Assembly: GCA_031274955.1 (NCBI GenBank)
Contig: JAISPQ010000135.1
Coordinates: 1-51,894 of the forward strand
DNA: 51,894 bases
Reading direction: 5' to 3'
DNA from: Rhodanobacter sp.
Lineage (GTDB): Bacteria; Pseudomonadota; Gammaproteobacteria; Xanthomonadales; Rhodanobacteraceae
Part shown: positions 1-51,894 of the stretch, in pieces
Layout: each line of letters opens with the position of its first letter
Position numbering within the stretch: position 1 is the stretch's first letter
The notes under the pieces: model-generated
What the model was told of the DNA's origin: nothing
Seen by the model: only the letters and a program-made list of their open reading frames with translations
Databases searched by the model: none
Position numbers and translations under genes: made by a program

Positions 1-153
1 ATCCACCCCGACACGCGCCGGCTGGTGCAGTTGACCGTGGAAGCCGACGACGGCACCGCCAAAGTGATGGACATGCTGCTGTCGAAGAAACGCGCGGCCG
101 ACCGCCGGGAATGGCTGGAAACCAAGGGCGATCTGGCGTCGCTGGAAGTTTGA
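1..153 (+). CDS. parE: DNA topoisomerase IV subunit B, C-terminal end (partial)
   Basis: Frame 1 reads IHPDTRRLVQLTVEADDGTAKVMDMLLSKKRAADRREWLETKGDLASLEV*, the typical ParE C-terminus; TGA at 151-153. Confidence 0.92.
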   Translation: MHPDTRRLVQLTVEADDGTAKVMDMLLSKKRAADRREWLETKGDLASLEV

Positions 154-159
154 CGAGCC

Positions 160-723
160 CTACGCCGACAGGCCGTGGGCCTGGGCCTTGGCAAGGTCTA
201 CGCCCAGCGCCTTTGCCTGCATCTGCTCGTACAGCTTCTGTGCTGCCTTCATACTGTCCTTGCGCGCATCGATGATCGACTTCTCCTCCATCGACAGGCG
301 CGCTTTGTCCATGTTTCCCAACCGCGCAGGGTGCGATGCCATCGCCTGCCGTGCCTCATCGTAAGGTAACCCGTTCTTCCGATTCTTGGGCAAACTGTAC
401 GCCTCGTTCACAGCCTGGTATCGCTTTGGCTCCGCGACCACTGCCATGTGCTTCTCGATGGCAGTCATCTCGGACAATGCCATTGTCAAGCTCTTTTCCA
501 TTTCACGGCTGTTGGCGTATCGCAATAAATCCCCTTCCGCGATCGCGCGCTCTGTCCCAATGATCGATGACAAATCGCCACCGCGTCCAACCTTACGCAC
601 ATGAGCAAGCAGTTCGTTTCTTGCTTCACGCAATTGTTCCGCTGGAGCCGTTACTTCCAATTCGACGGCGGCGTCCTTTTCCGCCACAAGCAGACGATCC
701 AGATCTCGAAATGAACCACTCAT
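160..723 (-). CDS. Hypothetical protein, 187 aa, helical-looking
   Basis: ORF with protein-like composition; ATGA overlap with the stop of the upstream 93-aa ORF; visibly lower GC than flanks. Confidence 0.8.
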   Translation of the reverse strand: MSGSFRDLDRLLVAEKDAAVELEVTAPAEQLREARNELLAHVRKVGRGGDLSSIIGTERAIAEGDLLRYANSREMEKSLTMALSEMTAIEKHMAVVAEPKRYQAVNEAYSLPKNRKNGLPYDEARQAMASHPARLGNMDKARLSMEEKSIIDARKDSMKAAQKLYEQMQAKALGVDLAKAQAHGLSA

Positions 724-1001
724 TCACGACTCAGCCAATCCGATCCGTACACCGCATCCGCTTTCGTCGTGCGCAGTTCCATGTCGCGGATGAATTGCGC
801 GCCTCTGCGTTTCTTGAGGAACAGCAACGCATCCGCTGCCAACTCGGCAAATTTGAGCCACTCCCATGCGGTGTCTTCGTCCCCCGCCCTGCCGGCGGCC
901 AGAGACTCAAACATATAGATATTATGATCCGTCGCGCCTCTACTGCGTAGTTCGGCGCGTCGGGCATCCGTCATAAAGCTCTTTGGCATCGCGGCGTTCA
1001 T
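720..1001 (-). CDS. Hypothetical protein, 93 aa
   Basis: GAGGT RBS just upstream of the ATG at 1001; stop overlaps the start of the 187-aa ORF. Confidence 0.8.
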   Translation of the reverse strand: MNAAMPKSFMTDARRAELRSRGATDHNIYMFESLAAGRAGDEDTAWEWLKFAELAADALLFLKKRRGAQFIRDMELRTTKADAVYGSDWLSRE

Positions 1002-1107
1002 GGCGTTACCTCATGCTGTGACTGTCCCAAGCGAATCGCCGCTTTCCTGATTCTTATCAGCATACGATGTGGGCGTTGCCTCGGTCGAAGAAACGCCGCC
1101 GGGTTTT

Positions 1108-2367
1108 TCACGCAGCCGCGCTGACGTGGCGGCGAGACCGCTGTTCCGTAGCCATGCCGGCCAGCACGCGCTCGATGCGCGTGAACACTTCGCGCAGTTG
1201 TTCCGGCTGTGGCAGCAGGGTCAGGCGCAGGTAACGGCTGCGCGGCACGTTGAAACTGCTGCCGGGCACCACCAATACCGATTCTTCTTCGAGCAGGCGC
1301 AGCGCGAAGACTTCATCGTCGAAATCGGCGAGGCGGTCGGCGCGCACGCGGGGGAACGCATAGATCGCACCGGCAGGCGCTACGACATCGAGGAACTGAC
1401 TGGCGGCGACGCCTTCCAGAATCGCCCGGCGCGCCTCGTACAGACGGCCGCCCGGAGCGGTCAGCGCGGTGATGGTCGGCGCGCTTTGCAACGCGGGGCA
1501 CACCGCCCATTGCGCGGTCATGTTTGCGCACAGACGCAGCGCGGCCAAGAGTTGCAGGGCATCGCGGTAATCCGCGGTACGCGATGGTTCGCCGGAAAGG
1601 CTCATCCAGCCCACCCGATAGCCACAGGCGCGATGCACCTTGCTCAGTCCGCCGAAGCTGATGCAGGGCCAGTTGCCGGCGATGGCGGCCAACGGCTGGA
1701 AGGCCGCACCATCGTAAAGGATTTCGTCGTAGATCTCGTCGCACAGCAGCAGCAGACGATGCCGCTCGGCGATGGCGACGATGCGTTCCAACCGTTCGCG
1801 CGGATAGACGGCGCCGGTGGGATTGTTCGGATTGATGAGTACCAGCGCACGCGTGCGCGGCGTGATCAGCGATTCGATCTCGTCCGGATCGGGTTGGTGA
1901 TCGTGCTCGGCCAGGCAACGGTAGTAACGCGGCTTGCCGCCGTTGAGAATGGTGGCTGCGCTCCACAACGGATAATCGGGGCTGGGCAGCAGTACCTCGT
2001 CGCCCTGTTGCAGCAGGGCGCGCAAGCTCAGGTCGATCAGTTCGCTGACGCCGTTACCGATGAAGACACGCTCCACCTCCACATGACGCGCGCCGCGCAG
2101 GCGCTGCTGCTCGACGATGGCCTCGCGGGCTTCTTCCAGCCCCTGTTCGTGTCCGTAGGCTTCGCTGTCGCGCAGATGCCGGGCGATCGCTTCGCGCATA
2201 TGGGGCGGCGTATCGAAGCCATAACGGCCCGGATTGCCGATGTTCAGCTTGGTGATGGGCTGTCCGGCCGCTTCCAGCTCACGCGAGCGGCGAGCGAGCG
2301 CACCACGGATTTCATAGCGCACATCCGCCAGGTGCGCACTGGGTCTGATCGAAACCAACGCAGGCAT
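1108..2367 (-). CDS. alaA: PLP-dependent class I/II aminotransferase (AlaA/YfbQ-like)
   Basis: VRYEIRG, KLNIGNP, GNGVSELI, INPNNPTG, DEIYD and GLSK...GYRVGW motifs. Confidence 0.88.
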   Translation of the reverse strand: MPALVSIRPSAHLADVRYEIRGALARRSRELEAAGQPITKLNIGNPGRYGFDTPPHMREAIARHLRDSEAYGHEQGLEEAREAIVEQQRLRGARHVEVERVFIGNGVSELIDLSLRALLQQGDEVLLPSPDYPLWSAATILNGGKPRYYRCLAEHDHQPDPDEIESLITPRTRALVLINPNNPTGAVYPRERLERIVAIAERHRLLLLCDEIYDEILYDGAAFQPLAAIAGNWPCISFGGLSKVHRACGYRVGWMSLSGEPSRTADYRDALQLLAALRLCANMTAQWAVCPALQSAPTITALTAPGGRLYEARRAILEGVAASQFLDVVAPAGAIYAFPRVRADRLADFDDEVFALRLLEEESVLVVPGSSFNVPRSRYLRLTLLPQPEQLREVFTRIERVLAGMATEQRSRRHVSAAA

Positions 2368-2557
2368 CCTTCATCATTGATGGAACGGGGCCGGCGCCAA
2401 GCGCCGGGGGAGTCTAATGCTAGCGGAAAGTGAGCCCCGTGGGGCAAAACCCAGGGCGGAACGACATTTGTTGAGTATCCCCGACTATCGAAAGAACCAT
2501 CGAACCCACTGTCGAGGGTACGCACGGCAGGCCGCTGGATGCGGATGTTCAGCGATT

Positions 2558-3457
2558 TCAACGCGGTGCGCGGTGTGTGCCGAGCCAAACGCCGAGCGCC
2601 ACCAACACGAAACCGGGCAGCATCGGCAGCGACAGATGTTCGCCCAGAACGAAGAATCCCATCAGCGCGGTGACCGGCGGTACCAGATAGAACAACGCAG
2701 CGACTTCCGTGGCCGCGCCCCGGCGCAACAGCGCGAACAGGAGCGCGAAGCCGCCGACGGCGTTCACCAGCACACCCCAGGTGACCGCGCCGACATACGC
2801 CGGGCTTCCATCCATGCGGAAATGCTCGACAAATCCCGCCAGCGGAAGCATCGCCAATGCCGCCGCTGCGTGTTGCGTGGCAAGGCCGATGCGCAGATCG
2901 ATCTGCGCGGAATGGCGTTTCTGGTAGAGCGTGCCCAGGCTCAAACCCAATAGACCGATGAAGCTGGCGAGATAGCCGTATGCGCTGGCATGACCGCCGT
3001 CCAGGCGTCCTTCCACCACGAGCGCGACGCCGGCGAATCCAAGCACGAAGCCGACCCATTGCCACCGACCCATACGTTCGCCGAACGCGATGCCCAGTAC
3101 CCCCGTGGCCAGGGGCATTGCGCCAATGAACAAGGCGGAGACGCCGGTTGAAACGCCCAGCCGCAAGCCTTCGTAGACGCCCGCGAACGACAGCGCCAGC
3201 GAAAGCAATCCGACCACGGCGCTGTGTCCCAGTGCGCGCCCATGTGGGCGCGCAGCGCGCACGATCAAGGCTAACGCCGCGTAGATCACGGCCGCAAAGC
3301 TGAAACGCAACAACAAGACCGTGAGGGGCGCGCCGTGCTGCAAGGCGATTTTTCCGGCCGGATATCCCGTACACCACACCACCACGAACACACCCGCCAT
3401 AAGCCGGCCTTGCAGCCGCGACGACAAAACGTTGGAACGGTCGGTGTGTGGCATCAA
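2558..3457 (-). CDS. DMT/EamA family transporter
   Basis: About 10 hydrophobic segments; WCTGY...P...LLRF N-terminal pattern and LFYLVPP...GE C-terminal pattern; exact start uncertain. Confidence 0.88.
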   Translation of the reverse strand: MMPHTDRSNVLSSRLQGRLMAGVFVVVWCTGYPAGKIALQHGAPLTVLLLRFSFAAVIYAALALIVRAARPHGRALGHSAVVGLLSLALSFAGVYEGLRLGVSTGVSALFIGAMPLATGVLGIAFGERMGRWQWVGFVLGFAGVALVVEGRLDGGHASAYGYLASFIGLLGLSLGTLYQKRHSAQIDLRIGLATQHAAAALAMLPLAGFVEHFRMDGSPAYVGAVTWGVLVNAVGGFALLFALLRRGAATEVAALFYLVPPVTALMGFFVLGEHLSLPMLPGFVLVALGVWLGTHRAPR

Positions 3458-3507
3458 TACACGTCAATGAAGGAGGCAAGACAGCGTAAAAATTTCATCG
3501 TGCCGGA

Positions 3508-4539
3508 TCAACCAGCCGCGCGTCCGCACGATTCTCCGCGCCGCGCGGCCAGCGCCTGTTCGACGACCTCCCATCCGGCGCCCGCACGCTGCGCCTGTTC
3601 GCTGAGCACGCGCCGGAACGCGCGCGCGCGCGGCAAGCCTTGATACAGACCCAGGATATGCCGCGTGATGTGGTGCAGGCGTCCGCCGTGCGCGAGGTGG
3701 TCCTCCACATACCGGCGCAGCGCCATCAGCACGTCATCGCGATCCGGCAGCGGCGTGCCGGTGAGGGCATGTTCGATCTGTGCGAGGCGATACGGCTCAT
3801 GATACGCCGCACGGCCGAGCATCACGCCATCGACATGGCGCACATGCTCATGCACCTCATCGACCGTGACGATGCCGCCATTGATGAGGATGGTCAGATA
3901 CGGATGTTCGCGCTTGAGCCGATACACACGTGCGTAGTTCAGTGGCGGAATTTCGCGGTTTTCCTTCGGCGACAGGCCCTGTAACCACGCCTTGCGCGCA
4001 TGCACGATGAACACTTGGCAGCCGCCCGCATGCACGCTGTCGATGAACGCATCAAGACCGGCATCCTCGTCCTGCTCGTCAACGCCGATGCGGCACTTCA
4101 CGCTGACGCGCGCGGCAGTATGCGCGACCGCACCGCGCATCGCGGCGACGCACGCGCGCACCCGTGCCGGTTCGCGCATCAAACAAGCGCCGAAGCGCCC
4201 CGACTGCACGCGGTCGGAAGGACACCCCACATTGAGATTGATTTCGTCGTAACCGGCCTCGGCGCCGATACGCGCCGCACGCGCAAGATCGTCCGGCTCG
4301 GCGCCGCCCAGTTGCAAGGCCAGCGGATGCTCGGCCGGATCAAAGCCCAGTAAACGCGTGCGATCGCCGTGAATCACCGCCTGCGCGACGACCATCTCGG
4401 TATACAACCGCGCATGCGGCGCAAGCAGACGATGGAAGTAACGGCAGTGACGATCCGTCCAGTCCAGCATCGGCGCGACGCACAAGCGCCACGGCGCGCG
4501 CGCGGCGGTGGATGGCTGGATGGAATCGGTTATGTTCAT
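3508..4539 (-). CDS. dusA: tRNA dihydrouridine(20/20a) synthase DusA
   Basis: VAPMLDWTDRHCRYF, LYTEM, INLNVGCPSDRVQSGRFGACLM, HARKAWLQGLSPKENR; start overlaps the recD stop. Confidence 0.96.
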   Translation of the reverse strand: MNITDSIQPSTAARAPWRLCVAPMLDWTDRHCRYFHRLLAPHARLYTEMVVAQAVIHGDRTRLLGFDPAEHPLALQLGGAEPDDLARAARIGAEAGYDEINLNVGCPSDRVQSGRFGACLMREPARVRACVAAMRGAVAHTAARVSVKCRIGVDEQDEDAGLDAFIDSVHAGGCQVFIVHARKAWLQGLSPKENREIPPLNYARVYRLKREHPYLTILINGGIVTVDEVHEHVRHVDGVMLGRAAYHEPYRLAQIEHALTGTPLPDRDDVLMALRRYVEDHLAHGGRLHHITRHILGLYQGLPRARAFRRVLSEQAQRAGAGWEVVEQALAARRGESCGRAAG

Positions 4540-6395
4540 GCGCGGCTTTCACCTCGACTCCCATCACAAAGCCGCGCTATCAACCCACCCGCGCGGCGGA
4601 TCGGCCGTTCCAGCGCGGCGCGCAGCGCGGCATCGCTGGCCCACAGTTCCACATCCTGCCGCGAACGCGACAGGCCGGTGTAGAGCAACGGACGCGACAG
4701 CACCCGGTTCGTCGCCTCGGGCGGCAACAGCACCGCGGTGCGTGCGTATTCCGATCCCTGGCTCTTGTGGATCGTGATCGCGAAGGCGCCCTCGTGCGGC
4801 GGCAACATCGCCGGCGCAAAGCCGTGCGCGGCGATGCGGCCATCCGCGCGCATCGTCGCAAACCATACCTGCAACACACCGGACGCATCCGCCAGCGCGA
4901 TGCCCACGTCGCCGTTGAACAACCGCGAAGCAGGATCGTTGCGCGTGATGATGACGGCGCGGCCCGCATACCAGACCGTTTCCGGCGCGATGTGCCAGAG
5001 GCGCTTGAGTTCGCGCTCGATCAACGCATCGACCGCGAGTGCGCCGAACGCCTCTTCACGCAGGGCACAGAGCAGTTGCCGCTGCGCCAGCGTCCGCAAG
5101 GCCTGCAACGCAAGCGCGCTGCGCGCGTGCTCGGCATCGCTCCGCGCGAGCGTTTCTCCATCCGGGGTGGCGGCCTGCGCAGGCAGCAGCGGGCGCAGAT
5201 CCAGCCGCGCGATGTCGCCGGCCCAACGCAGCACGTGCTCGCGCAAGCGTGCGGGCGTATCCACGCGCCGCCACACGGCATGCGCGGGCGCAGCGGCGAA
5301 CGCATCCGCCAGCACGCGCGCATCACCGGTGTGCACGGCGCGATGGATCGGCACGAGTTGCCGTTGCGCGCGAAAATCATGATCGAGGCGCACCCATTCC
5401 GGTGCGCCCTCGCGCTCGAACGCAGCGACGATATCCATCAACACCGAGCCGGTGGCGACCGAGGTCAGTTGGTCCGCATCGCCGACGAGGATCAGCGCCG
5501 CATCCAGCGGCGTGGCGTCCAGCAACGCGCGCAACATGCCCAGGTCGATCATCGAGGCCTCATCGACGACGACCACATCCGCCGCCAGCGGATAGCATCC
5601 GCCGCGCCTGAACACGTTGCGGTAGGGATCGAAATCCAGCAGACGATGCACAGTCGCCGCGTCAGTGTCGGGAATGCGTGCGAGCAGCACCTGCCATGCC
5701 GGCGCAACCAGTGCGTCGGCGGCCAGTCTCTCTTTGCCTTCGCGCAGCGACTGCACGAGCCGCTGCGCGGCCTTGGCCGTCGGCGCCGCGACGCGGATCG
5801 TCAATGCGCGCGCACTGTGCCGTTGCAGCATCAACAGCATGCGCAGCACGGTCGTGGTCTTGCCGGTGCCGGGGCCGCCGGTCAACACAAACAGACGACG
5901 CCCGAGCACGCCGGCGACGGCCTCGCGCTGACGCGCCACGGCCTGCGCATCACTCCCGGCGAACAGCACGTCGAGATCGTCGCGCCATGACGTGCTCGGG
6001 TTTGGTAACGCCGCCGCGCGGCGCGCACGGATCATCTGCGCGACGGCGACTTCATCGGCATGATGACGCCAGAGTGCGAAACGGCCGTCAGCATCGAGCA
6101 CGAAGGGCGTGACCACGCTGCCATCGCCGACCAACGACTCGCGCCGCAAAGCGTCGAGCATGGCGGCGGACAGCGGCGGCATGCCGTGCCGTCCGGCCTC
6201 CTCGCCGCGCAACGGCAGCGCGGCATCGCCCATGCCATCGGCGAAGCTCGCCCACGCGGCGACGTTCGCGAGCAAGGACGAGCCGCCATGCACGCGTACC
6301 CAGTGCGCGAGTGCGTGATCGAGCGCACGCCATATCGCGGGCGCAGCGGGCTCTGCTTTGCGCTCGGACGAATATAAACTCACGGGCGCCTTCAT
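4536..6395 (-). CDS. recD: Exodeoxyribonuclease V alpha subunit
   Basis: TGGPGTGKTTT, AAPTAKAA, VVDEASMID, LVGDADQL, FAITIHKSQGSEY; start set at the ATG at 6395 overlapping the recB stop, not the ORF-track start at 6971. Confidence 0.94.
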   Translation of the reverse strand: MKAPVSLYSSERKAEPAAPAIWRALDHALAHWVRVHGGSSLLANVAAWASFADGMGDAALPLRGEEAGRHGMPPLSAAMLDALRRESLVGDGSVVTPFVLDADGRFALWRHHADEVAVAQMIRARRAAALPNPSTSWRDDLDVLFAGSDAQAVARQREAVAGVLGRRLFVLTGGPGTGKTTTVLRMLLMLQRHSARALTIRVAAPTAKAAQRLVQSLREGKERLAADALVAPAWQVLLARIPDTDAATVHRLLDFDPYRNVFRRGGCYPLAADVVVVDEASMIDLGMLRALLDATPLDAALILVGDADQLTSVATGSVLMDIVAAFEREGAPEWVRLDHDFRAQRQLVPIHRAVHTGDARVLADAFAAAPAHAVWRRVDTPARLREHVLRWAGDIARLDLRPLLPAQAATPDGETLARSDAEHARSALALQALRTLAQRQLLCALREEAFGALAVDALIERELKRLWHIAPETVWYAGRAVIITRNDPASRLFNGDVGIALADASGVLQVWFATMRADGRIAAHGFAPAMLPPHEGAFAITIHKSQGSEYARTAVLLPPEATNRVLSRPLLYTGLSRSRQDVELWASDAALRAALERPIRRAGGLIARLCDGSRGESRA

Positions 6396-9300
6396 GCGGC
6401 CAACTCCGGTGAATCCGCGCCCAACACACGATCGACCGCCGCGATCAGACCATCGGAAAAACGATGCCGCCAGATGCCCGCGCCCGGCGCGAGACCGGCG
6501 GCGCGCAGGAACAGATAAAACACCTCGCCCAGATGCGCGCCTGTCTGATAGCCGCTGATGCGCTGGCGCAGATAACGATCGACGGCGACGCTGTAAAGCA
6601 ACGCCTGAAAACGATAGTGATGCGCATCCATCACCGCGCGCAGCGCCGCCGATTCGTAATCCGCCAGCGCATCGCCGAGGTGATTGCTCTTGTAGTCGAG
6701 CACATGGAAACGGTCCTCGTGCTCGACTACGAGGTCGATCTTGCCGGTCATGAAACCGCGCAGGGTGGGCATGGCGATGTTCGATGGCACCAGATCGGGC
6801 TCCCCATGCCGCGCGCAGGCATCGCGCAGCCGCGCGACGGATACCGCGTCCAGCACATAGTGAAAAGCCATCTCGGCACGTTGCCGCTGCGCCGGAAGCG
6901 CATCCAATCGCAACTTGGGCGCGAGTTCCGTGGCCAATGCCATATCCAGCCGTGCGGCGATCTTCGCGCACATCGCCGCGGGCGCGGCCTCGCCCAGCCG
7001 TACGCCGGCGGCGCGCAGCGCGCGTTCGATCAAGTCCGTCTGACGCTGCAGCGGCTCGCCGATCACACGTTCTTCCAACACCACATGCAGCGCGTTGCCG
7101 AACTCGGTGCCGCGCAAAACGCCGAGCGCGACGATCTCCGCATGCGGCACGTGCTCACCGGCATCCGCACCCTGGGCGTCTGGCCTCTCCACGGCGCCCG
7201 CCTCTTCATCATCGGCCGCCGCCTCCTCACGCGAGGCGCCGCGCGGCGTTCGCGTCAGGCTCGAAAAACTGTACAGACTCTCGACAGGCGCACGCGCAGG
7301 TTCTTCACGTATCTGCGGCGCGCCCTCGTCGCGCGTCGATGGCGCGTGGTAGTCGATGCACGGCCACGGCCATTCATCCTCGGACCAGACGGCGTGCTCG
7401 AACCACTGCGCGAGCGGAACGTCCTGCTTGCCGGCACGCCGCATGATGCGCTCGACCATCACATCCAGCGGCGCACGCTCAGGATCGCCCAACGGACCCT
7501 TCGCTCCCTTTTGGGCCAAACGATCCGGCATCAGCACATACACATGGCAGGCGTGGATCGCACGCGTGAGCGCCACATACAGGACGCGGAAACGTTCGTC
7601 CTGGCCTTCGTGCGCGTACTGCGTCTTTGCCGACGCACCGAAACCGAGCACGCGCCGATCGCATAGCGGTTCGTGGATCACCAGTTGCGTGTCCTGCGTG
7701 TTGGACCGGTGCGCCCACATCAACGGCAGGAACACCAGCGGAAACTCCAGCCCCTTGCTCGCATGCAGTGTCATCAGACGCACGCGCCGCGCGTCCGATT
7801 CGATGCGCAACTGCCGCTCGTCCGATTCGGCGGCATCCTCGGGCGCGTCCGTGCATTCCGCAGCGAGCCAGGCGAGCAGCCGTTCCGCGCCGTGCAGTTG
7901 TTCGCTGCGTTCCTGGACCAGTTCACCGAGGTGACGCAGATCGGTGAGCATGCGTTCGCGCTCGGCAAGGTCGGCCATCTGCCGTGCGGCGGCGTCGGCG
8001 AAGCCGAGCACGACCGCGAGCACGCCGTCGCGCTGCCACGTGCGCCGCGCCTGCTCGAAACGCCGCAGCTGCGGCAACCATGCTTCCGTATCGTCGCGCA
8101 TGGCGCGCAGCGCGGCGAAATCCATCCCGCCCAGGCGCGTGGCCAGCGCGGCGCACACCGCGCCCGCATCGTCCGCATGCTCGACCGCATACAGCACCAC
8201 ACGCAACTCGCGCGCCCATGGCGTGTGCAGGACACTGCTCCTGCCGGAACCCGCGCACGGTACCCGCCGCTCGCGCAACAAACGGCGCAACTGCGCGACA
8301 TCGCCATTGTTGGGCAACAGCACGGCGATATCGCCGGGTTCCAGCGGCTTGTCGCCGATGCGGTACTCGCCTTCTTGCAACCGTTGCGCGATCTGGTTGG
8401 CACAGGCAGTGAGCGCCAGCGTGCGGCGCTCGCCCGCCGCGGCAGGAATATCGCGGCGGATGTGCAGGGTCAGTGCGGGCGCGACTTGTCCATCCGCGCG
8501 GCGATACGGTTTGTCATCGACGCGGCCGCTCGCGTTCACGGCGTGATAGCGGATCGCCTGATCGTCGCCGCTGCCCAGCGCATCGCCCGCGCGCGCGTAC
8601 AGTTCGTTGAGCGCGGCGACATAGGCACGCGACGAACGCCGGTTGGTATCCAGTGCGAGGTGCGCATCGGCGGTGCGCGCGGCGGCGAGATAGGTATCGA
8701 TATCGCCGCCACGGAAGCGATAGATCGCCTGCTTGGGATCGCCGATCAGCACCAAAGCGCCGCGTGGCGTGCCACCGGCATCGCGATGGATGCGATTGAG
8801 TATGCCGTATTGCAGCGCGTCGGTATCCTGAAACTCATCGACCAGCGCAACCGGCCACTGCGCGGACAGGCGCTCGGCCAGAGCCTGCGCGCATGGCGCG
8901 GTCAAGGCCTCGTGCGCGCGCACGATCAATTCGTCGAACGTGAGTTCGCCGCGCGCGCTCAGGCGTTGCCCGCGCCATGCGCGCACGCGCTGCGTCCATG
9001 CCTGCCACGCGCGGATTTCGTCCGCGTGTTCGAGATAACCCAGTAGGCACAGCGCGTCGTCGATGATGAAGCGCGCCGCATCGCGCGCCGTATCATCGTC
9101 GTGCTGCGCGAGCAAGTCGGCGGCCTCGCGCAAAGCACGCGTGTCGATGGTCTGGCGGTCGCGCAGATAGGCCGCCAATGCGCGTAACGCAGCCGGCGCG
9201 CTGGTCTTGGTCTTCCAGATATGCTTGTCCGCGGCCAGCGCTTCGAGTTGTGCTGCGCGCGACGCCGGCAGACGACGCTCCACATCCGCCGCCTCGGGCA

Positions 9301-9964
9301 GCCACAGATCGACGCCCGGCCGCAGACAGAGCGCGAGGGTCTTCCGCAAGGCAGCGAGCGTTTTGGGTGCATACCGCGCGTGCTCGTCCGGCGCGCTTTG
9401 CAGGCATCGCCACAGATCGCGCGAGAGTTCGTCGAGCAGGCGTTCGGTGGAGACCATCTCACCCACATCGAACGCGCGGCCGCTTTCGAACGGATGCTCT
9501 TTGAGGATGCGCTGACACAGGCCATGCAGCGTGGTGATCGGCGCGAGATCGAAATCGGCCAACGCCGCACGCAGACGCTGGCGATCGTTGCGCGCGCTTA
9601 CGGGATCGTCGTGCCAACGCCGCCACAGCCACGCGCGGACGCCCTCCTCTGCCGCATCGTCCGGCAGCGCACCGCCGCTGTGTGCAACCCTGTGCGCGGC
9701 CTGCTCGGCTTCGGCCAGGCGCGCACGCAAACGCGCACACAGTTCCTGCGCGGCGGCTTTGGTGAATGTGGTGACGACGATCTGGCGCGGCGTCAGCGGT
9801 GCGGCATTCGCCGCCTGCGGTTCCAGCACGAGGCGCAGATACAGCGCGGCGATCGTCCAGGTCTTGCCGGTACCCGCGCTGGCCTGGATCAGGCTGCGGC
9901 TACCCGTGGTCAGCGGCAGCTGCGTCCAGTCGGCGATCGTGCGTGGCGCGCATGCGTCACTCAT
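6392..9964 (-). CDS. recB: Exodeoxyribonuclease V beta subunit
   Basis: ASAGTGKT, TFTKAAAQEL, VDEFQDTD, IGDPKQAIYRFRGGD, TLHASKGLEFP and nuclease motif GKIDL...DYKSN. Confidence 0.95.
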   Translation of the reverse strand: MSDACAPRTIADWTQLPLTTGSRSLIQASAGTGKTWTIAALYLRLVLEPQAANAAPLTPRQIVVTTFTKAAAQELCARLRARLAEAEQAAHRVAHSGGALPDDAAEEGVRAWLWRRWHDDPVSARNDRQRLRAALADFDLAPITTLHGLCQRILKEHPFESGRAFDVGEMVSTERLLDELSRDLWRCLQSAPDEHARYAPKTLAALRKTLALCLRPGVDLWLPEAADVERRLPASRAAQLEALAADKHIWKTKTSAPAALRALAAYLRDRQTIDTRALREAADLLAQHDDDTARDAARFIIDDALCLLGYLEHADEIRAWQAWTQRVRAWRGQRLSARGELTFDELIVRAHEALTAPCAQALAERLSAQWPVALVDEFQDTDALQYGILNRIHRDAGGTPRGALVLIGDPKQAIYRFRGGDIDTYLAAARTADAHLALDTNRRSSRAYVAALNELYARAGDALGSGDDQAIRYHAVNASGRVDDKPYRRADGQVAPALTLHIRRDIPAAAGERRTLALTACANQIAQRLQEGEYRIGDKPLEPGDIAVLLPNNGDVAQLRRLLRERRVPCAGSGRSSVLHTPWARELRVVLYAVEHADDAGAVCAALATRLGGMDFAALRAMRDDTEAWLPQLRRFEQARRTWQRDGVLAVVLGFADAAARQMADLAERERMLTDLRHLGELVQERSEQLHGAERLLAWLAAECTDAPEDAAESDERQLRIESDARRVRLMTLHASKGLEFPLVFLPLMWAHRSNTQDTQLVIHEPLCDRRVLGFGASAKTQYAHEGQDERFRVLYVALTRAIHACHVYVLMPDRLAQKGAKGPLGDPERAPLDVMVERIMRRAGKQDVPLAQWFEHAVWSEDEWPWPCIDYHAPSTRDEGAPQIREEPARAPVESLYSFSSLTRTPRGASREEAAADDEEAGAVERPDAQGADAGEHVPHAEIVALGVLRGTEFGNALHVVLEERVIGEPLQRQTDLIERALRAAGVRLGEAAPAAMCAKIAARLDMALATELAPKLRLDALPAQRQRAEMAFHYVLDAVSVARLRDACARHGEPDLVPSNIAMPTLRGFMTGKIDLVVEHEDRFHVLDYKSNHLGDALADYESAALRAVMDAHHYRFQALLYSVAVDRYLRQRISGYQTGAHLGEVFYLFLRAAGLAPGAGIWRHRFSDGLIAAVDRVLGADSPELAA

Positions 9965-12900
9965 TGCCGTGCGTTCAACGTCATCAGCGCGAGCAGATAC
10001 CCTGCCTTCGCCTTCAAGACTTCCAGGTCCGCCTGGCCCGGTTCGAAACAGGCATCGCGTGCCAGCACGGCGGCGTAGCCGGGTTCATCATCGCGTTCAC
10101 TGTGCGCGCGATCGTTGGTCGCGATCCAGACTTCAGCGATCTTCTCGTCATCTTTTCCGCATGCGGCGGCCCAGCTCGTTTTCGGGAAATACCAGGCTGG
10201 CTGCGCTTGCGCGACGGACCAGAACGTGAGCAGTCCAACGATGCGTCGGCGCAAATCGTCGAGCTTGCCTTGCGCGATGTCGTGCTGTTGCGTGCGCAAT
10301 GCTTCCACATAGGCCGCGTCCCAGCCGTTCAGCGCGCCCTGCCACGGATGCCCCGCATCGCGGGTTAACAAGGCCGCACGTACCGACCGCGGATCGTCCG
10401 CGGCGTGCGCGCGCAGCAGCGCCCATTCGAGGAAGACACCGATGCGCTCGCGAAAGCCCAGATCGCCTTCGCTCTTCTTGTCGGGATACGCATCGAAAAC
10501 CCATAACGCATCGCGCGTGCGCCATACGCGCTGCAATTCTCCGCGCACACGCACAGAGCCAAATACAGCGTCGATCGATATCGCCTCGACACTGGGCCGC
10601 TCCGCTGCGAACAGCGGATGTTTGCGTGCATCATCGAGCAATGCCTGTACCGCGTTCTTCTGTTCGCTCCATGCCTGCTCGCCGGCACGGCCCGGCGGCC
10701 ATAGGCCGGCACAGCGCAGCCATGCGGGCGGTGCATCCGGCAGACGAAAATCGCACGCCGGATCGGCGACGGTGTCCAGAACCAGGCGTCGCCCCACGCG
10801 CTCGATGGATTTGAATTTCGCATCGAGCGGCTCGTCGTCGCGCAAAGTATCCGCTTCCAGCGCATCCAGACGCAGACCCAGCGTATTACGCAGCACCTGT
10901 TTTGCCGGGTCTTTGTAATAGGCGAACACTTCCCGTGGCGATACGCTGCACTCCTGCGCCGGCGCGGGCGATGCGGCCGTTGCGAGGAACGGCGTTGCCT
11001 GCGCCGTCGCCGTGGTTCGCGACAGTTCGGCGAAGTCCGCGCGGAACGAAAACAGACGCGGATCGTCGCCGTGGAAATAGCGGCGGTCGAAAGGCTGTAA
11101 CGGATGCTTCACCCACCAGGGACGATCGGCGTAATCCGGATCGTGTTCGTCGCGGGATCTGCCACGCAACCCGGCATGTTCGTCGAGCAGATCGAGCAGT
11201 TCGTCCAGCGGCGTCGCCGGATTGCGCGGCTTGCCGTCGCGCACGCCTTCGCCGATGTAACTCAAGTGCAGCGCATCGCGCGCGGCCATCAGCGTTTCCA
11301 GAAACAGATAGCGATCGTCGCTGCGCACGTCACGGTCACCGAGCCGCGCATGGCGCGTCACCGGATCGAACTCAACATCGGCCGCCGCACGCGGGAACTC
11401 GCCTTCGTTCAAGCCGAGCACCGCAATCATGCGGAACGGAATCGCGCGCTGCGGCACCATGCCGCAAAACGTGATCGCGCCGACCAGAAAACGCTGGCGC
11501 ACGGAAACCGCGCCGAGCCGTTCGAGCAGCGCTTCACGCACGACATCGAAATCCAGTTCCGGGTCCACACCGGCATCGCGCAGTTCGGCATCGAGCGCGC
11601 GCACGCTGCCGCGCAAGGTGGCCAGCGCCTCGCGCGCATCGGTATCCGCAGGATCGGCGCGGAACAGGTGATCGATCATCGCTTCGAGACGGACGCTCCA
11701 GGCCGACGCGCTGCGCGGCCGCGTGACGTCGCGCTGCAAGGCGGTGAGTTCTGCGAGCAACCGATCCAGCGCGCCGAGCGCCTCGACGTCCGGCCCGTGC
11801 ACACCTTGCAGCGGCACCAGCGTGGTGCCGTCGGGCAGCGTGCGGCCGACCGGCTCGCCCTGCGTGTTCTGCCCGAATACGTAGCCGCCCAGCAGGCGAT
11901 CCATGCCCCAGGCGAACGTGGATTCGGCGACCGGCGGCACGCCGACATGTTCGCGGAATGCGGCGTCCAGTCCCCAGGCGACGTGTGCGTGATGCAGCCA
12001 GTCGCCCAGTCGCGTCACACCGGCGGCATCCAGCTCGAGCGCGAGCGCGATCTCCGGCGCTTCGAGCAGACTCATCACGTCCGAGACGGTGAACCGCGAT
12101 TGCGGCAGTGCGAGCAGGCGCGTGAATGCCTCGAAGAGGCGGTGCGAACGCGCGACCGCAACATCGGCGAGGTGATACGGCAGCGCGCCATCGTGCCGGC
12201 CGGCCGCGCCGAACACGGCAGCGATCAGCGGTATATACGTTTGGATGTCCGGCGCCATGACCAGGATATCCGCGGGCTTGAGCGTTGGGTCTTGCGTGCG
12301 TGCGTGCAGCAACGCATCGCGCAGCACTTCCAGTTCGCGCAGGCGCGTATGGCACAGGTGTACGCGCAGCGAAGCATCGCCGCGCGCGTGCGCCTGGGTA
12401 ACGGGACGGATCAGGTCCGGATCGAGCTTGCGCACGCTTTCCTGCACGCGCTGTAGCAGCGTTGCCGTCGCCGATGGCTTCTCGTCCTGCCAATGGCGAA
12501 TATCGATCCGTACCGCGTCCGCATGGTTTTGCAGGCCGAGCGCGAAATGCCGGCCAATGCGTCCCCAGTTCGCCAGCAGCGGATGACCGATATCGACATC
12601 GCCGTCCGTGTCCGCCACTGCGCCATCGCGCGGCAGATCGCGCAGGATCGCGCGGATATGGCGCAGGCCGCCCCAGTATTCGATGCACGGGTCGGGCACG
12701 TACAGCACGACCAGCCGGTGCCGTGCCACCGCGCACAGCATGGTGAGTTCGCAGGGTGCGAGGTGGCTGATGCCGAACACGTGCAGGGGGTCGTCCTCGC
12801 GATCCGGCCGCCTGCGCGCCAGCGCCGCCGCGAGCGTATCGAGGCGTTCGCCACGATGCGGCAGTCCGATGCGCGCACGCAGCGTACGCCACAGCGGCGC

Positions 12901-13404
12901 GAGGAATGTCGGTTCGGGGATGTCGTCGCGGCCGGCCGCCCACGCTTTGAGCCAATCGGGCCGATACACCAGGTAATGGATATAGATGCGCGCGAGATGG
13001 TCGGCCAGTTGGAAGCGGCGGCGCGCGGCATCCTCGCCGCGCAGATAGGCCGCGATCCGCGCGTCGCCGATAGCCTCCAGACAGGCGTGAATGCACCAGC
13101 GCAGCGCTTCGCGCCGATACGGTCGCAGCGCGACCGCGGATTGACCCAGCACACGCTGTGCGAGTGCGTCGAGCCAGGCGCTGGGCAGCGAAACCTCGAT
13201 GTTCGCGGCCACGCCGCGCGGGCCACGCCGCTGCGCGAGCGCGCGCAACAGCCATTGGCGCATACCCGGATGAGCGGCGATCACCGTATGCGGCGCCAGC
13301 GGATGCGCCGGCGCGGATTGATCCATCAAGGTGACGAGCGGATCGAGCAGCGCCTCAAGACGGCTGGCGCGATAGATCGCAATGCCACATTCGGTGGAAC
13401 CCAT
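9961..13404 (-). CDS. recC: Exodeoxyribonuclease V gamma subunit
   Basis: HPLLANWG, CHTRLRELEVLRD, CGMVPQRAIPF, DDRYLFLE, HPLQPFD; first gene of the coupled recCBD block. Confidence 0.95.
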   Translation of the reverse strand: MGSTECGIAIYRASRLEALLDPLVTLMDQSAPAHPLAPHTVIAAHPGMRQWLLRALAQRRGPRGVAANIEVSLPSAWLDALAQRVLGQSAVALRPYRREALRWCIHACLEAIGDARIAAYLRGEDAARRRFQLADHLARIYIHYLVYRPDWLKAWAAGRDDIPEPTFLAPLWRTLRARIGLPHRGERLDTLAAALARRRPDREDDPLHVFGISHLAPCELTMLCAVARHRLVVLYVPDPCIEYWGGLRHIRAILRDLPRDGAVADTDGDVDIGHPLLANWGRIGRHFALGLQNHADAVRIDIRHWQDEKPSATATLLQRVQESVRKLDPDLIRPVTQAHARGDASLRVHLCHTRLRELEVLRDALLHARTQDPTLKPADILVMAPDIQTYIPLIAAVFGAAGRHDGALPYHLADVAVARSHRLFEAFTRLLALPQSRFTVSDVMSLLEAPEIALALELDAAGVTRLGDWLHHAHVAWGLDAAFREHVGVPPVAESTFAWGMDRLLGGYVFGQNTQGEPVGRTLPDGTTLVPLQGVHGPDVEALGALDRLLAELTALQRDVTRPRSASAWSVRLEAMIDHLFRADPADTDAREALATLRGSVRALDAELRDAGVDPELDFDVVREALLERLGAVSVRQRFLVGAITFCGMVPQRAIPFRMIAVLGLNEGEFPRAAADVEFDPVTRHARLGDRDVRSDDRYLFLETLMAARDALHLSYIGEGVRDGKPRNPATPLDELLDLLDEHAGLRGRSRDEHDPDYADRPWWVKHPLQPFDRRYFHGDDPRLFSFRADFAELSRTTATAQATPFLATAASPAPAQECSVSPREVFAYYKDPAKQVLRNTLGLRLDALEADTLRDDEPLDAKFKSIERVGRRLVLDTVADPACDFRLPDAPPAWLRCAGLWPPGRAGEQAWSEQKNAVQALLDDARKHPLFAAERPSVEAISIDAVFGSVRVRGELQRVWRTRDALWVFDAYPDKKSEGDLGFRERIGVFLEWALLRAHAADDPRSVRAALLTRDAGHPWQGALNGWDAAYVEALRTQQHDIAQGKLDDLRRRIVGLLTFWSVAQAQPAWYFPKTSWAAACGKDDEKIAEVWIATNDRAHSERDDEPGYAAVLARDACFEPGQADLEVLKAKAGYLLALMTLNARQ

Positions 13405-13525
13405 GAGAACTCAGCGATAGAGCGATAGCGTGCGAAAGGCTGGAACCTGTTCGTAAGTCTGCCACGCACGCAGCGCACCGAACCAGAGGCAATGCGGCGC
13501 TGCCGGATCATTCATGGCCATCCAT

Positions 13526-13561
13526 AAAAAAACAAAGCGCCGCCGTGAATACGGCGGCGCT
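13526..13561 (-). terminator. Intrinsic terminator after the HU-like gene
   Basis: 11-bp stem AGCGCCGCCGT/ACGGCGGCGCT (13536-13561) with a 4-nt loop, followed on the minus strand by a T-rich tail. Confidence 0.85.
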
Positions 13562-13588
13562 GGAATAGACATAAACTCAGGGCGCGCT

Positions 13589-13978
13589 TTAGGGCGCGGC
13601 AGCATCCTTGAGCTTCTTCAGCGCGCGCGCTTTCACGCGCACGCTGGCCGGCTTGGCATCAAACCAACGCTCCTGGCCGGTGAACGGATCCTTGCCCTGA
13701 CGGCGCGGCTTGGCCGGTACTTTCACTGTGGTGATCTTGAACACGCCCGGCCATGTGAATGTGCCAAAGCCCCGCTTGTGTACGGAACCGAGGATCGCCG
13801 TTTCGAACGCGGACATCACGGCCTTGACAAACTTGGCTTCTACTTCGGCCTGATCGGCCAGGTAACGCACGAGCGCAGACTTCGAGAAGTTCTCGGAGAT
13901 CGGCTGGATCGTGGCGGATTTTGCGGCCGTCTTGGTGGCGGCCTTGGACTTGCGTGCAGGGGCTTTGCTGTTCGCCAT
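13589..13978 (-). CDS. HU/IHF-family DNA-binding protein with a basic Lys/Ala-rich N-terminal extension
   Basis: SKSALV...FTWPGVFKI...PAKPRRQGKDPFTGQERWFDAKPASVRVKARALKKLKDA; AGGAG RBS upstream of the ATG at 13978. Confidence 0.9.
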   Translation of the reverse strand: MANSKAPARKSKAATKTAAKSATIQPISENFSKSALVRYLADQAEVEAKFVKAVMSAFETAILGSVHKRGFGTFTWPGVFKITTVKVPAKPRRQGKDPFTGQERWFDAKPASVRVKARALKKLKDAAAP

Positions 13979-14286
13979 GCTGATTCTCTCCTGGAGATGG
14001 GTGGGGTTGTGACGATGCGTGTTCGCATCGTTAGGCTCACACTCTACCGGACAAATTCGCGCCAAGAAACTATTTCGTCGTAAAAAACCGCTTTTTTTAC
14101 TGAACACGATGCCGCACACACGCCGCCACGGCGCGGAGTTTGGTCGCCTCATGCGCTCTTCGGCCCGGCGGGTGTTGGCGAAGAAACGACTTGCGGCATG
14201 CAAGTGAGCGGCATGTCCCGGTTCCACGATTGTTTTTCAAAAGGCTCTATCATCGCGGCCGGAATCGGCAACGGGGAGCGGACACG

Positions 14287-14979
14287 ATGCACCTGGAAAA
14301 CCAGCGGATTGCGGTCACCGGCGCGTTTGGAACGCTGGGCGCCGCCGTGGTGCGCGCGGCCTGTTCCGCCGGAGCGAAAGTAGCCGCGATCGGCCATGCG
14401 GCGGCGCCGTCTTCTGCGCTGCCCAGTACCGCGATCGCGATCCTCGGCACGGATCTGGCCGATACCGCGGCCGCGCAGCAGGCGCTGGACCAGGCCGCGC
14501 AGGCGCTCGGCGGGCTGGATGCGCTGGTCAACATCGCCGGCGCGTTCCGCTGGGAGACTCTCACCGACGGCGATCCGGATACCTGGGATTTTCTCTATCG
14601 CGCCAACCTGCGCACCGCGGTCGCGGCGAGCCAGGCGGCGATCGCGCACCTGCAACGCAACGGTGGCGGACGCATCGTCAACATCGGCGCGGCCGGCGCG
14701 ACCAAGGCCGCCGCGGGCATGGGCGCCTATGCCGCGTCGAAAGCCGGTATCGCCCGACTCACCGAGGCGCTCGCCGAAGAACTCAAGGATCACCGCATCA
14801 CGGTGAACGCGGTGCTGCCGAGCATCATCGATACGCCGTCCAATCGTGCGGCCATGCCCGATGCGCCGTTCGACCGCTGGGTAACTCCCGAACAGGTGTC
14901 CGCGGTGATCCTGTTTCTGCTCTGCGCACAGGCCAGCGCGGTGACCGGCGCTTTGTTGCCGGTGACCGGCCGCCTCTGA
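14287..14979 (+). CDS. SDR-family oxidoreductase
   Basis: TGAFGTLG, LVNIAG, YAASK, VNAVLPSIIDT; GGAG RBS. Confidence 0.92.
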   Translation: MHLENQRIAVTGAFGTLGAAVVRAACSAGAKVAAIGHAAAPSSALPSTAIAILGTDLADTAAAQQALDQAAQALGGLDALVNIAGAFRWETLTDGDPDTWDFLYRANLRTAVAASQAAIAHLQRNGGGRIVNIGAAGATKAAAGMGAYAASKAGIARLTEALAEELKDHRITVNAVLPSIIDTPSNRAAMPDAPFDRWVTPEQVSAVILFLLCAQASAVTGALLPVTGRL

Positions 14980-15467
14980 TGGATGCGCACATCCTGTGGT
15001 ACGCGCTCGCAGGAATCCTCATCATCGCCGGATTGGCCGGAACGATCGTGCCGATCCTGCCGGGCGTGCCGATCCTGTTCCTGGGCATGCTGATCGCCGC
15101 GTGGGCGAATCACTTCGCACATGTGGGGGCGTTCACGCTGGGTATCCTCGGCGCGCTGAGCGTGCTCGCGCTGAGCGTGGATGTCCTTGCCGGTCTGCTC
15201 GGCGCCCAACGCGCCGGCGCCAGCCGGGCCGCAGTGATCGGCGCGGCGCTCGGCACATTGATCGGCCTCTTCTTCGGCCTGCCCGGCCTGCTGCTTGGGC
15301 CGTTCATCGGCGCGCTGCTGGGCGAACTCGCCGCCGGCGGCACGCTGCACAAGGCGGCCGGCGTGGGCATCGGCGCGTGGCTGGGTTTTCTGATCGGCAC
15401 CGTGTTCAAACTCGCGGTCTGTTTCGCGATGCTCGGTATTTTCACGCTCGCCTATGTCGTGGGTTGA
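14979..15467 (+). CDS. DUF456-like membrane protein
   Basis: GLAGTIVPILPG, GAQRAGAS and GPFIGALLGEL patterns; coupled to the SDR stop. Confidence 0.85.
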   Translation: MDAHILWYALAGILIIAGLAGTIVPILPGVPILFLGMLIAAWANHFAHVGAFTLGILGALSVLALSVDVLAGLLGAQRAGASRAAVIGAALGTLIGLFFGLPGLLLGPFIGALLGELAAGGTLHKAAGVGIGAWLGFLIGTVFKLAVCFAMLGIFTLAYVVG

Positions 15468-15875
15468 TCAGCCCGAACGCGACAGGTGTGCGATCGCGGC
15501 TTCGTTTTCGGCACGACGCGTATCGTCGAACCGCGTGATGTCCACCCGCACGACAGTGCCCGGATCCAGACAGTGCAGGTTGACATCCACGCCATCGGGA
15601 TTGGAACGCGGGATGTAGAACGACTTGATGCCGCAATACCGGCAAAAACGGTGTTTCGCCCTGCCGGTGTTGAACGTGTATTCGATCAGCGCATCGGCGC
15701 CGGACAACAGGCGGAAATGCGCCGCCGGCACGATCAGATGCAGGAAGCCGCTCATGCGACAGATCGAGCAATTGCACTCCAGTACCGCGATATGCGCAGG
15801 CGCATCGACCTCGAAACGCACGCGCCCGCAGTGGCAGCCGCCGTGATGGACGATGAAATGGGTAGCGGTAGTCAT
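15468..15875 (-). CDS. GFA (CENP-V/Mss4-like) family protein
   Basis: GGCHCGRVRF, CNCSIC, FCRYCG zinc motifs. Confidence 0.9.
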   Translation of the reverse strand: MTTATHFIVHHGGCHCGRVRFEVDAPAHIAVLECNCSICRMSGFLHLIVPAAHFRLLSGADALIEYTFNTGRAKHRFCRYCGIKSFYIPRSNPDGVDVNLHCLDPGTVVRVDITRFDDTRRAENEAAIAHLSRSG

Positions 15876-15976
15876 GGCCGAGCGTTGCGCGATAAAACAG
15901 TCGAACAGTTTAATCGGATGCCGGGAAAGGACTATCCTTTCCCGATGGTTCATTCGCGTTCCCGATGGAGCCCCCC

Positions 15977-16816
15977 ATGTCGTCCACTGCTTCGCACACA
16001 CTGGAAATGCTGATCCACCTTCGTCACATGGGCGCGCCGACGCCGGCCGTCCACATCGGCCTGACGCTGGCCCAACGCCTCGGCGCCTGGGCGAACGGCC
16101 TGTATGTCGTGCCGATCGCCACGGCGGCCTTCGCCTCGCCCGAGGCGATCGCGCTCTATGTCAACGAAGCCGACGCGCAGTACAAGGAAGCCTTGCACTA
16201 CGGCCCCACATGGCGCGCGCAACGCGACGCTCACGGCGTCGGCGGTGACTGGATGGTCGCGCAGGGCGATGTCATCGAATCGCTGTGCCATGCCTCGCGC
16301 TGGTGCGATCTACTGGTCGTGGAACAGTCGCAGTTCAATCGCGACGCACCGACCGGCTGGGGCGTGGTCTCGCGCACGGTGTTCGGCGCATCGGCGCCGG
16401 TCTTGGTCGTGCCGGAAACGGTGAAGCCGACGCAGGTCGGCGAGCGCATCGTGGTGGCCTGGAACCAGAGTCGCGAAGGCATGCTCGCCATCCGCGGCGC
16501 GCTGCCGCTGCTGATGCGTGCCGCGCACGTGCTCGTGCTCGAAGGCGATGCCGACGAGAGCCCGTTCGGCCTGCGCTATCTGCCCAAACCCGATCTGCGC
16601 GCATGGCTGGCACGCCACGGTGTGCAGGCCCAATTCGAGACTTTCGGCGCTCCCAAGAATCCGGGCGTCACGCTGCTGGACATCGCGCATGCGGCGAACG
16701 CCGACCTGATCGTGATGGGCGCGTGGGGCCATTCACGCATCACCGAACTCGTGCTCGGCGGCACCACGCGGCATCTGTTCCAGAACAGCGATCTGCCGCT
16801 GCTGGTGGCGCATTGA
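15977..16816 (+). CDS. Universal stress protein (tandem USP)
   Basis: PVLVVP, IVVAWNQSRE, DLIVMGAWGHSR...LGGTTRHL...PLLVAH. Confidence 0.9.
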   Translation: MSSTASHTLEMLIHLRHMGAPTPAVHIGLTLAQRLGAWANGLYVVPIATAAFASPEAIALYVNEADAQYKEALHYGPTWRAQRDAHGVGGDWMVAQGDVIESLCHASRWCDLLVVEQSQFNRDAPTGWGVVSRTVFGASAPVLVVPETVKPTQVGERIVVAWNQSREGMLAIRGALPLLMRAAHVLVLEGDADESPFGLRYLPKPDLRAWLARHGVQAQFETFGAPKNPGVTLLDIAHAANADLIVMGAWGHSRITELVLGGTTRHLFQNSDLPLLVAH

Positions 16817-16885
16817 TCGCATCGATCGATAACCAAGGCCACCCGCCATGCCGGCCATTTCTCATCATGGCGCGTAGAACCGCAA

Positions 16886-16914
16886 AGCCCTGCCTTGCAA
16901 CGCAAGGCAGGGCT
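16886..16914. terminator. Hairpin between the convergent usp and gap genes
   Basis: AGCCCTGCCTTGC-AAC-GCAAGGCAGGGCT, a perfect 13-bp stem; U-tails are weak. Confidence 0.65.
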
Positions 16915-16968
16915 GCTTGACGGGCCTGCGCGATCCTCCTTTCCGCAACGCGCCTCAGCAAGTCCGGA

Positions 16969-17982
16969 TCACTTCGCGTTCGCGAGCGCGAGCGCCATGT
17001 CCAGCATGCGGTTGGAGAAGCCCCACTCGTTGTCGTACCACGACAGCACCTTCACCAGCGTACCGTCCATCACGCGCGTCTGCGTCGCGTCGTAGATCGA
17101 ACTGCGCGCATCGTGGTTGAAGTCGACCGAGACCAGCGGTTGAGTATTGATGCCGAGGATGCCCTTGAGCTTGCCTTCGGCGGCTTCCTTCATCGCCGCA
17201 TCGATTTCCTCCTTGCTGGTCGCGCGTTTGGCGACGAAGCTCAGATCCACCACCGATACATTGATCGTCGGCACGCGCATGGCAAAACCATCGAGCTTGC
17301 CGTTGAGCTCCGGCAGTACCAAGCCCACCGCAGCGGCCGCGCCGGTCTTGGTCGGGATCTGCGACATCGTGGCCGAGCGCGCGCGGCGCAGATCGGCGTG
17401 ATAGACGTCGGTGAGCACCTGATCGTTGGTGTACGAGTGAATCGTCGTCATCAAACCGTGTGCGATGCCGACCTTCTCGTGCAGCACTTTCGCCAGCGGG
17501 GCGAGGCAGTTCGTGGTGCACGAGGCGTTGGAAATCACCTGATGACTGCCCTTGATCTGGTCGTGATTGACGCCGTAGACGAAGGTGCCGTCCACGTCTT
17601 TATCGCCCGGCGCGGAAATGATAACCTTCTTCGCGCCCGCCGCGATGTGCGCGCCGGCCTTGGACTTGCTGGTAAAGAGGCCGGTGGATTCCAGCACCAT
17701 GTCTACGCCCAGATCTTTCCATGGCAGCTTGGCCGGATCGCGTTCGGCACAGACCTTGATGCGATCGCCGTTGACGATGAGATCGCCGCCGTCCACGCCG
17801 ACTTCGCCTGGGAACTTGCCGTGCGCCGTGTCGTACTGGGTCAGATGCGCATTGGTTTGCGCATTGCCGAGGTCGTTGACAGCGACGATACGGATTTCGT
17901 TCGTGCGTCCGGCTTCGTAGAGTGCACGCAGCACATTGCGGCCGATGCGGCCGTAACCGTTGATCGCGACTTTCAGCGTCAT
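16969..17982 (-). CDS. gap: Type I glyceraldehyde-3-phosphate dehydrogenase
   Basis: [42 protein letters not shown]; AGGAGGAG RBS. Confidence 0.98.
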
Positions 17983-18084
17983 GGACAAGCTCCTCCTAAG
18001 GATTGATTGGATGATGGGTCGCGCATCCTACCTGCTTCGTCGAGTGCATGCACAGCACCCTACCCAGGAACCCGCCGGTCTGTA

Positions 18085-18221
18085 CTCCCGCAAGCGGGAG
18101 AGATGACGGCCTCCTTTCCCCTGCTCTTTCACGCAAAGGCGGGACTGCCAAGGCAGGGGTGCTTTTGCGGGGGTGGAGGCGCTTCTCCCCCTGCTCCCTC
18201 AGCCCTACTCCCTGCTTCTTT
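18085..18221. repeat. REP-like palindrome plus a copy of a dispersed repeat
   Basis: CTCCCGCAAGCGGGAG at 18085-18100; the reverse complement of ~18130-18221 matches ~51005-51097. Confidence 0.7.
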
Positions 18222-18440
18222 CGGCCACAGCGGTACGTTTGTTCAAGATATGGGGATTTGAGAGGCATGAATATCCAAGAACATGAATTGACTTCAATGC
18301 CGCCAAGTGTGATGATTCGCACATATTAAATATGGAGATCTATATGCGTTAAATATGATGTTTTGTAAATGTAATTGAATGTGAAAATTTTAACAGCCAT
18401 GCCAACATGGTAATTGATTACCCTCACTCCAGGAGGCTAT

Positions 18441-21400
18441 ATGACCGAGCGGTTTGGTATCCGGTACCTGCACCTATTTCATTTCGTGGCCGGGCTATTG
18501 TTGTGCGCCGTGCATTCTTCGTCATCGGCATTCCCCGCCAACATGTGTCCGGCCGATCGTTTTGGCTCGAATCCGAGTTGTAGCGCGGCAGATGTGCCTC
18601 TGGGCACACTGGCCGTCAACAACAACGTGACGAGCTGTGAGGCAGGGGAGATCGTTACGCTGGACTTGTCGTTGAAGCTTGAGCTCAATGCGAGCACACG
18701 CTACGACTTCGGTACCTTTATCGCCCTGGATGGCAAAGATTTGAAGCTTACTTCGGCCGCGGGAGGCAGTGCGCAGTGTGCGGCCATCCCTGCGCCGCTT
18801 GGACCGCCGCCGCTGATCGATCTTAACAATAATGACTGTGGCGATGCGCAGGCTACCGGTGTAGCCACTCTACCCCTGGGTCCCATCCAGGTGCTGTGCG
18901 CGCCGGCGGATGACGGCTCTTTGAAAATAAATGGCCTGGTTTCTTGGCACACAAATTCGGGATCGCAGGGGACTTGCCACGATGCAAGCGACCTTGCGCT
19001 GCAAAACGGCGGTTCCAAATGCAGCACGGGCACATTCAAGGATATCCCGGTGAGCGTACTGGGGTCGGTGACGATCAAGAAAGTCACCGACCCCAGTGGT
19101 GCGACGCAGTCTTTTTCCTACACCGTTACGCCGCCGGGCGGTGCGCCGCCGGTGGCTTCATTCAGTCTCACCGATGAAACCTCAAAGAATTTCACCACAC
19201 AGGCGCTTAAATCCGTACCAAGCACTTATACGGTTACGGAAACGCTCGATCCGAACTGGCCAGTGACTTCGATCGAATGCGTGGATACCGCCACGAGTAA
19301 GCCAATAACACCTCTTAGCGTGGACCGCGGGGCGGGTTCGGTTTCCTTGGACATGTCCCCGACATTGAGCGAGGTCACCTGCACCTACACCAACCAGCAG
19401 AGGAATTCGTTCAACGTGACCAAGCACGTCACCGGCGAGAAGAGCGGCTATGTCGACGGCAGCACGTTCCCGATCACGGTAGCCTGTACCGATACCAACG
19501 GCTCGTTAGTTTCGTCGGTTTCCGAAAGTGTGGCTGATGGTGGAACAATCACGGTCACCGACTTGGCGCCGGGGGTAACCTGTACGGCCAGCGAGGACCC
19601 GAACAATCTACCGGCGCCGAAAAACGGGTATCGCTATGGCCCGTCCGAATTGGTTACCGTGAACACTGGAACGGCGGTTGCGGTCGAAATACACAATCCG
19701 TTGAGCGCCGATCCAGGCAGCGTGAGGGTGACCAAGCAGGTGGTCGACCTCACGAGGGCGGGTTATATCCCCAGCAGTACCTTTGATATCACGATCACAT
19801 GCACGGATGACAGTGCCACTCCTGCGACTGCGCAGACTCTGACGCAGTCCATTGCCGATGGTGGTTCTTTTACGCTGAGCGGTGTGCCGGCCGGTGCGCA
19901 TTGTTCGGTCAGCGAGCCGCCGGATACGCCCGCTGCGCGTGCTGTTGGATACAGTTTCGAGCAGATCGTGCCGGCCCCGGTCGACATGCCAGCGGGTGGC
20001 TTGCTGGATTTCACGATCGTGAACCGGTTGGTTCCCCCTCCGGGAAGTCTGACGGTCACCAAACGCGTGACCGGCGCAGTGGCAGGCTATGTGGCCGGTA
20101 GCACTTTCCCGATCAATGTGGACTGTAGCGACGGCTCAGGAACCGCAGAGCAACTGGCCGATGGCCAGAGCACGACGATCAAAGATATTGCGGCAGGCGC
20201 GCTATGCCATATCACCGAGGGTACACCACCACCGGCCGCATCAGGATATGCCTACGACAAACCGATTCTTCCAGCGGATGTGACGATAGCGCCGGGCGGC
20301 GCACAGACCGTGACGGTAGAGAATCCGCTCATCGCCAATCCTCACAGTCTGACGGTGGTCAAGAAGGTTACCGGGGCGACGGCAGGCTATGAACCCGGCA
20401 GCGTGTTCGCGATCACGGTCGCCTGCGATAACGGCGGACCGACGCAGACCGGGGCGATCGTCGATGGCGGCAGCTTCACGGTGGACAACATTCCTTCCAG
20501 CGCAACCTGCACGGTGACCGAAGACAAAGGCACGCTACCTGCGCCCAAGCCGGGCTATACCTATGGCACGCCCGTGCTACCGCCGCCGGTGGGAAATCTG
20601 TTGCCGGGAGGCCTGTCGTGGGTCGAGGTGCAAAATCCATTGACGGCCAATCCCGGTAGCCTGACGATCACCAAGCATGTCACGGGGGCGACACCAGGCT
20701 ATAACCTCGGCAGCCTGTTTGCGATCACGGTCGCCTGCGATAACGGCGGCCCGACGGTGACGCAGTCGATTGCCGATGGCGGCAGCTTCACTGTCAGCGC
20801 CATTCCGGCAGGGTCCACGTGCACGACGACCGAAAGCGCGCCGCCCGCCCCGAAGACCGGCTACACCTACGGGAATGCTGTACTGCCCGCCGCCGTAACG
20901 ATGGCGCCGGGGGGTACGCCGAGCCAGATCGTGCTCAATCCGTTGCGCGCCAACCCCGGCAGCCTGATCGTGACCGAACAGGTCATTGGCCCGGGTTATC
21001 TTCCCGGATCGACTTTCCCGATCACGGTCAGTTGCAGTGACGGCACGGTGGAGACGTGGCCTTTCGTCGATGGCGAGAGTTTCGAGGTCAGGCCCATTAG
21101 AGCGGGCGCCACCTGTTATATCACTCAAGGCGAGTTACCGCCCACCAGCGATCTGTCTTACGAATATGACATACCGATACTGCCGGCGCCGGTGACGACC
21201 ATACCCAGTGAACAAGTCAGCGTCACGGTCAAGAATCCCCTTCGACAGTCGACCGCAGAACTGACCGCAGGCGTGATCGTGACCGGACACACAGCCGGCT
21301 ACGTGCCCGGCAGTACGTTCCCGATCACCGTGAATTGCGTGGATGCTTCCAATGTTCCGGTAACGGGATTCCCGCGCCTCATCAACCTGGTCGATGGGGC

Positions 21401-22322
21401 CGACCAGTCGTTCACCTCGATTCCGCTCGGCAGTACCTGTTCGGTCAGCCAAGGTACCGTACCTGCCACCACCATACCTGCGTATGTCTACGGCACGCCG
21501 CTGATTCCACCCTCGGTTACTGTGCAGACCAACACACCGGTCGTATTGCAGATACAGGATCCGATAACCCTGACGACAGGATCGTTGATAGTCAATGCAA
21601 CCGTCACCGGTGCCGTGGCAGGCTATGTTCCAGGCAGCACGTTCGCTGTTACCGTCACCTGCGACAATGGCGGTCCGACCGAGACACAATTCATCGCCGA
21701 CGGCACCTATTTCATGGTGGCGGGGATTCCGGTCGGGGCGACCTGCGTTATCAGCCAATCCACGCAGCCCGCATCGCAGCAGGGCTACGACTATGGCACG
21801 GTAGAGGTTTCCACTCCCATCCAGATCCTTGCCAATACAACCGTGTCGGCACAGGTGCAAAATCCATTGATCGCCAATGCGGGCAGTTTGACGGTGACCA
21901 AGCAGGTGACCGGCGTGCTCGCCGGCCTGCGTGCGAGTGACACGTTCCCGATCGATGTGCAGTGCAGCGACGGCACCCAGGCTGCGCAAACGCTGAGCAA
22001 TGGCGCAAGTTTCACGATCAATGCGATTGCCGCCGGCGCGGTCTGTACCGTCACCGAAAGCGCCCCGCCAAGAGCGGCGAACGACTATGGCTGGGGGGTG
22101 CCACTGATTCCGCACCTGGCCGCCATGCCGCCTGATGGTAAGCAGACGCTCACCGTGCAAAACCCGCTGGTGTTCTCGCCCTCAGGAATCGTGCCTGCTG
22201 TTGCTATTATTCCTGCGCCCCTACTGGGCCTATCGGTGCTGTTTGTACTGGCCGTTTTGCTCGCCTTGCTGGCTATGTACGGATTGTATCCAGGCATCAA
22301 ACCCAAACCCTACGTTCGATAA
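18441..22322 (+). CDS. Large secreted repeat protein (putative adhesin): signal peptide, Cys-rich head, SpaA/prealbumin-like domain, nine ~100-aa DUF5979-like repeats, C-terminal TM sorting-like tail
   Basis: AGGAGG RBS before the ATG at 18441; repeat consensus GSLTVTKxVTG...GSTFPITVxC...ADG...PxGxxCTVTE...GY...VxNPL; hydrophobic C-terminus with a basic tail. Confidence 0.88.
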   Translation: MTERFGIRYLHLFHFVAGLLLCAVHSSSSAFPANMCPADRFGSNPSCSAADVPLGTLAVNNNVTSCEAGEIVTLDLSLKLELNASTRYDFGTFIALDGKDLKLTSAAGGSAQCAAIPAPLGPPPLIDLNNNDCGDAQATGVATLPLGPIQVLCAPADDGSLKINGLVSWHTNSGSQGTCHDASDLALQNGGSKCSTGTFKDIPVSVLGSVTIKKVTDPSGATQSFSYTVTPPGGAPPVASFSLTDETSKNFTTQALKSVPSTYTVTETLDPNWPVTSIECVDTATSKPITPLSVDRGAGSVSLDMSPTLSEVTCTYTNQQRNSFNVTKHVTGEKSGYVDGSTFPITVACTDTNGSLVSSVSESVADGGTITVTDLAPGVTCTASEDPNNLPAPKNGYRYGPSELVTVNTGTAVAVEIHNPLSADPGSVRVTKQVVDLTRAGYIPSSTFDITITCTDDSATPATAQTLTQSIADGGSFTLSGVPAGAHCSVSEPPDTPAARAVGYSFEQIVPAPVDMPAGGLLDFTIVNRLVPPPGSLTVTKRVTGAVAGYVAGSTFPINVDCSDGSGTAEQLADGQSTTIKDIAAGALCHITEGTPPPAASGYAYDKPILPADVTIAPGGAQTVTVENPLIANPHSLTVVKKVTGATAGYEPGSVFAITVACDNGGPTQTGAIVDGGSFTVDNIPSSATCTVTEDKGTLPAPKPGYTYGTPVLPPPVGNLLPGGLSWVEVQNPLTANPGSLTITKHVTGATPGYNLGSLFAITVACDNGGPTVTQSIADGGSFTVSAIPAGSTCTTTESAPPAPKTGYTYGNAVLPAAVTMAPGGTPSQIVLNPLRANPGSLIVTEQVIGPGYLPGSTFPITVSCSDGTVETWPFVDGESFEVRPIRAGATCYITQGELPPTSDLSYEYDIPILPAPVTTIPSEQVSVTVKNPLRQSTAELTAGVIVTGHTAGYVPGSTFPITVNCVDASNVPVTGFPRLINLVDGADQSFTSIPLGSTCSVSQGTVPATTIPAYVYGTPLIPPSVTVQTNTPVVLQIQDPITLTTGSLIVNATVTGAVAGYVPGSTFAVTVTCDNGGPTETQFIADGTYFMVAGIPVGATCVISQSTQPASQQGYDYGTVEVSTPIQILANTTVSAQVQNPLIANAGSLTVTKQVTGVLAGLRASDTFPIDVQCSDGTQAAQTLSNGASFTINAIAAGAVCTVTESAPPRAANDYGWGVPLIPHLAAMPPDGKQTLTVQNPLVFSPSGIVPAVAIIPAPLLGLSVLFVLAVLLALLAMYGLYPGIKPKPYVR

Positions 22323-22381
22323 ATACGAACGGTTATGGTGGGCTATACGCCGCCCAGGATGATGAAAGCGTGGCTTCCCCC

Positions 22382-22432
22382 CTCTCCCGCCTGCGGGAGA
22401 GCGAGGGCCGGGGTGAAGCCACGTGCGGGTGA
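22382..22432. repeat. REP-like palindrome
   Basis: CTCTCCCGCCTGCGGGAGAG followed by GGGCCGGGGTGA, similar to the palindromes at 18085 and 48176-48296. Confidence 0.7.
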
Positions 22433-22485
22433 GGCAAAGCCTGTCCCTTCACGCTACGCGGGCAGCGCCTGCCGCTTCCCATGCA

Positions 22486-24147
22486 TCAATCGCGTGCGGG
22501 ATACAGCGCCGGCAAGGCCGATACCTCGGTGTGGGCGGCCGAGTGATCGTGCCAGGCAAATCCGGGTTTGAACGCGCGCTCCAGGCGCATCGCCAGACCT
22601 TCGCAGGCCGCGCCCGCATACCGCGCCCGCTGCGTATCGGCCAGCGTTTCGCGCTGCGTGGAATCGGCGAGCCGTTCGGCCAATTCGCCGAGGTTGCGCA
22701 CATCGCCGCGCTCGGCCTTCGCCCACGCAACCAGCGCACGCTCGGCGCCGGCGAGATCGCCCAGCGCGCAGGCACGCAGGAAAGCCGCGCGTTGCCCGGA
22801 GGTATCCACACGCGCGTTCGATGCTGCCGACACCGGCGGACGCCGCCGCCGCCAGTACAGCGCCAGCGTCGCCAGCCATAGCGCAAAGCCCAGCATCGTC
22901 AGCGCCTGCCAGACCCGCACAGACCCCGTCGGCATGAATGAGGGCGCCGACACATCCGATACCTCCGGCGCGGCGGCGGCCGTACCGACCGCGGGCAATA
23001 CGCGCACAGTACGCGGCGGCAATTCGGCGGTTTCGGCGCGATCGTGCACGGTATCCCACCAGCGCACGCGCAGACCGGGAATCGTCAGCGTGCCCGCGCG
23101 TTGCGGAACGAATGCGAACTTGCGGGCGCGCTCACCGTACAACCACAGGCCATCGTCACGTGTGTGTGCGTCGGCCTTGTCGGGATACATCTGCACACCG
23201 TCCGGTGCGGCGAGATTCAACTCGGGCAGTTGCTCGAAACCCAGACCTTGCGCTTGCAGACGGATCGCCCGCGTGACCGGATCGCCGACATGGACCTCGG
23301 CCGGCCACGTGCTTTCGTCCCTGAGCTGGAGCGAGGCGGCAGGCAGCCAGGGCCCTTCCGTCCATTGCGCGGGTTTGGCCTTCACATCGAGCTTCACTGG
23401 CTCCGAGCGTGCGCTGACATTGCGGCCACGGTTGAAAACACCGCTGGGATCGGTGACATCCGGCACATTGCCGAGATAGACGATCGCGGGAATCGTCAGG
23501 GCGCCGCTGCGTTCGGGCGTGAGCACATAATGGCGTTCGACGACGCGATAGCGGCGTTCGCCGACGGTCGTGACATACATCTTGTCCTGCCCCAGCCGCT
23601 GCACACCGATGCCGTCGGCTTGCGGCTCGGTCAGGCTGCCGTTGCCGCCGGGCAGGTCGAAAGCGAAATGCAGTTTTATCGTGTACTGTACCTGCTGCTG
23701 CACATAGGGCGTCAGCGGTTCGGCGGAAACTTCCAGAAACGCATCGCCACCCTGTTTCGCCGCGCCGGTTTCGGCGGCGAGTACGTTGAGCCGGATCGGT
23801 GCGGTCTTTTCGTTGCCGACCGTGATCGGCCCGACCGTGATGTTGCCTTCGTGTTTGGGTTCCAGGCCAACGGCCCACAGCGTTTTCGCGCTGTGCGCGC
23901 CGTTGCTGATAGTGTTCTGCTGGCTGAACTGCGTGCCGGTCAGTTCGAAATCCTGTGTGAGCGCGGTGAAATCCGGCTGCGCATCGCTGCTGCCGTCGAC
24001 TTCCACATTCAGTATGACGGTTTCCCCGAGTCGTATCGTGTCGCGATCGAACCACGCACGCACGCCGGCCGCGTGCACGGTCGCCGCCGATAGGACGAGC
24101 GCGAGCGCCATGAACATCGCCCATGCCATGCGCGATTTCGGCATCAT
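22486..24147 (-). CDS. batD: BatD-family protein
   Basis: Signal peptide, DRDTIRLGET, PYVQQQV, WLPAASL, VGDPVTR, YPD motifs and a late TM helix; last gene of the moxR-VWA cluster. Confidence 0.85.
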   Translation of the reverse strand: MMPKSRMAWAMFMALALVLSAATVHAAGVRAWFDRDTIRLGETVILNVEVDGSSDAQPDFTALTQDFELTGTQFSQQNTISNGAHSAKTLWAVGLEPKHEGNITVGPITVGNEKTAPIRLNVLAAETGAAKQGGDAFLEVSAEPLTPYVQQQVQYTIKLHFAFDLPGGNGSLTEPQADGIGVQRLGQDKMYVTTVGERRYRVVERHYVLTPERSGALTIPAIVYLGNVPDVTDPSGVFNRGRNVSARSEPVKLDVKAKPAQWTEGPWLPAASLQLRDESTWPAEVHVGDPVTRAIRLQAQGLGFEQLPELNLAAPDGVQMYPDKADAHTRDDGLWLYGERARKFAFVPQRAGTLTIPGLRVRWWDTVHDRAETAELPPRTVRVLPAVGTAAAAPEVSDVSAPSFMPTGSVRVWQALTMLGFALWLATLALYWRRRRPPVSAASNARVDTSGQRAAFLRACALGDLAGAERALVAWAKAERGDVRNLGELAERLADSTQRETLADTQRARYAGAACEGLAMRLERAFKPGFAWHDHSAAHTEVSALPALYPARD

Positions 24148-26189
24148 GATCCATTTCCTCCGCCATTCTGCCGGCGCTGGTATTCGAGCTGGAATTTCCG
24201 CCGCAGCAAACCGCCCGGATCGTCGGGCACGCGTTGCAGCATGTGCTCCAGCACCTGCTGTTTCTCGCGCGTGGCTTCTTCTTTCCGGACCACCGCCGAC
24301 TGCGCCTGTGCAGCTTTCTGCGCGGCAGCCTGCTGGCCGTCCGCGAGCGCCTTGTCGATCGATTGCGCGAGCGCCTTCTGCTGTTCCGCATCCGGTTTGG
24401 CCGTATTCGATGGTACGGCGCCGTTCTGTGCGGTCTCGTCCTTATCGGATGCGGATTGAGCGCTCTTGGGTTTTTCGCCTTTTTGCTTTTCGTCCGCCGA
24501 AGCGTTTTGTTTTGCGTTTTGTTCCCCATTCTCCGCGCCGGATGAATCCTGCGCGCCCTGCTGCTGTTCGTTCTGTTGCTGTCCGCTTTGCTGCTGTCCG
24601 CTTTGCTGCTGCCCGCCCTGCTGTTGCCCGTCTTGCTGCTGACCGCTTTGTTGCTGACCGCTTTGTTGCTGACCGTCCTGCTGTTGTCCGTCTTGCTGCT
24701 GCCCGTCCTGTTGCTGACCGCCCTGCTGCTGACCGTCCTTTTGTTGCCCGTCCTGCTTGTCCCCCTGCTGCGCAGCGTTCTTGTCGTTCTTCGCGGAGTT
24801 CTGTTGCTGTTGCTGCTTGAGGAAATCCTCGACCACTTTGCGATTGGCTTGCGCATCCTCCATGTCCGGCGCCTGTTTGAGCGCCTCATCATAGGCGGCG
24901 ATCGCTTCTTCGTAGCGCCCCTGTTTCGCCAGCGCATTGCCCTTGTTGTAGGCGCCATCCGCGCCGGGCATCTGTGCGTAATCACCCGCCGCCGCCGCAT
25001 AGTCGCCATTCTTGTAGGCGGCGCTGGCGCGCCATTCGGGCGAAGAGGCGACCGCCGCTGCGGACTGGGCATCGCCGGCGGCCAGCGCCTTGGCGGCCTG
25101 TTGATCGGGCCGCTGCCACAGATCGGCCAAGGTCGCCGCGCGCGCGGGATGCGCCGCCGGCGCCATCACGGCCAGCGCGACGAGCATCAGCCAGCCGCGG
25201 CGGAATCCGAACAGGGCCAGCGGAACCAGCACCAGCAGCAGCCACGGGCCGCGATCACGCCAGCGCCCGCTCTGCGCCTGCCCATCGGACCCCGTGTCGC
25301 TCGCCCTATCGCCTGCCACGCGCTCTGCGAGCAGCAGATCCAGATCACGGCTGTCCACGCTGCTCAAGCCCGCATAGCGGCCGCCGCCGGCTTCGGCAAC
25401 GGCTTGCAAGGCCGCCGCATCCACACGCGGGATCAGCATATTGCCGGCTTGATCCTTCAGAAAACCGCCGTGTTCGAGCGTCACCGGCGCACCGCTTGCA
25501 CTGCCCACACCGAGCACGGAAACCGTGAATCCACGCGCGCGTGCCTTGTTCGCCGCAGTCGCCGCGTCGGCGCTCACGCCGTCGGCAATCAACAGGATGT
25601 CGCCGCGATGCTGGCCGGACTGTTCGATGAGATTCGCTGCGGCCTCGATCGCCGCCGCCGTCGCGTTGCCGGCAATCGGCATCGTGCCCGGATCAAGCGC
25701 ATCCACGAGATTGCGCACGGTGGCCACATCGTCGGTCAGCGGCGCGACGACGAACGCGGCGCCGGCATAGCCGATCAGTGCGGTCTGCGCATCGCGGCTG
25801 CGCGCGAGGATATCGTCGATCTTGTAACGCGCGCGTGCGAGACGGCTGGGCTTTTCGTCCACCGCCAGCATGGTCGGCGCAAGCTCCAGCGCGATCACAC
25901 GCACGGCCTCGTTGCGATACAGCGGCATCGATTCACGCTCCCAGGCCGGCCCGGCCAGCGCGATGCAGGCCAGTGTCCACAACACTGCGGCCAGCACGCT
26001 GCCGCCGCGCGCGGGCGCGTCATCGACGCGCTCGATCAGATACGGCAGCAGATGCGCATCGACCACGGCGTGCCATGCACCGGCATCCGTGTGCCCCCGC
26101 CGCCAGAGCAGCCAGAACAGCGGCAGCGCCGCTATCAGCAGCAAGGCCAGCGGACGCAGAAAATGGAATTCCGTCAGGGCGTGCATCAT
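24144..26189 (-). CDS. VWA + TPR membrane protein with a Gln-rich tail (BatB/C-like)
   Basis: FHFLRP, LAGPAW, PSRLARA, PLTDD, YNKGNALAKQGRYEEAIAAY and VPDDPGGLLRRKF; start overlaps the upstream VWA stop. Confidence 0.9.
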   Translation of the reverse strand: MMHALTEFHFLRPLALLLIAALPLFWLLWRRGHTDAGAWHAVVDAHLLPYLIERVDDAPARGGSVLAAVLWTLACIALAGPAWERESMPLYRNEAVRVIALELAPTMLAVDEKPSRLARARYKIDDILARSRDAQTALIGYAGAAFVVAPLTDDVATVRNLVDALDPGTMPIAGNATAAAIEAAANLIEQSGQHRGDILLIADGVSADAATAANKARARGFTVSVLGVGSASGAPVTLEHGGFLKDQAGNMLIPRVDAAALQAVAEAGGGRYAGLSSVDSRDLDLLLAERVAGDRASDTGSDGQAQSGRWRDRGPWLLLVLVPLALFGFRRGWLMLVALAVMAPAAHPARAATLADLWQRPDQQAAKALAAGDAQSAAAVASSPEWRASAAYKNGDYAAAAGDYAQMPGADGAYNKGNALAKQGRYEEAIAAYDEALKQAPDMEDAQANRKVVEDFLKQQQQQNSAKNDKNAAQQGDKQDGQQKDGQQQGGQQQDGQQQDGQQQDGQQQSGQQQSGQQQDGQQQGGQQQSGQQQSGQQQNEQQQGAQDSSGAENGEQNAKQNASADEKQKGEKPKSAQSASDKDETAQNGAVPSNTAKPDAEQQKALAQSIDKALADGQQAAAQKAAQAQSAVVRKEEATREKQQVLEHMLQRVPDDPGGLLRRKFQLEYQRRQNGGGNGS
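24560..24772 (-). repeat. 15-nt coding tandem repeat, QQQ[D/S/G]G-type units
   Basis: About a dozen imperfect 15-nt units such as CAGCAGCAAAGCGGA and CAGCAACAGGACGGG. Confidence 0.85.
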
Positions 26190-27193
26190 GTGGGCACGCT
26201 CTGGCGCGCGCGCGCACGCGCCACCGGCAGCAGGAAAGCACAGGCGACCGCCACCAATGCACCGGCGAGCGGCCACCAGAACAGTTCGTCGACCGGACGC
26301 AGGTTTTGCGTGGTGTCGGCGATCGGTTCGAGCTGATCGAACGCGCGATAGGCCTCGGCCAGATCCGCGCTGTTGCGCGCGCGGAAATAACGGCCACCGG
26401 TTTTCTGTGCCATTTCGCTCAGCATTTTTTCGTCGAGATCGGCAGAAGGATTGACGACGCGCGACGTCCCCATCGGACCATTGATGCGCAGGGTGTCCGC
26501 ACCGATACCCAGCGTATAGATGCGCACGTGATTTTCTGCGGCCAGTTCAATCGCCTTGTTCGGATCGAGCTCGCCGGAGTTGTTTGCGCCGTCGGTCATC
26601 AGCACGAGCACGCGCTGCTGCTGCGGACGATCGCGCAGACGCTTCACCGCCAAGCCAACGGCGTCGCCGATGGCCGTCCTTTCGGCTCCGGCCAGACCGA
26701 TGCTCGCCTCTTGGAGTTGCTTATCGACGGTCTTCAGATCGAACGTGAGCGGAACCAGCAGATACGCATTCATGCCGAACATGAGTAGCCCGACGCGATC
26801 GCCGGTGCGGCGCCGGATGAAATCCGCACCAATCGCCTGGATCGCGGAAAAACGCGGTGCGGGCCGATTGCCCAGTTGCATGTCTTCGATGCCCATGCTG
26901 CCGGAAGTATCCACCGCGAGCAGCAGGTCGCGCCCCGAACGCGGCACGTCTTGCGCTTGCCCCACCCACTGCGGGCGCGCAGCGGCGCACACCAGCAAGG
27001 CCCAGGCCAGCAGCGCGAACCCACGGCGCAGCCACGGGACGGCGGAAACGTTCGCCTGCTCGGGCAACGCAACCCCCAAGTGCGGCAGATGCAGCGCGGC
27101 GCTCGCCAGGCCACGCGCGCGCGGCAACACCCACGCTGCGACGAACGGCAACGGCAGCGCGATCAGCAGCCACGGCCAAGCCACTTCAACCAC
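26186..27193 (-). CDS. VWA domain protein (BatA-like)
   Basis: MIDAS motif DTSGSM, GDRVGL, TAIGDAVG, LMTDGANNSG; GTG start. Confidence 0.9.
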   Translation of the reverse strand: MVEVAWPWLLIALPLPFVAAWVLPRARGLASAALHLPHLGVALPEQANVSAVPWLRRGFALLAWALLVCAAARPQWVGQAQDVPRSGRDLLLAVDTSGSMGIEDMQLGNRPAPRFSAIQAIGADFIRRRTGDRVGLLMFGMNAYLLVPLTFDLKTVDKQLQEASIGLAGAERTAIGDAVGLAVKRLRDRPQQQRVLVLMTDGANNSGELDPNKAIELAAENHVRIYTLGIGADTLRINGPMGTSRVVNPSADLDEKMLSEMAQKTGGRYFRARNSADLAEAYRAFDQLEPIADTTQNLRPVDELFWWPLAGALVAVACAFLLPVARARARQSVPT

Positions 27194-27692
27194 GGCGGCG
27201 TCCCTTCTTCAGTGTCGCGTCGAGCCACGCACGCGCGAGTGCGAGCAAGGCAGGTGCATCGACATCTACGCCCGGATCGTTCGCACGGCGAAACGGCGCG
27301 TCGAGCAAGGCGCGCCCGGCGCCACGGCGGAAGGACGCCGCGGTTTCACTCGACGCCGGAAGCTGGCGATCCAGAAAATCGAGCCAGGCTTCATCACGCA
27401 AGGCCGCGGCATGTGGTTCGACCAACAATGAGGCGCGTCTCAACAGGTGCGATACCTGTGTCGTCAGACGCACGGGATCGGGCTGCGCCGCATGCGCGGC
27501 CGCGATGCGCTCCAGTTCTGCGCACACACGGGCACGCCAGCGCCGTTCGCGCAACCGGCGAACCGACACATGGACGGCCCATGCGAGCACTGCGCAGCCG
27601 ATCAGCGCCAGCAACCACCAGCCCGGCGCCGGCGGCCACCAGGATGGCGCCGGCGGCAGATGGATATCGCGCAGTTCCGGGCCAGGATTCAT
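27186..27692 (-). CDS. DUF4381-like protein
   Basis: LRDIHLPPAPSWWPPAPGWW signature. Confidence 0.88.
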   Translation of the reverse strand: MNPGPELRDIHLPPAPSWWPPAPGWWLLALIGCAVLAWAVHVSVRRLRERRWRARVCAELERIAAAHAAQPDPVRLTTQVSHLLRRASLLVEPHAAALRDEAWLDFLDRQLPASSETAASFRRGAGRALLDAPFRRANDPGVDVDAPALLALARAWLDATLKKGRRRG

Positions 27693-28618
27693 GCGACCAC
27701 CGTCGAACGGCCACGCGCGAGCATAGGCCACAGCGCACGGCGCAGGTCCGCATGCGCATCCAGATCCAGGACGCGGATGCCGAGCTTCGCGCATTGGCCG
27801 CGCAAACCCTCGCGCGCGGTGGCGAAGCGTTCCGTCCACGCCTTGCGCACACCGGCATTGGAGAAATCCAGAACGCGCCGCGTATTGCCCAGATGCACCG
27901 TGTAGCGATCCGGCGGCGGCGGGGCGATCTCGAGCGCGTCGCGCAGCAGCACGACCGCGATCTCGTGACGCCCGGCAATCTGCGGAAGGCTCTCGGCCGC
28001 GGCGGCGTCGGCGCTGAAGCCATCCGTCAGCAAGACCAGACGCATGCCGGGTTTCAACAAGCGGCGCACGCGCGCGAGCGCGCTCGACAGGGGCGCCTGG
28101 ATATGTACATCGGCAGATGCATCCCAATCGCGGATCGCGCGTAGCGCATGCAGCACGCCGCGGCGTCCGCCCGCGGGTTTCACTTCGCCGTCGATGCCGC
28201 CGCCAAAACCCAGAGCACCGACCCGATCACCGGCTGCATTGGCCATCCATGCCAGCAACGCGGCCGCGCGCGCGGCTTGTACGCTCTTGAAGCGCACACG
28301 CGTGCCAAAGCGCATGCCGGGGTTGAAATCCAGCGCCAGCAGCAGACCTTGTTCGCGTTCTTCCTCGAACAGTTTCGTATGCGCCTTGCCGCTGCGCGCG
28401 GTGACGCGCCAATCCATGTGCCGGATCTCGTCACCCGGCTGGTAGATGCGCGATTCGCGAAAATCGACGCCGCGCCCGCGCCAGCGCGAACTGCTGACGC
28501 CGGTCCGCAGCGCAGGGCTGCGCCGGCTGCGCGCCAGGCTCGCGCCCTGCGCGACGGCGCTGAGCGCGATCAGCTCATCGAGCGCGACGCGCGTGGCGTT
28601 GGAAGCTGTTGAAGACAT
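27689..28618 (-). CDS. DUF58 family protein
   Basis: GRGVDFRESRIYQPGDEIRHMDWRVTAR...KLFEEERE. Confidence 0.92.
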   Translation of the reverse strand: MSSTASNATRVALDELIALSAVAQGASLARSRRSPALRTGVSSSRWRGRGVDFRESRIYQPGDEIRHMDWRVTARSGKAHTKLFEEEREQGLLLALDFNPGMRFGTRVRFKSVQAARAAALLAWMANAAGDRVGALGFGGGIDGEVKPAGGRRGVLHALRAIRDWDASADVHIQAPLSSALARVRRLLKPGMRLVLLTDGFSADAAAAESLPQIAGRHEIAVVLLRDALEIAPPPPDRYTVHLGNTRRVLDFSNAGVRKAWTERFATAREGLRGQCAKLGIRVLDLDAHADLRRALWPMLARGRSTVVA

Positions 28619-28634
28619 GACGGAAATCAGGTCC

Positions 28635-29615
28635 TCACGGTAGAGGAACGCGCTCGAGCAGTGCCGCGATCACCTTGTCGGCGCCGACGCCTTCGGCTTC
28701 GGCCTCGTAGCTCAACAGCACGCGATGCCGCAGCACATCGGCGGCGATCGCGTGCACGTCTTCGGGAGTGACAAAATCGCGCCCCGCGAGCCATGCATGC
28801 GCACGCGCGCAGCGGTCGAGCGCGATGGTGCCACGCGGACTCGCGCCGAAAGCGACATAGCGTGCGAGTTCGGCACCGAACGGTGCGGGATCGCGCGTGG
28901 CAAGCACGAGTTGGACCAGATAATCCTCCAGTTGCGGCGCCAGATGCAGCGCGAGCACCTCCGAACGCGCGGCGAAAATCTGCTGCTGGCTCAATAACCG
29001 CTGTGGCACGGACGTTGCGGTGAGCGCCGCGCGCGCGCGTTCGCGAGCGAGCTGCAAGATCGCCGCTTCCGCCGCCGCATTGGGATAGTCGACGCGCACG
29101 TGCAGGAGAAAGCGATCGAGCTGCGCTTCGGGCAGCGGATACGTGCCTTCCTGCTCGATCGGGTTCTGCGTCGCCATCACGAGAAACAGCGCGGGCAGCG
29201 CAAACGTCTCGCGGCCGACCGTGATCTGCCGCTCGCCCATCGCTTCCAACAGTGCGGACTGCACCTTTGCCGGTGCACGGTTCACCTCGTCGGCAAGAAT
29301 CAGGTTGTGGAAGATCGGGCCGCGCTGGAACTCGAAACTCGCGGTCTGCGGGCGATAGATCTCGGTGCCTGTCAGATCGGCGGGTAACAGGTCCGGCGTG
29401 AACTGGACGCGATGGAAATCGGCCTCGATACGTGCGGCGAGTTCCTTGATCGCCGTGGTCTTGGCCAGACCCGGAGCGCCTTCGACCAGCAGATGCCCGT
29501 CGGCGAGCAAGGCGATCAGCAGGCGGTCGATCAGCGATTCCTGACCGATGATGCACTGGCGAAGTTCGGTCTGCAGTGCGGAAAAAGCGGCGGATGCCGT
29601 GGTGGATTCGGGCAT
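28635..29615 (-). CDS. moxR: MoxR-family AAA+ ATPase
   Basis: LLVEGAPGLAKT, RVQFTPDLLPAD, LADEVNRAPAKVQSALLEAM, ATQNPIEQEGTYPLPEAQLDRF. Confidence 0.95.
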   Translation of the reverse strand: MPESTTASAAFSALQTELRQCIIGQESLIDRLLIALLADGHLLVEGAPGLAKTTAIKELAARIEADFHRVQFTPDLLPADLTGTEIYRPQTASFEFQRGPIFHNLILADEVNRAPAKVQSALLEAMGERQITVGRETFALPALFLVMATQNPIEQEGTYPLPEAQLDRFLLHVRVDYPNAAAEAAILQLARERARAALTATSVPQRLLSQQQIFAARSEVLALHLAPQLEDYLVQLVLATRDPAPFGAELARYVAFGASPRGTIALDRCARAHAWLAGRDFVTPEDVHAIAADVLRHRVLLSYEAEAEGVGADKVIAALLERVPLP

Positions 29616-29746
29616 GTTGTAGGGTTCGGTTGGGGTTTGGGTAATGATCGCACGCGAGCGGGTGTGGGCAGGAGTCTGTACACGGGAAACCGCTCAAGCC
29701 CGAGCTCAAAGACAACGCCGAACACCGAAAGTTTTCTAATAGCTTC

Positions 29747-30904
29747 TCAGCTTGCCAGTACCTGCTCCAGGGTAACCGGCCTGCCGATCAGCCATCCTTG
29801 GGCATAGCGGCAACCCAGCAGCCGCAGGATTTCGTGCTGTTCGCGCGTTTCCACGCCTTCGGCGACGAGATCGCAAGATAACGCGCGCGCCATGTCGGCG
29901 ATCGCGCCGACCAGCAGCACACCGCGCGGGCGGTCCAGGGCGTGAGCGAAGCCGACATCGAGTTTGATCTGGTCGAAATCCAGAGTCAGCAATGGGCCGA
30001 GATTCGAGTAGCCGGTACCGAAATCGTCGAGCGCGACCTGCATGCCGACGGAGTGACAGCGGGCCATGAGCCGGGCGATGTGCGCTTCGTGGAAGATTTG
30101 ACTTTCGGCGATTTCGAGCTTGAGCCGATCCGGCGGCAACTCGCGCTTGTACAGATAGCCCAGGATGCGTTCGACCAGTTCCGGGGCTTCAAGCTGACGC
30201 GCGGAAAGATTGACCGCAATGAACGGCAATGGCTCACGGCGACGGCGCTTGAGTTCGCCAAGCATGTCGCAAACGCGTTCGAGTACGTAATCGCCGATCG
30301 GTACGATCAGCGAAGTTTCCTCGGCCAAGCGGATGAATTCGGTCGGCATCACGGTGCCGCGCCGCGGATGCTGCCAGCGCACAAGCGCTTCGTAACCGGC
30401 GATGCAACCGCTTTCGATTTCCTGGATCGGTTGCAGGAAGACTTCCAGCTCCCCGTGTTCCAGCGCCACGCGCAGTTCCCCTTCCAAACGAATCTTGCCC
30501 ACGGCATCGGCATCCGCCGGCTTATCCAGTACGTCCACACGCGAGACGGCGGCTCCTCCGGTGAACGTCGCGAGCATTAAACGAAACCGCGTCACCTGGC
30601 CCATCAGCAGCATGCGCACGATGGGATCGGCGGCGGCCAGGCGCTCGGTGATCTGCGCCGTACTGATCGGCATGAGCCTGCAAGGTGTCAGCGCGCGCGC
30701 GGTCATCATGCGCGGCGACTCGTCGATCACAGCCACCTCACCCAGCAGCATGCCGGCGCCCAGTTCGCCCAAAACATGCCGTACGCCGAACCACATCCTG
30801 CTGACTTCGACGCGCCCGGACTCGATCAGGAACGCGTTGGCCGGCGCATCACCTTCGACGAAGATGATGTCCCCTGCGCGAAACGACTCGAAATGAGACT
30901 GCAC
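29747..30904 (-). CDS. cNMP-binding + EAL domain protein (putative c-di-GMP phosphodiesterase)
   Basis: N-terminal IIFVEGD...LIESGRVEV...GEVA...PR; C-terminal YEALVRW, VNLS, DDFGTGYS, IKLD, AEGVET, AQGW. Confidence 0.9.
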   Translation of the reverse strand: MQSHFESFRAGDIIFVEGDAPANAFLIESGRVEVSRMWFGVRHVLGELGAGMLLGEVAVIDESPRMMTARALTPCRLMPISTAQITERLAAADPIVRMLLMGQVTRFRLMLATFTGGAAVSRVDVLDKPADADAVGKIRLEGELRVALEHGELEVFLQPIQEIESGCIAGYEALVRWQHPRRGTVMPTEFIRLAEETSLIVPIGDYVLERVCDMLGELKRRRREPLPFIAVNLSARQLEAPELVERILGYLYKRELPPDRLKLEIAESQIFHEAHIARLMARCHSVGMQVALDDFGTGYSNLGPLLTLDFDQIKLDVGFAHALDRPRGVLLVGAIADMARALSCDLVAEGVETREQHEILRLLGCRYAQGWLIGRPVTLEQVLAS

Positions 30905-30963
30905 ATCGGTTCTCCCGAGTTCTCTTTCTCATGGCGCTATGGTCGGGCCATCGTATCGGAAAT

Positions 30964-30985
30964 GGGGCCGCATCGCTGCGGCCCC
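30964..30985 (-). terminator. Possible terminator hairpin after the Ig-like lipoprotein gene
   Basis: GGGGCCGCA-TCGC-TGCGGCCCC stem; short ATTT tail on the minus strand. Confidence 0.45.
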
Positions 30986-31077
30986 TGGAATGTTTGCACT
31001 ACCGCGATCCCCGCCAGGGACCGTCCCACCATCACCCCACCGCCGTGTACGTTCAATAGCGCGGTGAAGTCGAGCGG

Positions 31078-33615
31078 CTACGGGGTGGGAGTCGCGTCTA
31101 TCGCTTGCGCGTTCACCACCGCCGATACGCCATCGCTGCTAAACGTACAGGAGCCCGTTTTACCGCTCAGCAGATTGGTGCCGTCGATGGTGGCGGCGGT
31201 CCGACCATTATTCCCGGTGGGCGAAACGAAACCCACATTCAGCCCCCCTTGGCAGACAGCCGACACGGCGGCGCCGGATATCGGCGTGCCGCTGGGATCG
31301 GTCAGCAGCAAGGTAACGCCCTGCTGGGAATTGTACGTGCCCCCGAAGACAAGAAACGACGGCGACACCTGCAATATCGGATTGCCGGGGGATTGTATGT
31401 TCACCGTCGCCGACACTCCGTTACCCACAGCAAACGTACAGGTTCCCGTGCCGCTGCCCTTCAGACCACTGGCGTCGATGCTGGCGGTTGTCCGACCATC
31501 GGCGCCGGTGGGCGAAACCAAACCCGCATTCACACCGGCCGAACAGTTGACGGTCACAGCAGCGCCGGCTATCGGATTGCCGTTCGCATCGGACAGTTGC
31601 AGGGTCACCGTGCCGGAGCCGATGAGCGAGGATGGCGAGGCCTGCAATACCGGATTGCCCGGGGCGGCGATCGGTACGAGTAACGGTTGGACCAGCGGAT
31701 CGTCCGTGCTGAACGTGACAGCCGGCGAGCCGCTACCGGCAATGCCGCTGGTCCTCACCTGGCCGCTCGTGCAGCCGTTCGTGCCGGTGGGAGCCAATGC
31801 GCCCGGTCCGGTTTGGCCGTCGATGGTGCCGGTGCCGGTGGCGCCCAGATTCGAGAAGTTGAATCCGATCGTAGTCCCCTGGATCGGCTCATGGTTGGCG
31901 TCGTACAGGCACACGGTCGCGGTTGTCGTGGTATTCCCCTGCAACGGTGTCGTGTTCGTGACCAGCGTGCCTGGCGCAACACCGGGCAGGCCGATATTGG
32001 CCGTGGTCGTGACCAGGCGCGTTGTCCTCGTCCCATCCACCACGAAAGGACTGCCCGTGCCGCGCGCCCAGATATAGGCGTTCTTTCCCAGGCGCGATGA
32101 GGGGTAGGTCAGGGTTGTCGTGGCAATACCTGATGGATCGGTGGCCGCCGAGGTCGCTACGATGTTGGCTTCTTGCGCGCGACCGATCACATACGGCAGC
32201 GCCGTACTGGCCGTCACCGGGACCGAAACTCCGCTGGTATCGTTCGGATTGAACGGATAGGTGACGATCAAGCTGGCGTTACCGCCATTCACCGAGGCGA
32301 TCTGGCGCGCCGATTCGAGATCGCCATAACCGGGCCTTTGCTGGCCAAAGACCAGCAACGTATCGCCGGGGCCAGCGTTACCACCGGCCGTACGCAAGGT
32401 CTGTGCCGTGAACAGGGTTCCGCCTACCTGCGGAATGCCGTCGTTGCCCGCAATCGGGAACGTTCCCGGACCGCTACTGGGGAAACCCGAAAGCGGCGCG
32501 TCGACGATGCCGAACTGAATGTTTGTACCGGCCGGGACGGGGTTACCCCGGCGATCCGTGGCCATGACCATAACCGTCAGGCTGTAGAGGCCGTTGGATG
32601 GAACGGAGGTCGTGTCGGAAGAGATATTGTTCAATACCGAATTGACGGCAATCCCATCGGTGGGGATCGCAAACACGAGGCTGTACAGGATGCCGTCCGA
32701 AACGGCGATGGCCACGGTCGCCGAACGCGGTTGGCTGATGCCGTTGGTGACATTGTTGTCGGCGGCATCGACGGTCGCCTGGATCTGCAACTGGCACGGC
32801 GTCGTTCCCGGCGAGAACGCAGCCGTGGCTTGGCCACGCACGGTATGTGTGTCGACCGTCGTTCCGCTGACCGATCCGGCGACCGAGTTCGTGGACAGGC
32901 TCGCACCGCTCGCGCAGTGACCGGCGTCGAGAATCGAGAAGCGGACATTGTCGTACCCCGAATTACCCGTCACCGGATCGGGAACGATCTGGCCGCCGCC
33001 ATCCAGTACCTGGGCGGTAATCGTCGAAGTCGTGGCTGCGCCACTGGCGCCGGACATGTAGACCGTGGTCGGGCTGGCCGTTACCTGGACGCTGGCGGGC
33101 ATCGGCCCCACGCCGCTGGTGACCGTAAACACGAGACTGGCACTTACCGTCTTCTGCGTGGTTGGGTCCACACCCGAGGCGACGAGGGTCGCCGTTCCGG
33201 CTATCGTTCCCGCATTGACGAAAATCTGCGCTTGGCCGCTGCTCCCCGTGATGATGTAGTTGCCGAACAACTGGTTCGCATCGGTACACGTGCCATCGAC
33301 CAGACACGACAACGCGGCCACCGTGACCGGTGCGATGCTGATATCGATATCCTTTCCGGTGATCAGGGATCCATCGGGGTTGCGCCAAGTGATCGAAACC
33401 GTCGCCTGGCTTGGGTTGCCGTACTCGCTAGGCATGTGGCCCTGCGTATTCACCGGCAGCGTCGTGCTGGTGGCGCTTATCGATAGGGTGCTGTCCTGCG
33501 GGGGTGGGGGGGGAGGCGGGGGGCCAAAGGCGCCGCCGCTACTGCCACCACCACCGCAACTGGTCAGGGCGAGGCCGGCGAGCAGCAGCCCCAAGGTTTT
33601 GCCGAAAAATTTCAC
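31078..33615 (-). CDS. Large Ig-like (Big_1/invasin-type) domain lipoprotein
   Basis: GTG start after GGAG; lipobox LTS|C then GGGGSS and poly-Pro; repeated Big_1-like motifs (DRRGNPVPAGT, DANHEPIQG, DANGNPIAG, DPSGTPISG). Confidence 0.82.
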   Translation of the reverse strand: MKFFGKTLGLLLAGLALTSCGGGGSSGGAFGPPPPPPPPQDSTLSISATSTTLPVNTQGHMPSEYGNPSQATVSITWRNPDGSLITGKDIDISIAPVTVAALSCLVDGTCTDANQLFGNYIITGSSGQAQIFVNAGTIAGTATLVASGVDPTTQKTVSASLVFTVTSGVGPMPASVQVTASPTTVYMSGASGAATTSTITAQVLDGGGQIVPDPVTGNSGYDNVRFSILDAGHCASGASLSTNSVAGSVSGTTVDTHTVRGQATAAFSPGTTPCQLQIQATVDAADNNVTNGISQPRSATVAIAVSDGILYSLVFAIPTDGIAVNSVLNNISSDTTSVPSNGLYSLTVMVMATDRRGNPVPAGTNIQFGIVDAPLSGFPSSGPGTFPIAGNDGIPQVGGTLFTAQTLRTAGGNAGPGDTLLVFGQQRPGYGDLESARQIASVNGGNASLIVTYPFNPNDTSGVSVPVTASTALPYVIGRAQEANIVATSAATDPSGIATTTLTYPSSRLGKNAYIWARGTGSPFVVDGTRTTRLVTTTANIGLPGVAPGTLVTNTTPLQGNTTTTATVCLYDANHEPIQGTTIGFNFSNLGATGTGTIDGQTGPGALAPTGTNGCTSGQVRTSGIAGSGSPAVTFSTDDPLVQPLLVPIAAPGNPVLQASPSSLIGSGTVTLQLSDANGNPIAGAAVTVNCSAGVNAGLVSPTGADGRTTASIDASGLKGSGTGTCTFAVGNGVSATVNIQSPGNPILQVSPSFLVFGGTYNSQQGVTLLLTDPSGTPISGAAVSAVCQGGLNVGFVSPTGNNGRTAATIDGTNLLSGKTGSCTFSSDGVSAVVNAQAIDATPTP

Positions 33616-33694
33616 GTGGATTCTCCAAAACTGCGTATTCGTTTTCAGGGGGACGTGGTCGTACATCGTCATCATGCTGGGTTGCATCAGTTAA

Positions 33695-35974
33695 TCACTT
33701 CAGATTTTCGTTGAGGATGCGCGGCGTGACGAAGATCAGAAGTTCCGCCTTCGTATCGCTGCGACTGGAATTCTTGAACAGGTTGCCGAGCACCGGCACG
33801 TCGCCCAGAACGGGGACCTTGTTGATGCTATCGGTCTTGTTGACCTCGTAGACGCCACCCAGCACCACGGTCTGTCCGTCGTCGACGAGCACCGTCGTCC
33901 CCACCTCGCGCCGATTCAATGTCGGCACGGAGCCGCCGCCGGGTACCTGGATATAGCCGGCCACGTCGTCCTTTTTGACGTTCAGGTCGAGATTGATGCG
34001 GTTGTCCGCCGTGATGGTCGGCGTGACCTTGAGTTCGAGATTGGCTTGCTTGAAGGCAACCGTCGGCAATACGGCGCCGCCGCCCGACGCACTCTGCGAG
34101 GCGGCATATTCCAGATAGCCGATTTCCTGTCCCTGGACGATGGTGGCTTCCTTCTGGTTGGCGGTCACCACGCGCGGGCTGGAAACGACCTCGCCGCGGC
34201 CTTCGCTCTGCGCTGCTGAGAGTTCCAGATCCAGCAGGTAATCCGCGCCCAGAATGGCGACGCCGATACTGCCGGTCGTACCGGTGGCGGGAAGATTGAC
34301 GTTCAAGGCGTTGCCCAACGACGGCACGGCAACGCCCGAGGATGGCGAACCGGTCGAGATCGGCAGGCCATTGCCGGTGGCAAGACGGTTGTTGAGCGCC
34401 AGGCCCGCCATCTGATCGGCGCCGGCCAGCGTGCCCGTCGTGGCAACCACGGTACCGTTGCCGGTTTGATAGCCGCCGCTGACACCGAACTTCACGCCCA
34501 GGCTGCGCGCGAAACTATCGTTCGCGATCACGATGCGCGATTCGATCAACACCTGACGTACCGGACGATCGAGCACGACGATGAGCCGGCGAATTTCCTC
34601 GACCTTCGATGGCGTATCGCTGACCAGCAAGGTATTGGTGCGGTCGTCATAGGTGACGCTGCCACGCGAGGAAAGGAATCCGCGCTGTTGATCCACGCCT
34701 GCTGTATTGTTGGCGCCGGCGGCGCCCGCCGCCGTAGCTGTATTGACGCGCGTGTTCTTGGTCAGCAACGCCGCGATGTCCTTGGCCTTGCCGTAGCTGA
34801 TCGGGATGTAGTCCGAAACCAGCGACTCGTTATCTTCGAGCTTCGTCCGCGCCACGGCGATCGCCTCTTCGCGATCGGAAATCTCCTTCTGCGGCGCGAC
34901 CCAGATCACGTTCCCGCGCTGGCGCTTGTCGAGACCTTTCGCCTGCAGCACGATGTCCAGCGCCTGATCCCAGGGCACGTTGATCAGGCGCAGGGTCACA
35001 TTGCCCTGCACGCTGTCGGACACCACGACATTGAGATTGGAAACATCCGCGATGAGTTGCAGGACGGAGCGCGTGGGAATGTCCTGAAAGTTGAACGTGA
35101 CACGATTACCGTTGTACTCGGGCTGGGCATTCTTGTTCTTGAGCTTGGAGTCATCCTTCTTCTGCGCCACTTCGACCACATACTCGTTGGCGGTCTGGTA
35201 GGCCAGTTGCTCGAACGGCGCTTTGGCCGCGATCTCCACATGTACGCCATTGTTGCGCACGTTGGTATCGATTGACTGTACGGGCGTGGCGAAATCCAGC
35301 ACATCCAGATGTTGGGCCAGGTTCGGCGGTAGCTTGACGTTGGGAATGTCCAGACTGATGTGCTCGCCTGCGCGCTTCATATCCACGATGGCGCCGGCAT
35401 CGGCAAAGGTGACGATGAGGCGCCCTTCGCCGTTCTTGCCGCGCCGGAAATCCACATTGGCAATCCCCAGCTCTGCCGACGCACTGGCGATCGCCTTGGT
35501 CGGGTCCGTCCTGCCGACGGCCGCGACGATACCCGTCGCTCCGGCAAGGCCGTTGCTGATGGTCAGAACGACATCGTTGCCGTTGATGTGTGTGTCATAG
35601 CTGGCGATGCGAAACAATTCGACGACCACGCGCGTACGACCGGCCACTTCGATCGCCGATACGCCCGACACCGCGCCCGCGCCGATATCGACGCGACGCT
35701 TGGTCATGGCATTGTGCGTATCGGCAAAATCCAGCGCGATACTCGGTGGCACCTCGGTCGAAAACGACTGCGGCTCACCGGTCGGATGGGTGAACTTCAA
35801 CGTGATCTGGATCTTGCTGCCCGGTAACGCCGTGTACGCGATGTCATTGAGCACGTTCTGCGCATGCGCCGTGCGCAGCGCGAAAGCGGACAGGAGCAGC
35901 AGTACAAATACTGCCCGGATCGTCGGCAAGACGGTCGTCCTGCGCGCGGAGATTGATGCAAATGTCGTCATCAT
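33695..35974 (-). CDS. pilQ: Type IV pilus secretin
   Basis: AMIN-like N-terminus, TFNFQDI, VPWDQALD, QVLIESRIV, KVPVLGDVPVLGNLF, ELLIFVTPRI. Confidence 0.96.
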   Translation of the reverse strand: MMTTFASISARRTTVLPTIRAVFVLLLLSAFALRTAHAQNVLNDIAYTALPGSKIQITLKFTHPTGEPQSFSTEVPPSIALDFADTHNAMTKRRVDIGAGAVSGVSAIEVAGRTRVVVELFRIASYDTHINGNDVVLTISNGLAGATGIVAAVGRTDPTKAIASASAELGIANVDFRRGKNGEGRLIVTFADAGAIVDMKRAGEHISLDIPNVKLPPNLAQHLDVLDFATPVQSIDTNVRNNGVHVEIAAKAPFEQLAYQTANEYVVEVAQKKDDSKLKNKNAQPEYNGNRVTFNFQDIPTRSVLQLIADVSNLNVVVSDSVQGNVTLRLINVPWDQALDIVLQAKGLDKRQRGNVIWVAPQKEISDREEAIAVARTKLEDNESLVSDYIPISYGKAKDIAALLTKNTRVNTATAAGAAGANNTAGVDQQRGFLSSRGSVTYDDRTNTLLVSDTPSKVEEIRRLIVVLDRPVRQVLIESRIVIANDSFARSLGVKFGVSGGYQTGNGTVVATTGTLAGADQMAGLALNNRLATGNGLPISTGSPSSGVAVPSLGNALNVNLPATGTTGSIGVAILGADYLLDLELSAAQSEGRGEVVSSPRVVTANQKEATIVQGQEIGYLEYAASQSASGGGAVLPTVAFKQANLELKVTPTITADNRINLDLNVKKDDVAGYIQVPGGGSVPTLNRREVGTTVLVDDGQTVVLGGVYEVNKTDSINKVPVLGDVPVLGNLFKNSSRSDTKAELLIFVTPRILNENLK

Positions 35975-35993
35975 GAGATTTGTTCCGAATGAT

Positions 35994-36524
35994 TCATTTC
36001 TTGGCATCGCCCAAGGCAATCGATGCTTGCCGCTCCATCCAGCCACCGGTACCGTTGGGCACCAGTTCGACGATATCGATGTGATCGTCATTGATTGCCG
36101 TGACGCGTCCGTAATTCTGGCCAAGGTAGTTGCCGACACGGACCCGATGGATGACCCCATCCGTATCGCGTATCAGACCTTCCATCTGTTTGTCCGTGCC
36201 CAAGGTGCCAGACATCTTCAATCCATCCAGCGGGAAGGATTCCAGCGGCTCGCGCACGTGTTCCTCCGGACGCGGCCCATTGCTCGCGGTTTGATCCTGT
36301 TCCCCGGCGCCGGGCCCGAACGGGTCGCGCAGTGCCTTGTCTTTGTAGAGGAACGTCTCAAACGTCTTCACCACAGGCAACGGCTTCAGCGGCGCCCCCT
36401 TCTTGGCCTTTTCCTGGGCCACCCATTGGTGCACATCGTCGGACGCGGTACAGCCCAGAAGCCCGACCAACAGCATGCAGATCGCCGTCAGACGGCAAGC
36501 ATGAGAAGTCAGTGAAGTTTTCAT
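35994..36524 (-). CDS. pilP: Type IV pilus lipoprotein PilP
   Basis: Lipobox LLG|C, RDPF, EPLESFPLD, VGNYLGQNYGRV. Confidence 0.94.
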   Translation of the reverse strand: MKTSLTSHACRLTAICMLLVGLLGCTASDDVHQWVAQEKAKKGAPLKPLPVVKTFETFLYKDKALRDPFGPGAGEQDQTASNGPRPEEHVREPLESFPLDGLKMSGTLGTDKQMEGLIRDTDGVIHRVRVGNYLGQNYGRVTAINDDHIDIVELVPNGTGGWMERQASIALGDAKK

Positions 36525-36525
36525 A

Positions 36526-37233
36526 TCACTTGTCTGCCTTGGCCGGAGGTTTGGCAGCGGGCGTGGGCGGTTTCTTGGCGGCCGCGGCTTTGCGTTGCAT
36601 TTCCGCGGTTTCCGCCTCGTCGAGGTAGCGGTAGGTCTTCACCGTGCCTTCCAGCGTCAACTGACCATTGGCCGCCGCCGCCGCTACATTCGAACCGGGG
36701 GTCTTGTTGAGTGGCCGCAGCGAAACATCGTGCATGGTCAGGATGACGACGCGCGGCAGTGAGGCGACGTCGCTGATGAACGCTCCGAACTGATGATAGG
36801 TGCCGACCATCTTCAGTTGGATCGGCTTTTCGGCATAGAAATCCTTGATCACCTCGGCCTGCGGCTGGAACAGCTCGGTCTCGATGCCCGAGGCCAGCGC
36901 CGCCTGGGTGATGTCGTTGAGCAGGTCCGGCATTTCCGTCTTGCTGGGCAATTGACGGAGCATGGTTTGCAACATGTCCTGCATGTTGTCCAGTTGCTCG
37001 CGATACGCCGCCAGGTTCACCGCCTTGGCCTGCTTGTCCGAGAATTCCTTCCTCAGTGCGACCTCTTTCTGGCTCGCGCTGTCAAGCGCGTTCTGCTGAT
37101 CTCTGATTTGCAGATACCAGCCGAAGAACAGGATCAGGGCCACGATGAGCGCGGCAAAAAAGAACTTGACCGACTTGGGCCAGCCGCCGACGTTGTTGCG
37201 GTCCAGACCGCGCAGATCGCCCAGGAGACTCAT
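36526..37233 (-). CDS. pilO: Type IV pilus protein PilO
   Basis: LRQLPSKTEMPDLL, FYAEKPI, YHQFGAF...LPRVV, KTYRYL. Confidence 0.95.
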   Translation of the reverse strand: MSLLGDLRGLDRNNVGGWPKSVKFFFAALIVALILFFGWYLQIRDQQNALDSASQKEVALRKEFSDKQAKAVNLAAYREQLDNMQDMLQTMLRQLPSKTEMPDLLNDITQAALASGIETELFQPQAEVIKDFYAEKPIQLKMVGTYHQFGAFISDVASLPRVVILTMHDVSLRPLNKTPGSNVAAAAANGQLTLEGTVKTYRYLDEAETAEMQRKAAAAKKPPTPAAKPPAKADK

Positions 37234-37877
37234 GGCTTCTCCTGCGCAGAGGTGCGCGCGGGCGGCCGCACAGGCGCCGTCGAGGGTTTGTCTGCCGGCG
37301 GCTCGGCAACGCTGTCCTGCGCACCGGGCTCGCGCAATTTCGCATCCAAAGAGAACGCGTACGGCATCTTCTTGTCGGCATCCCGTGCGATCACTTTGTT
37401 TTCGATCTTGCGCAGATCGGAATTCCCCATCCAGGGCGAGTTATCGATGTTGCGCATGTAGTTCGCCACGCTGGAGTTCGACTCGGCGACGCCTTCCAGG
37501 GTCAGCTTGTTGCCCGTCTGCTTCATGGAAAGCAGGCGCACGCCGTCGGGAATCGTCCTCACCATGTCGTCGAACAGATGCACCATCTGTGAGCGGTTGG
37601 ATTCCAACTGCTCGATGATCCCTTTGCGCCCCAGGAGTTGCTCGCGCGTCTTGTCCAGTTCCTTGATTTCCTCGATCTGTTTGTCCAGAGCCTTGATTTC
37701 GCTCTGCAGATACGCATTGCGCTGGACCTGCTCATCGACCCGATAGCCCATCCACGCGATCACCAGCACCACCACGCCCACCGCCGCCACCGCGGCCATG
37801 GCCAGCATCAGATAAAACTCGCGCTCGCGCTGCTTGCGCCGCTCCTGACGCCATGGCACTAGATTGATGCGAGCCAT
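37230..37877 (-). CDS. pilN: Type IV pilus protein PilN
   Basis: MARINLVPWRQERRK, a TM helix, IIEQLE...IPDGV. Confidence 0.95.
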   Translation of the reverse strand: MARINLVPWRQERRKQREREFYLMLAMAAVAAVGVVVLVIAWMGYRVDEQVQRNAYLQSEIKALDKQIEEIKELDKTREQLLGRKGIIEQLESNRSQMVHLFDDMVRTIPDGVRLLSMKQTGNKLTLEGVAESNSSVANYMRNIDNSPWMGNSDLRKIENKVIARDADKKMPYAFSLDAKLREPGAQDSVAEPPADKPSTAPVRPPARTSAQEKP

Positions 37878-38941
37878 CAGTCGAAACTCCTGAGCGCAAG
37901 TCCGCAGGTGATCATCAACGCCGGAGCATCCTGGGCGAGCGTCTGCGCCTGTACCCGGTTGGACAACACCATGCCAGCGAGCGGGTTGGCGACGATGCAT
38001 GGAACGCCCAGTTGCGCCTGGACCATCTTGGCGATACCCGGGATCGAAGCGCAGCCGCCGGCGAGCACAATCTGATCCACGCGGCGGTATTGGCTGCCGG
38101 CAAAGAAAAACTGAATAAGGCGGCCGATCTGCTGGATCATCGCCTCCTTGAACGGCTCCAACACCTCGGCCACATAGGACTCGGGCAGCCCGTTCTGACG
38201 CTTGGCCAGACGCGCCTCCTCGTAGTTCAGGCCATAGCGACGCATCACTTCATCGGTCAACTGCCTGCCGCCGAACACCTGCTCACGCGAGTAGATCGTG
38301 CGTTGGTCCTTTAGGGCGCTCAGTGTGGTCATCGTGGCACCAATGTCGATCACCACGATCACCGCATCTTTGGGCACCGAGAGCTGATCGACGATCAGCT
38401 TGTTGAATGCGTTTTCCATCGCGAACACCTCGACATCCATGACCTTGGTAGTGAGCCCACCCAGATCCAGCGCGGCGATGTGCAGGTCGACGTTCTCCGT
38501 CCTCGCTGCGGCCAGGAGAACGTTTACCCTATCCGGATGGTCCTTGGCCGGACCGAGCACTTCGAAGTCCAGACTCACCTCTTCGATCGAATACGGGATG
38601 TACTGACTCGCTTCGACCTGGATCTGCGCTTCCATGTCCTCATCGGAAAGCCCGGCCGGCATCTGGATCACCTTGGTGATCGCGGCCGAACCGGCGACGG
38701 AGGTACACGCAAATCGGGTCTTCGTGCCACAACGGCTCAACGCACGACGGATCGCCTCACCGACCGCTTCGACTTCGACGATGTTTTTTTCGATGACCGC
38801 ATTGGGCGGTAATGACTCCACCGCATAGCGGTCCACACGGTACCTCCCCCCCTCCTGCCCTAGTTGAAGCAGTTTCACGGTGGTCGAACTAATGTCGACA
38901 CCGATCAAAGCTGGCATTCTTGGAGCGAGCACTCCCAACAT
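37877..38941 (-). CDS. pilM: Type IV pilus assembly protein PilM
   Basis: IGVDISSTTVKLL, YIPYSIEEVSLDF, DIGATMT, FGGRQLT, LAGGCA, CGLALRSFD. Confidence 0.95.
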   Translation of the reverse strand: MLGVLAPRMPALIGVDISSTTVKLLQLGQEGGRYRVDRYAVESLPPNAVIEKNIVEVEAVGEAIRRALSRCGTKTRFACTSVAGSAAITKVIQMPAGLSDEDMEAQIQVEASQYIPYSIEEVSLDFEVLGPAKDHPDRVNVLLAAARTENVDLHIAALDLGGLTTKVMDVEVFAMENAFNKLIVDQLSVPKDAVIVVIDIGATMTTLSALKDQRTIYSREQVFGGRQLTDEVMRRYGLNYEEARLAKRQNGLPESYVAEVLEPFKEAMIQQIGRLIQFFFAGSQYRRVDQIVLAGGCASIPGIAKMVQAQLGVPCIVANPLAGMVLSNRVQAQTLAQDAPALMITCGLALRSFD

Positions 38942-38944
38942 GTT

Positions 38945-39210
38945 CTTCCTCTTCCTACATTGCGTTACAAGCGAAAGGTACGCCATCACATTAACTACAA
39001 TCTTTAATCATTTTTCAACAGGAAGTGCTTATATTTGTGCGCTTATTCACAAAAAAATAGCAAATTTTGATAAATCCCTAACAGTTTTTATGAGTTACAT
39101 ACATCGTTGCCGTATCCGCACACCTATCCGACGGTTGTCCGCAGGGGCGGTGAACGCTTTATACTTCGCAGTCCACCCTATCGTGACTTGCTTGGGCTCA
39201 CGAATCCCTG
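38945..39210. promoter_or_regulatory. AT-rich divergent pilM/mrcA promoter region
   Basis: Strongly AT-rich intergenic segment between divergent genes; individual boxes not assigned. Confidence 0.55.
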
Positions 39211-39214
39211 CCGT

Positions 39215-41701
39215 ATGACCCTTCTTCTCCGTCTGCTGCGCTACGCGCTGTCTCTCGCGTTGGCCGGTATCGTCCTTGGCTGCATCGCGATCGGCGCTGC
39301 ATACTGGCTGATCGCTCCGCGCCTTCCCTCGGTCGAAACGCTCAAGGATGTACGCCTGCAAGTTCCGTTGCGGATCAAATCCTCCGACGACAAGCTGATC
39401 GCGCTGTTCGGTGAAACCAAGCGCACACCGGTGCGCATCCAGGACGTGCCCGATCGCCTGAAGCAAGCGTTTCTCGCCGCCGAAGATGCGGATTTCTACA
39501 ACCATCGCGGCATCGACCCCGGCGGCATCGCGCGCGCCATCTGGCTGACGATCAGCACCGGCAACAAGCACGTCGCCGGCGGCAGCACGATCACACAGCA
39601 AGTTGCGCGCATGTTCTTCTTGAGCCCGGAAGTGAGCTACACGCGCAAACTGTCGGAGATCTTCCTGGCCTTCCGCATCGAAAGCGCGCTAAGCAAGGAC
39701 GAAATCCTCGAGCTCTATCTCAACAAGAGCTTTTTCGGCCATCGCGCCTATGGCGTTGCCGCGGCCGCCGAGTTCTACTACGGCAAGACGCTGGACCAGC
39801 TCACGCTACCCGAATGCGCGATGCTGGCTTCGATTCCAAAGTTTCCCTCCACCGGCAATCCGCTCAGCCGACCGCAGCGCGCGCTGGAACGCCGTACCTA
39901 TGTGCTCGGGCGCATGCTCGACAATCGCTTCATCACCCAGGCCGACTACGACGCGGCCGTCAAGACCACCGACAATGCGCAACCCCATGAACCGGTGATC
40001 GAAGTCGATGCGCCCTACTTCGCCGAACTGGTGCGGCTCGAAGCCATCGACCGCCTCGGCAACAGCGCGCTGACCGATGGCTACGTCATCAAGACGACAT
40101 TGAATGCGGCCCAACAGGAAGCGGCCAACCGCGCCCTGCGCGAGGATCTGTCCGCTTACGACCAGCGCCACGGCTGGCGCGACGCCGAAGCGCATCTGGA
40201 CATGACCACCGACTCGACCACGACCGACTGGGACGCGGTGCTGGCCGACTACCGCCCCATCGCCGGGATGATTCCAGGCGTCGTCATCGCCAGCAACCCG
40301 GATAGCGCCAGCGTGCACCTCGTCGATGGCCAGGAGGTCACCCTCAATCTTGCCGCGGTTGCCTGGGCCAAACCGTACATCGACGAAGACCGCCGTGGCG
40401 CGGCGCCCAAGAGCGTGAATGCCGTGGTGAAACGCGGCGATCTGGTGCGTCTGACACAGGATACGAACGGCGCCTGGCGGCTCACGCAGATTCCCGCGGC
40501 CGAAGCCGCGCTGATCGCGCTGGACCCCGAGGACGGTGCGATCACCAGCATGGTCGGCGGCTTCAGCTTCCTGCGCAGCAAGTTCAACCGCACAACGCAA
40601 AGCGCGCGCGCGCCGGGTTCGAGCTTCAAGCCGTTCCTCTACTCGGCCGCGTTCGACCATGGCTTCACACCGGCCTCGGTGCTCAACGACGCGCCTGTGC
40701 AGTTTCCCGATCCGTCGCGCCCCGATGGCGTGTGGACGCCGAAGAACGACGACGACACGTTCCAGGGGCCGATTCGCCTGCGCGAAGCCCTGACGAAGTC
40801 GGTCAACCTCGTATCCGTGCGCCTGCTCGATGCGATCGGCGTACGCTACGCGCGCGAGTACATCACGCGCTTCGGCCTGACTCTGGAGCAGATTCCCGAG
40901 AGTCTTTCGATGGCGCTGGGCACGGCAAACGTGGCTCCGCTTACGATGGCGCGTGGCTACGCGGTGTTCGCCAACGGCGGCTATCTCGTGGATCCGTACC
41001 TGATCCGCGAAATCGACGACCGCGACGGCAATATCATCTATCAGGCCAACCCCGCGCTGGCCTGCGCGGCGTGCCCGCAACGCCGGAACGAACCCAATCC
41101 CCCCCCCACACCGGCGGCAGAAAACACGGCGAACACGTCCGATCCGGCCGACACGGCGAATGCGAACACACCGCCGCCACCATCATCGCCCCCGCCACCA
41201 ACACCCGGTCAGCCGCATCTGGCGCCGCGCATGATCGATGTGCGCAACGCGTATCTGGTCACCTCACTGATGCGCGACGTGATCCGCCGCGGCACCGGCG
41301 CCGCCGCGATGACGCTCAAGCGCAACGATCTGGCCGGCAAGACCGGTTCCACCAACGATCACCGCGACGCATGGTTCACCGGCTTCAATGCCAAACTCGT
41401 AGTGAGTTGTTGGGTCGGCTTCGACGACTTCGGCTCGCTGGGCCGCGGAGAGTTCGGCGCCAAGGCGGCGCTGCCGATCTGGATCGACTTCATGCGCGCC
41501 GCCTTGAAGGGTATGCCGGAACAGCCATTCGACATGCCGCCGGGTGTTACCAGAGTCCGCATCGATCCGGCCAGCGGCCTGCTGGCAGCGGCTGACGCTC
41601 CGGACGCCATCCTCGAAGTCATGAAGACCGAAGACGCCACACGGCTCGCGCAGGCGCCCAACACGGACGACAAACAGCGCGACGCCTACGACGTATTCTG
41701 A
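39215..41701 (+). CDS. mrcA: Penicillin-binding protein 1A
   Basis: AEDADFY, GGSTITQQ, RKLSE, PGSSFKP (SxxK), SVN, KTGS; divergent from pilM as usual. Confidence 0.95.
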   Translation: MTLLLRLLRYALSLALAGIVLGCIAIGAAYWLIAPRLPSVETLKDVRLQVPLRIKSSDDKLIALFGETKRTPVRIQDVPDRLKQAFLAAEDADFYNHRGIDPGGIARAIWLTISTGNKHVAGGSTITQQVARMFFLSPEVSYTRKLSEIFLAFRIESALSKDEILELYLNKSFFGHRAYGVAAAAEFYYGKTLDQLTLPECAMLASIPKFPSTGNPLSRPQRALERRTYVLGRMLDNRFITQADYDAAVKTTDNAQPHEPVIEVDAPYFAELVRLEAIDRLGNSALTDGYVIKTTLNAAQQEAANRALREDLSAYDQRHGWRDAEAHLDMTTDSTTTDWDAVLADYRPIAGMIPGVVIASNPDSASVHLVDGQEVTLNLAAVAWAKPYIDEDRRGAAPKSVNAVVKRGDLVRLTQDTNGAWRLTQIPAAEAALIALDPEDGAITSMVGGFSFLRSKFNRTTQSARAPGSSFKPFLYSAAFDHGFTPASVLNDAPVQFPDPSRPDGVWTPKNDDDTFQGPIRLREALTKSVNLVSVRLLDAIGVRYAREYITRFGLTLEQIPESLSMALGTANVAPLTMARGYAVFANGGYLVDPYLIREIDDRDGNIIYQANPALACAACPQRRNEPNPPPTPAAENTANTSDPADTANANTPPPPSSPPPPTPGQPHLAPRMIDVRNAYLVTSLMRDVIRRGTGAAAMTLKRNDLAGKTGSTNDHRDAWFTGFNAKLVVSCWVGFDDFGSLGRGEFGAKAALPIWIDFMRAALKGMPEQPFDMPPGVTRVRIDPASGLLAAADAPDAILEVMKTEDATRLAQAPNTDDKQRDAYDVF

Positions 41702-41707
41702 GAATAC

Positions 41708-42355
41708 GTGACCGCCAAGATGGCCGCGCGACGTCGCCTGAGCAGTAACCACGCCCCCATGCACGAAGACCAGGCACGCCGCAGCGTCGCCGTGGAAGCG
41801 GCGCGGCTGATTTCGCAGAGCGGTCTGCGCGACTATCGCCAAGCCAAGCTCAAAGCCGCCGAACGCCTGGGCCTGCCCACCGACGCGAACCTGCCGCGCA
41901 ATAGCGAGATCGAGGATGCGCTACGCGAACACCAGCGCCTGTTTCTCGCCGACGCACAGCCGCGCATCGTGCGCGCTCTGCGCGAAGTCGCGCAGGAGGC
42001 CATGCGCTTCTTCGCGCGCCACGAGCCGCGTCTGGTCGGCGCCGTGCTCGACGGCACGGCGGATCGGCATTCGGCGGTCTGCCTGCATCTGTACACGGAT
42101 CAGCCGCTGGATGTCCTCGCCCAACTGCACGCGCACGGCATCCCCTATCGAGAGCAAACGCGCCGGCTGCGCTTGGATCGCACGACGACACGCGATGTCC
42201 CGGCGCTGCTGTTCAGCGCGGACGATACCGCGATCGACATCACCGTGCTGCCTTACGACGCCTTGCGCCAGGCGCCACTGGATCGCATCACCGAAAAACC
42301 GATGCACCGCGCCAGCGCAGCGGCGCTGGAAACGCTGCTGCACGAGGCAGGATAG
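41708..42355 (+). CDS. Conserved hypothetical protein (possible nucleotidyltransferase-like fold)
   Basis: EAARL...AKLKAA...LPRNSEIEDALREHQRLF...PRLVGAVLDGTA; start could be 41708, 41720 or 41759. Confidence 0.75.
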   Translation: MTAKMAARRRLSSNHAPMHEDQARRSVAVEAARLISQSGLRDYRQAKLKAAERLGLPTDANLPRNSEIEDALREHQRLFLADAQPRIVRALREVAQEAMRFFARHEPRLVGAVLDGTADRHSAVCLHLYTDQPLDVLAQLHAHGIPYREQTRRLRLDRTTTRDVPALLFSADDTAIDITVLPYDALRQAPLDRITEKPMHRASAAALETLLHEAG

Positions 42356-42358
42356 GCG

Positions 42359-43657
42359 TCAACGCTGGTCGATGCTCACATAATCGCGCTGAGCGGCGCC
42401 CGTATATATTTGGCGCGGACGGCCGATCTTGGTTTCCGCATCGACATGCTGTTCGAGCCAATGCGCCACCCAGCCCGCCGTGCGCCCGATCGCGAACATC
42501 ACGGTGAACATCTCGGTTGGAATCCGCAGCGCCTTGTAGATGATGCCCGAATAGAAATCGACGTTCGGATACAGCTTGCGCTCGATGAAATATTCATCCT
42601 TCAACGCGGCCTGCTCCAGTTCCATCGCCACATCGAGCAACGGATCGCTGACATTCAGATCGGTAAGCACCTTGTGGCACATCTCGCGGATGATCTTGGC
42701 GCGTGGATCGAAGTTCTTGTAGACGCGATGGCCGAAGCCCATCAGGCGGAAGCCGGAATTTTTGTCCTTCGCTTTCGCGATGGCCGCGCCGACGTTCTTC
42801 GCATCGCCGATCTTGGCGAGCATCTTCAGTACCGCTTCGTTGGCGCCGCCATGCGCGGGCCCCCATAACGCGGCAATACCGGCCGCAACGCAGGCATACG
42901 GATTCGCCCCGGTCGATCCGACCAGACGCACGGTGGAGGTCGAGGCGTTCTGCTCGTGATCGGCATGCAGGATGAACAACAGATCCAGCGCCTTGGCGAC
43001 CACCGGATTCAGATGCAGCGGTTCGCTGGGCACCTCGAACATCATATGCAGAAAGCGCGTCACATATTCGAGATTGTTGTGCGGATAGCGGATCGGCCAG
43101 TCGATCGAATAGCGGTAGGCCGCGGCCGCGATCGTCGGCATCTTGGCGATCAGACGGATCGCTGCCAGACGGCGATGCTCAGGATCGCTTATCTCCAGCG
43201 TATCGTGATAAAACGCCGACAGCGACGCGATTGACGCACACAGCATCGCCATCGGATGTGCGTCGTAGTGGAAGCCGAGCAGGAAGTTCTTCAGGGCCTC
43301 CTGCATCATCGATTGATGCGTGATTTCGTTTTCGAACTTCGAGAACTCAGCCTTGTTGGGCAGGTGACCGTTGATGAGCAGATACGCCACTTCCAGGAAG
43401 TTGGACTGCAAGGCAAGCTGCTCGATCGGGTAGCCTCGATACAACAGGATGCCGGCATCGCCGTCGATGAAGGTGATGGCGCTGCGCGTCGCCGCCGTCG
43501 CCACGAAGCCGGGATCGAACGTGAAGAACCCGGTTTCTTTATGGAGCTTGCCGATATCGATGGCGGGATCGCCCAGGGTACCGGTGACGACCGGAAGGGT
43601 CGCACTTCTGTTGGCGGCGGAATCGATAACCTGTACGGATTTATCGGACACGTCCAT
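42359..43657 (-). CDS. gltA: Citrate synthase
   Basis: [61 protein letters not shown]. Confidence 0.97.
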
Positions 43658-43852
43658 ACTCCTTGATGCAGGGGGCGCCTGCGCCGTGAACAGGCCCATG
43701 GGTGCCACGGGGCGCCGGGTTTACGAACTAACGGGAACGGGAGACGATGCTGCGTCGCGGCCGATGCGCCATTATCGCATGGCATCCATGCGCGTGCGGA
43801 AAGGGAGACGTCGCCGGAATTCCAGCGCCGGCCCATGGCCGACGACGATCGA

Positions 43853-44095
43853 TCACCTCGCGTAGCGGCGGCGGAACTTGTCCACGCGACCAGCGGTGTC
43901 CACGATCTTCTGTTTGCCCGTGAAGAACGGATGGGAATGGCTGGAGATTTCCACCTTGATCAGCGGATACTCCTGACCGTCCTCCCATGTGGTGGTTTCC
44001 TTGCTGGTCATCGTCGAACTGGTCAGGAACGAGAAATCGGAGGAGATGTCCTGGAAGACGACCGGCTTGTAGTTGGGATGGATGTCGGATTTCAT
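43853..44095 (-). CDS. rpmE2: 50S ribosomal protein L31 type B (no zinc-binding Cys)
   Basis: [16 protein letters not shown]...[30 protein letters not shown]. Confidence 0.93.
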
Positions 44096-44147
44096 GGATG
44101 CGGCTCCGCTGCTTGGGCGGGAGGTAAAGAGCGGCATTGTAACCAAC

Positions 44148-44453
44148 TCACTGCTCGCGGCGCAATAAGCAGGACTTGGCCATTTCCGACTCAGAACTAG
44201 TCAGCCGTTCCATTCGATCCAGCCAGCGCATGGCATGCTCGCGTCGGTCTCCGCACATGGCCTTGCCTGGCTGCAGCGAGCCACATACGGCCGGCCGCTC
44301 CGGCTGGCCGAACAGTCGGCAACGCTGGGCATCGTCGAGTTGGACACAGCGAACGCCTGCCGGTTTGCCGTGCGGCATGCCTGGAATCGCCGATGAGATC
44401 GACGGCGCGATACAGCACGCACCGCAACCGGGGCGACAGTCGAGCGCGTTCAC
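44148..44453 (-). CDS. YkgJ-like CxxxCxxCC cysteine-cluster protein
   Basis: [16 protein letters not shown]...[11 protein letters not shown]...[13 protein letters not shown]; GTG start overlapping the aroE stop. Confidence 0.85.
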
Positions 44454-45277
44454 GGCGATGCCGATTCGAGCGGCGCGCGCAGCGCGCGATACACCGTTTC
44501 GGTTTGCGGGCGCGGGCCATGCCAGATCGCGAACGATTCGGCGGCTTGCTCGACCAGCATGCCCAGGCCGTCGCTGACGTGCGCCGCACCGGCCGCGCGC
44601 GCCCACGCGAGAAATGGTGCAGCGGCTTTGCCATAGGACAAGTCATAACAGAAAAGCGATGACGACACCCGCCCGAAAGGCGGATCGAATGCCGTGCCAC
44701 CATGGCCGGCTGCGGTGGCGTTGACCAGCAGATCGACGCCCTCGACGGAGACATCGTTCCAGGCGCTCACGCATGCGCGAGCACCGAGCGCGGAGGCGAG
44801 TGCTTGTGCGCGTTCCGGCGTGCGGTTGGCGACGATCACTTGCGCCGCCTCGGCCGCGACCAGCGCGAACGCGACCGCGCGCGCGGCGCCGCCGGCGCCG
44901 AGCAGGAGGATGCGCCGATTGCGCGGATCGAATCCATGCCGCTCGCGCAGATCGCGCAGCCAGCCGATACCGTCCGTGCTGTCGCCGAACCAGGCGGCAC
45001 CGACACGCACCAGCGTATTGACGCTGCCGCAGGCGCGCGCGCGTGGACTTGAATCCGCGCACAGCGCGGCGGCGTCCTCCTTCAGCGGCAGCGTGATGTT
45101 CGCGCCGCGCCCGCCATCGGCCGCGAACGCGGCGAGCGCGCGCGGGAAGTCATCACGACTGGCTTCCAGCGCGCGGTAGTCGATCGCGATGCCAAGCTGC
45201 GCGCCGAACAGCGCATGGATGCGCGGCGACAGCGAATGCGCGATCGGTTGGCCGAAAACGGCGTAGCGTGCATTCAT
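44450..45277 (-). CDS. aroE: Shikimate dehydrogenase
   Basis: [53 protein letters not shown]. Confidence 0.95.
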
Positions 45278-45287
45278 CGCAGCGGGA

Positions 45288-46310
<1,023 letters not shown>

Positions 46311-46351
46311 TCATTCTAAGCCGGCAGCCTGCCGGGAGATATCCCGATTAG

Positions 46352-46607
46352 CCCGACTTCGCCGATTCGCGGGGTAGAGTGGTCTTAACCCTTTGATTTT
46401 TCTAAGGCGTCCCCCCATAGGTCTGCACTACACGGACGTAGCGGTGACCCCCTGTGCGGCGGTGATTTTCGGTGGCGGTTGCGCCGGTAAAGACAGTTTC
46501 AGCCGTTCCAGCAATAACTGTAATTCCGCTTCCGGTTCCGTGTAACGAGCCAGAACTAATTCGCGACCACAGGTGGTGGGGATACGCACGTCGATCATCT
46601 GCACGGC
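46352..46607 (-). mobile_element. IS1634-like insertion sequence remnant (3' end of transposase plus right end)
   Basis: Minus-strand 46607-46428 translates to AVQMIDVRIPTTCGRELVLARYTEPEAELQLLLERLKLSLPAQPPPKITAAQGVTATSV*, which I recognise as an IS1634 transposase C-terminus; followed by GTAGTGCAGACC and ending ...GGCGAAGTCGGG. Confidence 0.8.
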
Positions 46608-46971
46608 GCAGTGTGCCGTTGCCGCCCGCGCCGCCGGTCGCGCCGGAGCCTAGACCGAATCCGCCACCGCCCCCGCCGCCGCCCACGAGCATGTCGACGT
46701 TGACGGTGAGCGTGGCGCTGTTGTTGAGGATGAGCGAGCCGGTTGAATCGGCTCCGGCGTTGTTTGCGTCGCCGCCGCCAGCGGTGCTGTCATTGCTCCC
46801 GTTGCCGCCATTGCCGACCAGCAGGTTGTTGAACACCGTTTGCGCGCTGGCGGGCGCGGCAAGGGCGAGCAGCAGCGCCAGCGCCGATGCGGTCTGAAGC
46901 GGCCAAGCTCTGCCGCGCGCAAAGGCGGCGGGGCTGGCGTGGGTGTGAATGGTTTTACGGGTGAGGTTCAT
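46608..46971 (-). pseudogene. Truncated N-terminus of a Gly-rich secreted/autotransporter-like protein
   Basis: Signal peptide ending LAAPASA|Q, then GNGGNG...GGGGGGGG...GGAGGNGTL; runs out of frame into the IS remnant. Confidence 0.7.
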
Positions 46972-47032
46972 GGGGATGTCCCTGCCGTCTCAAAGATTGG
47001 GAAAATGGGGAATTGCTGCTGAATGGGCCGAG

Positions 47033-47060
47033 GTATATACTTTTTCGTGAATACTTTTTC
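47033..47060 (+). promoter_or_regulatory. Putative vapBC operator
   Basis: Tandem 14-bp repeats GTATATACTTTTTC / GTGAATACTTTTTC, the first with palindromic core GTATATAC, ending 13 nt before the vapB ATG. Confidence 0.55.
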
Positions 47061-47073
47061 TGAGAGGCCAGCC

Positions 47074-47331
47074 ATGAGCACACTCGCGACCGCCAAAATT
47101 TTTACCAGCGGCAACAGTCAGGCCGTGCGCCTGCCCAAGTCGTTTCGGCTGGATGTTCAGGAAGTTTGGTTGACGCGCAATGAGGCGACCGGAGAAATCC
47201 TGCTGCAACCCAAACCAGAACCGCAGGCGCTCGAAGCGTTCTTCTCTTTGCTGGCGGCGGCGCCGCAGGGCAGCGACGAGTTTGTGCCGCCCCGCGATGA
47301 CGCGCCCAGAGACAGCCCGTTTGGGGCATGA
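47074..47331 (+). CDS. vapB: AbrB/MazE-type VapB antitoxin
   Basis: TAKIFTSGNSQAVRLPKSFR signature; GAGG RBS. Confidence 0.9.
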   Translation: MSTLATAKIFTSGNSQAVRLPKSFRLDVQEVWLTRNEATGEILLQPKPEPQALEAFFSLLAAAPQGSDEFVPPRDDAPRDSPFGA

Positions 47332-47334
47332 GTG

Positions 47335-47748
47335 ATGAGCCGGTTGGTGTATTTGCTGGATACCAACATCGTCAGCTACTACCTGCGGCGGGTGTCGCCC
47401 GCGCTGGAAAAGACGATGGATCAGGCGCTGCGGGATCAAAGCAGCGCCATTTCCGTGCTGACGCGGGCGGAACTGCGCTACGGGCAGGCGTTGATGGAGA
47501 CCGTTGACCGCCGGCGCGAACTGATTGACGCGTTCTTGCGCCAGATACCCGCTCTGCCGTGGACGGTTGCCGCCGCCGACCATTTTGGCGCGCTGAAAAG
47601 CCATCACCACCGTCATGGCACGCGCCGTGGTGACATGGATACGCAAATCGCCGCCCACGCGCTGGCCGAAGACCTGACGCTGGTGACCCACAACACGCGC
47701 GATTTCACCGCAACCCCCGGCTTGCGCTTGCTGGACTGGATGGCGTAG
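47335..47748 (+). CDS. vapC: PIN-domain VapC toxin
   Basis: YLLDTNI, RAELRYG, GDMDTQIAAHA, LVTHNTRDF. Confidence 0.92.
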   Translation: MSRLVYLLDTNIVSYYLRRVSPALEKTMDQALRDQSSAISVLTRAELRYGQALMETVDRRRELIDAFLRQIPALPWTVAAADHFGALKSHHHRHGTRRGDMDTQIAAHALAEDLTLVTHNTRDFTATPGLRLLDWMA

Positions 47749-47785
47749 GCGAGGGTGAGCGATGGCGATTGGCAGGAGATCACTC

Positions 47786-48117
47786 ATGACGATGCGTAAA
47801 CCGAACCGGCTGCCGATGAACGGATGGAAATGGCCGATACGCAGCGTCGGCTGGGGTTGATGGATGAGGCGGCTCACCAGAAAATCACCGACCGCCATCT
47901 GGCGTCGGTGGCGCTGCCCACCGCCGAGCCGATCAGCGCCGGGCAGGTGCGGGCGTTGCGTGAACAAGCGCATCTGAGTCAGGCGGCGCTGGCGCGCTAC
48001 TTGAACATGACCAGCGGCTATGTCTCGCAGTTGGAACGCGGCGCCACGCAGGCCAGCGGCCCGGCGCTGGCGCTGCTGAACGTGATCCGGCGCAAAGGAA
48101 TCCAGGCGCTTGCCTGA
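47786..48117 (+). pseudogene. XRE/HTH antitoxin-like gene with an apparent 1-nt deletion near 47813
   Basis: AGGAG + ATG at 47786 gives MTMRKPNRL, then stops early; the adjacent frame continues DERMEMADTQRRLG...LSQAALARYLNMTSGYVSQLERG...SGPALALLNVIRRKG. Confidence 0.7.
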
Positions 48118-48175
48118 ATCGAGATGGGCAAGCCGCACCCGGAAAAACTGCGCCTTGAGCAACCACTGACTTTGC

Positions 48176-48296
48176 GCCTTCCCCTGCGAAGCGGGAGAAG
48201 GCAGGGATGGGGACCGCTGCGCATCGAAAAGACGCGGCGCTTGTTCCTGCGCCGTGCCCCCACCCCCACCCTCTCGCCCGCCAAGCGGAGGAGGGA
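48176..48296. repeat. REPIN-like pair of inverted REP palindromes
   Basis: CCTTCCCCTGCGAAGCGGGAGAAGG...GGGATGGGG and CCCCCACCCCCACCCTCTCGCCCGCCAAGCGGAGGAGGG. Confidence 0.65.
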
Positions 48297-48357
48297 ACAA
48301 GACCGACGCGCCACGGCAGCAACTGCCATCGATGCGCTGTCGAAATGGAACACATAG

Positions 48358-49101
48358 CCGCCACTGCCCGCCGCTTTGTTCAGCGTGCCATTGCCGTTGT
48401 CCGTGATGCTGCCGGCAAAGACGCCGCTATCGCCCAGCGTAGCGTTCATTTCAGTCCCTTGGATTGCAATGGTTGATTGATGAGGCGATTCCACAAAAAA
48501 CCAGCGAACGACGAAGGCTCTTGTAAAATTCCCCTTCCCAGCCGAATTCCCCATCGCCGTGAGCGAAAAAATAGCGACCGGCGTTGCCATTGAAGGCACG
48601 CTGCAGGTGAACGTGCCGTTCGTGCCGTTCGTGCCGTTGTTGTTGTTGGCGTTCTGCACGACCAGAATCTGATGGCCAGGCAACACCGAACCCGCGCCCG
48701 ACAGCGACTGGATGGTGTCCAATCCGCTCCCAATCCCCCGCCACGCTGACATCGAACACCGCCCCACTCGTCACGTTCACGCCCGATGATTTGACAAGAA
48801 TTTACGAATTTTTTCCTGGTAGCGCCAGCGTACCCGCGTTGATGCTGGTCGCGCCGGTGCAGGTGTTGTCCGCCGTGAGAATCAGCTTGCCCGCGCCGTT
48901 CCTGGTGACATCGCCTGTACCGGACAGGACATTGTTCCCTGTCTGCGTGGTGTTCGTCAGAACGTTGTAGACTTGCGCGAATGCGGGCGCGGCGGGGAGG
49001 GTGAGGCCAGGCGCGGAACGTGTGTACGGTTGGCGCGATGCACAGGGGAACTCCGAAAAATCAGCCGGATATACGGGGGCTTGTTTGCTTGCGTAGCGCA
49101 T
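48358..49101 (-). pseudogene. Decayed autotransporter passenger gene with a PATR-like beta-strand repeat
   Basis: PAFA|Q cleavage-like site, GAGKLILTADNTCTGATSINAGTLAL repeat, in-frame TAA at 48802-48804, frameshift near 48740, later piece GVFAGSITDNGNGTLNK. Confidence 0.72.
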
Positions 49102-49441
49102 GATTGTTCTCCCACGTCGAGGATGAAATCGAAAGCGACAGCGGAAGGCCCGTAGCGAATACGGAATTTCTCTTGGTCCAATACATAACGCGTAAGACGG
49201 CGTCGCGGAGGATCATCGGGTTGGAGATTTTTTCATTTATTTACATATAACGCAGCGTCTTTCTTGCGAAAACACCCCCTGCGCCGTCATTCCCGCGGAG
49301 CCGTACTTTCACGCCAAGCCACATGCCGCGACCCTATAATGCGGCGCACTTGACTCAAAGGATAAGGATAAGTTCTAAGCGCACCACCAAGCGCCGTATG
49401 ATCCGCATCTCGCACTTCCACCGCTCCGCACGGAACCCGTT

Positions 49442-49966
49442 ATGAATCTGCACCGTTTCGCATCCGTAATGCTCGCCGTCCTGGCCTTGTCGATCAGCGG
49501 CTGCGGGTTCCATCCGCGCAAGGAAGCGCAGCTTCCGGCCAACATGCAGCGCATACATATCCAGATCGCCGATTCGACCAGCCCGCTGGCGAAGAGTCTG
49601 GCGCGGGCGTTGCCGCGTTCGGGCGCGCAGGTGGTCGACAAGGACGAACCCGACGCGACACAGATGAAGATCACCGCCAACAACTTTTTCACCGATGTGC
49701 TCGCGGTCGGCGGTGCGGCGCGCGCGGTCGAATACGCGCTGCGTTATCACGTGGAGTTTGAGGTGACCGATGCCGCCGGCATCGCACTGTTGCCCAAACA
49801 GACGATTGAACTCACGCGCACATTCACCTTCGATCAGAGCCAGGCACTGGGCGTCAGCGCCGAAACCGATCTGCTGACGCAGGAACTCCAGAAGGACATG
49901 GTGCAGACCATCCTGCGTCGTCTGGAGGCGCTCACCAAGGCGCATCCGGCGGCGGCGCATCCGTGA
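49442..49966 (+). CDS. lptE: LPS assembly lipoprotein LptE
   Basis: Lipobox ISG|CGFH, EYALRY, LTRTFTFD, QTILRRL; upstream of holA. Confidence 0.92.
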   Translation: MNLHRFASVMLAVLALSISGCGFHPRKEAQLPANMQRIHIQIADSTSPLAKSLARALPRSGAQVVDKDEPDATQMKITANNFFTDVLAVGGAARAVEYALRYHVEFEVTDAAGIALLPKQTIELTRTFTFDQSQALGVSAETDLLTQELQKDMVQTILRRLEALTKAHPAAAHP

Positions 49967-49982
49967 TCCGCACGCGGACGCG

Positions 49983-51005
49983 ATGGCCGTCGCGCTCGCC
50001 AGCTTTCGCGAACAGCTTGCCCGCGGCGAGTTGAAACCGGCGTATCTGATCGCCGGCGCCGAGCATTTGCTGGTGCTGGAAGCCGCCGATGCGCTGCGTG
50101 CGCGCACGAAAGAACTGGGCTATCTCGAACGCGACGTGCTGGACGCCGAAGCGAATTTCGATTGGAACCGCCTCGCCGATGCCGGCCGCGCGCTATCGTT
50201 GTTCGCGACGCGCAAGCTGATCGACCTGCGCATTCCCAACGGCAGGCCGGGCAAGGAAGGCAGCGCGGCGATCGCCGAGTTCTGCGCCTCGCCGCCGGCC
50301 GATACTGTGCTGATGGTGACCACGAACGATTGGAGCAAGAAGCACGAGGGCGCGTGGTCCAGCGCGATCGAGCGCGTCGGCGCGTATGTGCCGGTATGGC
50401 CGCTGCGCCGCGACGAACTGCCGGGCTGGATCGGCGTGCGGGCGAAATCGCGCGGGCTGAAGATCGCGCCCGATGCGGTCACGCTGCTTGCCGATCGCGT
50501 CGAGGGCAATCTGCTCGCCGCCGCGCAGGAGATCGACAAGCTCGCGCTGCTGCACGCCAGCGGTGGCATGCTCGATGTCGAGGCGCTCGAGGCCAGCGTG
50601 GCCGATGACGCACGCTACGACGTATTCCGCCTCGCCGATGCTGCGATCGGCGGCGATGCCGCGCGTGCGCTGCATATCGTCGCCGGTCTGCGCGAGGAGG
50701 GCGAGGAATTGATCCCACTGCTGGGCTGGATGATGACGCAGTTGCGCGTGCTGCTGCGGCTGACGAGGGCCGACAACCCCCACGCTGCGCTGGCCGGCGA
50801 ACGCATCTGGCCCAAGCCACGCGAAAACCTGTTCCGGCGCGCATTGAAAAACGCGGATCGCGAGCATTGGGAACGCTGTCTCGCGCAAGCCGGGCGCATC
50901 GACGCGATCGTCAAGGGCCGCGCGTCCGGCGACGGCTGGCGCGAACTGGAACGGCTGGTTGCGGCGATGGCCGCACCGCGGCGTGCGGCGGGATTGTTGG
51001 CGTGA
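49983..51005 (+). CDS. holA: DNA polymerase III delta subunit
   Basis: LKPAYLIAG, SLFATRKLIDL, RVEGNLLAAAQEIDKL, YDVFRL, IDAIVKG. Confidence 0.95.
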   Translation: MAVALASFREQLARGELKPAYLIAGAEHLLVLEAADALRARTKELGYLERDVLDAEANFDWNRLADAGRALSLFATRKLIDLRIPNGRPGKEGSAAIAEFCASPPADTVLMVTTNDWSKKHEGAWSSAIERVGAYVPVWPLRRDELPGWIGVRAKSRGLKIAPDAVTLLADRVEGNLLAAAQEIDKLALLHASGGMLDVEALEASVADDARYDVFRLADAAIGGDAARALHIVAGLREEGEELIPLLGWMMTQLRVLLRLTRADNPHAALAGERIWPKPRENLFRRALKNADREHWERCLAQAGRIDAIVKGRASGDGWRELERLVAAMAAPRRAAGLLA

Positions 51006-51308
51006 AAGAAGCAGGGAGCAGGTCTGAGGGAGTAGGGGAAGAAACGCCTCTCCCCTGCGCAAGCGCCCCCTACTTCGTCATTCCCGCGAAAGCGGGACTG
51101 CGAAGGCATGGATGCCCCAGCGAACGGCGCAGCCGGCCCGAAGAGCCCCCGATCAAGAGCACTTCGGGGGCAGAGCCTGCCCCCGAAGTGCTCTTGATCG
51201 GGGGCAAGCGGCGGGATCGCCGCGCGTCATCCGGCGTCTTTGCTCTTGCCTTGGAGGTATGGAAAAGCAAAAGGCACTGGGTTCCCGTCAGAAGCACGCG
51301 GGAACGAC
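51005..51308. repeat. Nested REP/REPIN composite with a perfect 29-bp hairpin
   Basis: GTCATTCCCGCGAAAGCGGGA (51077-51097) and an inverted partner ending GCGGGAACGAC (51308); perfect inverted repeat 51145-51173/51177-51205. Confidence 0.85.
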
Positions 51309-51392
51309 AAGCAGGATATGTTTTCGCCAGAACCTTCGAGCATTCGGATTTGTTCGATGAGTGAAGCGAACCACAAAAAAGGGATTGCCCCC

Positions 51393-51894
51393 ATGAGTGG
51401 CACCGTGCAGCCGCTCGCGATTCTTGGCGGCACCTTCGATCCGATCCACAACGCGCATGTGCGCGTCGCGTGGGAGGCGGCCGAGTTTCTCGACGCACAC
51501 GTCCGTCTCGTACCCGCCCATGTGCCGCCGCATCGCGATCCACCGGTCGCCACGGCCGCCCAGCGTGCGGCGCTCGTGCGCGCGGCGCTGACCGGGCAGG
51601 ATCGTCTGTGGCTGGATACGCGCGAGTTGCGCCGCGACGGGCCTTCCTACACCATCGACACGCTGCGCGAACTGCGTGCCGAGGTCGGCGCCACGCGGCC
51701 ACTGGTATTGCTGGTCGGCGCGGATGCGTTCAGCGGCTTGCCGGGCTGGCATTGCTGGCGCGGGCTGTTCGATCTCGCGCACATCGGCGTGCTGACGCGC
51801 CCCGGTCGTGACGCGGGCGCGTTGCCGACCGAATTGCACACCGAAGTCGCGGCGCGGCGCTGCGCGACGCCGGCGCTGCTGCGCGAGAGCGCAG
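51393..51894 (+). CDS. nadD: Nicotinate-nucleotide adenylyltransferase (partial, runs off the window)
   Basis: MSGTVQPLAILGGTFDPIHNAH, PPHR, GPSYTIDTL, LLVGADAF; not in the ORF track because it has no stop in the window. Confidence 0.95.
   Translation, partial: MSGTVQPLAILGGTFDPIHNAHVRVAWEAAEFLDAHVRLVPAHVPPHRDPPVATAAQRAALVRAALTGQDRLWLDTRELRRDGPSYTIDTLRELRAEVGATRPLVLLVGADAFSGLPGWHCWRGLFDLAHIGVLTRPGRDAGALPTELHTEVAARRCATPALLRESA

What the first reader, a model, noticed from the sequence alone, without database searches (positions are those of the whole stretch)
19062..22170. Co-varying Lys/Glu/Asn triad suggests self-crosslinking isopeptide domains in a Gram-negative surface protein
Seen: nine repeats start near 19404, 19716, 20043, 20343, 20655, 20958, 21255, 21579 and 21882. 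Repeats 1-5 and 9 have Lys on the first strand (VTKH, VTKQ, VTKR, VVKK, ITKH, VTKQ), Glu after the second Cys (CTASE, CSVSE, CHITE, CTVTE, CTTTE, CTVTE) and Asn on the last strand (NPL/NRL). In repeats 6-8 the Lys is lost (VTEQ, AGVI, VNAT), and in exactly those three the Glu becomes Gln (CYITQ, CSVSQ, CVISQ); repeat 7 also has N to D. Every repeat keeps two Cys. The preceding domain (19062-19394) also shows TIKK...YTVTE...YTN. Established: first-strand Lys, last-strand Asn and a catalytic Glu form autocatalytic isopeptide bonds in CnaB domains of Gram-positive pilins and adhesins. Inference: a stalk with up to seven isopeptide- and disulfide-locked domains plus a block of three unlocked domains, perhaps an extensible spring near the anchor.
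Basis: partly seen in the sequence, partly recalled or inferred. Interest (0 to 1): 0.85.

Follow-up and report, generated by a model that had tools for sequence, protein, structure and literature searches.

The report
Self-locking adhesin stalk, three locks lost
This gene encodes a rod-shaped bacterial protein, likely a surface adhesin, whose repeated domains belong to a known family predicted to staple themselves shut with an internal covalent bond; three neighbouring repeats have lost the stapling lysine and swapped the catalytic glutamate for glutamine, a paired change that recurs across the family and likely keeps the unstapled core stable rather than making a spring.

Summary
ORF 18441-22322 has a signal peptide, an unannotated 8-Cys tip domain, one SpaA_4 domain, nine DUF5979 repeats and a C-terminal membrane tail. 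DUF5979 and SpaA_4 are published CnaB-like isopeptide families. The nearest solved structure (Mobiluncus 5U5O) has the Lys-Asn bond and a disulfide in the same register, and Gram-negative isopeptide-plus-disulfide stalks are already predicted in print (PMC12617251). So the headline is known. The covariation holds family-wide: Gln sits at the catalytic site in 0 of 1573 Lys-bearing domains and 10 of 88 Lys-less ones (7 proteins, several origins). The pilin FctB shows the same Asn/Gln state. Lys-less domains are skewed towards the anchor (17 proteins, mean position 0.78 against 0.50). The three-domain block is not conserved: 0 of 8 same-architecture homologues have it, and the closest colinear relative is fully locked. 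Best reading: lineage-specific loss with a compensating Glu-to-Gln change. Unlocked domains would be high-force fuses, not soft springs. In passing, a conserved Asn/Thr/His variant occupies every third repeat in giant relatives and occurs in a paralogue in this genome. No bond was shown experimentally or measured in a model.

The parts
18441..22322 (+). Gene for a 1293-aa putative fibrillar surface protein (the ORF opens at TTG 18414; ATG 18441 matches the 1293-aa database record P0002)
18441..18530 (+). Predicted Sec signal peptide (basic N-region, hydrophobic core, SSSA/F); read by eye
   Evidence: inference
18531..19061 (+). N-terminal tip domain with 8 conserved Cys, a predicted beta-sandwich; no Pfam family; also sits on other stalks; likely the adhesive end, ligand unknown
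19062..19403 (+). D0: SpaA_4 (PF24514) CnaB-like domain, K223/E276/N327, Cys289 and Cys323; predicted locked
   Evidence: (Z 11.8, rmsd 2.5 over 105 residues to Spy0128 3B2M)
19404..20957 (+). R1-R5: DUF5979 repeats with full K/E/N triad and two Cys; predicted isopeptide- and disulfide-locked
20958..21881 (+). R6-R8: DUF5979 repeats without the Lys (E, V, A) and with Gln at the catalytic site (all CAA codons); R7 also has Asp for Asn; two Cys kept; predicted folded but not isopeptide-locked
21882..22175 (+). R9: DUF5979 repeat with full triad K1163/E1215/N1250
22209..22319 (+). C-terminal tail: IPAP motif, hydrophobic helix, basic end; resembles IPTL-CTERM by eye but does not score against PF18203

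Best explanation
The protein is likely a fibrillar adhesin whose stalk is ten CnaB-like domains; seven are predicted to form a Lys-Asn isopeptide bond catalysed by the buried Glu plus a disulfide, and three adjacent repeats (R6-R8) have lost the lysine and carry Gln in place of Glu, likely as a compensating change that removes a buried acid and leaves a neutral hydrogen-bond network. Shown: sequence, family assignment, register with a solved cross-linked homologue, family-wide coupling, repeated origin, locked state in the closest colinear relative. Predicted: R5-R9 all fold as CnaB sandwiches. Inferred: Sec export, periplasmic disulfide formation, spontaneous bond formation on folding, and surface display through the C-terminal tail (perhaps via T2SS). 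Also inferred: selection for the bond is relaxed near the anchor, so loss is tolerated there, and once Lys goes, Glu-to-Gln (one base change from GAA) is favoured. Mechanically, the unlocked domains would be the only ones able to unfold, about 23-25 nm each with the disulfide intact, but only at high force.
For: Pfam DUF5979 E 1e-91 with 9 stretches, plus SpaA_4. The profile aligns our Lys with K175 and our second Cys with C228 of 5U5O (E 3.5e-7). By my count (offset 6667) these are Lys6842 and Cys6895, shown as isopeptide- and disulfide-linked by MS and X-ray in PMC10619420. AF2 model of R5-R9: mean pLDDT 94.3 with no low stretch; best structural matches are PitA (Z 12.0) and 5U5O/5U6F (Z 11.9), then Cpa and Spy0128. 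Triad-neutralised profile over 198 proteins: 1885 hits, 1661 kept. With Lys (1573): Glu at Cys2+4 in 1519, Glu one residue later in 50, Gln in 0. Without Lys (88): Gln in 10, 8 of them in 6 other proteins. Among conserved columns the E-site shifts most when Lys is lost (0.97 to 0.26), while core F, P, Y, W do not drop. One clade for all x/Gln domains is rejected (p-AU 0.0055). P0098 is 42% identical and colinear with R7-R9, and is K/E/N in all three. FctB, a natural unlocked CnaB domain, has Asn13/Gln67 at these sites, a hydrogen-bond network and Tm 71 C against 81 C once locked (PMC5311914).
Against: Glu-to-Gln is not obligatory: 9 of 88 Lys-less domains keep Glu at +4 and 2 have it at +5. 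Three adjacent losses at a background of about 2% per domain are unlikely as pure drift, and a single origin of R6-R8 is not rejected in the 9-row tree (p-AU 0.107), only in the 30-row tree (0.025). Tension is equal along a chain in series, so relaxed selection near the anchor must concern protease or heat exposure, not force; this is untested. Kin are not independent, so the Fisher p of 1e-13 overstates.
Confidence: 0.62

Rival explanations
1. Selected mechanical fuse: the unlocked block is kept on purpose as a sacrificial, refoldable segment near the anchor that dissipates shear shocks (about 70 nm in all), giving a CnaB-only stalk what CnaA domains give pili.
For: Unlocked domains are skewed to the C-terminus: 17 other proteins, mean relative position 0.775 against 0.50, 0 of 10,000 permutations; last domain unlocked in 9 of 17 against 4.3 expected. 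In proteins with IPTL-like tails the last domain is unlocked in 5 of 32, against 2 of 234 domains before the last three. Three adjacent, possibly independent losses here. A triad-swapped N/T/H domain recurs every third repeat in giant relatives. Shock-absorber precedent for CnaA domains, as cited in PMC12617251.
Against: 166 of 194 proteins have no scored Lys-less domain. Of 8 same-architecture homologues, 5 are fully locked and 3 have only the last repeat unlocked. R9, next to the anchor, is locked here. A fuse in series needs no particular position. Unlocked Spy0128 unfolds at about 300 pN, above titin I91 at about 200 pN, so it is not a soft spring.
Confidence: 0.22
2. Envelope or export constraint: the anchor-proximal repeats stay unlocked because that part must stay pliable during export or tail processing, or sits in a shielded zone.
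For: The last-domain skew is marked in IPTL-like tails (5 of 32) but not in LPxTG tails (1 of 89); two T2SS secretins are in the genome.
Against: 26 of 32 scored last domains in IPTL-like proteins are locked, as is R9 here; the tail classes came from a rough pattern match; the export route is not shown.
Confidence: 0.08
3. The x/Gln/Asn domains use another chemistry, such as a Gln-based cross-link to a Lys or Thr elsewhere.
For: Gln is conserved at one site in independent lineages.
Against: R7 and R8 contain no Lys at all; there is no conserved partner residue at the K-site (E, V, A, N, T, Q, L); the ester-domain HxDxxDxxQ motif (PMC10619420) is not apparent in the repeat alignment; FctB with the same Gln has only hydrogen bonds.
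Confidence: 0.04
4. The triad is vestigial and no repeat forms an isopeptide bond; the stalk relies on disulfides only.
For: 563 of 2528 DUF5979 domains in AFDB are not predicted to carry a bond (PMC12617251 supplement); no direct test here.
Against: Near-invariant K/E coupling (1569 of 1573 Lys-bearing domains have Glu at +4 or +5); the homologue in the same register is cross-linked.
Confidence: 0.04

Closest known systems
DUF5979 (PF19407), CnaB-like isopeptide domain family, clan CL0287 (PMC12617251 Table 1; 1965 of 2528 AFDB domains predicted locked, 39.8% of those with a disulfide)
   Same: All nine repeats score above the curated cut-off; K/E/N triad on first strand, Cys2+4 and last strand; tandem stalk in a long exported protein.
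   Different: A contiguous block of three Lys-less, Gln-bearing repeats; the passages, sections and supplement tables I saw do not describe K-loss/E-to-Q coupling or its position.
Mobiluncus mulieris giant adhesin domain 47I (PDB 5U5O/5U6F; PMC10619420)
   Same: Same fold; isopeptide Lys and second Cys in the same register; both an isopeptide bond and a disulfide, shown experimentally.
   Different: Actinobacterial, LPxTG-anchored, with a thioester tip and ester domains; ours is from a diderm, has an unannotated 8-Cys tip and a different tail.
SpaA_4 (PF24514)
   Same: D0 matches at E 1.6e-15 with K/E/N and two Cys (99.5% of predicted-locked SpaA_4 domains carry a disulfide).
   Different: None found.
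FctB minor pilin of Streptococcus pyogenes (PMC5311914)
   Same: Natural CnaB domain without the bond, with Gln at the catalytic site and a non-Lys first-strand residue; stable through hydrogen bonds.
   Different: A separate pilus subunit with Pro at the Asn site and no equivalent Cys pair noted; ours are repeats within one chain that mostly keep Asn.
CLIPPER/DUF11 of Acinetobacter silvestris (PMC12617251)
   Same: Gram-negative fibrillar adhesin stalk with isopeptide and disulfide bonds; some family members lack the bond.
   Different: CnaA-like fold with a catalytic Asp, not CnaB with Glu.

Membership tests
DUF5979 (PF19407) | HMM score above the curated cut-off | tested here: met
   302.9 bits, 9 stretches; R6, R7, R8 alone 33.2, 31.2, 41.9 bits against a cut-off of 25
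CnaB-type isopeptide domain | CnaB beta-sandwich with first and last strands paired | tested here: met
   AF2 pLDDT 94 and 91; matches to 5U5O, PitA, Cpa, Spy0128 and Cna B; a predicted model, not a structure
CnaB-type isopeptide domain | Lys on first strand, Glu catalyst, Asn/Asp on last strand (D0, R1-R5, R9) | tested here: met
   Lys, Glu and Cys in register with 5U5O
CnaB-type isopeptide domain | Same triad in R6-R8 | tested here: not met
   E/Q/N, V/Q/D, A/Q/N: same fold family, not isopeptide domains
CnaB-type isopeptide domain | Triad side chains adjacent in a hydrophobic core | not testable with these tools
   Model coordinates are not returned; inferred from register only
CnaB-type isopeptide domain | Covalent Lys-Asn bond (loss of 17 Da) | not testable with these tools
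   Needs mass spectrometry or a crystal structure
SpaA_4 (PF24514) | HMM score above cut-off, with triad | tested here: met
   58.3 bits against 27.3; K223/E276/N327
IPTL-CTERM sorting tail (PF18203) | HMM match to the C-terminal motif-helix-basic tail | tested here: not met
   No match at E up to 10. Similar layout by eye, and homologues end in IPTL/IPAL/VPVP tails. The family's definition is recalled, not read.
Fibrillar adhesin | Signal peptide, tip domain, repeat stalk, C-terminal anchor | tested here: met
   signal peptide and anchor read by eye
Fibrillar adhesin | Tip domain with a known adhesive fold or shown binding | tested here: inconclusive
   No Pfam match; Atlas first hit is an unnamed cluster; best tip-only structural rows Z 6.8 or lower
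Ester-bond (TQ) domain | First-strand Thr, last-strand Gln, HxDxxDxxQ motif | tested here: not met
   The Gln lies on the catalytic strand and the last strand has Asn/Asp

The most novel reading that the evidence does not exclude
Bacteria pattern covalent locks along adhesin stalks as a mechanical design: the isopeptide triad switches as a unit between a locked state (K/E/N) and two defined unlocked states, x/Gln/Asn near the anchor (this protein) and Asn/Thr/His at every third repeat (giant relatives and the paralogue on G000:C242). These would act as placed fuses, and the Asn/Thr/His site could be an undescribed cross-link or metal site in the same pocket.
Probability: 0.2. Interest if true: 0.72.

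Novelty: new member of a known kind. Interest (0 to 1): 0.36.

Why it matters
The main claim, isopeptide plus disulfide locks in a Gram-negative stalk, is already predicted for this family, so it adds a member rather than a principle. The useful new part is a natural experiment: locked and unlocked copies of one domain within one chain, with a family-wide rule (Gln appears at the catalytic site only when Lys is gone). This gives ready paired constructs to measure what the bond adds to stability and mechanics, and informs SpyTag-type engineering. If the placing of unlocked domains proved selected, it would show mechanical patterning in single-chain adhesins.

Tried and rejected
NCBIfam found nothing for the protein. 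No close orthologue: best full-length homologues are about 35% identical; the tip-plus-D0 scan of genome contigs gave one unrelated D0-type hit; the R6-R9 scan of metagenome contigs found none among 107 candidate stretches; 2 of 55 same-genus genomes match stalk or D0 domains, none the tip. So selection on R6-R8 (dN/dS, polymorphism) could not be tested. A search for longer proteins with the tip alone returned only the query. The tip fold has no clear solved match; this is no evidence of a new fold. Public runs: one DNA holder, possibly the source, and no RNA holder listed; laying contigs gave only short diverged pieces and was uninformative. The promoter/terminator scan was at chance level. 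No exosortase (PF09721) was found in this 80.8%-complete genome, and there are five rhomboids, so the tail-processing enzyme is unresolved. A first count was misled by gaps sliding over the masked column; it was redone by fixing the site at Cys2+4. Rows dropped before the count: 105 low score, 65 with a gapped first strand (including R7 itself and P0011's last domain), 54 without both Cys. Frameshift or miscall as a cause was rejected: the changes are in-frame, multi-base and correlated. Literature searches found one paper naming DUF5979 and, by listing, none on K-loss/E-to-Q coupling or an Asn/Thr/His variant; the library lacks most subscription journals. Earlier scan findings: none for this sequence or genome.
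Full report
OBSERVATION. The finding lies in a 1302-codon ORF (18414-22322, +; likely start ATG 18441, matching the 1293-aa record P0002). D0 and R1-R5 and R9 have K/E/N; R6 has E/Q/N, R7 V/Q/D, R8 A/Q/N; each has two Cys. The repeats are 27-64% identical. Coincidence of the two changes inside this protein has probability 1/84.

WHAT IT IS. Pfam gives DUF5979 for all nine repeats and SpaA_4 for D0. Costa et al. 2025 (PMC12617251; I saw the abstract, sections 2.2 and 3, passages and two supplement tables) list both as CnaB-like isopeptide families. They predict the bond in 1965 of 2528 DUF5979 domains, report isopeptide domains in Pseudomonadota (58.2% of them with disulfides), and solve a Gram-negative CnaA example. 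The only strong PDB sequence hit is domain 47I of the Mobiluncus adhesin (E 3.5e-7). Its K175 and C228 align with our Lys and second Cys. By my count they are Lys6842 and Cys6895, shown cross-linked in PMC10619420 (passages and section 3.4 seen). My count puts the first Cys at 6867, where the paper prints 6887. AlphaFold folds R5-R9 at mean pLDDT 94.3 with one strand pattern in locked and unlocked repeats (36-row alignment), and matches CnaB pilins and adhesins. D0 matches Spy0128 at Z 11.8, rmsd 2.5. Side-chain geometry could not be measured.

REST OF THE PROTEIN AND CONTEXT. Residues 40-215 form an 8-Cys beta-sandwich (pLDDT about 90) with no Pfam family. It was found in 12 other protein clusters already fetched, on DUF5979 and other stalks, and has no clear solved match. 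The tail has a Pro motif, a hydrophobic helix and a basic end, like the IPTL-type tails of homologues, but does not score against PF18203. The host is a diderm (PilQ, two GspD). It is likely Dokdonella-like: a same-genus genome encodes a protein identical to one named from that genus; placing it in Rhodanobacteraceae is recalled. The one run holding the DNA is labelled termite gut metagenome and may be the source. The gene sits alone between gap and a BatD/vWA/MoxR-like cluster. That slot spans 4.6-13 kb in five same-genus genomes and holds other genes in the four I read. GC3 is 0.69 against 0.76-0.82 for six neighbours. DUF5979 occurs in 7 of 300 other genomes of the family. So it is an accessory, probably acquired gene.

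IS THE COVARIATION GENERAL? I pooled 198 proteins (plus the paralogue), searched them with a profile whose triad columns were masked, and re-aligned doubtful hits end to end. Of 1885 hits, 1661 in 194 proteins were kept; 105 were dropped for low score, 65 for a gapped first strand, 54 for lacking both Cys. Of 1573 with Lys, 1519 have Glu at Cys2+4, 50 have it one residue later, and none has Gln. Of 88 without Lys, 10 have Gln, 9 Glu, 2 Glu one later, 39 Thr, and the rest vary. Two of the ten Gln cases are R6 and R8; eight come from six other proteins with both IPTL-like and LPxTG-like tails. After clustering at 50% identity (874 rows) the table is 749/51/9/65. A tree with the triad masked rejects one clade for all x/Gln domains (p-AU 0.0055). 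It rejects one clade for R6-R8 only in the 30-row tree (0.025), not in the 9-row tree (0.107); trees on about 100 columns are weak. P0098 is colinear with R7-R9 at 42% identity and fully K/E/N, so the loss is derived here. FctB, a natural unlocked CnaB domain, has Asn13/Gln67/Pro117 and a hydrogen-bond network, Tm 71 C against 81 C when locked (PMC5311914, passages). This fits Gln as the stable filler of an unlocked core.

IS THE BLOCK A SPRING? Against: 166 of 194 proteins have no scored Lys-less domain. Of 8 homologues with the same tip, SpaA_4 and DUF5979 stalk, 5 are fully locked and 3 have only the last repeat unlocked (P0011 Q/E by eye, P0017 E/E, P0024 Q/Q); none has a block. R9 is locked. 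Unlocked Spy0128 E258A unfolds at about 300 pN against about 200 pN for titin I91 (bioRxiv 10.1101/310227, passages), so such a domain is a fuse, not a soft spring. For: outside the N-type subtype, unlocked domains lie towards the C-terminus in 17 other proteins (0.775 against 0.50; 0 of 10,000 permutations; gapped domains counted as locked). The effect is strongest for the last domain of proteins with IPTL-like tails (5 of 32, against 2 of 234 before the last three; LPxTG tails 1 of 89; rough tail classes). Edge repeats in arrays may simply diverge faster (general knowledge). If unfolded, each unlocked repeat would give about 23-25 nm with its disulfide intact (assumes 0.38 nm per residue).

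A SECOND UNLOCKED STATE. Fifty-seven domains in 15 proteins were picked for Asn or His at the Lys site. Unselected columns then show His at the Asn site in 55 of 57 and Thr at the Glu site in 46 of 57, with both Cys kept. In giant proteins of 3000-5900 aa they fall in a K-K-N rhythm; one is named from a Burkholderiales bacterium. The paralogue on G000:C242 carries two. This shows the three sites change as a unit and that regularly spaced unlocked domains are maintained, although cassette duplication alone could produce the rhythm. It is not in the window and was not tested further.

MECHANISM AND VERDICT. Most likely (0.62): a Sec-exported, disulfide-bonded stalk whose seven triad-bearing domains self-ligate on folding. 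Lysines were lost in three anchor-proximal repeats in this lineage under relaxed selection, followed or accompanied by Glu-to-Gln. A selected fuse has 0.22. The headline is known; the coupling rule, the positional skew and the Asn/Thr/His state were not found in my searches, which miss most subscription journals. New member of a known kind, interest 0.36.

Noticed in passing
G000:C242:1-3498 (L017); also P0075, P0076, P0078, P0079, P0080, P0084, P0086, P0089, P0095: DUF5979 variant with the whole triad swapped to Asn/Thr/His (His in 55 of 57, Thr in 46 of 57), at every third repeat in giant surface proteins; two copies in a paralogue in this genome, which also has Big_1 domains and an IPTPTL tail. 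Possibly a hydrogen-bond network, a metal site or a new cross-link.
   Followed up: partly
window 18531-19061: Unannotated 8-Cys tip domain with invariant Arg96 and Gly100 (ORF numbering), fused to several kinds of isopeptide stalk; Atlas cluster of 124 unnamed members at score 0.95.
   Followed up: partly
P0082, P0087, P0099, P0172, P0203 and others: 50 Lys-bearing DUF5979 domains have the Glu one residue later (Cys2+5), suggesting a one-residue bulge that keeps the catalyst.
   Followed up: no
P0137; P0160: Stalks with nearly all repeats unlocked and no fixed residue at the Glu site (P0137: 7 of 8).
   Followed up: no
G000:C4:3561-3650(-), C212:24049-24129(+), C86:1891-1965(+), C231:23596-23661(+): Further long ORFs ending in IPTL-CTERM-like tails (one above the Pfam cut-off); no exosortase found in the genome, five rhomboids.
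   Followed up: no
window 17988-22486; L029-L032: The interval between gap and the BatD-like gene is a variable slot (4.6-13 kb) holding different accessory genes in same-genus genomes.
   Followed up: partly
window about 24500-24750 (ORF 24144-26276, -): vWA/TPR BatB-like protein with a long Gln-rich (QQQDG/QQQSG) low-complexity repeat.
   Followed up: no
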